The translations under genes and the position numbers were made by a program. Source: Iphione sp. A-MEVVRFRX5 (lineage: Eukaryota). Taken from it: a stretch of 64,000 nucleotides of DNA. The notes beneath the pieces were generated by a model. That model searched no databases, was not told the origin of the DNA, and worked only from the letters and a program-made list of their open reading frames with translations. Numbering within the stretch: position 1 is the stretch's first letter; every line of letters starts with the position of its first letter. This document shows positions 1 through 64,000 of the stretch, piece by piece. The stretch covers positions 33,790,001 through 33,854,000 of the forward strand of contig OZ320321.1 of assembly GCA_976226885.1 (NCBI GenBank), written 5' to 3'.

Positions 1-4
1 ATTA

Positions 5-521
5 GACTGCTACAAGGTGGTGCTGGCAGGAAAGGGTTATAGGTGCGTGTGTGTCCATGTATCTGAGTACACAGCCAGACCTAGAAATCCTCAAAGAAGG
101 TATATATATTTGTGGTAGGAAAATCGACAAAATTTCATCTTTAGAATACTTGAATTATGGTCCCACATACATAAAATGTCACATGTTAAAATCATTTTTT
201 ATTTGACTGAAGAGTTTTAGAGGACCACAAGAGTATGATAGAATTTTTTGGGGGGGATTTGATGGATATTATTCCATCAAGAAGGCGAGACATATGCAAA
301 ACTCAACCGACTTATGAGTCCTTTGAGCAAAGTCAACAATTGTTGATCACCTTGGAGACAACTACAATGATGCCTGAGGAGCCTAATGGGCGAAACCTTG
401 TTTTTATATCCTTGAAGCCTGTACTAATGATAGAAAATGTGATTAATAAAGATTTGAATGAATAACCAATTGATTGAAAGGTGCATTTAAAAGAAAACGC
501 TTTGCCATGGGGATCTGTCAA
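5..521 (+). pseudogene. Decayed fibrinogen-related domain (FReD/FBG) relic, copy 1
   Basis: Motifs appear in FReD order: DCYKVVLAG (5-31, cf. DCxxIxxxG); EY..xF..FDG region (about 228-266); then one frame 255-521 reading STIVDH..DN..GA*WAKPC (cf. FSTxDxDND..GGWWYxxC), *ITN*LKG (cf. GIxWxxWKG; both TGA are one change from GGA/TGG) and KRFAMGICQ (cf. KxxxMxIRP; TGT/CAA are one change from CGT/CCA). There are 8 stops in that frame and it is shorter than a full domain. Confidence 0.4.
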
Positions 522-1378
522 CACTTACCAAGTGTATGACATCATAATGTCTCACCATGAAACAGTAGTCAAGAATAGAACCATTTGGATTTCATACTCA
601 AGGTAGCATCCACCAGGAGAAGACGTCACGCCACGTTTTTCACAAAAAAGAGCATGATAGAAGATCAGATGGCTGAACAACAGCCTTCCTAAGATCCCCC
701 GCTCTCAATGAAAGTGTTGGACAATAAAGTGGAATCCCTCATAGCAAATAACCCTTTAATCAGGACATCTCACAGTATGGAAATACCAGAGACAGAACTA
801 GGTTTAGTGCTCAAAGTTCTCCTGCACTTCAAGAGTTTCTCCTCTGCTGTCCACCTGAATGTAATTTCACTATCTTTACCTGCAGTAACCAATGCTCCTC
901 TTTTCTCAACCTCCAGCAACCAGTGTATATTTCCCATCTCAAGCTATTTATCTGTTCAGCGCTACTGAACACAGCTTTGACTAATTGGTCATCTATTCAT
1001 TTTTAGTATTAGGAACGTGGTTAATTGTTTCCTCAGTGGATAGTGGCCTGTTCATACAGAGTAAGCACTGCTATTCTTTCCTCAAAGTCTGGTGATCTGA
1101 TCACGCTTAGTAAGAAAGGCAATAACTCTGTTTATATCTAATGGGTGTACAGGTAGTTTCCCTTTTCTAACTTCGTTATTATGTATTAATCCCCAGTCAT
1201 TTTTTCATTCCTAACCGCAGAGTTATCAGACAGGTTATGCTCAAGTGCCACTCCGTCCCTGGTATCAACACTGTAAATAGACAGGTCGACACACCCGTCA
1301 GTCCAGCTAGCTTAGTAAACCGCCCTAAAATACTCCCTCATTGACCGCGCAATGCAGCAGTCTCAACCCTAACTTATC

Positions 1379-1400
1379 CGGCGGCGGCGGCGGCGGCGGC
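1379..1400. repeat. (CGG)7 microsatellite
   Basis: Direct reading. Confidence 0.95.
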
Positions 1401-2110
1401 CTACCCCTAGCGTCCTGCACGACACGGCCTAAAGTATTTATATAAGGAAGTGACACGGCAAAGGTTCACGTGGGCCAGGTGTGTAGATGGGAAGACATGG
1501 ACAAAGCAAACGAGGCGGCCACACGAGATATGGTTATATTAAGAAAGTTGTATCGCTAGTCAAATAATAATAAAATGGACTTTTAGACCGGTACAGTGAC
1601 TAGTGGAGTTACCTTGTTTAGATTGAGTTAATTAAGGTCAAGAATAGTAGACATGAAAAGCTGTCAGCATTGGACATGTAACTTCAATATATTATTCGAG
1701 ATTCAGCTTACGATTAGTACTTTGTTTGAATGCTTACTTCATGTGTATACATTTTACTTGTTATTCGTTCTTATAATTCCTTTTTTATGCCATATCCATT
1801 GGAAGATCGTTTGCTCCGTAAAAGAATAAAGTGAATAAAACAGTTTCAATTACAAATACGGAATTGTCAAGATATGAATTAGTTAAGGCTCTGATTAAGG
1901 AAGTTAATAAATAGCTAAAATCTGTAACTGTACTGTAACTTGAATTCGATTCATTGTCTCCATTTTCATGGATGGCAGTTGGAGAAATTAAATGCTCATT
2001 GGTTTAGAGCGTATTACTAGCTAAAGATCAAAATGGCGATGATGAAGTATAATATGCGAACTGTTGAACAAAATTACCCACGCTGTCGTCCTAATGCCCA
2101 TGCTCACACA

Positions 2111-2170
<60 letters not shown>
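2111..2170. repeat. Compound (TG)8(AG)22 microsatellite
   Basis: Direct reading; explains the ERERER/SLSLSL ORFs in the track. Confidence 0.97.
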
Positions 2171-2176
<6 letters not shown>

Positions 2177-4240
2177 AGGGAGGGAGCGTGTGTATGTTAC
2201 GTGTGTGCGTGTGGAGTCAGATAAGCTGAAGGTATGCCCAGGAACTCGAGTTGTGTAAGCTACTTTCACAGGTTTAATTCAATCACTGCCCTCTGAACTA
2301 GTATGACTTAGACCGTTTGTAATTCAACCCTCAATCCACGGCCATGGTTGTATTGAGTCAAGAAAGAAGACGCATTATTAGCGCAACCCCGTCTTCATGT
2401 TACCACTACAGACGTAAAGAGTAATTAGCACAGATTCACGCATTGTACCAAACCTTCCATGACAATTTCGAATGCAGCAGTATTAGATAAAGCAGAAAAT
2501 ATGAGAGAAATTAATCAGGCTGTTTACAATAACTTATTAAATTTCCGTCTTATAACGTCTGACTTCTGACTTTAAATTACACAGTAAAATATAAATTAGG
2601 ACTAAAATGACTCCGCTAGACCACCTTTGTGAAGAGTGCTTCGTGAAAAGTGCAGTCGTGATCCAGCTTCAGGTCTTATACATGCACGTACTCGCCCTTA
2701 AAGTTCGCATCGCTCTTTCTTAACGTCTATTAAAGGGGCAGGCATACTTCTGGTAATTCGTCCCTTCAGCTGGTGAAGTTGGGGGTGAAGGTATTGGGGG
2801 GCGGGGGAGACAAAAGGGCGAGAAGTGTGACGGAATTAGTCTAAATCTGTCATGTGCCGTCCGCTGAGTATTATCAATTACTGAAATATGTTAATGGAGT
2901 AAGACTTCATGGCTTTTCCGATTTAGTTTCACAGACAAATCAATACGTTCATCTAAAGTATAAGAAATAAGAAAACAGGACAGTGTATTTCCCCTGTACA
3001 TGAGTAGGAAAAGGCCTGATGCTGATGACCATGCACCTAACAGATAATTGATCGTGACCAACAAGGATGCAATGTATACTGTACAGCAAAGACGATATCA
3101 GCGGTCGCTAATACATGTACATATTTCATAGGAGGGGACTACTTGCTTGCTGAAATGATTAAAAACCTCTTGCTTTAGAGGCCAACACATTTTCAATCGA
3201 ACATCCAGTACTATTTTCTATCAAGAGACTCTTAAATGCGGTACGATCATTATTTAACTTTTGGAGGCATCTGATTCACCGCCCCCAATCCCATCCCACG
3301 CCCCGTCCCCCGCCCAAATAACGTTTCAGTACGACAGTGCTGTGATTATAATGTCAAGAAATTAAGTAAAGCATTTGATTCCGTTATTACTAACATATCT
3401 CTTAACAGGTTCAAAGGGCTCGGGGCGTGCCTCAGGGACAATTTCAGCGTCCTTCTTTTTACGGCATGATGAAGTCCGCGGCAACAATACCTCCATGATA
3501 TATGCTTGCTCTTCACATCTCCAATTAAACAAAGGCCCAAGATACGACCAGCGCTGGTCCAACCAAAATAATATCATAACGAAGACGTAAACTCAATCTT
3601 TTATCGATAGGTCGAAAAACATTTTAGGATTTATATGAAAAATAATGATGCAGAAAAACGACAATCCCAGCCACAACGGACGATAATAATCTGGTGACCG
3701 CTTACTCCATTCCCTCCCTCTCCGGTTATAAAATTCTGAATCAGGAAAGACTCGGGGGCGGAGGGCTAAAATTATTCTCACCGGTGAATATAACTCTGTG
3801 AGATGTAAGGCTGATTATATAATGAGACATTCTATAATGATACCAACAACCAATAAATGGCAGGAACAACTAGGCGTGTTCCATTTAAACATTATGAATT
3901 CATACATACGTATCTTTTGTGAAACATTTAACATTTTTAAAAGAATATTGGAGAACACGAGTCCAAAGGTTCGCAATAATAACAGAATAAGATTTGAAGG
4001 CCTCAAATAACGAAAACGACGTGCAAGTGTCTTCGGCAGTTCGTTTAAAGCTACACAGCTGCAACACAGTTGCTGTGCTGCTGGTGTTTGGTTAGTGAAA
4101 AACGTTCAATATTGACACGCATTCTTAAGTGCATTTATAGGCTATTAATACAGCCATTTTGATGTGGACGCTTGACACAATTAGGTCCGACCCAGGCAGA
4201 GTTGTAATGAGGCTAATTAGGAATAAACGTCTCAAAACAC

Positions 4241-4326
4241 CGGAAATACTGGTCACAGTGCCCCTCTGACTTAGATTTAAATGCGGAAATAGTGGTCACA
4301 GTGCCCCTCAGACTTAGATTTCAAGT
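4241..4326. repeat. 43-bp tandem duplication
   Basis: cggaaata(c/g)tggtcacagtgcccctc(t/a)gacttagattt starts at 4241 and 4284. Confidence 0.9.
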
Positions 4327-5564
4327 GCGAAAAAGTCATGGTGTTTCGAAACGTGTCTATGTCCTATGATAGGAAATATTCATACATGTATTAGGTGATG
4401 TGACAACATACACATACACATACATCATTCATGAAAACATTGGTTAGCCACCCAAACACATTTTACCACGTTAATCACTAACAATGTGTTAATATAGAGG
4501 GTATCCTATCTCCCCTCTCCTTTCTCCATTATACTATTTGATATCTAACTGACTAAATTATTGTCCCAAACCTCCAAAGATGTGGAGACTGTCTGACCTT
4601 CCATCACAACCTTGTGGGTCTTACAACTCAAAGGAACTAAAAGTTGGACATGATACCCTTTCATATGGACACATGCTGTTGGCCTATTTCTGTTTTATTG
4701 GAAGTAATTTAGAGACGAAATTATTGGACACAATATATTTTGCTCACCAACACAGAAGCATACACTCACTGTGTGGGGTACAACATTGTGATAGTCAATT
4801 GGTGCAATCAGGCATATCATTCATCATACAAGTTTGGTGGTAGGTGGTAGAAGTGGGGACAATCTGAATGTGCTCTCTTGAATAAATGGCATCAATGTCT
4901 GAAACCATACTCTTAGCCAAAAATTTAACTTCAACCATCCCAAATTATGTCTTTGCTCTATTAAAGCCCGGTTTCCATATGTGCATTTCTTGTCCATTAT
5001 GTTGCCTTCCGTTGACTTCTGTTTTTATGAATATGGTCATTTCAATGAAGGATGTCTTCAATGTACATCTGTGTATTGAGGTACATTGGCCTTCCACGGT
5101 TGAGCACTGCTTGATAATTTGATGGACACCAATGCACAATAACATACAGCAGATTGTCTTTTGAGGGGGCAATTTTTGAACATGATTTTTTAAGGCTTTT
5201 AGCATCAGATTTGTCCTTTTTGATTATTTTTCTCCTCACTTACAGTGTTCGTGGTTTGTATCATCAAATTTCTCCATCTTTATTTTAAAGAAAGCTACTT
5301 TCTGACGAAGGACGCTTTTATCCTGATGTCATTATTACAGTAGAGATGCAGTTACTCCGTCTTTTATGTCAAATCAGCAGCATCAAAAGTATAACTTCTT
5401 CTGGAAGCAAGTACAGCCAATGGTTACACCATTCGGTCTGGTGACTTTATTTAGTTGTGACTAAACAAGCAGAAACCTTTTGTCTGTACTTGCATGCAGT
5501 AGCATTGTTCTCTTGCAACAGATCACGATGCACACTTTTACTAATTATAATTCAAAGCACTTAC

Positions 5565-5646
5565 CTGGAACAAATGCGCCTGGCATCTTCCCATGTGGCC
5601 GTAAACGTGAACACATAGTAACATTTGTCCCCGCGACCTATCCAAT
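5565..5646 (-). CDS. C-type lectin domain exon (N-terminal half of CTLD)
   Basis: Acceptor ttttcattggattctgcag, donor AG|gtaagt; 82 bp, phase 1 to 2; encodes (N)WIGRGDKCYYVFTFTATWEDARRICS, matching the CTLD pattern WxxxxxxCYxxxxxxxxWxxAxxxC. Confidence 0.85.
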
Positions 5647-6362
5647 CTGCAGAATCCAATGAAAAGCAAATATTTTCAATCATTTAAACACACGGTGTTA
5701 CTGGATTTCACACGACAGCTGTATAATGTTGCATCCTTGAGAAGTATTTATTATAGCAAATACCAAATGTTGATGAAGCTTATTTTTAAGTGAATGAGTT
5801 TGGAGCTCATTCGTTTTGAACATAAAATATATCTATATTAAGATAGTTTTGCTTACAGTAGAGACTGCAAATCCTACTGATGAAATAAGCTACAAGGGAT
5901 TGTTAAAGCACGGGAACGCCAGGAGTAAAGGGGCAAGTTATCATGCACCAACAGTGTTTACAGGAGGATTATTATTTAGTAAACTTACTGAAGTATGCTA
6001 TTTTCCATTTTTTCTGTATGTGGGTGTAGTCCCCTTCTTCGAATGCCTACCCAGACAAAACATGGCCTCTCCTCCACTTAGAACTTGGCCTCTCCTCCAC
6101 TTAGAACTACCTTTCTGTGATAACATCTCAAATTAGAGGAAAGCCTTGAGTGTTAGAGCAGTGGACATGAGCATTCTTACCCAGCAAGGCTCCATGGAAC
6201 TGCCTGAGAGGCAAGTGTCCCTTAAGATCCCTTCGAATTGGCTCTGAAATCCCCTTACTGAACTCTGAATTACCTTTTCTGGGTCCTCTGTGCCTACGCC
6301 CTCCCATACCTGCCCTTGTGTTCCTTTACTAGGTTATGAACAGAGATAATATATGAACTTAC

Positions 6363-6423
6363 TCGGTGGACATGTGAAGTTCTTCCCCTCGGGTGTCCGC
6401 CACCTGTAGGGAAAGTCCACTTT
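6363..6423 (-). CDS. Exon upstream of the C-type lectin exon
   Basis: Strong polypyrimidine acceptor ending tttttcacag and donor A|gtaagt; 61 bp, phase 0 to 1; KVDFPYRWRTPEGKNFTCPP splices in frame to give TCPPNWIGRGDKCY, the canonical CPxxW...CY start of a CTLD. Confidence 0.8.
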
Positions 6424-9400
6424 CTGTGAAAAAAGATAAGAATATTTATATTTAAATTCATATTTATCAAGCAGATAAGGGCAATCACTGAATCAATTAA
6501 GAAGTGATGGTCAAATTTCATTTGATACTTCCCCCTGTTAATTTAGGCTATATCGCGATTGAAATTTAGTCCAATACTAAATAAAACAGGAGTAGGAATG
6601 CAAGGTGAGACATGAAATAAACAAAGTAAACCAACATATTTATGTTGAATAGCCAAAGTTTGAATAGTAGTTGTCGTAGGTTCTCCCGAAGGTAGCAGAA
6701 AAAAGGAGGGCATTTCACATTAATAAGATATATATCTAAGACACTTATTGAAAACCTGTCCACACCTGTATTTGTTCAGGTGTTCACACATTATTATTTG
6801 AAGACTATGAAATATGCCTCCGTGTCATCTCTGTGGTCCTACCACAATGAATGACAACATTCTGATGCTTAATTTCTATAAGTGCATGTAGCATGTTTTC
6901 GTGATCGTAAAATCAAGGTTGACACCTTGTTCACCATGATCATATTAATGAAAAAGAAGAGAAAAACAAAGTGGAGCCCTGCATCACCCCACTAAGTAGC
7001 ACAGAATCCATTGAAAGTGTATCTGTATAGCCATACAGAAATGGCCCATGAAAACGTGCGCTTGGAAATTTAGCCTAACTGGTGGTAATCAAATCAGACA
7101 TTAAATGATGTCGAGCAATACACTGATATAAAGTAATGTCATAAAACAAACATCTTAAAGAGCATTCAATGTACTATGTACAGGATAACCCCTGATTACG
7201 GATGCTCGTCTACAGCGGACGTCCCTAACAATGGACACCCTGGCCCCAGTCCCTTATAAAACCCCTGTTTAAGGGAGCCCGGACGGACACCGTGGACACT
7301 CAGGGACAGCAGACACCCCCACCTTTGGACAGTCCCTAAACCTTTTTTTACAGGATCTACAGCGAACAACCACCCTTCAATCTGCCTTCTTTGAAGGACT
7401 CTTGCACCCGAGAGAGGTGCGACCTAGACCCAACACCCTGGAGGAATGCCTCTTTGAAGGAGGTGTGAACCCATCCTTCCTCTGCCATTGACCCCCTTTA
7501 GTCTGCCATTGCCGTCATTCCCTCTGCCCCTTCCTACCCTTAAGTCTATTGCTGCCGTCCTTCCCTCTACCGTTGCCTGCCCTTCAATCTACCTTCACCC
7601 TTCACCAACCATGCCTTTTTTATTTTCTTTTTATTTATAATTCTTATGTGGATCTATAATTATTGGGTATTGATTTGATTGATTGGAAAGTGATAGAGAG
7701 AGAGGGAGAAGGGGTAGCCCGGACACAGCGGACACCCCCAACAACAGACGGTTTGAGCTCAGTCCCCTCGATGTAGGTATCTAAATGAAAATGCTTTCAA
7801 TAGATTCATACTGCAATCTTATGTTGAAATGGACTAATTAATTATTCCATGACCTGGCAACATATGGTATCTTGTTCTAGGAAGCAGGAGGGATGTATGT
7901 ACCCAACAGTAGCCAAAATATGTGTGTCTCTTTGACTTGAAAAGTTAATCCTGGGTTACGATGTATATAGAAAATCGACACCAATTTCAAACACACCGCA
8001 CATGGAATGCCACGTCAAGTCAAGGGCCTTTCTATCGAGTACCACTTAGCAGTGTTCCGTCTGCCCTCATCGGTGTATTTGCTTACCACCAAACACGAAA
8101 GCGTGAAGTACCAAGATGTGTGCAGCCGGTAGGACTATTGGTTTAAAATACGTCCAAACCTGCTCTGAATGTGTACACGAAGTATTTAAAGTATCCGGTC
8201 CCTACTTCTTGTCTACAAAGTACGACGAATGTTAATTTGAAATCCCTCAAAGACCAATACGGTACGCTACATGTGCATACGCTCTGGTTTCTTAAAAATA
8301 ACCCTTCAGGTAAATATTACCGCATTTACATATGTGTAAATGTATATATGATTTCAAAAGCCGGATTATTACGTAGTCGCCATCTTCTATGTGTCTTTCA
8401 TGTCGGATAATTGATCTCCTGATAAAGTTTTACATCAAGTGTCAGCCAAGTCTATCTATTGTCTTTATGGTACCTAGTTTGTAGGATTAAATCTAGGTCA
8501 GATACACGCAGACATTTCAATCCTGACTGTTTTCAATAGCGGCAGTTCTGAGACAAACTTGACTTTCGTCTTGTCACACCACCAGTTATCTCCATGTGGT
8601 ATCAGAAGAGGATTGTAACAAAGTACAAGGAAGGGGACTGCATAAAACGTTTTCTGATCATGACATTTATTGTGTTTGTTCGAGAACAGACAAAATACAT
8701 AGTCAAAAGATTTATTAAGGGAGAGAACAACACCCTATTGAGCACTGGGATTTATAACCCAACCATTCTTATGTCTGTCTACATCGATGAACCTGAATAT
8801 GACGTCAGGTGAAATTTTCAGTTTATTCATTACCCTAATCAAGGACAGTCACTCGGCCCAAGGTCACAGGTTTCTTGCATACTCCTCTATCCCAATGCCA
8901 TCCAGTCCCTACACCAAAGCCTTAGTCCTTATACCTCGGTAAACTTGATGTATCCTGTGTCTTATCGAATCAAAATCAAATCACTGCTCTCTTATACAAC
9001 TATGTCCATAGCATGGTATTTCATCCTTATCTCAGTTTGTGCCTTCTGACTCATCAAATGAAATGAATATTGCAACTTTGTTTCAAATGACCACAACTAT
9101 AAAAATATAAAAGTTATAATAGAAACAAGAAAATGGTCCTGGAAGGTCTATTGTCCCCATCATTAGCCGCATGTTGAAGCAGGCAACAATGAAGGTAACG
9201 TACCTATAGGGGTCATAAGAGGGCCACTCATGAACAAAGGGGATGAGATTTCAAGATCCAAGATGTTTGCTCTTATTTATAGTGAACAGAAAAAAGAGAG
9301 GCAGACAGAGAGACATTCACTATTTTTATGCCTTTAAATAACTAATAATGATATGAAAATACCTCATACAGCGGAAACCCCATTTGTGACCACATCGATT

Positions 9401-11081
9401 TGTGATCATTCTCCATTTGTGATCACCTAAGTTGGGAACAAAACGTTTGATATCTATACAGTTGATTCCCTATTTGTGACAACATTCACCAATGACACCA
9501 CTTGAGGTTGGCCCCAAGTGATGGTTGCAAATAGGGTTGGAGTCATCATCTCATGCCATACAATGGTTTAGAACATAGGAGACCCACATGGTCGTGATGG
9601 TTGGCCGGATGTTAGTGCAACAGAATTCTTGTGGCTGCGTATTGTATGAGATGGGATATCAATATAGGACAATACAAAGACAAAGTAATTAATTATGCAC
9701 CTTGCCATATTAATGCTACCTCTGAAGAGAGGTCCAACCCCTCTACAAGCGCTTCCACTCCCGAAACACTTAGTTTTCTTGAATGTTGATACAGTAGTGA
9801 TCTAATGTATACAAGCACTTCAGAGCAATGCTAATCGAGTGGGGACAGAGTGTATGATGAAGTAGGGGTAGCCTCCAAGAAACGGGAATAACGGGAGTAC
9901 TGCAGAGTTGTTGTCAGACGCATGTAAGACGATAAATAGGGGCTCTGCAGTGCATAATGATTAAAATATTCATAACATTAATAATTAAATGGGCCCTTGA
10001 ATTGATCCAATTGGCTGAGGTGTGGTACAGCTACCTGTACAATATAGACAAAAGAGTGGACATTCAAGGTTGCTTGTCCCACATCTCGACTGCCTATTAT
10101 CACACTTGTATAATGAATTGTATGCCTGAGTGCACACAATTGACCAACTCTACGTTACTTCTAATGCAGTGAGTATGTGTGTGGGTGAGCAGAATATATT
10201 GAAGTGAAATAATTTTACTTGTAAATTACTTTGTATGAAATAGAAATCGACCGGTAGCATGTATCCATATGGATGAGTATTATGTCCAACCTTCAGTTTA
10301 TTTTATTTAAGGGAATTAATTTTATAAAACTCACAATATTGTGATGGAAGGTATGATAGTCCACACAGCATTAATCCTAAAGTTCCCCACTGCTTTAGAA
10401 TGTGGGTACAAAAAAAGTACAAGTAGGTGTAATACACTTCAGGGCTGCTTGCTATTCTCCTCAAGAAAAATGGTGAACGTCGATTGGAGGGCTACTGTTG
10501 AGGTTTCTCATGCGTCACTGTGGAGCATATCCATGGTTGTACAAATTCTGCTCCTTGATGACCAATGTCACCCCTTTAGCTACAGTCCCTGCCTGTCTTT
10601 GTGATGCGTTTGTCCTTTTTTCATTCTGTAAACTTCAATGCATGCAGACAATATGCAAGAGTCGGTTTCAACTCTTATGTGTATACTGTGCTGCTTGCCC
10701 TAGATGACTATAGGCCTCGAGCCGTATGTCTGATGCGGACCGTCCATTCAGGTCGCGTACCCAATACTCAGTGGGCAAATTTGGAAGGAGTTGCAGGTTT
10801 ACGCAATTTTACCAATCACTTGCTAATCTTGATCACTGAACCAACGAACAGGAAGTGGTAGGTGCGGTGTAAAACTTTTGAGTGGGGAGGTCGACAAAAC
10901 GATTACCGAGGCAGGCTCTTACAGCATTTGCTTCTCAATCTCTTCAGCCCATAGGGTTCAAGCTCTATGGAGGGTGGCAGCAAAAATATTTAATTTTCTC
11001 AGACTGCCCAGGGGACTGACATGTACCAATACCATGGCTATGTGGTCGCTTCCTAATTACATGCTGTGAAGAATATGGCTT

Positions 11082-11380
11082 AGGCCTAAACAAAAATATT
11101 CTGTGTTTCCGGTAACATGTCGGAAATATATAGAGTTCATATGTAGGTGTTTTTTTTCTTTAAGTTTATTCATGGAGTCTGAAAACGGGAGACAGTATGT
11201 TCCAAGGCTGAAATTAGCACTGCCACTGCTTTAATATTAATGGGATCAATGGCAAAAGAAGGCCAAGGACCTCAGGTAGAAAATTGTACAGATTCAATCC
11301 CAAGAAATTGGCAAAACAATTTTTAACAGTTCCCTTGGGAGAAAAATCAGGCAGGGTCAAGTTAACAGAAACTTTTTTTT
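11082..11380. mobile_element. Diverged copy of the aggcctaaa-terminated MITE
   Basis: Left end aggcctaaacaaaaatattctgtgtttccggtaac is nearly identical to 11654; only a degraded right end (gttaacagaaacttttt) is present near 11360-11380. Confidence 0.55.
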
Positions 11381-11653
11381 TTTTATAAAAATGAAGATAC
11401 TTTCATTGCTCCTTATCTTTCTTTTCCTTCTCTCTAGACATTTAAATATATCACCTGTATATACTTAACTAGATTATCAAGCTCATCCGCAACGACATTG
11501 CTAGATTACACTGTACTTCCTACACCACTTTGAGGTTTTCTCAATCGTTTAGCCCCATCTCTCCAATAGCTGGTGAGCTGGTGATCTTACTGTGGGAGTT
11601 CTAGAGAGGACTGTGGAAGTATAAGCAGTAGTCATACAAGGATGACTACAATG

Positions 11654-11980
11654 AGGCCTAAACAAAAAATATCTGTTTCCGGTAACCGGACCGACCCTAT
11701 ATTAGGGACTAATGTGACTTTTATTTTTTCTTGTTTTTTGAATAAGTTAAGAATAATAATGATAGAGGCATGTTCTATACACCAAATTGTTCCTTATGTT
11801 ACAGGCTTTCATCTGACATAAGTTTCATTTAGATCTAACCAGTATAAGTAACATTACCATATACATCTGTTGCTTGCAGCATCCTGTTACATTGAAAAAA
11901 AAAATAAAAAAATGTAACCACCGACCGACCCTGTATTTTTTCAGCTTGTTACCAGAAACACAGAACTTTTTTTTAGGCCT
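11654..11980. mobile_element. Non-autonomous TIR element (MITE), 327 bp
   Basis: Imperfect terminal inverted repeats of about 33 bp, aggcctaaacaaaaaatatctgtttccggtaac / gttaccagaaacacagaacttttttttaggcct, with subterminal ccgaccgaccct motifs. Confidence 0.8.
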
Positions 11981-12684
11981 GACCTCTGTGATCTATACTA
12001 TACCATGTGGATCTTGTGTGTGTCATGTAAATGAGCTATTTCGTTGACTGCGACTTCCATAGCCATAAATGTATCATGCTGGAAATATTCACACATCTAT
12101 GTACCTCTTGGTACATGCGGAGATGGAGTCAGAAGAAGTTGACGGATGTTACACAGACAGCAAGCCCACACACTACCATTAAAAGGATCTTCCACCAGTT
12201 TCTTTGAGTTTGGTCCGAAAAACGCATATGGGGGATCTAAATGGTGGACCGAGAAGATAAGAAAAAAAAGCTAGTTTCCTCCGAAGAGACAGAAGGGTAT
12301 GGGATGAATAGAGTGGTAGAGATAATGTGAGGTGGAAACATTGTTAACTCTACAAGGACGGCAGACCACGAGGACGGTCGGAATAAAGCTGGTGTGGTAT
12401 GCTCGGCTGTTGAGGCCGAACTCTCATCAATATTTGGTAGATGCCTCTCTGTACCAGGCAGGCGGAAGGTCTGTACCAAACCTGCCCACCTTGAGGAATG
12501 TCCCGTTTAGAAGGAGCATTAGAACTTCGATACACCGGGACGACTTCTTATGGTCGCCGTCCTTCCCATAATATGGGTTTTGCATTTTTGATCAGGGGAA
12601 TGCCCAGAATGATAATTTTGTTTTGCTTTATTACACTGTATACCGAGTGGTCCTTTCTTGCGTGATTGCACCTCGCTTTGTTAG

Positions 12685-12945
12685 ACTGCTGTAAGGTGGT
12701 GCTGATAGAAGTGGGGTACTGGTGAGTGTGTATGCATGTGTGTGATTACATTTCCAGACCTAGAAATCTCCAAACAAGTTATGAATGTTTGTGGTTGTGA
12801 TGGCAAAAGAGTAAACTGAAATAATTTCACTTTTAGAATACTTGAATTACTACCAGAATTACATGGTGCCATAGACAGATATAATATATAAAATCAGTTT
12901 ATTTGACTACAGAGTTTTAGAAGACCCATGAAAGTGTGATGAAAG
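12685..12945 (+). pseudogene. Diverged partial paralog of the 5-250 segment (FReD-like relic, copy 2)
   Basis: Co-linear blocks shared with 1-245: ttagactgct..aaggtggtgctg, ccagacctagaaatc, tttagaatacttgaatta, tttatttgact..agagttttaga.gacc. Similarity stops near 12945. Confidence 0.55.
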
Positions 12946-13156
12946 GTCAGACGATTGGACAGCAGCACTCCCAAGGTTCCCTCTCTATACGAGGTGGGGG
13001 ACAATAAAAGCAAAAATGTTGCTTTCTTAGTAAGATGAACGAGCCTGCTCGCTGTTAGCTATTTTAGATTGATCTGGAACGTGTTATCACAAATATCGTA
13101 AAATATCGTGAATAGTATCTTAACATAGATCTTTGCTATCCATGTTTAATGTCATA

Positions 13157-13234
13157 TACAGTCGGAACTCACGTAGGAGACCAACCTGGGGACTGGTTGG
13201 CATCCCCTGCTAGTTGGTCTACGTGTCGACTGTA
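13157..13234. mobile_element. Short imperfect palindrome, TA-flanked CAGT..ACTG MITE-like
   Basis: tacagtcg..acgtag..accaac ... gttggt.ctacgt.gtcgactgta; resembles Tc1/pogo-derived MITE ends. Confidence 0.55.
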
Positions 13235-16200
13235 CTCGGGCAACAGCTTCCTATTTCAGTTGTATCATGTACACCCCACTGGTCCACGCTTGTCAAACGG
13301 TGTATTACTCTACGTTTAGCACAGATGTGTACCGTTGATATCGTGGAGAAAGGTGCTGTGGCAGGGATAATTAGTGGGATATGCTAAGCGCCTTAATAGC
13401 TCAGCAGAGGTAAAGAACGTGGCCAATGAATGAGGGGCATATAAGAAGAGGGGACATGCGAACTGGAAGACCTACTGTGCTTGGTATGCGACATCAATCC
13501 ACTGGAGAATCAACTCGGTATGAAACGGTCTTGAAATGATTATGATACGAATAACTATAGTCGAAGAAAAATGAAACACCAATTAGCTCACTGGTCTAGA
13601 CGCGTTTTGGGAGGTAACCAAAACCGTTCTGTAAGCGTCGCACGTGTGCATAGTAATTTCACCATAAGGACTAGTTGCACAATGCAGACTTCGTGTCGTC
13701 ACCAAACTGTGTCATGACCAACTTGTATGAGGCTGATTTTTGGTCTTTCTTTTGGGTTGCTCTCCTGAGAGAATCGGTCTAATATTTTCATGTATGCATG
13801 GTTCTTGACAATCTTTAGCCTACTCACGGAAACGTATCCTACAAAACTAAATCTTGAAACGGGTTTCTACTGTTTTTGTTCCTACAAATTGTCATAGTCA
13901 ACTACTTTGGCCACCGTGAGTTCAAACATTTTTAGTTTGGTAGGGATGGAAGGGGGTGGTAGGGAAGCGGTAAGCTGGAGAGTTTGCGCTTATGTACTGG
14001 GGTTGAACACAGGGCAAGGCTCGTCAAAACCATTTGGATTGACTGGAATCCCTTGCTCTTCCAAGCGCTCACTATTCCGTCCCCTAACGATTCTATCCAG
14101 TTAACTGGGAACGGAATGGGGTACTACTATCTAATGTTAACCACACATCCATTTGTAATTATAACAAAACAGTGGGAACCCATCACGGGCTAGCCTACCG
14201 AGCCGTTGTTGTACTATATGGAAGAAGTCTTCAACATTTATGTCTATTTTCTATAATATGGAATATCTTTTATAGTATTAAAAGCTGTACAATGTTGCCA
14301 TTCTTGTTCTGTAGATAATGATGTTGAACATACAGGATTGATACAATGTACAAACTTATGAGTGAAGTATGATCCTGATTTAGATGCCCCCCCATAAAAA
14401 AAACCAAACAAATAGCCTGATTTTGATTCATGTTTGGCTGCAGAGGGTTCAGCAATGAACCACAATTTGATAGATATGTCGGCAGATAAGTACATTTGGG
14501 TGTCTTTAGACCGGAGTCTTTCATCCTTCCGGGCTATCAATATGATTATCAATGAACCGTTGTGTGCACGGGGTTATGCTCTGGAAATTATCCGTATTCG
14601 TGACATCAGTCCTATACGTCATGACCACGCGCATATATATACTTGTGTATATATATCCACACATTATATTTGTCTTCTGTCTCGGAGTCAGTCATGTGAT
14701 ACAAGAATTCCTGTAAGTTTCGTTGTTTTCATTACCAGTTAGTTGAATTAGGTTAACAGAGGGCTCTCTATGACAAACTAAAATTCAACATTTCCTGTGC
14801 TGAAAATCCTTTTCCCAGTTCTTTACATGCCTCTTAACTGTTCAGTCCAGAACAGCCTTTCAACAAGGGATTCTTGAAGGCGGCGCCAGCGCCACACATT
14901 TGGAGGGAAGGGAAGGGAGGGAGGGGGGAGGGGTGGTAGTGGGTTTTGCTGAGTAAGGTTGCCGTTCAGGGTTAAGTATGGGGAGTGGAAGAAAGGGTGT
15001 CGCCGACCAGCCAGTACGTCGGAGGGAGGGTGGGGTAGTAGGACTGACTGGGTGCGGCACAATGTTATTTTTGGCCGGACTGGACAGCAAATTGAAAAGG
15101 TACAGTCACAATGCGACTCTACGTGCTGAGTGCGGTGACATATACCTGTCGATCATGGGTTCAGGTCAACATTACTCCAAATAAATGACATTTCGTTCAC
15201 TTCCTGATATGTGTGAAGCTCCAGGATGGCGACGTGTATTTGTTGAATTACCTACACCGTAGAAGAGATTTTCCTGTGAGAGTCTTACAGAAAAATCACC
15301 GAATTCTGCTTTATATCCACTACTAGTGAGAAATTCTATCCTTGTTGTTCATAAACTCGTATCCACACAGTGTCTCGTCTAGTTAAGAAGCATATCCTCA
15401 TGTAAGTCGGGCTGTCGACCAAACCACGTTTATTTTTATTGTTAGTCTGCATCCTTCTTTGCTAAATTTAGAAAGACTGAGAACAAGACGGTAGTATTTC
15501 ACTTCTCCTGAGTACAACAATTCACCTGAACGATTCAACACCTGAACGACTTCAAAGGTGACGATCTGTTCGACATGGCTCGCAGAGATCCAGAAAGTCT
15601 TTACCATTTGATTCCCACTCCATAATCAAAGTGATAAATATCTCAATGTTTGGTGAATATTAGGTTTTCAAGGAATCCCTTTATTAATATGAAATGAATC
15701 TGAGTTTTTCTCGAAAGGTGTAAACCTTTTTCTTTATTCGTAAAACCTTTTTGATAAGCTCCGTCCAACAGGTATCAATATCGTTACAGTGGCAACTTAC
15801 CTTAGGGGCAATTCAGACTAGGAGAGGCATCTTTACGTGATTTGCGATATTAAGCCATTCACAACGTCAGCTTAATTCAGTCCGATATCTATCCTATACA
15901 GATGCACTTGCTATCCACACTTTACAGATACAACTCCATTTACGAATCCTCTGAGAACGAGGCCTCTTCATAAAAAAAATGTTTTTTTTCTGTAGTTTTT
16001 GTGGCGGCAAGTCCACGTATATCATTCAATATCCATCGATTTTCTGAAGTATTATGCCTCTGACAACGAAGTTTTGCATAGCGAAGTGAACCCCAGGAAC
16101 ACATCTACTTCGTTAACAAATGATATACATGTAACTGTATATTATGGAGTACGCTAAATGAGACCAAATCATGGGAGAGGCTAACATTCGTAAATCCCCA

Positions 16201-16860
16201 CCTTGGTCTCCTATATGCTTCTCAAGTGTATCATATTTTCTTGTCTTTATTTGACCCGTGTACCTTTACTAAACATGTCCGCACAAGAAAGTTTCTTTCC
16301 TAAATTTTTAACAAGGTGGTTTCTCCAAGGACATACTTGCCAAAACGTGATTTCCAAGGGGTAATGACACTGCTCACAGGAAACCTTAACAAAATGGATC
16401 TGTCTGCAGCTATTTATAGTGGACTCCCGACATTTACATAACTATCTATTCATACCCTGCATTCAATTTCTCTACAGGTTCGAGAAAACGAATTTATCAA
16501 GAACACCCGAACTCGTAGATGATAGCGATGGTGGTGTATTTACTTACATTAGCGGATGAACACGAAATGATCGTGGTTAGTACAGCCAGCACGAGACAGC
16601 ATGAGGCCAGCCGAACGTCTTTCCTCTGAACAATCCTTATCACCATTGTTTTTGCTCCTTTCTTCGGTATTCTCTCTCTCAGCTCTCTTCAGCCGCGTTT
16701 GGGCGTATCTTTCCGTCAAGGAAAATTATGCGACTAGGGTGCCGAAGCGGTCACATGCCCTGTTCTTTTTAGGGTCCTGACCGTGCTGTAAGCTTTTGAG
16801 TCCGACCAGGGCCGGTGTCCTCCTGGTCTGCCTCTCGTCGCGAGTGCAGGGGATCTTGGT

Positions 16861-16889
<29 letters not shown>
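16861..16889. repeat. (CCG)9 microsatellite
   Basis: Direct reading. Confidence 0.95.
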
Positions 16890-16892
<3 letters not shown>

Positions 16893-18066
16893 GTCTTGGT
16901 CTCTCTCAGGGTTGACCACTCGATTCGACGATACACGAGCACCAACGGGGTCCAATAGAGACGTTAACCACCGTTGGGGGTGGGGGGGGGGGGGGTTAGA
17001 TTTCGGTGGGGGAAGGTTGATATGGCAGGGGGAAGGGTTTCACTGGTCCTCACGCACCACTGGAAACCTCTCACATCTTGCCGGCACGAACATGGTTGGT
17101 CGCCCTTGGGTCCAATGAGAGCTCTACAAGAGCGGCGGGTCTTTGCTGATCAAAGGAGGGTAATTACGGTGGTTACCGGACATATATACCACGGTCACAT
17201 GGAGCCAACGGCACTGCTGAGGCCTACATGCCCACCCATTTACTGTCAGGCAGCTATATTTAGAAAGGACCGTATCCAATCTTATCGGTTTCGGTCCAAG
17301 TCAGATAGGTGGATGAACCTCTATTGGGAGTAGGTAAAAGAGAGGTAAGACGTATGCCAAGTTGGGAAAGGTGCTTTGGTTCAGTTGATACTTCATTACA
17401 TGCTTCGACCTGGAGGAGTGATAGGGGAGGTAAAGTAGAACGGGGTTGCAAAAGAAATAGTGAGAGAACCAGAGAGATATTACAGGGAGAGTAAGATGGA
17501 GAAGGGAAGATATTGGGAACAAGAGCGAGCGAGCGAGACACAGACACACATTAACACACATACACACCGACAGCGAAACTCTGAGGGTGTAAGTGAGTGA
17601 GAATGAAAAAAGAACCCCTCTAAAACGCCATGCTTTGAGGACACAATAGGGCTGATTTATTCACAAAAGACAGTAGGGTCAGAGTCATCGACGGGGCTCC
17701 GTACATAATGAGAAAACATGGCTTAAGCGTTAAGCCTTTTCAAGCGAATACATGTATATCCCATACAGACACCCCCGAGATAATGTATATCACTTAAAGC
17801 ATGGAACCCTCACCAAGAGGCCACCTACTGTTGTTCTGTTCATGCTAGTACTTCACAGCTGTGGAAATCCTATGTAAGAATTGTTTTTTTCTCACTTATA
17901 GACCATAATCCTTCCATTCACTGCAAAGGTTGAGCGTGTACCCTTTCACTCTCTGTCTCTCGGTCTCTGTCTGTTTGATCTGTCTGTCTGATCAGTCTTG
18001 GATTGTTATATTTTACAGTCCAGTGACACAATTAGGGACACTCCGTTCTGCCCTGAACTGTCCGCA

Positions 18067-20810
18067 TTTGAGTTAGAGTTTGAATAAGTTTATTGGGTCA
18101 CCAATATCATTACACATTTTAACCCATTGAGGGTGTAGAATGCCATATGGCATTCCAAGACTAGGGCAAGGAATGCCCTATGATATAATCTAAAATAAGC
18201 CCTTTTCTGTGATTCAAACAAGAAAAATCACTCATATTTCAAACTAATATATCTTGAAAATTACAATATGCTCCTTATTTCCGATCAATATGTAATCTAA
18301 TCATTTAACATTATATAATACCTCAACTCCCAGGTCATTCTTATGTCAAGATCCCTGCCCTGAAGAGAAATCACCTGTGATAGTTGCAGCCAGGGTTAAC
18401 TGAATATCAGACTGTGATAACGTCACTTTACCGGCAGTGTAATCGTGCAAGTAATAGACGTTTCTTTCATGCAAATTTAAATGTGTTCATCGGCATGGTT
18501 CTCGACGCTGGTTCTACAGAATTCCACTCTTGAAACCTTTGGTACACGAAACTCTTTTGGCATGAAGTAATCTTTTGGAGCATCAATAGCAAAGCCTATA
18601 CATGCAGTCCCCTCTTGTCATGCTACACCTTTGATTCCTGTATAATGACAAGTGATTTGTGCGAGTGATAACATTGTCCTTCCTTTAAGCTATAATTCAA
18701 CTCCCCTCTTAGAGACCCACCTTCCATTAGGCATCTTCTGACTGTAGTGTACCAAGACCTTAACAGTTTGTTAAATAGATTTCTAGATACATCTGACAAG
18801 AAAGGCAAACCCAGGTCAAAGTGTGGGAGAACATAAGGATTAAAGAGCATTAACTGAGTATGGTCATTACGATTCCCCCGCATTCTGCTCAATAAGAAAA
18901 TGGAATAATTTACTTTCCTCATCTTCTGCTATACCAAGACATTAAATTTCAGGCGCTCATCAATAGGGAAGCTCAGAGATAGCTACTCACCCTTCCGTTA
19001 TATTCTCACCCCAACTTTAGATCCCGTTGCAACTGGATCGTTTTGCCTATATAGAGATACTTACATTTACTCCTACTCAAAACGAAGCCATCATGAGAGC
19101 ACCATTCTTATATTTCAGTCAACGTGCACTGCATTCCCAGCGATAGCGCTAAAGCATTGGACCTCCAAGCCACCATCGTGATGTCCGCAGCATAAAATAG
19201 TTCTTACAAGGGAAATATTCTGCAACAATGTTGTTGAGCTTTATTGTAAATAGCCAAGGGCCTAGAATAAACCCCCGGGTTACCTCAGGACGTCCTGTTC
19301 AGATGTAGATACTCCATTACAAAACACCCTTTTGTTTGGCCTGCTCAATATGACCTAACCCAGGAGATAACTGTTCCCCGATAGCCCATGTTCCACAGTT
19401 TGCTCACCCAAAGATCATGGTTCACAAGGTTGAGAAGTTTCGACATACCAAGTCACGTGCATGCACTACATCTCCCATGGTTTGAACACGCAAGCAAGAC
19501 CCCCTGGTGTGCCACGCGATTTACAGAATGCAAATTGACTATCCGAGATGAGCCCATTCCATTCTGCAAACATGAAGGCTTGAATTACCACAACTTTCTC
19601 CAGTAGTTTCCCTGGGACAGGCAAAAGAGACACAGGTCTGTAATTACCTTTATGCAAAGCAGAGCCCTTTTCTAACAGCGGGACAATCGCAGCTTCCTTC
19701 CATTCTTCTGGGAAGACCCCTTCTCCGAGAGCTGTTCAATATGTCTGTGGAAAAGTACATACAATTCATCAGAGAATCCCTGAAGACAACTGATCTCACA
19801 CACTGCATTCCAGAAAGCGTATTTGTTTTCACCTACCTTACTAATTTGAACACCTCCCTATATCCAACTCCATAAAGTCAGTAGGTTCACATCTTCGCCC
19901 TTTGAGTCATCAACTGTGGATTAGTCATGCTAAACACCTCCCGTATTGAATTAACAAACCAGTTGTGGCCACTATGTGGCTTGTGACTGGTGAGCCATGT
20001 GCAGCATGTGGCGTGTGGCATGTGGCTTGTCATGCAGAGTGCTGCTGTGGCATGTAGCATGTTACATGGGTGTTAGGCATGCTGCATGCACGTGGCATGC
20101 AGCGCATGGCTCGCAGATCGTGACTGTGGATTCCCGCCAGTTCTAGGAGGGGACTGACTAGTTTATAAGGGGGAGACTTCTGTGTTGTGTGTTGACTTCC
20201 AGATTGAGTGTCGTTGTGGTCACTTAAACAATAAAGCTTTATTCATTAATCTAAGAATCATGTCTTTCCTTCAGAGCAGTAAGAGCTACATAGTTATTCG
20301 TTATTTCCACAGATTCAGACCCCTGACAAATTTCTCCACCCTCCTTGATTAACAATTTAGCGTTAACTGTACATTTCCCCAACACTTCTTTATTTAGAAT
20401 GGACCACAGTTTAGAGGATGGGAGCTTTGGGTAACCTGTTCAACCATCCATCCCTTCTTGGCTTCCCATACCAATCGATTTACTCGATTTCTGTGATATT
20501 TAGCAATCCGCTTCAGATTCTAGGTTCCCCGTCCTTCTCCATTTCCTCATGAAATAGTCCCGTTCCCGTAGCGCCCATAGCTGAGGTGATACCCAATGCA
20601 ATGGCCCCTCCCTCTGTTCCCTCCACTCACAGGGTGCTAATTTATCTAACACCTTTATCAGGCCATCTCGAAATACATGCCACTTCTGCTTTACAGATAA
20701 CTGCTCAGCTAATCCATCCCACAAATCTGTCAGTATTTCATATGTCTGGCCTTTATAATTCCTGACGAACACACTTTTAGCCTTGATTGCACATTTCTTT
20801 TGCTCAAAAT
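18067..20810 (-). mobile_element. Decayed CR1/L2-type LINE (ORF2 RT region), 5'-truncated, interrupted by a solo LTR
   Basis: Minus-strand fragments NYRPVSLLPVPGKLLEK..SQFAF (19466-19657), GVP..ILGPWLF (about 19250-19300), SFVYQRFQEWNS (about 18520-18555) and the pre-RT linker KWHVFRDGLIKVLDKLAP..HWVS (20500-20772); AATAAA at 18089-18094 and a tcaaactctaactcaaa tail at 18067-18084; many stops and frameshifts. Confidence 0.85.
19964..20311 (+). mobile_element. Solo LTR, 348 bp
   Basis: TGTGG...CCACA inverted termini, a tandem gcatgtg-rich U3-like part, TTTATAA at 20162-20168 and AATAAA at 20230-20235. Removing it rejoins LINE codons (LNHWFVNSI). No target-site duplication is recognisable. Confidence 0.65.
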
Positions 20811-20849
20811 CGACAGAGGCAAAAAGCGGTCAGTGCCCCCTGTAATTGT

Positions 20850-22267
20850 TACTCGAATAAGTGGAAGATAGCCAGGCTAATTCCCATCCCCCCCCCAAGT
20901 GGCACTTACATGATAAAAGAATTTTAGGCTCGTGTCAATCCTACCCGTAATAGGAAAAATGCTGGAATGAATAACCTATGATCAATTGGTAATACTTTTG
21001 GCCTCTAATAATATGTCACCGTATCAGCACGGATTTTGTAAAGGAAAAGGAACGGACACATCAGCTGCCATAGTAATAATGAAAGCCTATAGAGCTATTG
21101 ATTATAAAAATATTTTGGCATGGTATTAGTAGATTTTTTTAAGGCTTTTGACATAGTTAATCATTCAATTTGAACTTATAAGTTAAGTGGGATGGGTTTG
21201 TGTAATCGTCAACTAAATTTTATAAAATCATATCTCACTTAGGTTTCCATATGTCTGCTGTACTGGGGAAAAATCTTGAATGAGAGCGGTAACGAGAGGG
21301 GTCCCCCCAGGAGGTATCCCGGGGCCCCTCTTTTTAGCAATATTAATTAAGGACATTTCAGAGGACATCAAGTTGTCTGAAATTTTCCTATATGCCGACA
21401 ATGTCTCTATTTGTTCAGCTACAAGTAATTTGACTACACTTAGATTGGAATTACAAGGAAGTCTGAAAAACATTTTAAGATGGGCCAATTTGAATGGTCT
21501 AAAGATAAATCGAGAAAAAAACTGTTTATATGAGCATTCGGAAAAAAGGAGGCTTTGATCTAGAAATATATTTTAATGGGAAATAGTTAAAATTGGAAAA
21601 CAGTCCCAAATTGCTTGGCTATAGGCTCGATATGAAGCTGTCGTGGTTACCTTAAATTTTGGACATGAGGAAAATAGCCAGAAGTCGTAATATTATGCTA
21701 TCATAATGCTATTGCATACATTCTCCCATTTAGTACTAGAGGCACTGTGTTTAGAAGTTTCTTTGAACCCATTTTCTATTACGGCCTAGCTTTCATCGTT
21801 GGTTGTACGAAAAAGGCTATGCAGTCATTACAAATAAAATATAATAATGCCCTGAAGCGTGTAATTCTTTATGAAAAATTCAAAAGAGAAGTTTCTGATA
21901 GAAGATTAAGAGATAAACTTTCAATTCTGACTGTAGAAAACCTGGCATTAATACGTAGTGTTATACTAATCCACAGATTACAACAACAAGGATTGTCGGA
22001 AGAGGAAGGTAGAGAAAGGACAAACCGTGGTACCTCAGTTCAGCCAAACCAAATGCAACCAAGAACAACATTGCTGAAAAATAGTTTTTATTTTAAAGGC
22101 ATAGCACATTGGAATAAATTATCTCTTACGTTGAAACAAACAAGGAAGATGAAGGCAAAGAAGCTGATACAAGCCATCATTTGACTTTTAACCTTAAATT
22201 CAAACTTATCACGTTGATACTTCATTGTACTATGAGATGTGGTAATAAAAATCAAATCAAATCAAAT
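20850..22267 (+). mobile_element. Decayed CR1/L2-type LINE (RT to 3' end), 5'-truncated
   Basis: WKIARLIPI, NFRLVSILPVIGKMLE, QHGFCKG, DFFKAFDIVNH, GVPPGGIPGPL, LYADN, SFYFKGIAHWNKL; AATAAA at 22244-22249 followed by an (ATCAA)3 tail. Confidence 0.9.
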
Positions 22268-22542
22268 AGTCTGCCTTTGACCCCTATGGCACCGGAATTC
22301 CCATATACGTGGTCAATATAAGATGAGCTATCATGTGTCGCTGAGCAAGTAAATTAGTTGCCGAGAATAAGTTACAAAACCGCCTTTCCCTCTATTATTT
22401 TAGACGTGGTCGCACTAGGGGTCGGCTAAATTTGCGTGAATTTTGCCGCTTTTCGGCGGAATTTGCACGAGTGATTCAGTCATTCAGCCCAAGTGGATCT
22501 GTTTATGTGCTTTTCGTCTTTATTTCCTGCCTTGTCTGTCTG

Positions 22543-22574
<32 letters not shown>

Positions 22575-22835
22575 CCCTATTCATCAGTTTATGCCCTTTC
22601 AGGCGCTCGAACTCGTTTTCTTTGAACCTCCGAAGCCCTCTAGTGACGGGCCAGTGAACAACTGCATCAAGTGACGTAGGCCTACGACAAGAGAAAAAAA
22701 AACACTCTGTAGAAGTGAGCAGCATCACACAGTGATCCCGCAACGCCCTTCATGCGTGCCAGGAAGAACACCTATCAGGCACATGCTGCAGACAGTCGCC
22801 GAGTAGAGAGGCGTGGAGGCATGTCGTTGTACACA

Positions 22836-23039
22836 CCATCTATTCCCTTAACACCTATGACAATAATAACCATGACACAAGATATCAATAGATACTTTAA
22901 TACAATTTGGATAACACAAAAGGGGGAATACCTTCCCCTTCTGTCCCACCAGCACTGTGAATACTCTCTGGTGGCAAACACTACTTCACACCATGTGACA
23001 GGGCTACTCCTCCTGTCAACTACACATTATCAGCCAAAC
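22836..23039 (-). repeat. Split direct repeat B2 (3' terminus)
   Basis: 204 bp, identical to 23316-23519 except one base (22953 c vs 23433 g). Confidence 0.97.
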
Positions 23040-23180
23040 AAGCAATACAACAGTGTAGGCAAACAATACAACAATACAAACAATACAACAGTATAACCTT
23101 ACTGGGTTGCAGCCTCCATACAACCTCGAGAACTGCACCCTGTGATTATTCTACAATGATTGGCAGGGGTGGGTGGGTGG

Positions 23181-23316
23181 AAACAAGCTGCAGTCGGCGG
23201 CGGCTAACGACAGAGTGGCAGAGACCCCCCACTACAGCAGTAGGGGAGGAATGGGGCCCCCTGGTGTGTTGGACCGTAACTAGATGCCCTGCCACCGCCA
23301 TCTGCAGTACCACACC
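23181..23316 (-). repeat. Split direct repeat A2 (internal)
   Basis: 136 bp, identical to 27325-27460 except one base (23187 g vs 27331 a). Confidence 0.97.
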
Positions 23317-23519
23317 CATCTATTCCCTTAACACCTATGACAATAATAACCATGACACAAGATATCAATAGATACTTTAATACAATTTGGATAACACAAA
23401 AGGGGGAATACCTTCCCCTTCTGTCCCACCAGGACTGTGAATACTCTCTGGTGGCAAACACTACTTCACACCATGTGACAGGGCTACTCCTCCTGTCAAC
23501 TACACATTATCAGCCAAAC
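23316..23519 (-). repeat. Split direct repeat B1 (internal, abutting A2)
   Basis: Copy of B2; begins 11 bp after the corrected YR stop codon. Confidence 0.97.
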
Positions 23520-23529
23520 CCTGCCCCTT

Positions 23530-24490
23530 TTACACCTGGTCAGAGGCGCTTTCGAAGACCAGGGCTGCTCTTTTGGCAGCTAGTGTGTTACTCGTATATA
23601 CCATATATGCGGGATCCAACCGCCACGTGCCCAGACTCTTTATCTCATCCTTGTTCGCCCCTAACTCCTGTAGGGTAGAGGCCCCCCCCCCTACGTAAGC
23701 TGTGGAGGGAATACTGCTTATAATTTAGTCCCATATCATGCAGTGCCAGACTGAATATCCTTGCCACACTAGACGTACGAAGTGGATCACCTAGGACTGG
23801 ATCACAAAATAAAGGCTGTACTGCACTAACTGTTGGGACACAGCGGATCATGGATTTCAGGGCTCTAACCGGGCACATTTCATGATCAGACACACATGGT
23901 ATAAATATCTTACATGGATCATTCTTGTTTATCGTCTTTGACCATTTGATCATTACCTCGGCACCATCCTTCTTGTACTTAACATCACCACGTGTAAGCT
24001 GCCTCGATGGGCAATAGGTGCCTGTCTTTGCTAGTACATTCGATTGCCTTACAAGCGAGTAGTACATAAATAAAAATAATGCTTTTAGGACTGGGGCTAA
24101 TGGTCCAATACCACTTAGATACTGTACCAACATTCTCATATTGTCGTACGTGACTGGTAACTTCCTGTCGATTACATGTTTGCTCGACTTCTCAATGGCT
24201 TTTAATGAGTTGATTACAGGTTTAGCATCATAAACACTCCTGTCCAGACCAGCGGCATCCAGGACCTGCCTCAAGGCAGTAATGTGCTGCGAGGTGACCT
24301 TAGGTGAATAATACATGTTGTGGTACTCTATGTACGTAAGCACATCATGCAGGCCTGGCTCATGCCACTCAATACCATATTTTTCGGAGTATCCGATGAA
24401 AAGTCTGACCATTCGATGCCTTGCTTTGATGGTGTCCTTGGTGACGGCCTGTAGTTGTCTGTGAGCCGCTCGCTTCACCAGTGGTTCCAA
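23530..24490 (-). CDS. Tyrosine recombinase (one +1 frameshift in G10 run at 23682-23691)
   Basis: N-terminal SAM-like integrase region, YSLVRQSN (catalytic R), IKWSKT (K), HSLRR (HxxR). Deleting one G gives RRGGASTLQELGANKDEIKSLGTWRLDPAYMVY (W and nucleophile Y) and a TAA at 23530-23532; 319 aa counted from the TTG at 24490. Confidence 0.95.
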
Positions 24491-24504
24491 GCGCTGGTCT
24501 GTAA

Positions 24505-26330
24505 TCAGAATTCGCCAACCATTACTAGCAGCTCTTCAGACGGGAATACTCTCACCATGTCAGGATGCTTACTTAAATACGAATGTACTATGGCCTTAAA
24601 TTTCGGACTCTTCGCATATCTTGACATGGCGTCTGCTATCATCATGCTTGTACCTGGGATATGTGTGTACACAAAATCGACGCCGTATTTGGCCTGGGTA
24701 AACCACACTGCCCTTGCTGCGGACAACATTCTGCTGTCCCTTCCCCTGCCTGTCTTGAATACATGAATTGAAGAAAGGTTATCACAGAAAACATTATACG
24801 ACCTTGACTTCGAGCCTGGAATGAATACCCCAGCAGCTACTGCTACGTTGAATGCTTCGATTTGAGATATGTGGGCCGTACGAAGGAACCTGGGGGGTAG
24901 GCACCATGTAGTACTGCTCTCTCGTGTATGCACCCATTCCATCAATGCATGCGTCACAATAGATATGACCATCAGGACTCCCCTTAGGGAACAAGGACAC
25001 GCCATTATATGACGCGAGGAATTTAATAAACCACTCAAAATCAGCCTTGACATATGCATTGATCTCTACAGCTTTCTTATTGTCGGCCTGGGCTGCCCTA
25101 TACTCACAGAGAACCCTACCCAAAAATAGGCTGGCAATTGGGACACACCGGGATATGTGGTTAACTAACCCCATGAAGCGTTGACACTCTTTAACCGTAA
25201 TACTGCTTTTATGAAGGGCATCCTTACACTGTGTCACTGCTTTTTCTATCTTCTCTTGGGGAATGGATAGTGTCTGCTTTTCTAAGTCTACAGTGATGCC
25301 AAGCCAAGTTAGCCTCTTGGTGGGAGGGAAACACTTATGTGATGCAACCATCAGCCCAAGGCCTTGTGCGTATTCAATTGTGTGTGAGTATGCATATGTA
25401 GCTATGTGTGGTGGCGATACAAACACGTAGTCATCCAAATACGGCAAACCTGAAACACAGGGTATGTCAGACACAATCTTATCAACAATATGTTCAGAAA
25501 TAACCTGCATATAGAGAGAACTTAGTCTAGTGCCAAACGGAAGGCGTTTATCGAAGAAGTACTGTCCTTCGTATTTGATACCTAATAGTGGCCAGTCCAG
25601 GGGGGTCTGTAAGAAAGTTCCTGTAGGCTCGCTTCAAGTCTATCAACCATAACAGAACTGGTTCAAGAAAGGCATTAATAACATTGACAAGATCAAATGT
25701 GGTAGGCAATTTGAGTTTGTAAAAAATGTCAAAAAATATGTGTGGTGGAATCTGTTCATTCACACCACTGTATGCCATGTCTATGATTATGCGATGTCGA
25801 TCCTCTGAAGACTTGGGTTGAGTCGTGATGGGACTCACGACCATTGAATCAAACGGGGGGGATGCATATGGACCAGACAACGCGTCCAGCCCCAACTCCT
25901 CCTGGATGTAACTGCTGACGTGTCGACGAACACTTTGCTGGATGGGGTAATTGGGTCTTGTTGCAGCAGGCAAGCTTGGCGCCACGTAGCCCAGAGGAAA
26001 GCCAAATTTGATGCCCCCCAAGAAGAAGGCATCGTTTGGCGAGGTTGAAGGAAAAATGTGACGCCATCTGCTGTGTTCGAGCGACGACTGTAATGGAATC
26101 CTAGACTCCAGCATGTTTGGTCTGCCGGAGGCTCGTACTATGCGATAGTACAGAAGATCTGGTGACTCAAGGCTCGCCACTGGCCATGCCAGTAGCCTGG
26201 CAACAGTGACCTGGTCGAAGTAAGGCAGCTCATGTGTTAGAAATTGGTTACCTTGAAATGGGGTGTACTCAGTTGATTCATACGTCACCTCATGACAGTC
26301 AGGTTTGGTGAGCAGATGTCGGGTTACCAC
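24505..26330 (-). CDS. Reverse transcriptase - RNase H polyprotein (two +1 frameshifts in G6 runs at 25600-25605 and 24892-24897)
   Basis: IDLKRAYRN, corrected DPLDWPLLGIKYEGQYFFDKRLPFG, YLDD, LTWLGI; RNase H CDAC..G, corrected PTPRFLRTAHISQIE, CDN, ADAMSR. Removing the two bases gives one frame of 607 aa from the GTG at 26330. Confidence 0.95.
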
Positions 26331-27280
26331 TCGTAATCTCGCTTGGGCCTCTGCGTCTGCTCTGCGCTCTGCCCTGATGGCTTTATCTCGGAGGGCTTGG
26401 TCTTCTTCTTAATTCGACAGGCGTCAATTCGATGATCGAACATCTTGTTCAACATATAATAACAGATTGGACATGAATGAATCATCCTATACTTGTCAGC
26501 AACATGATAGTTTGGGAGCGTACACTTCCCGGATGCCCATGAGGGACATATTGCGATACTATCCCTAGCAATCTTCTGCTGCGACATCATACTATTGTTA
26601 TGCATAAAGGCATTGATCGATCTTGACTTCTGCTGTTGGATCTTACTGTTCTCTGTGAGCTTAAGACGTCCCAGATTGATAGCCTCCCACATCTCGCCCA
26701 CCCACTCCCTCAAGGGGGGCAAGGGAATGGATCGGGCTTCGTCCACCAGATCTATCAGGTGATCGAGGAGGGCCGGTTTTGATATACTACTGGGGCATTT
26801 CGAGTCGTTGAACATATATAAGATGCCCAGGATGTATTGGAATATGTTTAGCTTAGACAGATCTGGTTTCTCAGTGTCGCTCTGATACACGTAGGTAGCA
26901 GGTGTAAAACGTCTTGGTTTACCTTTAACCTGTAAGCTGTCTGGGTATAATGCAGAGAAGAATTCCCCTGACCTTCCCTCACCTAGTCGCCTCAATTCTC
27001 CAGGTGGAGGGAATTCCTCTGCAACGGAGTATATCTCGTCGTCATCTGCCTCGTCATCGTTGCTGCCGGTGGCACCGGCCGCTTCGGTCACGGGTGGGTG
27101 GTCACCGGTCTGGCTGGTGGACTGACCGCTCAGCCCTGACTTCGACCTGGTGACCATACCAGTCTTGCCCTTTTCGCTGATATCGAGACGGGATTCGATG
27201 TTTTTCATTCGTTGTGTCATCTCCTGTATGGCCTTCTGTATGTCTTGTAGAGAGCCTTTCTCCTGGCCCGACTTCGACAT
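26324..27280 (-). CDS. Gag-like ORF1 of the YR retrotransposon, 318 aa
   Basis: Intact ATG-to-TAA ORF 45 bp inside A1, with an N-terminal coiled-coil-like stretch and a C-terminal Cys/His cluster (CPSWASGKC..H..HSCPIC..H..C) of the type seen in DIRS/Ngaro gag. Confidence 0.88.
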   Translation of the reverse strand: MSKSGQEKGSLQDIQKAIQEMTQRMKNIESRLDISEKGKTGMVTRSKSGLSGQSTSQTGDHPPVTEAAGATGSNDDEADDDEIYSVAEEFPPPGELRRLGEGRSGEFFSALYPDSLQVKGKPRRFTPATYVYQSDTEKPDLSKLNIFQYILGILYMFNDSKCPSSISKPALLDHLIDLVDEARSIPLPPLREWVGEMWEAINLGRLKLTENSKIQQQKSRSINAFMHNNSMMSQQKIARDSIAICPSWASGKCTLPNYHVADKYRMIHSCPICYYMLNKMFDHRIDACRIKKKTKPSEIKPSGQSAEQTQRPKRDYEW

Positions 27281-27324
27281 ATTTCGGTCAGCTATCGGTC
27301 AAGGTACTAGCGGTCACAACGGTC

Positions 27325-27460
27325 AAACAAACTGCAGTCGGCGGCGGCTAACGACAGAGTGGCAGAGACCCCCCACTACAGCAGTAGGGGAGGAATGGGG
27401 CCCCCTGGTGTGTTGGACCGTAACTAGATGCCCTGCCACCGCCATCTGCAGTACCACACC
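27325..27460 (-). repeat. Split direct repeat A1 (5' terminus)
   Basis: Copy of A2, offset 4144 bp. Confidence 0.97.
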
Positions 27461-27809
27461 AACCTCCGGAAGATGTAGCACTGGTAAAAACAGTCGACGG
27501 GGCCGCGTACCCGGACCAGTTGTCCCTCAGTTTTGGAGCCGACCTTGTGCTTCTCCCTATGGTTCTCAGCTTAACCCATTTTGTTAGTCACAAGCGCCTT
27601 TGGCGCCTGCACTAGAGTGTTTGTGGTTGGAGGGGGGGGGTGTTAAAGTCCAGACTGCTTTACAACCCTTGGTTCTGCTTAACTGCACATAGAGGTGTAG
27701 TGATACACATAACTGAGAAAATAGTGGCAGAGTTTTGTTCTGGTTTCTTTTATATTCTGCTTTCTACCTTAAAACATATTTTAGTATCTATTATTCTTAA
27801 AAAGATAAA

Positions 27810-28070
27810 CAAAACAATGTAAGAGAAAAGAACTTAAGAGGTTTAGGAAGACTCTCACACTAATGAAACCTCCCTCCATAGCCGGACTACTTTCAGGCAA
27901 CGTTTTATATAGGTAGTGTAACAAGGTTATAACCAGTGGGATGCCCGATGTCTATTATGCAGCAAAAATTCAACATTTGAAAGGTCTCTATTTGTATTCG
28001 TTTCATTTGGTCTTTTTTTTTTTTTACTAATTACTAAGTGGAACTCAATCACTTTGATGGTGGCAGGACC
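27810..28070. repeat. Dispersed repeat, diverged copy also at about 37716-37900
   Basis: atgaaacctccctccatagccggactactttcaggcaacgttttatataggtagtgtaa vs atgagacctcctccccatggctgtactactttcaggcaatgttgtatagaggtagtgtaa, with flanking similarity. Confidence 0.75.
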
Positions 28071-29422
28071 TAGTTATACGACCTTAGGTTAGCTGCTCTG
28101 GTATTTTTTACGGCACATCAAGAGGATCCTCAACAATGAGTGATATTACAACGGCGAAGACATACGTTGATCCTGCTTTTGACGATCCGGGTAGGCAAGG
28201 GGTACCAACATTATTTTAAGAAACGAGGGTAGTCAGCTCCACCCAAATTATCTACTGGACTTTAGGCTGCCATTCTCAATTATGTCCATGTAGCTCAAAT
28301 ACAGACTAACAATGGCTTTTAAGGGTTCAATTTTTAAGAGTTTTACCAGTCATCTATCTTGTGTTAACTTTTGGAGAAATCAAATACATACACCTTGTCA
28401 CATGATATGTATTAGTGACTGTGAAACTTTTACTTTGTTTATTTCTGGTTTGACAATTTATATGGATATTTATTAAGGTAGAATAATTGTAGAAAAATGT
28501 GAAATGATGCATATATTCAAAAATTAAAATGCATGGAAAATGAGACGAAAATGGTTTTATGAAGTTTGACTGAAATTCAACAATTTGGTTGCCATTTTGT
28601 TTGTTTGCATTTTGTGAAGTCGAGAAATGACAGTTTATGGTCGCTGTGTCAATGCGTGCCTTTGGTAATTTCGGAATATATAATTTGGGCATGAGAACAG
28701 ATCTATGTCACTTAGAGAATCCATGACACTAGACCTAAAAGGAAAGTGGCAAATTAAACCTCATATCTGATACTGGGGAAGACGGCGTGAATGTATTAAC
28801 TTAAATCGTCATGGAGAACGTATACCCTTCACTTGCTAGTCTAAATTTTCTCAATAAAGCAGATCACGCAGAATGCTTTACTTGCTTCATTCCACGTCGT
28901 CAGACGACCAAAGACCTCATCTCACACGTATAGGGGATTCTAGATCGTAGACATATTTTTAGATAAGTAGTTTTAGAGTGGGTATTTATTAGAGACAGGA
29001 ATAAATTAAATATAGATCAACTAAGGTGCAGACTGCCATACGGAACACTATACTAATCCTTATAAGATGCAGTCACAAAAGTAACACATGTACATGGATT
29101 AGTAAATAAAATGAATTGAAATCTTCGGTAGGATCGCTTTTGAAGTTTGCCTTTTGATACAGAAATTACACTATGTCAACACATACGTGATTTCTTCGAG
29201 CAGTGCTTTTTCTTACTCAAGGTGCAGACATCTCAACAACACGGGACTGATTTTCCCTCATTTTATTACATAAATAAACATCTCAAAATATTGTCTCCGG
29301 GCAGCATATGCTTAACAATATGACAACAGCATTAACGAGAACATTTATTTAACAGCTATGAGAGAGAGAAAGTAAAATTGCTGAGACCTTGGCATTAAAT
29401 TAGACCAAAGGAATTCAATCAA

Positions 29423-29640
29423 CAAACTTGGCATAGAAATGGATCGATAGTAATGTAAGGAATCAGATCGAAAGAATTTGACAAGCAATGGTGGCAGAGA
29501 CTGAGATTCCTAATATGGTAAGGAATTTGATCAAAGGAACCTGGTCTGCAAACTTGGCATAGACTTGGATCTATAGTAATATAAGGAATTAGACAAAAAT
29601 AACTCATAAAAAAGCTGGCATAGACTGGGATCTGTGACAA
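29423..29640. repeat. Degenerate minisatellite of about 60 bp
   Basis: About four units built on tggcataga..ggat...agtaat.taaggaat. Confidence 0.65.
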
Positions 29641-30710
29641 TATATGCACATGTGTAAGCATATAGTCTCTTAAGACTTTAATGCAGATCAGTATCGGACC
29701 TGTAGCAAGGAACTGTTGTGGGGGATATCAGACGATACCCCCATTACCCCAGAGGTGAAACTCCTGGAGACCATGTCTATGCAGGCCTGTAGGCAAAAGG
29801 TTTTCTGAGGGGTATCAGACAATACCCGGATACTCCCTTGGCTACGGGCCTGAGTGTATGGTAATAGCAGGACTTGTCCAGCTGAAGTAATTTTCTTATG
29901 CATAATGGCTTTTGTGTCCAGCAAGATCAGGTTTCTTATGCAATTTCATTTTACTGTGTTCAATTCATGACATAATGTATTTCACCAGTCCTTGCTAATA
30001 AAAGCTCACACCATCAGCAAATCACATTGTGATCATCTTGTACTTTTCTGCCTGCGGATTTTAAAACATTGCGACTTCTTACAATATTAATGGAAACCTA
30101 CCAGATTGTCTTTATATATAACAATTAAATCATTTATTATCTTCTTCGAATACGAAATAAATCTCTGTTCCAACAGTCAAGCATTGAAGACTCAAATTTC
30201 TGAAGGTGAGATTTTTTTGTGGTGTACCTTGGTTATGGTGTGATTCAACAGTAGGCCATGTTTGTTATGGCGCGATGCAGCAATGACACTACACTGGTTA
30301 TCGTGTGATTCAATAAAAATGCACATTGGTTATGGTGTAACTCAACAATTGCACAGGTTGGTTATGTTCATTTGATTTTCCTTCTGCCTTTAACCAGGAA
30401 CTAGATATTCAGCTATGTTTTAGCTGTTCTTCCATATCCTCCTGGTGTAGCATACTACCATTTATTATTGAGAGTTGAGAGACCAGAATACTGAAGGTTG
30501 CCCCCTAATCTTATTCCACACAGGTTTCTGGGGTCTTTTTTCATAGGGGACAGAATCAGCTTGTGATCTGGTGTAACAATACCAGAACATGGTGTGATTC
30601 AGCAATGGTACTAATGGGCTAATTATCCTGTATCCCGTTTGCCAGATAGATGGATTTGGAGAGCATAATTGTAAAATGATTGAATTACTAATGGCTGCCA
30701 TTGTATAAAA

Positions 30711-31170
30711 TCTTGTCACCTAGGTAAAAGTGACAAAGCTAGTGTTTTTTGGTATTTGTCACCTAGGAAACAGCCATAAAGTTAGTGTCTGTTAGTATTT
30801 GTCACCTAGGAAACGGCCACAAAGCTATTGTTTCTTAACATTTGTCACCTTGGAAACCGTGACAAACTACTTTTTCTTGGTATTAGTCATCTAGGAAACA
30901 TCCACAAAGGTAGCGTCCCTTGGTCTTTGGTTCCTAGGAAACAGCCACAAAGCTTGGTTTTCTTGGGACTTTTTCATCTAGATAACAGCCAGAAAGCTAC
31001 TGTTTCTTGGTATTATTTTGTCACCTAGGAAACAGCTAAAATGCTAGTGTGTCTTGGTATTAGTCATCTAGGAAACAGCCATACCTAAGTTACCGCCACT
31101 AAGTTAGTGTTGCTTGGTCTTTGTCACCCAGTAACAGTGAAAATGCTAAGGTTTCTTGGTTTTTGTTACA
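30711..31170. repeat. Minisatellite of about 43 bp, about 11 copies
   Basis: Recurrent ggtatttgtcacctaggaaacagccacaaagctagtgtttctt with point divergence. Confidence 0.9.
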
Positions 31171-33882
31171 TTTTTATAACCGTCTATGCTTCAAAAATGA
31201 GGTAATAAATTGGTATATCGAATAATCTGTATTTGCTGCACTCATTTTGAATTGCACACTATATAAATGAGAGAAGAATTACCTTATATAAAACCCTGAA
31301 TATTTTCCTCAATGGAAGATATATTCTATAATACAAGAGGAAATACATTTCAAAATGGATTTCACTGTTGGAATGTAACAAAATAATTTCCTGTTCAGAC
31401 TAAATTACAGATTTAACTAAACTAATAGCCCATGCTGGTATCATTTTATGGGAATTGGTAAGAACTGAATTGATGATTGTTAATACAAAAAGCAACAGTC
31501 AGTTAATAAGGTTAAGGTCACAGAGCGGGTCATTTAAATCTTGGAAAATTGACAACGTTTGAACATGTATCTGGTATAGAAAATTGCAGATATCGTAAAA
31601 ATATTAGCAACACCTCACCATATGTGTGCATTGTAACTTCCGTGTACACTGTAAATTATGAGGACAATTCAATCATAAACTACACAAGGGGTGTGCTCAG
31701 CAAATTATAATTCCATTCATTTTTTTGTTTTCATGTGACTGATGCAAGCAGTATCAACAATCAACAGAACTTCTCCTCACTGAAGATAACAGCAACATTT
31801 ACAGAGAAAGCTCTCACAACAATTTCTTTTCATCATAATAAGAAACACTGTCTTTCGACAAAACTGGATACACCTGACTTGAATTTTTGAAGATTAGACT
31901 TAATGCAAAACAAATGGACACACATACACATGATAACAGTAACGGTCGAATTCGTCAAAACACTACCGCTTCAACAATAGTAAAGAACAATAAAATAGTT
32001 TAAATGTAAAATTTAGAAAGCTTCATGCTCAAAGGATAAGATCTTATCTACGCCATCTGTAGATAGTTCACTTAATACACCTATGAGTTTTCAACCTGTA
32101 TTTTAGCAGAATACTCGTGGAGTTAGCCTATGATACTATTTCTAGACCCCTCATAGATGCCTGAAATACAATTGAACTTACGCCCTCCCCCATCATAACT
32201 TTCACCTCTACTTAAGTAACAGACTTGCAACCTCTTCCATCATAATTCGATTAGAAAAAAGGGAGACATTTTGATTATGAAGTTCTATCTTTGCCTGAAC
32301 TTCAGAAATTCACGTTACGTGATAACAAACGGATGTTTTTACTTGTTACTATGGATTAACATATCATTAGATTTCAGAGTTGACTGAGATTTTCAAATGA
32401 CATCACCCTATGCCCTCATCAGTCATTACCTACCCTTTACAGATTGATAGAGGTTTAATTAAAGATTTTAGATTAATATTAATCAGACCCATGTTATTAT
32501 AAAAATGTACATAAAACACATAATATTTTCTTTTAACTCTTTAAAAGCAACAAATATTATTTTGTACTATTCTTAGAAAACAAATATCATTTAATTTTAG
32601 AGTTCGTTCTTTTGTTTATCAGTAACAAGATCTGCGTTTGGCTGGAATAATTCATTCCTAGTGCTAACGTATAGAAAACTGAGATGCCAATCAATGTAAG
32701 CTGTACAATATATCAACAAACCCTTCCAATAGACCCCCCCCCCTTTAAAGCTTAACACCCCACGGCAAGCTGAAACAATGTTGACAGATTGCTGGAGCTC
32801 ATCCTATGTATGGACTTATCTAGAAGAAAAAAATCGTAAATCATTTAAAAAGAATTCACAGTGTGCAAGTAATTTCATAGTAAATTCCACAGTAGAAAAT
32901 CTGAAAAATCACTTTAGTCAACTGCATGTAAATTTATATACAGTTGTATACTGGATAGGACGATTTTCTTTCATCTGCCATTAGATATGTTTACACTGCT
33001 GCACGTTGGTGCAGGGCCACACAAACACACGTTCATGAGTGAATGGCTGTGCTTTCTATATGTACACACAAGGAGAGTCACGCACATCAACCTCATATAT
33101 ACATAAATATACAGATGGCAACACAAACGTCCGTTTAAATGTGTTTCATATATACATATGTACTCGTACAAATCCTTATATACAATCTTTTATGAATTCA
33201 GAGGTATACCCGATCATTGACCATTTCTTAGGAAAAAGTTGCTTCCTAAACATGTGCAGTGATAAACATCGTTTAACACTCCCATATGATTTGAAGCGAA
33301 ATGCTAACATAAATAATCGAAGGTTCAAATAATTTTTGGAATACCTTTTATATTTGAAAATCTCCAGAGCAGACCCGCCTTTTCGGACGAAGTCGTAAAT
33401 AAAGTTTAATTAGTCCCATAATTTTTTTCAGAGAGATAGGTTTACATTCGATATAACAATCTCAAAAATGTTAAATGGTTCAAAGTGCTGGCTTTGATAA
33501 CCGGATACACAGGTGGCGTTTACTTCCGGGTTACCCGGGTCATCAGGCCAGGAAGGCACTTTTCCCTAGAACTGTGGACGGAAATGGCTTCACTGACTCT
33601 CACGCATCACGTGATGTTACTATATATATCCGTTGCATTTGTTAATTTGTTCTTTTTTCCCTTTCACGTTCAATGCACACCTACGTAAATCGTGTTAATA
33701 CAAGCACTCCTCTCAAATGTGCTGATTATAAGGAATTAACTGCAGTTATACCCAGTAGCTGTTGAAACTTTGAAACATTCACAGATCATGTTTGGTTCAG
33801 GTTCAGAGGATCAACCACTCAATGGTAATTGGTGAATATGAAATTGAACGACAAAATGGTCCATAAGATCCATAAGATATAA

Positions 33883-34497
33883 TGTATATATGGCGTCGCT
33901 GGAATATATAATGCTGATGAAATGAATCATCCCTGGGTTCTTTGTACTGCCTTTAGTCAGTTTGACAGGAAACTTTTGCATCGAGAACAAGCAGCAGAAT
34001 GTTTCAAACTCACCTACCCCTGCAAAAAAATGATTTTCGTGTGTAGACTGCAATGCAAACAAATACTCATCGTAATATGAAAGAGTATCCCCGAGTTCAT
34101 AGCAGGATAACATGATGGTTTTTGCAATAATGTTCAAAAAGTGCCCTCCATTTGCCATAATTGGTGTACACTGTGACTTGCTGCATGATATAAGATGTCA
34201 CATGTTCAGGGAGGACAACCAGTCGCATTGTGCCAGGCTGACAGCCGATGGTCCGACCCAAAAGAAATACGACAACCCCTTTATCCATATCGTATAGAGA
34301 GTAACACACCCGACTGGCAGATGCTGGAAACTGACGATTGGGCGATAAAGGGGATGGGTGTCTGGCGCACCTCGACGGTGAAGGGGACTGAAATTAAAGT
34401 GTCATCCTCTGTGGCACGGACCGTATATAGAAGTATATGGAACCACATTAACATCCCCAAACATATGGATGCCTTATCTTTTGCTGTGTTAGAATGA
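33883..34497 (+). pseudogene. Possible decayed intronless ORF containing a sushi/CCP-like segment
   Basis: One frame over about 205 codons with 4 internal stops; CTL*LAA*YKM..VQGGQPVALCQADSRWSDP resembles CxFxCxxGYxL.G....CxxxGxWS. Weak. Confidence 0.25.
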
Positions 34498-34957
34498 CAA
34501 AAAAGAAACGTGGCAGTAATTTGACGACGCCTGTCTACATTGCCTCTCGTAAAACCCCTGCAGAAACACTCGCCGAACGGGATCTCACTTGTAACGCATG
34601 TTCTCGACATAAGAATCTCCAGTCTCGCCGTGGGGGAAATGCCATAATACAGTTTTGTGCACCTTTAATGGATTGAAGGTTCCTCCTTCTCGGTTTTGTG
34701 CTTGGACGTTACAGTTAGGGCTCAGCAGTTGTAGTTTGGTAATGATTGAAAGCCCTGATGGTAGGTGTCGCGCTGAGTGGGGGGTGTCCACCACGATGTA
34801 AAAATGGTCGGTGTGGTGGTGGTAGTGGTGGTGGCATAATGTATGGAAGAAGCAGCATCAATGCCTGCATGTAGCACCGGGATAATGAGTGACGTGACGT
34901 GATTTCTTCTTCAGTAAAACATAGTCAGCGAAAGCCACTGCAAGAAAAGACAAGCGA

Positions 34958-35017
34958 TCATAAGCAGGAGTCGGCGGAACCGGCCTCATCCACGAGGAAC
35001 ATGGCGCAGATAGTCCA
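34958..35017 (-). CDS. Calpain last coding exon
   Basis: gtgtccttcag|TGG; [19 protein letters not shown] then TGA. Confidence 0.85.
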   Translation of the reverse strand, partial: WTICAMFLVDEAGSADSCL

Positions 35018-38000
35018 CTGAAGGACACTAAGCAGTCGATCAGTTTTATGAATGTTATTTTATCCTCTTCATTTGTGTTAAAAATGTCCCAACATAATGA
35101 GTAAAAAGCCCGACAGAAGCGGTAGCGCTCTTAAGGCAACGCTTCAAGCCCCTTCAACGTTTAAACATGTTGTTCTCATCACACACAGTCAGTTAGTTCG
35201 ATGAAAACGACTGGAAACATTTTTATAAGAATATTTTTTTATGAGAAAATGTTCCCTATTGACGCGTTAGGTGTTTAACTATGACCATAAGGATATCAAG
35301 AGTATGTGGGGAAATATACTGTTTATAGAGGAACTGGCATTAACTTTGCTAAAATGAGTATATCTAAAAGTTACACAGTAATCACGCGGTCACTAGCAAA
35401 TCTACTGACCAAACTGACAAACTCATATTTCTGACACGGTTGTCCGCCGAAATGTCTATTGTTGAATAGAGTATGACCTCATTGACCGACATTTGTGGAA
35501 AGCGACGGAAAGCGACTTTAAATATAAGGATACCCTTCTGTTTTCATTCGTAGTAAAGAATGTTCACGATTTATTTATTGCCTGGTAAACCTTTGGTACA
35601 TATATATGATATACAAATGTATACAGTCTGACTTCATTATAACGATATATTCAATGCAGTAACACACCTTCCAGGGCAAGTAATATTATTACTATTGCTT
35701 TTGGCCCGATGGATAGTGACATTTGGTATAATAACAATTTCTCTGTTACAGTTGGGTCATTATAATAAGACATCTCCAACATTGCTTATGTTATTAATTC
35801 TACTTAGGATAAGGTTATGCTGCATTAGTAGCGATAATCACCTGATATTCATTGTTGGCTGTCATGGCCTTAAATTTCTACCTAAGAGTAACAATTTCCT
35901 TTTAATGCTACCGTTTATCTCCAATGAGAAAGCAGTTGACCAGACATGGTAAATATTATCATTTCCATTCAACGCTGCATGTAAGTTTGTTAATGTGAAA
36001 CATGCAGCTCTGTCTTTTATAGGCACATATCTAACTGGTGAAGTTGTATGGCTAACATGTAGATAAATAACTATATTCATCATCTACTAGAATCATAAAT
36101 GCTTTTTGTACATAATGATTGTATAAAACAGAAAATGATAAAGATAAAATGATAAAGATAAGAAACTAAATATTTTTCGAGTGGAAACTTACTTCTTCTA
36201 AGTCCAGTTCAATCGTATCTTTGTTTCCTTTCTTCTGGATGAATTGGTCTACGGAATTATAAAAGGTACTGATTATCATGAAATTTGAAGTAGTGGTACT
36301 ATTACGATATAGATATATAATCAACACAATACACCAGAATTTAAAAAAGGATGATTCACCGTCAAAACATAGATCTATAGTTTAACTAGGAAAGGTCATC
36401 GTTAGCAACATGTAAATTTACTCTACGCTTATGCAGAGTTTGGAAATACTTTTATTCGCATTTTTTGTACAGTACTGCTCTTGGCTCAATGGTTGTTGAT
36501 ATATATGAAAGATATCAATGAAATATACTTTAAAATCCCATAGGAGGACTTACTGTACATTGTGTAGAGCTTGCACATAATGTGTATGAAGTCTTCTATT
36601 ATAAGTCTTCTTCTACGCCCACCATATCTCCGCACAATAGCTGACTGAACCTTGCGGCTTACGGAAAACCCTACAGGTTGAGCAAATAGGAATACGAGAT
36701 AACTCGTTATCACTTGGCATTGAGATATATTTAAGTACTTCGAGCTAGGGACTGAGCAATTCTGACCTCTCACATTGTTTGGTCGCATTCAAGTCATTCA
36801 TATATAAATGTACATTTCTCTGTGACTTCAGATGCCAGCCTCTCAAATAATTTGATCTCGCCTGCGATCTGGTCTTTAACTGGTTATCTCCGTACACACA
36901 CAAGGATGGACTCACATATTGTAGGACACTCTCAAAAGACATACACGCAGACACTTCAACAGACAGACACACACACACACACACACACACACACGTACAC
37001 ACACAAACATCTGCCATTCCAAATTCTGACAAGGAACATGCACATCAAGGGTAGGTATAATTATTTTGGAAATTTTCTTTGATCCTTGTCTTTTCTACAT
37101 TGTATGATTCAACTACATGAAATTACAGAACAGTTATTTGTTTTGTTTCTGGTCCTGTCAACGCCGTGGTCTTTTCCGTATTGTAATAATTAAGTGTACT
37201 TTCTATCATGAGAAAATATAAAAAGATTGTGAAACTCAAGGGAAACCAAAGGATGTGAAGCATGGATCCATGGTTTTGCTTGTTTTTCTTATATGATGTG
37301 ACCGCTACCAGATGGTTTTGTAGTTTGACCTTCCATTTTGTACATACAGTTGAAACCCTATTTAAGACCACATTGATTTGCAACCAAATTCTATTTCAGA
37401 CCGTCTTAGATTGGAACAGAAGTAATGATTTCTATTACGACTAGTGCCTTCCGCCCATGCACTGGTTGTCTACAGTGAAGGGAGAGTCTCTCTCTCTGGG
37501 AGTTGGGGGGTGGCCGTGGGGGGGGGGGGGTTGGGCTTGGTTTAGAATACAGCAGGGGAGAGCATTTTACCATCCTTGGTTCTGTTGTACTGGTCACAGA
37601 TCTGCATATTCCTATACCTAACTAAAAAAAATACGACCATTTTTTCCAACTGTTCCTCATATTTAGTTTTGTACCATAGCATATGTGACAGTTTCAATTA
37701 TTCTGAAAAAAGCCGAACACAACATGAGAGAAAAGAAATCATGAGCTTCATAAAAAGGCTCACATCCATGAGACCTCCTCCCCATGGCTGTACTACTTTC
37801 AGGCAATGTTGTATAGAGGTAGTGTAAACAGTGACCTATTTGTGACCAAACTTACTTTTAAGACCATTTTTGACTGGAACCAAGTGATAGTGGCAAACAT
37901 TGTGTCTACTGTATTTTTATGTGCAGACATTCTTGGTACGGATCAGATGTGATTACAATGTGGACCAACATGCTTAAACAAAATGTTGGCACATTTTTGT

Positions 38001-41000
38001 TTGGAATTGTATTTGTAAAGCATTAAGATCACGGAATATAGAGTAGAACTCTCTAATGCAACCACTGAGGGACCTGCCATGTCTGCCCTTAATACAGGGC
38101 GTTTCTCATCATAGTTAAAGTAGTGGGTCCTGTAAAACAATTCTGGGTTGCCCCCATAGTTGAGTTGCCCAGAGGGTGTAATTATCTAAGTTAACAATAT
38201 ATGTCTGACAACTGTTTTGGTTTTGACAGAGTGATTATTGAAAATGTAATAAGTAACTCGGCATATTTTGAACTCCAGTACTATGTTTGTCCAGGATGTA
38301 AAATATGCAGTTCCTTGACACATCTACTTTGATTCAAAATTAATGTTTACAATATAGAAATAAATACCTTTGCAAAACATCGATAGTATAGATACCTGAG
38401 ACTATTGGATATATATCAGTCAGAACTTGTGCTGTCGATGCCTTAAATTGCTATAGATTAAGATAGTTATTCGTGTACCACGCAGGTTTCATTGATTTGA
38501 TTTGATGGACCTAACTAACTTATCGATCCACCTAATAAGTTTATTGATCACTAGGGAAAATACGAGTTTGTTTTCAAGCTGTAGCCATACTTTCCCCTGA
38601 AGCTTAAAAAAGGAAGACAGACGATAAAAACAGCATACTACAAAGGTATTTGATACTGAAAATGCTTCCGGGATGGTTCGCCATGAAAGCTGACAAATAG
38701 AAAGACGTGGTCTACAAACTGGGTGCATGCTGCAGCAGATCTAATCAGAGCTCCTCTATTGAGAGTGAGGTGGGAATGATCCAAGGGTTAATGTTATTTG
38801 GGTTAAACCCCTTAAATATAGGATACACCTCGTCCTTATAGCACTCGCAATACCATCCTCATTTGGGGGGAGGAGAACACCCTATAATAGCCAGAGTAAA
38901 TGTATATAACCAGTCTGTCAATACTATGAATGAGACCTCCTTCTATGGAATATTTTTGGCAGTGATTGTCGCGTTGGTGTGCTGTGAGAACATCATTACA
39001 AAAAGATGTTTTGCAGAGATCGGCTACTTTGTCACGAAGTTATATGCACAGTGATTACCTTGTCAATGTTGTGACGCAATGTATTGCTAGAATTTATATT
39101 TGTTACTGGTCCACAACATGTCAATTTCACATTCGTTCAATAATCTTCTGCCTATACCTACATTCATTCGGCTTGAATGTCTGAACGCTCAAGGGAGTAT
39201 ACTACGTGTACATGTATATGCCATTGCAATCTGAAAGGATACACTGTCTTCTTTTTTTTTTATAAAAGAAAAAGCATTTTCATTGCTTAATACCAATGTC
39301 AACATGATTTCATATGAATTGTTGTGTATAAATGATATTGTCATTTAACTAAAAACTATCCAAACTGTGTGAATCCATTGTTCATTAAGGAACATGAGGT
39401 AAATATAGATAATCGCAAAGATGACCTCTAGTGGTCGAGTGAAGAAATACAAAACGTTATGTGTACAATAATGTTGTAAACACAATATCACAATGATGCT
39501 ACACCAATGTGAGTGACGTGAGACTGAGGCAAACATACCACAGTCAAATTCATTAATCAGACCATCCTCTAAATTAGATAGCCCTCTTTATTGAACATGA
39601 AAGGTGGAATATACGTTAATTGCTACATCCCATATTATGGCCAGTTCTGTTCTAGTCTCTTTGCTACCTAGATGTAAAGGACTAGGAGGCTCAAACTAGT
39701 GAGACCCGCTTTATAAAGTAAAATAATCTGTGAAGGCTACTTTAAGATTGCAATCAATGTTTATAAATAATCCTTTAATTATGTACTTGTAAGTTAGGTA
39801 TGTTGTGGTGCTTCAATGCTAAGATTATCATAAGCATACTGAGGCGTTTACTCATTTCAGTGTATAACCATAACATTGACCTGCACGTAAGGACAACCTG
39901 GAGGAGTACATGACATGCTCTAAACGAAAAATGATGTAACGAGATTACAATAGGTCAAAAATCAGAACTGCTTTGGCAAGGTGCCTGTTTGTCCGTATTG
40001 TGCCCTTCTTCTGTACTTACCTATTGCATTAAATAGTTTGGTAATCTCGAAGGTATCAATGGAACCAGTCCCATCACGATCAAATGTCCTGAAGGCAGTC
40101 TGAAAAACAAAACACATAAGTTTTGACAATATCTAAGCATACTTTCAGTATGGCTCTACTCATGTTGTGAATGTTTCTCTTTGCTTCACCTCTTAGCATA
40201 TATTGAGTCCTGCATACATATTGCCCGGTATGTTTCGTCTAGTTTTACTACATCGGTCATGCATGTACAGATGCTAACCATGCCACATTTGGCCATTTTA
40301 ATTGTAAAACTCATCAATATTTCCAGAGCGAAAATAAGATATTATGTTTCTCTTTCACATTTTATTCATTGTGTTGCATGCAGGGTTCATCTGTTAACTG
40401 TGCTGGTGCACTGGCCATCCTCAGAACATGACAGCAGTTCTTCCGAGTCCAAATTTAAAGCTGTTTGAGTGGTTAGTTTTTATGGCTGTAGCAAATGCCA
40501 ATCACATAAGGAGAACACGCAACTTCCCTGTGACCCATTCCACCATAACAAGAACCTAGAGCAGCCGACACAAAATCAAATAAACAGTTCAATCAGGCAA
40601 ATTCCATGAGGGCGTCATGGGTTTGCGAGGTGAAAAACATTTACGTGTATTTATCGTTTATGCGTCTGCTCATCATTCTTGTTAAAGTTATTCCTCCTCC
40701 TTCTTCTCCATCCCTCGCCTCCCGTACTCCCTCACTTTCCTCCCACGCCTCTGCATTCTGTTCCCTCCACCATTCTTTACTCCCTACTTGCGCTGGTTGC
40801 CTGATCACTCTCGCCTTCTGCTACCCCTTCTTCCCCTCCGGCTCCTCTTCCTCCTCCTGCACCTTCTTAATCTTTACAGTCTTCCTTCTTCTCTTTCTTA
40901 TTTCTCCCTTTTGCCGCATTTTTCGACTCTTGTATCCTTCTAATCTTGTTTTTCCCGTCTACTGCCTCCTCCACCTTCCCATCCCTTTTTTTCTTCTCCT

Positions 41001-44000
41001 TCTCCTGCTCATCCTCATCCCTTTGCCATCATCTCCCTCATATTCTTCCTCCTGCTCTCACTTCCCTCCTCCTCCTTATTATTATTATCCTTTTACCTCC
41101 TTCTCCCTATCTCTCTGCTTTTTGACTCACCCAAGTCTCCTTCCTCTGCCTTTTCGCACTTTTTATGTTTTTATGCACGATTATGTTTAACCTGAGCCAA
41201 ACAGTATACGTATTCCTTCGGAAAACCAATGTGTCGCATACTACATGTATTGCATTTTCGCATCTCATCTAGTAATACTACATTTAATCCAGGAGTTAAG
41301 GTACCATGCAAAAGCTTAATTACCGTTATTATTAAAAACAGGAAAAATCCTCTACTTACCTTCCATAGGGTATAATCTTTAAAGAGTCCTCGAAAATCTT
41401 TCAAGCGTATGTAACCAACTTCATCAACCTTTGTTATGTTAAGTGTTCCAATTGCATTTTGAAAATTTGCTAAAAAAATCAAAATTATGAAATCTCAACA
41501 TGTAAAGCACTACGCCCATGTACGTGAACCTTCCGGACCCACTACTCCGTGCATGGAGACCAGCAGGACCACTCCAAGCAGTTAAGATAGAATTATCCCC
41601 ATGTGTGCGTACAACCCATACCCGCCACCTGATGCGTGTGGACCGATCGGTGTTGGTCCGGTCCTCCCGGACCCCACCACCTCATGTGGCCGATGAATAA
41701 GCCCCAAACCAGGCAAATAGACCTGAAAGAAGGTAAAAATCATGCAAACTTGGCCAGAAAACAGTTGAAAATGGTGTATCTCAGGCAAATTGGCCAAAAA
41801 ATGGCAAAACTCAGATAAATTTGGCTGAAAAACAGCAAAATTCAGGCAAATTTGCCTGAAAAGCAACAAAACTCAGGCACATTTGGCTGAACCGCATGCA
41901 AATTGTGGAAAAACAGCAAACTCCATGCAAATTTGGCAAAAAACAGCAAAACTCAGGCAAATTTGTGTGTATTGCACGTGTACGTGGGGATAAGCCCCAC
42001 ATCAGGTCTGGACAGTCCATACCACACAGCAAGTGGCAGACAGACAACCCCCGTACATGGAGATAGCGCTTCATGCCATGTATAATCAATCTATAAGGAA
42101 AGGATAAATATGGTGACAGATAGTTTGTACACTAAGCACTCTTTCAGAACATGTTATTATTGTTGGACCCAGAAGGATACATCATGCATAGCAAGAAGAC
42201 TTCTTGCAGTTTCAACTCCGATTTGGCGACCATCTGAAGAGAAAATGAAACAATAGCATTGAATGGCTGTAAATTGAGCATTGAATATTTCTAGCAGCTC
42301 ATACAAGTATAAGCGGTTACATAATGTGCCCTTCTCTATCAATATCGGTCACGTCACGGATTCCAAATACACAGTATCACAAATTCATTTCTTGAGGATA
42401 AGTGATTTTGTTATGGAGTTACAACTGGACGCAGAATTCCAAAATTCTTTAAGTTTTTTTTTCTGCTGCTATAACACTTACATTGTCTGACTGAGGTGTC
42501 TTACATGGATATTTCGGGAGCAGAGACGACACTTTGTCATAATTATTCATAAGACTTAGTAATCATGTACAATAAAATATAGACACATCAATAAACATGA
42601 GCTTATAACCGTTCTAGAGCAGATAGCCTTTAAGACAGACATCGGAATATTTTAATGGAGTAGGTCACCAATACGTTCCACTGATGCTTCAGCTGTATCC
42701 GCCGTGAATAATATCGATGTGAAGCCCAGAACAGGTGGCTTTTTTACAACAAACCGACCTCTATCGGCGTGTTTACGTACTATTTCTCCAGCTGAAACTG
42801 CTTACATATACATATGCGTGATAAAGCTTCCCTTCGTATGTCCACTGATACATATACATCATATGTACATTGCGCCTCGTGTTGATTGATTTCTCAATTT
42901 CGTCTTAACCCCTTGTGCACTGTGCGATACAACCGTTTTTGTATTGGAACTAGTGTTCAGAAGGTATTTTCCTATTATACCTAGTATTTTATGCCATGTA
43001 ATATCATGATACATTAAAAAAGGCAAGATGCATTAGGTTTTTTTTGGGTATCAATGATTTCTTAATTACTTGGCCAGCATCGAAACAGGGTCAGCTTATG
43101 AACAGTAGAAATTATGTTCATTATATTTAGGCTTGAAATAGAAAAAAATATTCCCTAGAAAAGAGTTCAAGTACAAAAATGTAGCCAAATTTTCGGTAAC
43201 TACACAATGTAGGTGTAAATCCACTTTCGAACACTTTTAGATTAGAAATTAGCTCTCCGGATTGGGGAGTAATTCATGCTTAGTGAAGTACAAGATCACC
43301 CGTGCTATTTTATGGAATATCAGTCTTTACTTTTCAATTCACACGGTACACTTAATCTTGCATTGTTTCCCGAACTTTATTCTTTTTCTTAATATTAGCC
43401 CCAGGGAATTGCTACTCCAATTTCATACCGTTCTGTCCGTCCTTTCTTGCCTTCTGCCCAAAATTATCCCGGCATGTGTGCCGAGAAACTTGATATGTGG
43501 ATGCCGATCAACTTACTTCCTGTTTGCGGAAATTGGTCCACTGTGCAGAAGAAACATGCCTCGCTTACTGAGGGCTACGCCTCATCTTTACCTAGCTAAT
43601 TCTGCTGCCCTTCCCCCCATGTTAGTAGTGAAAAGTGCCATTTTTTCTTGTCAAACGGCAACATTACATTCACTGGTATTTATACGCAATGGCCATCGTC
43701 TGCTGGGATGTGAGGTTACACGGGTTTCTCAAGGGTTTCATTTACGAACGAGATCGAAGTTTCTTATTTTGCTTATATTTCTCTGTTAAAAAGCTGAGTC
43801 GACATCACAGGCATCATTTTGTTTGTTTAGAGATTGGAACACATCTGACCTCAAACCGTATTAAACCAGAGTGTGCAGTGTACAAAACATTACTGCACGG
43901 CTATCAGCACTCATAGCTACACTTTGTTGAATTGCTATATTACATTTATTGGGAGAAAAGCAGTTACGACAGATATATATATATATATATATATGTAGTT

Positions 44001-47000
44001 TAAGATACCTTATGGAAAAAAAAAACATTCAATAAGTCAATGAGGGTAAAACATCGGGGCCAATGGAGGTAAACATCAGGTATGTTGGTAAGGACCGTAC
44101 ATTACATCACACCGTATTATAGCAGTGTATCTGGTTAGGTGATACCTACCACCGTTATGTATCTCATTGATTGCTTCCATTAACTCCTCGGCGTAAACAC
44201 GACCGTCGTCTCCAGCATACTTGGTGAACAAGGTCTCAATATGATCATCCTCCGCCAAGTCCTTATCAAATGAAAGAATAAAAAATCACTGAATAACTAG
44301 CACTTCGTATCTTAATGCCTGTAAAATGCAATGTCAATGCAAACTTTCTAGAAGTTAAAGAATTAACTGATAAAAGCAAAAGACATCTAAGCCTGGAAAA
44401 ATTATTCAAATGTTCCTTAGCAGAAAGACCTGTAAATCATGTGGACACACTTGAAATCCAAATAGATTCTGGTCGAATAGGAATTCAAAATATGGCAATT
44501 TAGTATAATACAAAGGAATGTCCACGTCCTAGCCCTTACACGTGACAAATAAGGTACATATGTACAAGTAAGAATTACTGAGAAAAGATCAGTTCCATTG
44601 GGAAAATATTATTTACTGCTTGTACTGTTCTACTCCAGAATGACGGACAACAGATTTGCAAAGGCATTGGGTCCCACCTTGCATACCTTCAGTATTGAGT
44701 CCGTTCTACGTAACACAATACATTTCCCTCTCCTGTCTCCCAACCAACGTTTCTACCTGGCCATGGACAGCTGTCATATTGTTTAAATTTCTGGCTAGTT
44801 CTACTATAGCCCCCACTCCAGCAAACCAGCCAAGGTGGAGGCATTTGATCACAGGGTTCTCTCAAAGTTTGCTTAGGATTGATTTTGGAGCAGAGTCATG
44901 TTTAATTCGATACTACCAGGCATAGATCATTCTCCTTTTACTATTGATTATATAACATTATCTAACTTAAAAAAAGAGAGGAAGTTGTTCTCAATCTGTT
45001 GCTCAATGTACCATATCAGTGTACATTTTTGTTTCTTGCTCTGTTTCTATCTTCATTACATTGTCTGCTGCTGTTTGTGCGTCTGTGTCCTTGTTTCTTG
45101 GGGTATTGCTATATTTTTTGCATCTTTGTCTTTGTTTAATTTTGTAGTGCAATAATGTATCTACCTCCTGGCATTGTTTCTTTTCTATTTCTATGTATGT
45201 CTCTCTGCTTTGTTGTTTGTTTTTGGTCCCTAGGTTCTCTGCTTCTTCTTTTAATTTCTTAAAATGTTTTTCAATGCGTCCAAGCTTGTGTCTCTTTTAC
45301 ATTGTTTCTTTGTTTATTATTGTGTGTCTCTGAGTCTGTTAGAGTAAGTCTCTGACTATTGTTGTATTTGTGTGTATGTGGCTTTGCGTCAGTGTCCAGT
45401 ACTAAGTTTGAATGTCTATGTTTCTTTGGTTCTTTGTCTATGTAGCTATCTGTTTCTTTTGCTTTTGTGTCTCAGGACTTCTGACCCTTCATCGTTCTAC
45501 GTGTATCTATTTCAATGTGTTTCTCATGATCTCATTTTGTAATCACTTTTTTGCCTCTATGTCACCCAATCATCTGCTTCTATGCATTTCTGTCTACTTA
45601 TACACAACTGTCTCAGTGATTTTTTGTCGGTCTCCTGTCTCTCTGTGTCCCTGTATACCTATATGTTTATATATTCGTGAGGCTGCCTCTCTCTATGCCA
45701 ATGTCTACAAACCTCAGAAAAAGAAACAAACAATAAACGGGGAAGTTTTCGATTCCGATGTAGCGACCGAAATAATAAACGTACATACACATAACTACAT
45801 GTGATATATGTTGTAAAATGTCATCTCAAAATTAGTCTATATTTTATATTGATGTAAATACAAAATTATGAAAAAAATAATGGAAAATGTAGTACGTGCC
45901 GCGTATTTTATACTAACCCGGACAGGACGGGTAGCGACATCGACAACACTGAAAAATAACATGTGGTAACATAAATCTTACACAAAAGCTCACAAGTATT
46001 GGATACATTAGTATTTATGTGAACATGCGGCTTAGGACAGATCAGTTTGCATTGTCTCATGCGAATGCTCTACAAGACTGTTCAAATCATTGAAGATCTG
46101 TTATAATGCATCCCTATTATTGAAAAATAGAAATTATTTTTGTGTTAATCAGTTACGTAGACCCCACTTAGGGATACACACGCAGTACCCAAACGAACGC
46201 ACTAGACTTTAAACAGAGGAATGGTCTATAGCAAATAACAACTGATAAAAGGACTTTATTCTTCGTACCATATTATGAAGAATTACATCACAAAATACCA
46301 CCAGGTATGAATATTGTTCCCCTAATGGTGTCTATGACACGTGCCTTGCAGCAAGAATTAACCGCCTTTCCCTCTTTACCTGGACTTAGCCTTTTTCTCT
46401 GTAAAGATGCGTAGGAGGAAATGACCCTCTTTATTTGGCAGGAAGGTGGTGGGTATTATGACGTAACTTCCGGGCGGGAGAAGATGTCTGCCGGTGCGTT
46501 CCCTGAGATTGGTGTAGCGAGCTGCACTGATGAGGGCGCCTATGTCCTCTTTGTCATAGTTGCTGCCGTCGGGCAGAGGCTTAACGGTGCCCTTGACCTG
46601 CGATGAGAGAAGAGTAGTTTGTTAGAAACAGTGTCATGCACCACTCAGGGAGTCTGGATGGTTACAGAGCAGAATAGTTCTTTAGATAAAGGTTGTTGTT
46701 ATAGCTGAAGTATACGCAGGTCTCCTGGGTGCTCTCAGAGCAGAGTAGTACAATAGAAATGATGTTTTGACAGGCCATGTACCCTCAGGGACCCTTGATG
46801 ATCAGTGATAATGGATTAGCAACTGTGTGCAATTACAGGAATCCTGGATGATCTGTGATATTATCGTAGATTAGAAACTGTGTGCTATGACAAGGATCCT
46901 AGATTGTTCGTGATCATAGTAGTATGTTAGAGGTAATGTATTATATATTTTAAAGGACCATCAATTCCTACGCCACCCGCATTATACAATCAACTCACTC

Positions 47001-50000
47001 CAGAACCAACGCCTGCCTTCCTACGGGAAGAAATGAACTGAAATTCTTCATGACACCAATATTCGTAGATGATTTATTCTTATGCGTTAACATTCTTTCC
47101 TAGGTAGAAAAGAATACGGTCATTTTGGTACGTAGGTCTGTTTAGGATGCCAGGAAGGCTACATCGTGCGTCACAAATCATGACCACAATGGGAGAGGGC
47201 GACTTCATGCTCCTATATAAGACACGTAGTACGACGCTCCCGCGGCCTGCGGTGGGGGGCAGAAGGTGGCGACGTTAGTGGTGAGAATGTTATTGACGGC
47301 TTTCACACATTTATCAGGTGAGGAGAACGACGCCTCGGTGAGAGTTGATTGGCCCACTGGTGTGGCACCAAGTTAGGCTGTGTTGAGTCAATTGAACAAC
47401 CGATCAATGAGGGGACATCGTCCATTAAGCAGCTGAATGCGGCGAGGGGGCCAGAGGAATTGCGACTGAAGCAGGTCAGGAAATTGTGATTAGTCGGAGG
47501 CTAGGGAAAAAGTAATTTTTTTTCTCTCTAGATTTTATAGGGCCATCAATTCCTATGCCACCCGACGCTGTCCGCCATGCAGAAAACAAATCCTGATCGA
47601 GAACCGAAATAATTCTTATGGGCATTGTCGTTTGTTCTCCTTTCCCCACCCCCAAATATTTGACAAACTTCCAGTCATGGAGTCTACGAGAAATCAATAT
47701 GAAAATGAATATTTGGCAACAATCTGATCAGAGAGACATAGGGTTTCATAACAGAATGATTAAAAGATTCATATCTTTGGAGTGTTGTTTTCAGTTAGAA
47801 CCGGACAGAGACAAGCAATGTTCAAGCAATGCGTCACATTCTCTGATGAGATCAAGAACCTCTCTGAAGTTGAAGCGAAGATATTCTGTTTCAAAGGTCT
47901 AGATAGATGGTCCAGGAAAATGTTCAGAGTGTCCAACAACATTATTCCCGAGGTTCACGCTACCACTTCCTTGGGGCAGGTGAGGAAATAAGCAAATATT
48001 TTGCATGCTTCAAATTGATTTAATCGAAGATTACTCAGATGACTTCGCACGACACTGGTGTCGTGTTGCTCACGTGGAGCTGCTCACCTTAAACAACTGG
48101 TAGCTGATGGAAAGATCCATATGAAAGTCGATGGTTTGCTGCATGAGGGCCACGATTACCGAGCACAAACCATCTCCATCCTCGTCGTCAGGCTCCGTGA
48201 CTGTCACCTGATACTGTGGGTTTGTCCATAGCAGATCTGAAGCAGTGGAATCATCAAAGGTGCAAGACAGGCATAGTTAAGACGGACAGGTTACGTGTTC
48301 GAGTATTTGTCCATAGTGTTAAATCTGCAAAAAAAACCCAAGCGCTACACATAGGATTCGTATACACATGTTTCAGGCATGAATCAAACCCAAGTCTGCC
48401 TGATTGTATGTGCATGAAGGTTAAAAACAGAGACAGATAGGGAAGGAGACAGACGAACAGGCAGACACAAGCACATACAGATACAAATCTAGATGAATTC
48501 AGAGAGTTTCTGTTAATTTCGTATGTACTTTCTGTAAACGTGTGTAATTCATACATATTGTTTCCATGATGGAGGCTCTTAAAGTGACCAGCCCTCTGGG
48601 TACCTTCCGCCGCCTCTCATTACAGCATTTTAAGACACCTGTAGTGTACATCGCACACATGTAGACACATCATATATATACATATGTAAATTATATAAAT
48701 GAATGGCTTATAATGGTAAGAGAAACCAAGCTGTGAATACATATCCGAGAAGAGAGAGAGCAAGAGACAGAAGAGAGAGAAACAGACAGGAGAGAAAGAC
48801 AGAGACAGAGACAGAGATAGAGATGAGCAAAAGAGACGATGAAGTGTAGGAGCAAAACCTATACTTTAAGTGGGTTGTTTTTGACTAATCAACACTAAAT
48901 TTATAGGAGTACACGAATACTAAAACCTAAATCGGTTAAGATTGACTCATGCACCTTTAAATTTATATACGTGGGATTGTATTTCAAGAACAACATCTGG
49001 CATGAATGTCATTCTGAGTAGGAATATATAAAGAGGAGACAAAACTTGGTGAGCGGACGGAAAAAATTCAGAGAGTATTTAATCTTAATGCATACACAAG
49101 AAATCGAACGATGATCGGAAAAAAACTTCGAAATTTAATCCTACCTCTTTTCGCAATCTTTCAAAATGACCCCGAAGGCCATATCAAATTATCTCTTACC
49201 TTTGACACGTGCTTTCATCGTAAACGTGACCCAGGGGAAAGACCTTTTCAATGGAACAGACAGACATAAAAACGTGTCTCTCCATGTGTGTTCGCGTGAA
49301 GGATCATTGTCCTTAGAAACGTGCTAGTGGCCACGAAAACGGGCCGCCCATGGACACGAAGGACAGAACGCTTAATTTGCCCCTCTTTTAAGCATTTTTC
49401 AGCGCTTGTACATGACATCACTGCGGTCAAACCCGTTTCTCCAGCCTTGTTTTTCGTGATATCGCCGCTTACTCTACGCGCAAATCAGGAAACCCCGTTT
49501 TGGGGTTGTTTTCAGCAAAGTGATTTACAAGACCATAGATTTCACGAAAGTCAATAAGTCCGAGCCACTATCTCAATAATGGATTTTACGGTAACAAACT
49601 AAAAAGGTTTAACAATTTGCAAATTTAGATTAAAATATTTAGAAATAGTTTTCTTTGTACCTGATATATCGAAATAGTACTGAAGCATCTGTGTAATAAA
49701 CACAAGGATATTCGGGTAAGCAGGATGCTATAAGCAAAAAAATCCTTAAATGCAAACATTGTCAGATATGCTGTTTACCGCTGTGCAGTTTCTTTTATAT
49801 TCATTTAGAATTAAAAACCCTTCGTGTTATTTGTCTTTCACATGTCTTGTTCTGTGTCCTCTTCATATGTTCCTAAGGGAAATGACATACATCACCGTGT
49901 CAATCTATTTATACTTGCATGAGCCAATCTCGACCGAATAATCTCTCAGTATTTGACTTTTTAAAAAAGATTCTATCCTGTTCATGAGACATATCCCTCA

Positions 50001-53000
50001 TGCACTCTTTTACATGAGTAAAAATTATGCTGTTTACCAAGTATTTGTTGACACCGTAAAAGAAGCCGACCTTGCTGTGGTAAGTAGAGGTGGATTACCT
50101 ATTTGGAAAGTGAGCGGCAGGGGTGAGGTAAACGCATCGTGTCCGACCACTGCTAGCTGCAGTCAGGGAGATAAGATAGGCACCCACTCTGTGTTATCGG
50201 AGTTTGTCAGCTCATTCATCGAGCTACAAACAGCCCTGCCCTGCCGAACCCAGGGGCTACATGGGCATGCATGTTCTCCAGGTTAAACGTGCCATAACTA
50301 ATTTTTGTTGGCATGACGAAAAACAACTAAAATTTATCATTACTCTGAATGGAAAACAAGAGATGCACAAACCTTTCTTGTCTGAAATGGTGGTAAACAA
50401 TTTGGAAAGTAATTTTATAGCTAAAAATGATGGGTTCAGGTTTTACGGACAGAGAACCAAGTGTACTGATTACATGGGAAATAAGTAGCCAAATCCCAGT
50501 TCGTGCTGACGTTTTTAGATGCTTGAATGGTAATTGTTGGAAGTAAATGTAAATCAAAATGCCCATTTGCCTATAATTGATACTGTTTCCCCCTGCATAG
50601 CAGCACCGGATGCTAATGCACTATTACTTTCTATATATAAATAGGATTTATTTACAAACACATTTTATGAATGAGCATTCGTCTGGCAGAGGCCGTGTGT
50701 ATACCGACCCCAGACTATTCATATCTATGTACGCATATAAAACAGACACACAAGCATACACATCGATGGCAATTAAAAACGCGACAGTTGTTCCGAGATT
50801 AAGGATTGTAAAACATAAACATGTACGGTGGAATTCTTTAATCCAGACCTGATCAGGACATCTCACACGTGAACAGTGAAGGGACAGAACTAAGTCAGTA
50901 AGCACACATTTAGATACTAGAGCTAGTCCGAACATCCTTCTTGATGTACATCTTTGGTCATTCCCTATGCTGTCTGTATAAAATTATTCATACATACATT
51001 TATGTGTGCATACCTCTTCAACACAATACACAATCCTGACCTGTCGAAACACAGAACGATGTAAAATAATTTATACTGTTTTAACAATTGGCTAAATGTA
51101 CGTACTGCAGTAGTACCATTATGGCTGTACACGCCTATATGTGGAGTTTGATAGAGCAGGTCAGTGTTAGCTACCGGGTCTTATTTCCATGTTGCATCTG
51201 ATAAAATCATATTCACTCATGATAGATGGCTGACCTTTACCGTTAGGCGCTGTCTCAGGTGACTCAATCTTGGATTTATTTTGGTACTACTTGAAAAAAA
51301 GACAGTTGCCGTGGTGATGGGGAAGGAGGAGGGAAGGGCGTATGTGTGTATTTTATGAAGCAGTCAGCCACGCTACAGGAATGGCCATGACAAGAATATT
51401 CTTCTGAGTTCCATATCTCAAACCCCAGTATATATCAAGGCGTGTTCTCCTCTAAGTGGCATGTGCCACTATGCTGTTTTGTTCTTCTTTTCATAATGGT
51501 GCTAGATCCGGGTCGTATTTGAGACGTTGCTTATATGATAACTGAATTCACGTCTATATACGAACCTATTCACAATCAATATCCGGATATATACAATCAA
51601 TGCGGTGTTAAAGACCAGATCACAGAGAAGACCAGACAAGGGGACAAACTTGGTTTTCACAGAATCGAAAGTAGTATTTCTATATTTTAAGATATCATAG
51701 AGGAGACCTGGCCAAATTAGAGACTGCAGATTTCTCCAGTCCCACAAGTTGTCCCCTAGCGAGAATCAACTGGGTATGCATACCCAAATGAAAGAAACAA
51801 CGGACATGTTTACAAACATTTTATAGTTGTAATAGACGTTTACTTTCATTAAAAAATGAAAAAATCCTGCATGAGATGACGGAAAAATCAGTCATTGGGA
51901 TCATGATTGTCACGAAGCTCTCCACTTCAGTTAACTTTGTCTTGGTTTTTATAATCATCATTCAATTTTATATCACCAGGAAGCTCTCAAATACAATATA
52001 ATGTCTTTTCAAGGTCAGAAACCTAGCTTCATATTCACCGAGGAGGAGTAAATTTCACCATTTGCTAACTGAATAGGGTACTGAAAGTAAGAATTAAAAA
52101 AGCTCTGGTTTAAAGTGTTGATACTCCTAGTCATATATACTGCAGAAATCCACCTTAGGGATGCAGTTCAAATAGGGACATACCTCTAATAAAACCACCT
52201 ATGTAAAAAATATTTTATATTTTTCCTATCTTAAAAAGAATTTCCAGTGGGGCTATGTCTCAATTATGGACAGTTTGTGAAAAAAACAAAGAGTGTCTAA
52301 TTAGAGGCTTTCTACTGTACAATGTTAAGCAGTATTCTATCCCATTTAAAAACTTTTGATTGGACTGGCATACATAGTGGAAACTCTATCACGGACCACC
52401 CTGTGGGACCAACCAAAAGTGGTCTTAATAGTGAGTTTGTTCACAAATAAGTAATGTCGCTTATAGAAATTAATACTTTTGTTCCCCTCGACTTAAATTA
52501 AGTATAAATCGATGTGGTCTTAGATAGAGTTTCCACTGTACAAAGCACACATTTTAATTCTGCTCACCTTGGTCTGGAGCATTGCCGCATCCACCTGCGT
52601 TAAAGCCACGCAACCATTCACCATGGTGAACGGATACCTCCCAGTTCTGCTTGTTCTGATGGAGAGGGGGAAAAGAGTGGAATTAATCAGGATATGTGGT
52701 AGACAAAGGAGAAAAGACTAATCTATTTTCTGAACCTAGCCAGTGTTGATTTAGTAGGTATAAAGTACCACCGTAGTCCCCTTCCTAGTTCGTGTTTAAA
52801 TAGTTATATATGGATAAAGATTTAAGAGGAAGGTGAAATGGCCAGTCTATCCCTGTATCTAGTCAGTGCTAAATTAGTAGGGATATATGGTAGATCATAG
52901 TTCTGTGACCACTCCATTACTGTACGTACCTAGTTAGACTTGAATTGATAAGGATACGTGGTATGCGAAACGAAATGTGGCCAAAGTACATTATTAATGG

Positions 53001-56000
53001 ACAAGCTCATCTGTCTCTTTCTACTTTCCTATATGTAAGCTATTCAAGAAAATCTGTCCAACAACAATGCAATGACCATCTAAATACTTATAGCCTGTTC
53101 TATATGGGGTATATTTGCATATACAATCAACACTCAGAAACCGAACTGCTTTAGTTTCCTGTTAATTCCTTTGAATTTTAGATTTGTTATTGGGGGCAAA
53201 GTTGACCAGTAAATATTCAAGTAGTGGCAAATTTGATGAATTAACATCCTGAAAGTGGCAAATGTAATGAGGAAACATCTGATTAACACTGAATTCAACG
53301 AAAAATGTGTGGAAATAAACAGATGTACTTAATCTAACATATGGTCACAAATATTCGTGTCCACTCCAGATCAATTCTGAATGCTTTATATCTTTGTTCG
53401 CCTAAGCAGTGCCTCTGAGTTAGGTGTGAAAGCCTCAACCAGATGTTTTGTCTTTGTTCACCATGTTGGGTATGGGAGGCTTGGAGAGGCACAAACGCTT
53501 CGACCAAACACTTTGTCTGGCATTGGTATTCAGTTTTTGAGTACATGATGAATATTCTAAAATTATTACCTATCATATTGAGAATCTGAATAATTGGCTT
53601 ATATTTGTTCATTTACAGTAAGAAATATTTTGTTCCAACAAAATCTGTTTATTTATTTGAGTTTTTGGCTTTAAATGTGTGGTTTTTGGAGAATCGTGTG
53701 TATATGCAATATACTTATATGACTTGTTTATCAAAAGTCCTATTCTCACTTGGTCATTACACTGACAACATTAAATTACATGTACATGTATTGTACTCCA
53801 CAAACTGATGAAATGATGAATATGACAGGTTACCGGAACTGCGTCCTGTTCGGGGGTTAGATGTACATACAGTTTAAAATTTCATCATTATTTATTATAT
53901 ATGTATATGGATTAAAATGAAAATTTTTAATTTGAGCCAAAAGTAATGGTGAACCATCAGTGCAACCTACCAGTAGGATTACCATTTCGTATTATACAGA
54001 GGTGCCTACCATATTCAGGGTTATTTCTCTGGAGTATACATGTCTAAATAAAGATGACAAAATTCAAGGTCAGTGATACTTTGACTTATACTTGTACTAT
54101 AGAGAGGTACCTCTAAAATTTAGGGATATTTCTTTGGTACGTTAGGGGCTCTTCACATGTTTCTGTATGGGATCCATATACAGTAGCAACTCAGAATTAT
54201 GACCACCAATGGTGGTTTTAGAACTGACAGTAATTCATATAAAAATTGAAAATGGTACTACACAGAGTTGCCTTTCATATTGAGGGTCATTCCCTTGTTA
54301 TATGTGTGTAAATAGAGATGCCAAAACTCAGAGTTAGTGATGTTCTGACTTGTACTGGCCCTACAGGGAGGTACCAACCATATTGAAGCCCATGTCTTTG
54401 ATATATGTGGTTTGACCGAGACCGCAGATGTTAAGGCTGGTAATGTTATGACCAGTAGTTGTACTACACAGATTCAGGCACCTACCATATCAAGAGCTAT
54501 TTCTTTGGTATACGTGTCCGGATAGAGATGGCAGAACTCCAGATCAGTGAAGTTGTCTATGAAGTCCTCGAACGATATCCTATGACAAAGGAAATACAAA
54601 GAAACAAAAGATCATGAAAGGTATATTGATGAATTATGCTTTCAACTGGATGATCAACACGTGCATTTTTACATATCCGTTGGTTATAGGATATGAGCGA
54701 GACGGCCATGATGGTAGTTTGGCATGCAAAGGTTTACGAGAGAGCAATTACAATGAACTGCGGTAAGTAACTATTTTGAAATATATTTACGGGCGTTATC
54801 CTTCGTCTCTAAGCATTTCCCTGTTATTTCCCTTGGCCCTCATATATTCCGATTCTGTTGCCTTGTACAGTCCCTCCCAACGGGAGACATAACTTTCCGG
54901 TTTCCCTGTACATGTATCTGTTTTTGTGAACCTCTATTCGCTGCCATTCACGTTTTCTTCTCCCTTTTTCATCTCCCATTTTTCTCATTTTTCTTTTTAC
55001 ACTGACTCCCTCTTTCTTACTCTCCATCAGTTACCCTTCTCTTCTAGTGGCTCATTGATGATCGATCTCTAGTTTTCTTTACAGAATTCTGTACTCACTC
55101 GATAGTTCTTTTTATTTACTTTGTGATTGGCACACTTTCACCCATCTGCTTGAATTCATCATCAAGTTGTCTATTTCTCAGACTCTAGCTGACACTTTAA
55201 ACAATTGGGGAGACAAGGGAAAGGAAATATTGGTAGAAGGGAAGAGATTGAGTCTGGAACGTGAGATGAAAAGTTTAGGCAATAGAATCCTGACTATTAC
55301 TACGAGAGTCGCTATTTTCCTGCATTGTTCTCTACTAGCTTATCTCGTACCATCATTACTGTCGGAGATCGTCATTGTCCTGCTATTGTTACAGTTTCAT
55401 ACCCAATCCATCCCCCTAGTCTGCTGCATTGTTCTCTCAGTGTCTGCTAGACTGTGTCGGCATTCCCTGTTGTCACACGACTTTTGTTTTCCCACTTCCT
55501 ACAACCAAGCATTTCACACTCTCTCCTATAATTCAAAGTTCAAACAGCGGCCTATATTGTCACGCCAGTGGTGTGTGTATTGTGCCTTGTTGGCCTACAT
55601 GAACTGTTACTTATACTGCCTTATCTTCTCTCTGTGTCTTCTTACTTTGGCCACCCGTCTCTATGTTTGAGAGTTTCGCTTCCAATCATTGATTTAGTTC
55701 AATTCAATTCAATGTTTTTATTCTCACTTCTCTTATACATTGTGTAACAGCTATTCCAGTGGGACAACAAAAACTAAGTAAAGAAATTATTAATACAGGA
55801 GGAGTATATAGAAAAATCAGTTGATGGTCCTGTAAAGGGGGATAGTTATAGAATGTATCGGTAGAGCAATGCTAATTGTTAAAGCCAAATGAATAATCCA
55901 TCAATCGCATTTTTCTATATTCCTTTGTGTTTTTCCTCCCTCCCTACTTTCATATCCCTCGGTCTCTTTACTTAAATCCCCTGCTTCTCTCTGTCCTTTG

Positions 56001-57686
56001 CTTTTGTCACTTTTTTGTCCTCTTCCTCACTCTCTACTTCCCTTACCATATTATCCCCCTTGTCTCTCATTCACCCAGTCGCCTTACACTCTCTCTCTCA
56101 CTCTCACTCACTCTCTCTCCCTCCCTCTATTTATTCATATAATTATATTTTTGTACGAGAGTAACCAAATGAGTGTTTTTTTTATACTTATTTGTTTGTT
56201 CTATGAAGGCCAGTCTGTAATTGCAATGACATTCATTGGTGATGAATTTTCCTTCGATATATACCAATATCGTAATAGGGCACATGAAATAAGATCCAGC
56301 ATTTCTTTTTTTCAGTCTACGCCATTTACTTCTAAATTTTACTGTTGAGTCTGTCTGTCAGGTACACCAACCAGAATTCCCCGTCTTCTCTGGGCACAAG
56401 TCCAATCTTGAGCTTGTCTTCCTCGCTGATTGCGCGCCACTCACGTGACCTGTCTGACCACGCTCCGTTCCATTCATCGCGCCCCCAAGGATTGCGCAGG
56501 CGCAAGAGACACACCTCTCGAGAATTGACGCGTAGCTGTAAGATGTAGGCAAACACTTCTCCTGTTATTTAATTCAAAGGGAAACACGTGGACTACTACT
56601 ATTCTGGCCACATAAGACAGTCTAAATCGTACCCAGGCTTTGTCTCTGGGGGAACACGGACGTAACTCAGTGTTTAATTATAAGATACTAGCGAGACCAA
56701 AAAACACTAAAATACATTAAATCTTACGAATGACCATTCCATTGAAAAGCTATTCTGAGATCATCGTAAATAGGGACTAAGTAATGTGAGCTTTCTAGGC
56801 CTCTACTGCAGCCAAAATGTAATTCCTCGAAGCCCAGTGCAGGGCAGCGTTAATAGTGTGCATGTTCAAATAGCGGATCGTCAGAAGGTTATTAGGCTAT
56901 GATAAATCCAACGTAAGTCTGCTGGAGCCGTATAGTCTCTGCCTTGTGAGGCCCTGGGATAAAAAATAAGTCCGGGAAATATGGATTTTACTCAGAGCAC
57001 CTCCCCCGAGCAGGTCGTTCACCTCTTTACTTATACATGTTGGAGCCACATTGCACTGTCCAGAACGCTCGGGTTCTTTAAAGAGATTTTGCGGTTATAT
57101 CCCCATTGGAAATTGTACTAATGTACCTGATAATTCAATAATGATATAATTTTTAATGATAATAATAAAAAATGTTTCCAATAACATGTTGCAGAAATAT
57201 GGGGTTGGCAGGTCGGTAGGGTTTTTTTGATAACATACAAATGTCATATTGAAAGGGCTAGACGTTCATTTGCAAGCTTGGACCTATCACTTCTACTGAC
57301 TGGATTTTAATGATTTTATTATCGTATAAAAAGGCAGTGACCTGGGAACAAAATGCCATGTATATGAGTCTGTGGTGTAAGTTCTTTCCAAGATATTTGC
57401 AAAAGAATAATAAAAACATGCCTACAGGTAAAACATCAGGGCCTGTTGGTTTACTTAAAACACAGATATTTTAATGTAGTTAGCCACCCGGATACGAAAG
57501 GGAACCTTAAATCCCCAAAGTGTCACAAAACATTAAAGTTGTTGACATGTATTCTAACGAAGTAAATTCAAATGCTATTGTCATCTCCAGGTCTGATATA
57601 CCATACTCATATAAGATGAACGAATTCCACGTTGAGGCAGCCATTTGAAAGAACTTGACATCTTACCTTCCTCAAATCGAAAATTC
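34958..57686 (-). CDS. Classical calpain (CysPc C-terminal part, C2-like/CBSW domain, penta-EF-hand), 5'-incomplete, 14 exons
   Basis: Exons 57686-57667, 56535-56372, 54579-54486, 52655-52568, 48236-48088, 46597-46380, 44705-44687, 44261-44150, 42233-42181, 41428-41360, 40099-40021, 36670-36554, 36248-36193 and 35017-34958 join in one open frame with GT-AG introns and matching phases. Hallmark motifs: [34 protein letters not shown]. Confidence 0.95.
36193..36248 (-). CDS. Calpain exon (EF5)
   Basis: ttccgtag|..|gtaagt; 56 bp; (N)[18 protein letters not shown]. Confidence 0.9.
36554..36670 (-). CDS. Calpain exon (EF4)
   Basis: acctgtag|..|gtaagt; 117 bp; [38 protein letters not shown]. Confidence 0.93.
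36962..37003. repeat. (CA)n microsatellite
   Basis: Direct reading, interrupted once. Confidence 0.9.
40021..40099 (-). CDS. Calpain exon (EF3)
   Basis: tttttcag|..|gtaagt; 79 bp; [26 protein letters not shown], canonical DxDxxGxIxxxE loop. Confidence 0.95.
41360..41428 (-). CDS. Calpain exon (EF2)
   Basis: aacaaag|..|gtaagt; 69 bp; [23 protein letters not shown]. Confidence 0.92.
41735..41965. repeat. Degenerate minisatellite of about 30 bp
   Basis: Recurrent ggcaaatttggctgaaaaacagcaaaactca. Confidence 0.75.
42181..42233 (-). CDS. Calpain exon (pre-EF2 helix)
   Basis: ttttctcttcag|..|gtatcc; 53 bp; (D)[17 protein letters not shown]. Confidence 0.92.
44150..44261 (-). CDS. Calpain exon (EF1)
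   Basis: tttgataag|..|gtaggt; 112 bp; [37 protein letters not shown]. Confidence 0.9.
44687..44705 (-). CDS. Calpain 19-bp linker micro-exon
   Basis: tgtgttacgtag|AACGGACTCAATACTGAAG|gtatgc; supplies the phase 2 to 0 bridge needed between the flanking exons; (R)TDSILK. Confidence 0.65.
46380..46597 (-). CDS. Calpain exon (C2-like domain, C-terminal half)
   Basis: tctctcatcgcag|..|gtaaag; 218 bp; ..[42 protein letters not shown]. Confidence 0.95.
46611..46935. repeat. Degenerate minisatellite of about 55 bp
   Basis: Recurrent agg.atcctggatgatc.gtgata...gattag.aactgtgtgc. Confidence 0.65.
48088..48236 (-). CDS. Calpain exon (C2-like domain, acidic loop)
   Basis: ctgcttcag|..|gtgagc; 149 bp; [32 protein letters not shown]. 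Confidence 0.95.
52375..52540. mobile_element. Tc1/pogo-type MITE
   Basis: Terminal inverted repeat (t/c)agtggaaactctatc / gatagagtttccactg followed by TA. Confidence 0.75.
52568..52655 (-). CDS. Calpain exon (start of C2-like domain)
   Basis: ccctctccatcag|..|gtgagc; 88 bp; [29 protein letters not shown]. Confidence 0.95.
54010..54463 (-). repeat. Tandem array (about 103-107 bp unit) of decayed copies of the adjacent calpain exon's 3' part plus its donor region
   Basis: Copies ending at 54379, 54276 and 54010 align with 54486-54554 ([62 protein letters not shown] vs [23 protein letters not shown]); partial remnants lie between 54100 and 54270. Confidence 0.85.
54486..54579 (-). CDS. Calpain exon (end of catalytic domain)
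   Basis: cctttgtcatag|..|gtaggt; 94 bp; (W)[31 protein letters not shown]. Confidence 0.95.
56372..56535 (-). CDS. Calpain exon with catalytic Asn
   Basis: catcttacag|..TG|gttggt; 164 bp; [33 protein letters not shown]. Confidence 0.96.
57667..57686 (-). CDS. Probable 20-bp calpain micro-exon
   Basis: ttttgctgttcggctttag|GAATTTTCGATTTGAGGAAG|gtaaga; (G)IFDLRK, phase 1 to 0, fits between HAYSxTG and the RNPWG exon. Confidence 0.55.
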
Positions 57687-60425
57687 CTAAAGCCGAACAG
57701 CAAAATAATATTTACCGTTTCTTTATTAATAGCTTTTCCCTGGAGCATAATATTCAGCACTCATAACCTGTGATTCCATTGAGTGCTTTCCCCAAAGGCC
57801 AAGCGCTACTTTAGGTTTTAATGCAATGTTCTTTAAGTGTTCTTTTTGTGGTTATGGCCGTTCACTTGCGAAAGCCAAAAGGGCATTTCACTTTCAGAAG
57901 GAGAGACATTTTTGAATTCCCAGGTCCTCATGGGTTTCTTTTTTTTTATTTAGCAACAACTTCATCATCACGTATAGTTTTATCGGCTGCTGCACAGCAA
58001 CATCTAGCTGTCCCTGAATGTAGATTTAGATTGACATTATCATAATCTAATTCAGGGAAACGGATTCTCTTCAGCGCATAACCTACGACCTCAATCTAAG
58101 AGGCGTGGGGTCATTCTGTTATCTGGTTCCGTCTGATGGCAAGCTCTAGGCTGAATGTGCCAGAAGCGCGTTTAAGGTCTGGGCAACCAGACCTCATTTA
58201 GAGAACCAGCGCGCCCTCCTCTTATGAAGAAGGGTTATCTTCTTGGGCCAAAATGGTAGCTAGAAGATGCTTTACGCCCAGGATTATCTCCGTTTTATGA
58301 TGATTTCGTGCTATATTCCATCGATGGCTTCGGACAGAGGCGCCATATTGTCCGTCTTAATCTGTAACTCTATCCAACCTGTTTACGACGGGAAAGACCA
58401 CAGTAAAACCTCTTTCTGTGTAGAGGGACATTTTAACGCCTGATACCCCACGCTGTCCCTGTACACTCATTTTTCGGCCGCAATATTAGAAGGAAAGGAA
58501 ATCGTCCGCAGGGAGTGTAATTTCGGTATTTGAAGGTTTTCGACCGAAAGCCCTTCATTTTTCACTGTTAAATCTCCGAGTATAGTGACGCCGTTTGGGC
58601 ATTTGAACTGATTATGTTTATAGCAGAGGACTGGTTCACTGCTACTGTTAATCGACATACAGTCAAACCCTAATGAATGTATCAGCCCAATTCCTGCCTA
58701 TTTTACTCTAAGGTGCAGAATTCGAAGACAGTCCACATTTAATTATGATTTATTCCTTCCGACATGCTCCAATTGAAGAAGTATTCTGGTCTGACAAGGT
58801 CTGATTGTACAGTTAATCTGTCCTATGTTGAGTATTCCACGGGTCAGACCTCACTGCAGTTCAAAAATCACATTAATGGCCGAACTTCTTTCATACATTA
58901 TATGCCAATTAAACAATCGCGTAATCACGTCACAATGACACAATCATAGCAGAGCCCTCCACGCACACTAACCAGGAGAACGTAAACGGTGTCACATGTC
59001 ATTTTGAAGCGGCAATAGGCTGATGCAAACCGTCAATGGCTTTCAGTAGGAATGCTTTATTTTCACTGCACTTCACGCAGGATTCATGCATGGGTATATG
59101 CAGGGTTTGTTGAGTGCAGGAGTGACCCGCATGATATAAGGCAGTGCCATGTGGGGTATCTTGGGCTTGTCAGGTTTCAGTAATCAACATTTTAACTACA
59201 TGTATATTTGAGGAGTTCTCGTCATGGGTTTGAGAAGCAAGCGCACGCATAACAATATCTTGGTTAAAGATAGAATTAAGTATGCAGTTCCAATCATGTT
59301 ATGAATACGTCAGAATTCTTTACCTAAATAATTGTTTGCTTTAAATATATTTGTCCAAATGGCAACTTAATCACTTTACATACGAGAAAACAATACCCCC
59401 TGCACAAAATAAACGACTGCAATGATTCTGACAGTATTATATAACTCACAGGACACCTTTACCAAGCGGTTTCAATTAAAGTAATCGTTGGTGGTAGGTC
59501 GTGTTATTTGTATCAGATATGTTGGTTATGCTCTGTTTTGCTCATCTTAGACCAGATGTAATATTAAATGTTGGCACTTAACGAGACGTTGGGTTGCCAT
59601 CTGTTTCTTGGATCTCTTTTAGAAAGATGTCGTTACAATATGTGTATATACATGTACTATCAACATCCCCTCCATCGTGCAGACAGCCAAGCATTCACTT
59701 TAGTACATCAACATATTTGTAATTATAATTAAAACCTCAAAGGACCCATCGGCGGAAGGCTTGGTCATTGTCATTGTCAGTTCTTCATATCACCTTGGTT
59801 GCTGGGGCCCCTGAAATCCATGTACATGTCCTAGCTGCAGACGACTTTTCACCATTCAGCAATGGTCTGTGGCTAGAGACTGTTTTATTGCTGCATGAAG
59901 CAAAGACAAGTGAAGTTAGTGTTCCTACCCTACAAGCAATAGGTCAATATACAGTGTAGAGTGTATATCAAAAGGAGATCGGTTAGATTTGTTGTGGTAT
60001 GGAATGTTCGGCCCATGCACGAGTGTGCTGTCCTGACTGCAATGTGAAGTAAATGTGATAATAATACTTCAGATATACACATCCCAGTGGAAAGGATTAT
60101 TCGCTCTGATATATGGTGTACCTGAGGAGAGCTCAGAGCAGAGCAGACCACGGGTGAATTCCATCGACTCCAGTGGATACAAAACGTTTCTTTGTGCACA
60201 TACAAGTACATATATACAGGTAGTATTGTAAGCGTGCGAAGGGGGATTCTTTGTCAGACTCCATTTCAACTTGATATGGTACCGACCAGCACGACAAGGG
60301 TGTAGTATGCATCTGTAGCTCTTTTCGGTCGTGAAACAGAAGAAAGCAAATATTGAAAGCAAAAGGCAAGCTACCCTTTGGAATATAAATGGAACTTGCG
60401 CAGCCGTTGGCATGGAATATAGTAT

Positions 60426-60931
60426 TGTAACGTGTCGGTCGTCGTCAGGCCAGATGGCTATCGCGAAATAAAGAACTTCCACACAGAGTATGCGTTGTTG
60501 CTCTCACTTCCAAGTCCGGATGAGAACTGTCTTTATTCAGGAAATCAGTGCCCTTATATACAGAGTCTGGCTCTAAAATTAGCCATGGTACATCCTTAAA
60601 AATAGTAACACCCTCCCCCAGAGATCTTTCTGGAGGGGTGCTTCTGGAACCTTCTACAGCACATACTACCTTTCTCTATAGGATCCTTCTGGAAAGATCT
60701 TTTCCAGAACCTTCCATAGCACATACTACCTTTGATCCTTCTAGAGAGATCCTTTTCTAGAACCTTCCGAGCTATGCTCAGTACACACGTACTCCCTCCT
60801 AGGGGAGTTTCTAGAATGTTCTTCCCACCCCACGCCACCGGTGGCTATTTCGGAGGATTATCCTCCGAGAACCCTTTTGGAGGAACACACTCAATGCGCA
60901 TTTTGTTCGTACCAAACACCGAAACGCTACA
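60426..60931 (-). mobile_element. 3' LTR (506 bp) of a minus-strand LTR retroelement
   Basis: Termini TGTAGCG / CGTTACA on the minus strand (6 of 7 inverted match); polypurine tract AAGGTGGGGGAAG immediately upstream (60932-60944); TATATAA at 60560-60554 then AATAAA at 60537-60532; tandem repeats of about 55 bp in U3 (60610-60770). Confidence 0.8.
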
Positions 60932-63900
60932 CTTCCCCCACCTTAAGAGGGAAAACAGGGTTTTCACTCACCTATACTTACCAACTTTTCTCCGAAAGAC
61001 CTTTCGGAATTTCTGGACTTATACCTATTCACACAAGAAATTTTCAACAGCAACTCGTTTCAACCTTCATTCTTAATTCCTAAGACATGGTTAATATCTT
61101 AATATTCTTAATACCTAAGACATGGTTAGTATAACTCCACTGAATGGTTTCACTAGTCTGTCCGCTACCGCTTGCAACCACTAATTTAGATTGTTGGAGG
61201 ATAGGGCTCTTTCAGTCATTTCTTGAAGCTGTTGATTGTTGGGCAGCTGCTCAAGATTTCCCGAGAGATGGGCTACACCTGTGTCCTGCAAGTCTCTAGG
61301 AGGATCCCTAGCTGGTGCAGCCACAACCTACGGCGTCTTCGGAGGATGAGCACGTGGTGTTGTTACTGGAGCTTCCTTACGCGGATCTTCTCCGTCATGC
61401 TCGCTTCCGACATCCTCTGTCTCTGTCATCGTGACAGTCGACTGATCTGGTTGATCTACCTGGGAGATACTGGGCCGGTCTGGGGAGTCCTTCTCGACTC
61501 CATGCCGTACCGAAGTTGTGAGGTCAGGTAAACTCACATCCGAATCCTCTTCCTCCGAGCGTCGCACTCCAAAAACCTTCTTTGCTTGGTGACTGGGTAA
61601 TTTCCGAGTGCTGGATTCTACCGAGTCTCCGCAGTCCATCTCTTCTTCCCCCTTAGTTCGTTTTCGGAGAGGTGTTGGTTCTTCCTCCCTTGCACGCCAA
61701 TCCTGCATGAGCCCAACAGCAAAGACTCGCATTTTTTCTGTTGCTGTGGTATCCACCCCATCCCGAACTTTGATTATCTTTCCCATTTCCGATTCCATTT
61801 TTCCCCATACCGTCTTCCAACAAATGTGAATTCTCTGTCGTTTCTCTTGCCTTCAATTCGTAGATTTTGCTTCTCCCCATTTTCTTTTCCGATGATTGTG
61901 TCCCTTTTTACATGTTCTTTTCTTGTTCTCATTTTCAGGGCTACTGCTCACCTGCCTCTGTGATGTTTCTGGTGTAACCCTCGAAGTACATCTCTTACTC
62001 TGAGAAATGCTGTGCTAGCATTTGTGGATGCTGGAGTCGCCCTTCGCATAAGTGTGTTGGCAATTTCCTCACGCTTCCTACCAGAACGTCCTCCTAGATC
62101 GTTCTTCCTTCCTACTCCCACCCCCTGGCCTCACCATCGAGAATGTTTCGTTCTCGTGTCGTTTGCTGGAGAGTCGAGCCCGAACTCGGCGCGGCAAGTC
62201 AACCTACCACACCCCGAGACATCTACTGGCGCGAATCAAGACTTCCAGTTGACGGTTCATGTCTGCCTTATTCCTCCGATTCACGCCCCGTGCCCCCTGG
62301 CTCTCTCCAACGAGGATGATGATGAAGGGGAAGCAGATACTGCGCCAATCCTGCAGGCCTGGCCACATCCACGCTTCCGTGTTACAACTGAACGTCGATG
62401 GTACATTTATCATCTTCTCTTTTGCCGTGGTTCAGTTGTCAGCTACATTGGTTCTCGCTTACTCACTACTCCCTATGATCTGGTCCCAAAACTCCCGTTT
62501 GACAATGGAAATTTATTCTATCACCTGTATTTCCTTCTCTACTTCCAACATCTTCACCTCTCCGGCTTCCCCAGCAGATGCTCTGGGAGATTTTGGCGAT
62601 GTAGCTCATGTAGAGGAAGACATAACTCCCCTGCTCTTTGCTAACAGCTCTGAGCATGTGCAAGCACGGACACATCAAGGAGGCCTAGACCAATACATCC
62701 GCTTGGTTCTACTTGGCTAGCTTCGGAGAAGAGATGAACATTCTCTCCGATTCTCTTCCGATTCGGTGGTGACCAGAACGTTTCACACCCCTCCTCCTTC
62801 CGAAGCCTCCTTGTTGTGTTACACAGAGTTATCGTCGGGGGACGAGCCCGACCAATAACTCCCCCTGCCGCAAGGTAAGTTGTCACCAGTCCAAGGCCCA
62901 CCAAAGTCAATCAGACTTGTCTGGATTTCTGCATGGCCTTTCTTACCCATTTCGACAACCGCCCACCAAGATACGGGTGGACTCTGTTTTTGTGCACAAC
63001 CGTCCTCTTCCCGTGCTTATTCGCATGTCACCTCTTACAGGTGTAGACAGCTCAATTCCCTCTCCTGCAGTTGCTGGTGTTTGCAGCTTACCATAGTCAT
63101 ACAAGACCATTGTTCGGAATTGCTTATTTCCAAAGTTTCGCTGATCGTATAGCGCTGATCACATAATCTTCATGTGACAAAATTTCCTGTAGCTGAGAAT
63201 TTCTTTCCCCAAATCCATGCAGGACTTGATGTAGTGTCCCACTTACAAACTTCAAATCTTCAGGTAACCGTTTAATCCCATGACAAATTAAATCGCTCAT
63301 TCTGCTACCCACATGACTGGAGGATTAATCCGATAACTTCATCTTGTCATTGCTTTCGGAATTTTCCCCTCAGAGACAACTTGACAAATCACTTGTAGTG
63401 TTCTTCTGGCTTCTTGACCACAAAGACCCTCTTTCGACTATTCCTCCCAATGGAGCAATACTTTTGATCGTCAGGGTGGTTTCATGATGTTACATTACAT
63501 GCCTGCCTTGATCAAGTTCACACAAGACGGAGGACCTTCTTCCAAAGAAAACTTAACTTGCCCCTCTTCATCCGTTGGTACTGGGGATCGTAGAGCCAAA
63601 TCAGGGCAATTTTCAGGATTTTTCCGGTGTCGTACTCGTTGGCCATACTCTGTCTTTTACTCTTCTGCAGGTTTTCCGAACTTATTCACAAACGACTACT
63701 ACTGTCATCCGCGTTCGCCGCTGCAACTCCGACGTGCAAAGAGTGCCATCCGCCTTCCATCACCCCTCCGGGCGGAAGCTTCTTGTAACCGCCCTCAAAG
63801 TTTTCTTTCTTCGGAACAAAACTCGGCAAGTCGCAGATTTCTTCGACCGCCGGAAGCATTATCATCGTTCCGAGGCTCACACCAGTGTCTTCTTCAAGTG

Positions 63901-64000
63901 TCTTCTGCTATCCCAATGATTCTTCTCCCATTGTGTCACCCTTCGAGGAAACACACAACCAAAGTCGGGTACATGTTCAATAATTTGAATCTTCTCAGTG
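60932..64000 (-). mobile_element. Decayed 3' internal region of the LTR element (non-pol ORF remnants), runs off the window
   Basis: GC-richer, purine-biased ORF fragments on the minus strand, including a 156-aa acidic/Ser-rich ORF (61798-61328) and Cys-rich and hydrophobic fragments (64000-62850); no RT or integrase motifs seen in the window. Confidence 0.6.

What the first reader, a model, noticed from the sequence alone, without database searches (positions are those of the whole stretch)
22832..27460. Complete, very recent RT + tyrosine recombinase element with A1...B1A2-spacer-B2 split direct repeats
Seen: 4.63-kb unit with gag, RT/RNaseH and YR, all catalytic motifs present, and A (136 bp) and B (204 bp) repeats each differing by one base. 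No methyltransferase or extra ORF, and a 141-bp unique spacer between A2 and B2. Known: DIRS-order elements (Ngaro, PAT) use split direct repeats to regenerate a circular DNA intermediate that is integrated by the YR rather than a DDE integrase. Inference: a minimal, probably still mobile and possibly undescribed family; a self-contained RNA-to-circle-to-site-specific-integration system of potential biotechnological interest.
Basis: partly seen in the sequence, partly recalled or inferred. Interest (0 to 1): 0.8.

Follow-up and report, generated by a model that had tools for sequence, protein, structure and literature searches.

The report
Young but broken Ngaro retrotransposon copy
This is a recently inserted, full-length copy of an ordinary Ngaro-type jumping gene (reverse transcriptase plus tyrosine recombinase).

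Summary
The repeat layout is real. On the minus strand (27460-22836) the order is A1, gag, RT/RNase H, tyrosine recombinase, B1A2, a 141-bp spacer, B2. A (136 bp) and B (204 bp) each differ by one base between their two copies.

The element is not "complete". The RT, the RNase H and the recombinase are each thrown out of frame at a homopolymer run, and the recombinase loses its catalytic tyrosine. The only close relative (chromosome 22, about 90% identical) is also broken, once at the same G run.

The layout is the textbook Ngaro superfamily: no methyltransferase, split direct repeats downstream of the recombinase. The spacer is not special. All sibling families in this genome have one, and so does an unrelated Ngaro from another assembly. 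Integration is only loosely sequence-directed.

The lineage was active until recently: dN/dS between the two copies is 0.06-0.13, repeat divergence is 0.6%, and a solo A-spacer-B remnant exists. Several sibling-family copies keep all frames open. The scan has already noted Ngaro and DIRS elements elsewhere in this genome.

The one new observation is that repeat A is a strongly conserved, covariation-supported folded domain, and repeat B carries a conserved poly(A) module. No reads or RNA runs were listed, so assembly error at the breaks is unlikely but not excluded.

The parts
27325..27460 (-). Repeat A1 (136 bp), the 5' end of the element. It is a folded domain: Stem I pairs 27451-27435 with 27348-27332, and Stem II pairs 27432-27423 with 27409-27399.
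   Evidence: 1 mismatch to A2; covarying Stem I; coordinates.
26324..27280 (-). ORF1, gag-like, 318 codons, open, with a Cys/His-rich C-terminus.
   Evidence: dN/dS is 0.07 against the chromosome-22 copy. No Pfam family and no homologues in the large protein set.
25606..26330 (-). pol piece 1: N-terminal part and RT motif A, in the -1 frame relative to gag. This frame is open 26 codons upstream of the gag stop.
25600..25605 (-). Frame break 1, at a run of six C inside the RT.
24898..25599 (-). pol piece 2: RT motifs B-E (YLDD at 25441-25430), thumb/connection, and the first RNase H Asp.
   Evidence: The contiguous homologue in L002 hits Pfam RVT_1 at 1.8e-7.
24892..24897 (-). Frame break 2, at a run of six C inside RNase H.
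24505..24891 (-). pol piece 3: the rest of RNase H (Glu, Asp, His...Asp) up to the pol stop.
   Evidence: The RNase H fold was confirmed on the L002 homologue.
23692..24535 (-). Tyrosine recombinase piece 1, in the -1 frame relative to pol, with no ATG. It contains Arg I, the WSKT lysine and HSLRRGG.
   Evidence: A family profile matches Cre and Pfam PF00589.
23682..23691 (-). Frame break 3, at a run of ten G. The same run is two bases shorter, and also out of frame, in the chromosome-22 copy.
23533..23681 (-). Recombinase C-terminal piece in another frame (GTW...AYMVY...stop). It carries the nucleophilic tyrosine.
23316..23519 (-). Repeat B1 (204 bp), with a GC hairpin at 23418-23403 and ATTAAA at 23381-23376.
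23181..23316 (-). Repeat A2 (136 bp). B1|A2 is the internal copy of the circle junction.
23040..23180 (-). Spacer (141 bp). It starts with a C-rich tract at 23180-23166, followed by a TGTA-rich short tandem repeat.
   Evidence: Homologous spacers in relatives.
22836..23039 (-). Repeat B2 (204 bp), the 3' end of the element, with a hairpin at 22938-22923 and ATTAAA at 22901-22896.

Best explanation
The stretch is a structurally full-length copy (4,625 bp, minus strand) of an Ngaro-superfamily tyrosine-recombinase retrotransposon. It inserted recently, and as assembled it can no longer make its own RT/RNase H or recombinase. How the family works is inferred from the anatomy and from published models for this order. 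A genomic RNA starts in A1 and ends at the poly(A) site inside B2, so it lacks the outermost part of each end. gag, pol and the recombinase lie in successive -1 frames. The RT/RNase H makes cDNA. The missing ends are restored from the internal B1|A2 copy of the junction. The result is a closed (or closable) molecule carrying a B|A junction. The Cre-like recombinase then exchanges that junction with a genomic site that loosely resembles it, without a target-site duplication. Repeat A is a folded sense-strand domain, probably a cis signal for the element's own proteins. Repeat B is the 3'-end-formation module. This particular copy either decayed after insertion or was copied in trans from an already defective RNA.
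For: Shown: the layout A1-gag-pol-YR-B1A2-spacer-B2 with near-identical repeats. RT: Pfam RVT_1 on the contiguous homologues. RNase H: invariant D-E-D-D residues, and a model with pLDDT 85 that matches Ty3 RT, RNase H1 and HIV RT. Recombinase: R/K/HxxR/W/Y motifs, a profile match to Cre at 1.6e-4, and PF00589 in 7 of 8 members. No methyltransferase. No inverted repeats. Three frame breaks. The sister copy L002 has the same layout, repeats with 1+1 mismatches, and two breaks. dN/dS is 0.06-0.13 with dS about 0.4 between the two copies, so the lineage evolved as a working element. A solo A-spacer-B remnant exists. Six sibling copies have all frames open over 3.7 kb with 34 unbroken runs of 6 or more bases. 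In W, 3 of 8 such runs sit at breaks. The junctions of 13 insertions show a left flank resembling the B end, a G/T-rich right flank and no duplication. ATTAAA or AATAAA lies 45-62 nt before the end of B in all families examined, including a foreign one. Stem I of A is 95% paired with 5 compensated pairs, against 30-59% pairing in slid controls, and it holds in more than 15 families. Published definitions and models: PMC4157794, PMC9210276, PMC8547959, PMC7192593.
Against: No reads or RNA runs were listed. The frame breaks therefore cannot be checked against raw data, and transcript ends, circles and activity were not observed. All three breaks lie in homopolymers, which is also where assemblies err. 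The start of transcription is unknown. No canonical slippery heptamer was found in the gag/pol overlap, so how pol and the recombinase are translated is unresolved. RT and YR trees against named Ngaro, PAT, DIRS and VIPER references could not be built.
Confidence: 0.8

Rival explanations
1. The copy is intact and potentially autonomous, and the three frame breaks are homopolymer-length errors of the assembly.
For: All three breaks sit in homopolymer runs (C6, C6, G10). There are no in-frame stop codons inside the pieces. The terminal repeats are 99.4% identical. The G run is also mis-framed in the sister copy, by a different length, as expected for a run that is hard to size.
Against: Six sibling copies in the same assembly have all three frames open across 34 runs of 6-7 bases, so such errors are rare here. 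Three errors in one 3.7-kb stretch would be unusual. The two C runs are absent from the sister copy, which reads through in frame there. The A and B repeat pairs, which contain G5-G6 and C5 runs, show no length differences. The repeat divergence predicts roughly a dozen changes in the element since insertion, so a few slippage indels are expected.
Confidence: 0.15
2. The breaks, or some of them, were already present in the RNA that was copied. In that case this is a non-autonomous passenger mobilised in trans by proteins of an intact relative.
For: Both full copies of the family are defective, yet both have young repeats. The lineage shows strong purifying selection overall. Intact-looking sibling families with the same conserved A domain exist and could supply proteins.
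Against: The two copies share no break of identical form. The nearest families are only 65-72% identical, so cross-mobilisation is not assured. Decay after insertion is sufficient to explain the data.
Confidence: 0.2
3. It represents a new superfamily or new architecture of YR retrotransposon, defined by the A2-spacer-B2 arrangement and the lack of any accessory ORF.
For: Published cartoons write B1A2B2 without a spacer (PMC8547959, PMC9210276). The best protein matches in a 5.8-billion-protein set are only 35-36% identical, and gag has none.
Against: Every defining Ngaro feature that could be tested is met. The spacer occurs in all sibling families examined and in an unrelated Ngaro, L044. 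The accessory hydrolase ORF is described only for some Ngaro lineages (PMC9210276, PMC7192593). Low identity to a mostly prokaryotic and metagenomic protein set says little.
Confidence: 0.03

Closest known systems
Ngaro superfamily of tyrosine-recombinase retrotransposons (Goodwin and Poulter 2004, as summarised in PMC4157794, PMC9210276 and PMC8547959)
   Same: The gene order is gag, RT/RNase H, YR. There is no methyltransferase. The split direct repeats are A1-[ORFs]-B1A2B2, with the internal repeats downstream of the YR. The ORFs overlap and there are no target-site duplications. Solo AB-type remnants occur, as reported for Cafeteria Ngaros. The superfamily is common in invertebrates.
   Different: It has no SGNH-hydrolase ORF, which is present in amphibian and some other Ngaros. 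A 57-171 bp spacer between A2 and B2 is not drawn in the published schemes, but it is shared by all relatives examined here. Membership by RT/YR phylogeny was not tested.
PAT-like elements (DIRS group)
   Same: Split direct repeats, a YR and RT/RNase H.
   Different: PAT elements carry a methyltransferase domain and place the internal repeats differently. No such domain is present here.
DIRS-1 of Dictyostelium and DIRS1-like elements
   Same: The same logic applies: an internal copy of the circle junction restores the ends lost in the transcript. In DIRS-1 that copy is the ICR, shown experimentally to be essential (PMC7192593). Both use YR-mediated integration.
   Different: DIRS1-like elements have inverted terminal repeats, an ICR and a methyltransferase. 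This element has direct repeats, no inverted repeats and no methyltransferase.
Cre recombinase of phage P1 (structural relative of the YR)
   Same: A family profile matches both the N-terminal and the catalytic parts of Cre. The R-K-H-R-W-Y catalytic set is conserved in intact relatives.
   Different: Cre acts on a defined 34-bp site. The insertions here share only a few bases around the junction.
R-U5 / poly(A) organisation of LTR retrotransposon ends
   Same: Repeat B holds a poly(A) signal well inside the repeat, so the RNA should end before the repeat does and the missing part must be recopied.
   Different: There are no LTRs, no tRNA primer-binding site was recognised, and there is no DDE integrase.

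Membership tests
Ngaro | Encodes a tyrosine recombinase | tested here: met
   R/K/HxxR/W/Y motifs in the alignment; profile match to Cre at 1.6e-4; PF00589 in 7 of 8 members. In this copy the gene is frame-broken before the Tyr.
Ngaro | RT and RNase H in ORF2 | tested here: met
   RVT_1 at 1.8e-7 on the L002 piece and 5e-11 to 3e-9 on siblings. The RNase H fold model matches Ty3 RT, RNase H1 and HIV RT. Two frame breaks in this copy.
Ngaro | gag-like ORF1 upstream of pol | tested here: met
   A 318-codon open frame with a Cys/His motif, under purifying selection. No family or homologue found.
Ngaro | No methyltransferase domain | tested here: met
   No such Pfam hit in this copy, its sister or intact siblings. 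The pol stop at 24505 lies 30 bases downstream of where the YR frame opens (24535), so the two frames overlap.
Ngaro | Split direct repeats A1-[ORFs]-B1A2B2, with the internal repeats downstream of the YR | tested here: met
   The same holds in L002, L004-L009 and L044.
Ngaro | RT/YR sequences cluster with reference Ngaro elements | not testable with these tools
   No named reference sequences (Repbase/Dfam) are available. The nearest database proteins are unnamed and 35-36% identical, and one of them lies in an element with the same layout.
DIRS1-like | Inverted terminal repeats plus an internal complementary region, and a methyltransferase | tested here: not met
   0 inverted repeat pairs; no methyltransferase.
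PAT-like | Methyltransferase domain together with split direct repeats | tested here: not met
   Split direct repeats are present but there is no methyltransferase.
HDV-like self-cleaving ribozyme (considered for repeat A) | Nested double pseudoknot in which the first bases of the RNA (P1) pair downstream of P3 | tested here: not met
   The order of the strands looked compatible. However, the P1 candidate is 78% paired with no compensated change, and variation breaks it. No P3 was found. Rfam gave no ribozyme match at E up to 10.

The most novel reading that the evidence does not exclude
Repeat A of this clade of Ngaro elements is not just a repeat. It is a discrete folded sense-strand RNA (or single-stranded cDNA) domain whose closing helix spans almost the whole repeat. 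It is kept 98-99% identical between lineages whose coding regions have dS of about 0.4. Together with the poly(A) module in B and the C-rich/TGTA-rich spacer, it would be an undescribed set of cis-acting replication signals. Candidate roles are packaging, RT recruitment or priming, or definition of the 5' end. Such signals would make the poorly understood replication cycle of YR retrotransposons experimentally approachable.
Probability: 0.35. Interest if true: 0.55.

Novelty: new member of a known kind. Interest (0 to 1): 0.33.

Why it matters
As a single locus it matters little. It is one defective copy of a known kind of element, in a genome that holds about thirty full-length relatives of the same clade. 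It is not a ready-made "RNA-to-circle-to-site-specific-integration" tool, because the recombinase gene is broken and the family's target choice is loose.

The comparison it prompted has some value. It gives a clean catalogue of what is conserved in the non-coding ends of a young Ngaro clade: a covarying folded A domain, a poly(A) module inside B, a spacer with a conserved C-rich start, and junction-like target sites. The replication of Ngaro elements has never been studied experimentally, so these are concrete, testable handles.

Tried and rejected
1. Reads and RNA. The look-up of sequencing runs listed no run. Neither the frame breaks nor expression could be checked.

2. Empty site for this insertion. 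The right flank is single-copy. The left flank holds a repeat of about 270 bp that ends more than 110 bp from the junction, so no paralogous empty site exists. For L002, a neighbouring satellite unit gives an approximate empty site.

3. HDV-like ribozyme in A. Rejected. Hammerhead and twister cores were looked for by eye and not found.

4. tRNA primer-binding site at the TGGTACTGC start of A. Only 9 bases are conserved, so this was not pursued.

5. Canonical -1 slippery heptamer in the gag/pol overlap. None is in phase in this copy or in five relatives.

6. Pfam on the broken pieces of this copy gave nothing. The contiguous relatives were needed.

7. gag. No Pfam family, no atlas family and no homologue was found.

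8. Metagenome scan with the A signature. It gave 119 matches, none with the extended signature, so they are chance hits.

9. A family sharing a similar Stem I sequence (GCAGAGGGCAGTGGC) was suspected to be a closer relative. Its coding regions are only 64-69% identical.

10. The Foldseek and PDB sequence search with a single YR gave nothing useful. The profile search did.

11. An RT/YR phylogeny with named references was not done because no reference sequences are available through the tools.
Full report
**Observation**

The element lies on the minus strand, from 27460 down to 22836 (4,625 bp).
- A1 27460-27325 and A2 23316-23181: 136 bp, one mismatch.
- B1 23519-23316 and B2 23039-22836: 204 bp, one mismatch.
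- A 141-bp spacer, 23180-23040, between A2 and B2.
- No inverted repeats.

Between A1 and B1 lie a 318-codon gag-like ORF, a pol region and a recombinase gene.

The word "complete" does not hold. Translation in all three frames and alignment to the sister copy show that pol is split into three frames and the recombinase into two. The frame changes at three places:
- A run of six C at 25605-25600, between RT motifs A and B.
- A run of six C at 24897-24892, between the first Asp and the Glu of RNase H.
- A run of ten G at 23691-23682, directly after HSLRRGG.

After the third break, the Trp and the nucleophilic Tyr of the recombinase are encoded in another frame. All catalytic motifs can be read in the DNA, but not in one frame.

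**What the proteins are**

Pfam found nothing on the broken pieces. The contiguous homologues gave clear results:
- RT: RVT_1 above its gathering score.
- RNase H: the region has invariant D-E-D-D residues. An AlphaFold model of the sister copy's piece (pLDDT 85) matches Ty3 RT, archaeal and human RNase H1 and the HIV RT RNase H domain.
- Recombinase: an alignment of eight recombinases shows the R, K, HxxR, W and Y set. Its profile matches Cre at 1.6e-4 in both halves, and PF00589 is found in seven of eight members.
- No methyltransferase or other accessory domain is detected. There is no room for one either, because the pol stop (24505) lies 30 bases downstream of where the recombinase frame opens (24535).
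- gag has no family and no detectable homologue.

**Relatives and age**

A search of the whole assembly (1.18 Gb) finds one close full-length relative on contig 22 (L002). It is 89.8% identical over aligned bases and has the same layout. Its own repeats differ by 1+1 bases. It has two frame breaks: one private, and one at the same G run, which is two bases shorter there and also out of frame.

A solo A-spacer-B remnant of a third lineage lies on contig 11.

Between the two full copies dN/dS is 0.06-0.13 in gag, pol and the recombinase, with dS about 0.4. One segment that I first read in the wrong frame gave a dN/dS of 9. The two copies therefore descend from a lineage that evolved for a long time as a working element. 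Each inserted recently (0.6% repeat divergence).

An absolute age cannot be given without a mutation rate. The divergence implies roughly a dozen changes in the element since insertion, so a few slippage indels are expected.

**Are the breaks real?**

No sequencing run was listed, so this cannot be settled here. Two kinds of evidence point to real mutations.

First, six copies of sibling families in the same assembly have all three frames open over about 3.7 kb. They contain 34 homopolymer runs of 6-7 bases that do not break the frame. In this copy, three of eight such runs coincide with breaks.

Second, the A and B repeat pairs show no length differences, although they contain G5-G6 and C5 runs.

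I put about 0.15 on assembly error for all three breaks. The G10 run is the most suspect.

**Family assignment**

The published definition of Ngaro is: no methyltransferase, and split direct repeats A1-[ORFs]-B1A2B2 with the internal repeats downstream of the recombinase (PMC4157794, PMC9210276, PMC8547959). Every testable point of that definition is met.

DIRS1-like elements (inverted repeats, ICR, methyltransferase) and PAT-like elements (methyltransferase) fail on tested features.

The hydrolase ORF is an optional feature of some Ngaro lineages (PMC9210276, PMC7192593), so its absence is unremarkable.

The spacer is not a peculiarity either:
- L002 has 158 bp.
- The solo remnant has 171 bp.
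- Sibling families have 76-117 bp.
- A 35%-identical Ngaro in a foreign assembly (L044, found through the best RT homologue) has 57 bp.

A signature of repeat A occurs 75 times in this genome against 0 for the reversed control. About thirty of these are pairs 4.1 kb apart, meaning full-length elements of at least ten families. The scan's earlier notes also record Ngaro and DIRS elements elsewhere in this genome.

**Non-coding anatomy and inferred mechanism**

*Repeat A.* Four observations bear on it.
- It is 133-135 of 136 bases identical among the three lineages, although B is 84-88% identical, the spacer 70-80%, and synonymous sites have diverged by about 0.4.
- Its first 40-65 bases are recognisable in families that are only 65-72% identical overall.
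- In all 21 aligned sequences, bases 10-25 pair with a stretch ending 5-10 bases before the 3' end of A. This Stem I is 95% paired, five pairs have compensatory changes, and slid controls give 30-59% pairing. Further families add more compensated variants.
- Frequent G-U pairs on the sense strand argue for sense RNA or sense-strand single-stranded DNA. A second helix joins two invariant motifs, and a variable hairpin follows.

I tested an HDV-like ribozyme fold, which would have cut exactly at the element's 5' end. It fails: variation breaks the P1 candidate and Rfam reports nothing.

*Repeat B.* In all families, including the foreign one, B carries a GC hairpin followed by ATTAAA or AATAAA 45-62 bases before its end, and then G/T-rich sequence. 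This looks like a complete poly(A) module. The RNA would then end inside B, and the last part of B2 would have to be recopied from B1. That is the rationale of split repeats, and of the DIRS-1 ICR, which has been shown to be essential (PMC7192593).

*Spacer.* It always begins with a C-rich CCACCC-type tract and is enriched in TGTA. Its role is unknown. One low-confidence idea is that it acts as an upstream enhancer favouring 3'-end formation at B2 over B1.

*Coding frames.* pol is in the -1 frame relative to gag, and the recombinase is -1 relative to pol and lacks an ATG. No canonical slippery heptamer is in phase in the gag/pol overlap. In most relatives an ATG overlaps the gag stop; here it reads GTG.

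**Integration**

In this copy GGTGTG occurs at the start of A1, at B1|A2 and across the B2/flank boundary, as a parallel note of the scan says. I confirmed this here, and 5 of 6 bases hold in L002.

Across thirteen insertions of the clade the pattern is looser:
- The bases left of A1 resemble the end of B (mostly R-A-T followed by A or T).
- The bases right of B2 are merely G/T-rich.
- In two copies the last bases of B2 are replaced by flank-like bases.
- There is no duplication.

This fits recombinase-mediated exchange between a B|A junction and loosely similar genomic sites. It does not fit site-specific integration in any useful sense.

**Verdict**

It is a new member of a known kind, and interest is low to moderate. 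The part worth keeping is the conserved folded A domain and the B poly(A) module. I found no description of either in the searchable literature, and both can be tested with ordinary RNA experiments.

Noticed in passing
window 27460-27325 and 23316-23181 (minus strand); also L002-L030 and L045-L059: Repeat A is a conserved folded domain. It is 98-99% identical among three lineages whose ORFs have dS of about 0.4. A closing helix (nt 10-25 with nt about 113-128) shows compensatory changes in more than 15 families, and an invariant second helix is present. There is no Rfam match, and an HDV-like fold was rejected.
   Followed up: yes
window 23418-23376 and 22938-22896 (minus strand); B repeats of L002, L004, L005, L009, L044: Repeat B carries a GC hairpin and then ATTAAA (AATAAA in L044) 45-62 nt before its 3' end, followed by G/T-rich sequence. 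This looks like a complete poly(A) module inside the repeat.
   Followed up: partly
window 23180-23040 (minus strand); spacers of L002, L004-L009, L012, L044: The spacer after A2 always starts with a C-rich CCACCC-type tract (G-rich on the opposite strand), even in a 35%-identical foreign Ngaro. It is enriched in TGTA: 6 observed against 0.8 expected in this copy.
   Followed up: partly
L012 = G000:C11:101865581-101866098: A solo A-spacer-B remnant of a third lineage of this family (A 98%, B 88%, spacer 70% identical). It is the Ngaro counterpart of a solo LTR.
   Followed up: partly
L002:1432-1505 and 6265-6338: The chromosome-22 copy sits in a GT-rich satellite-like array. A neighbouring unit reads straight across the insertion point and serves as an approximate empty site containing GGTGTT.
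   Followed up: partly
window 26408-26324 (minus strand); the same region in L002, L004, L005, L007, L009: The -1 frame upstream of the gag stop encodes a peptide conserved across families (…ALRD.A.RAERRADAEAQ…), but there is no canonical slippery heptamer. An ATG overlapping the gag stop in most families is GTG in this copy, through a change that is silent in gag.
   Followed up: partly
window 24535-24490 (minus strand): The recombinase frame is -1 relative to pol, opens 45 nt before the listed start and has no ATG. The same holds in intact relatives, so how the recombinase is translated is unexplained.
   Followed up: no
window about 27590-27860: A repeat of about 270 bp (SINE-like in size) with more than 1,200 first-look candidates in the genome and copies 76-96% identical. 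It ends about 110-125 bp from the Ngaro insertion.
   Followed up: no
window 21280-22184 (+ strand): Fragmented ORFs that look like the C-terminal part of a non-LTR retrotransposon reverse transcriptase, read by eye and not searched, lying just beyond the Ngaro's 3' end. A (TGTC)n microsatellite at 22533-22574 lies between them.
   Followed up: no
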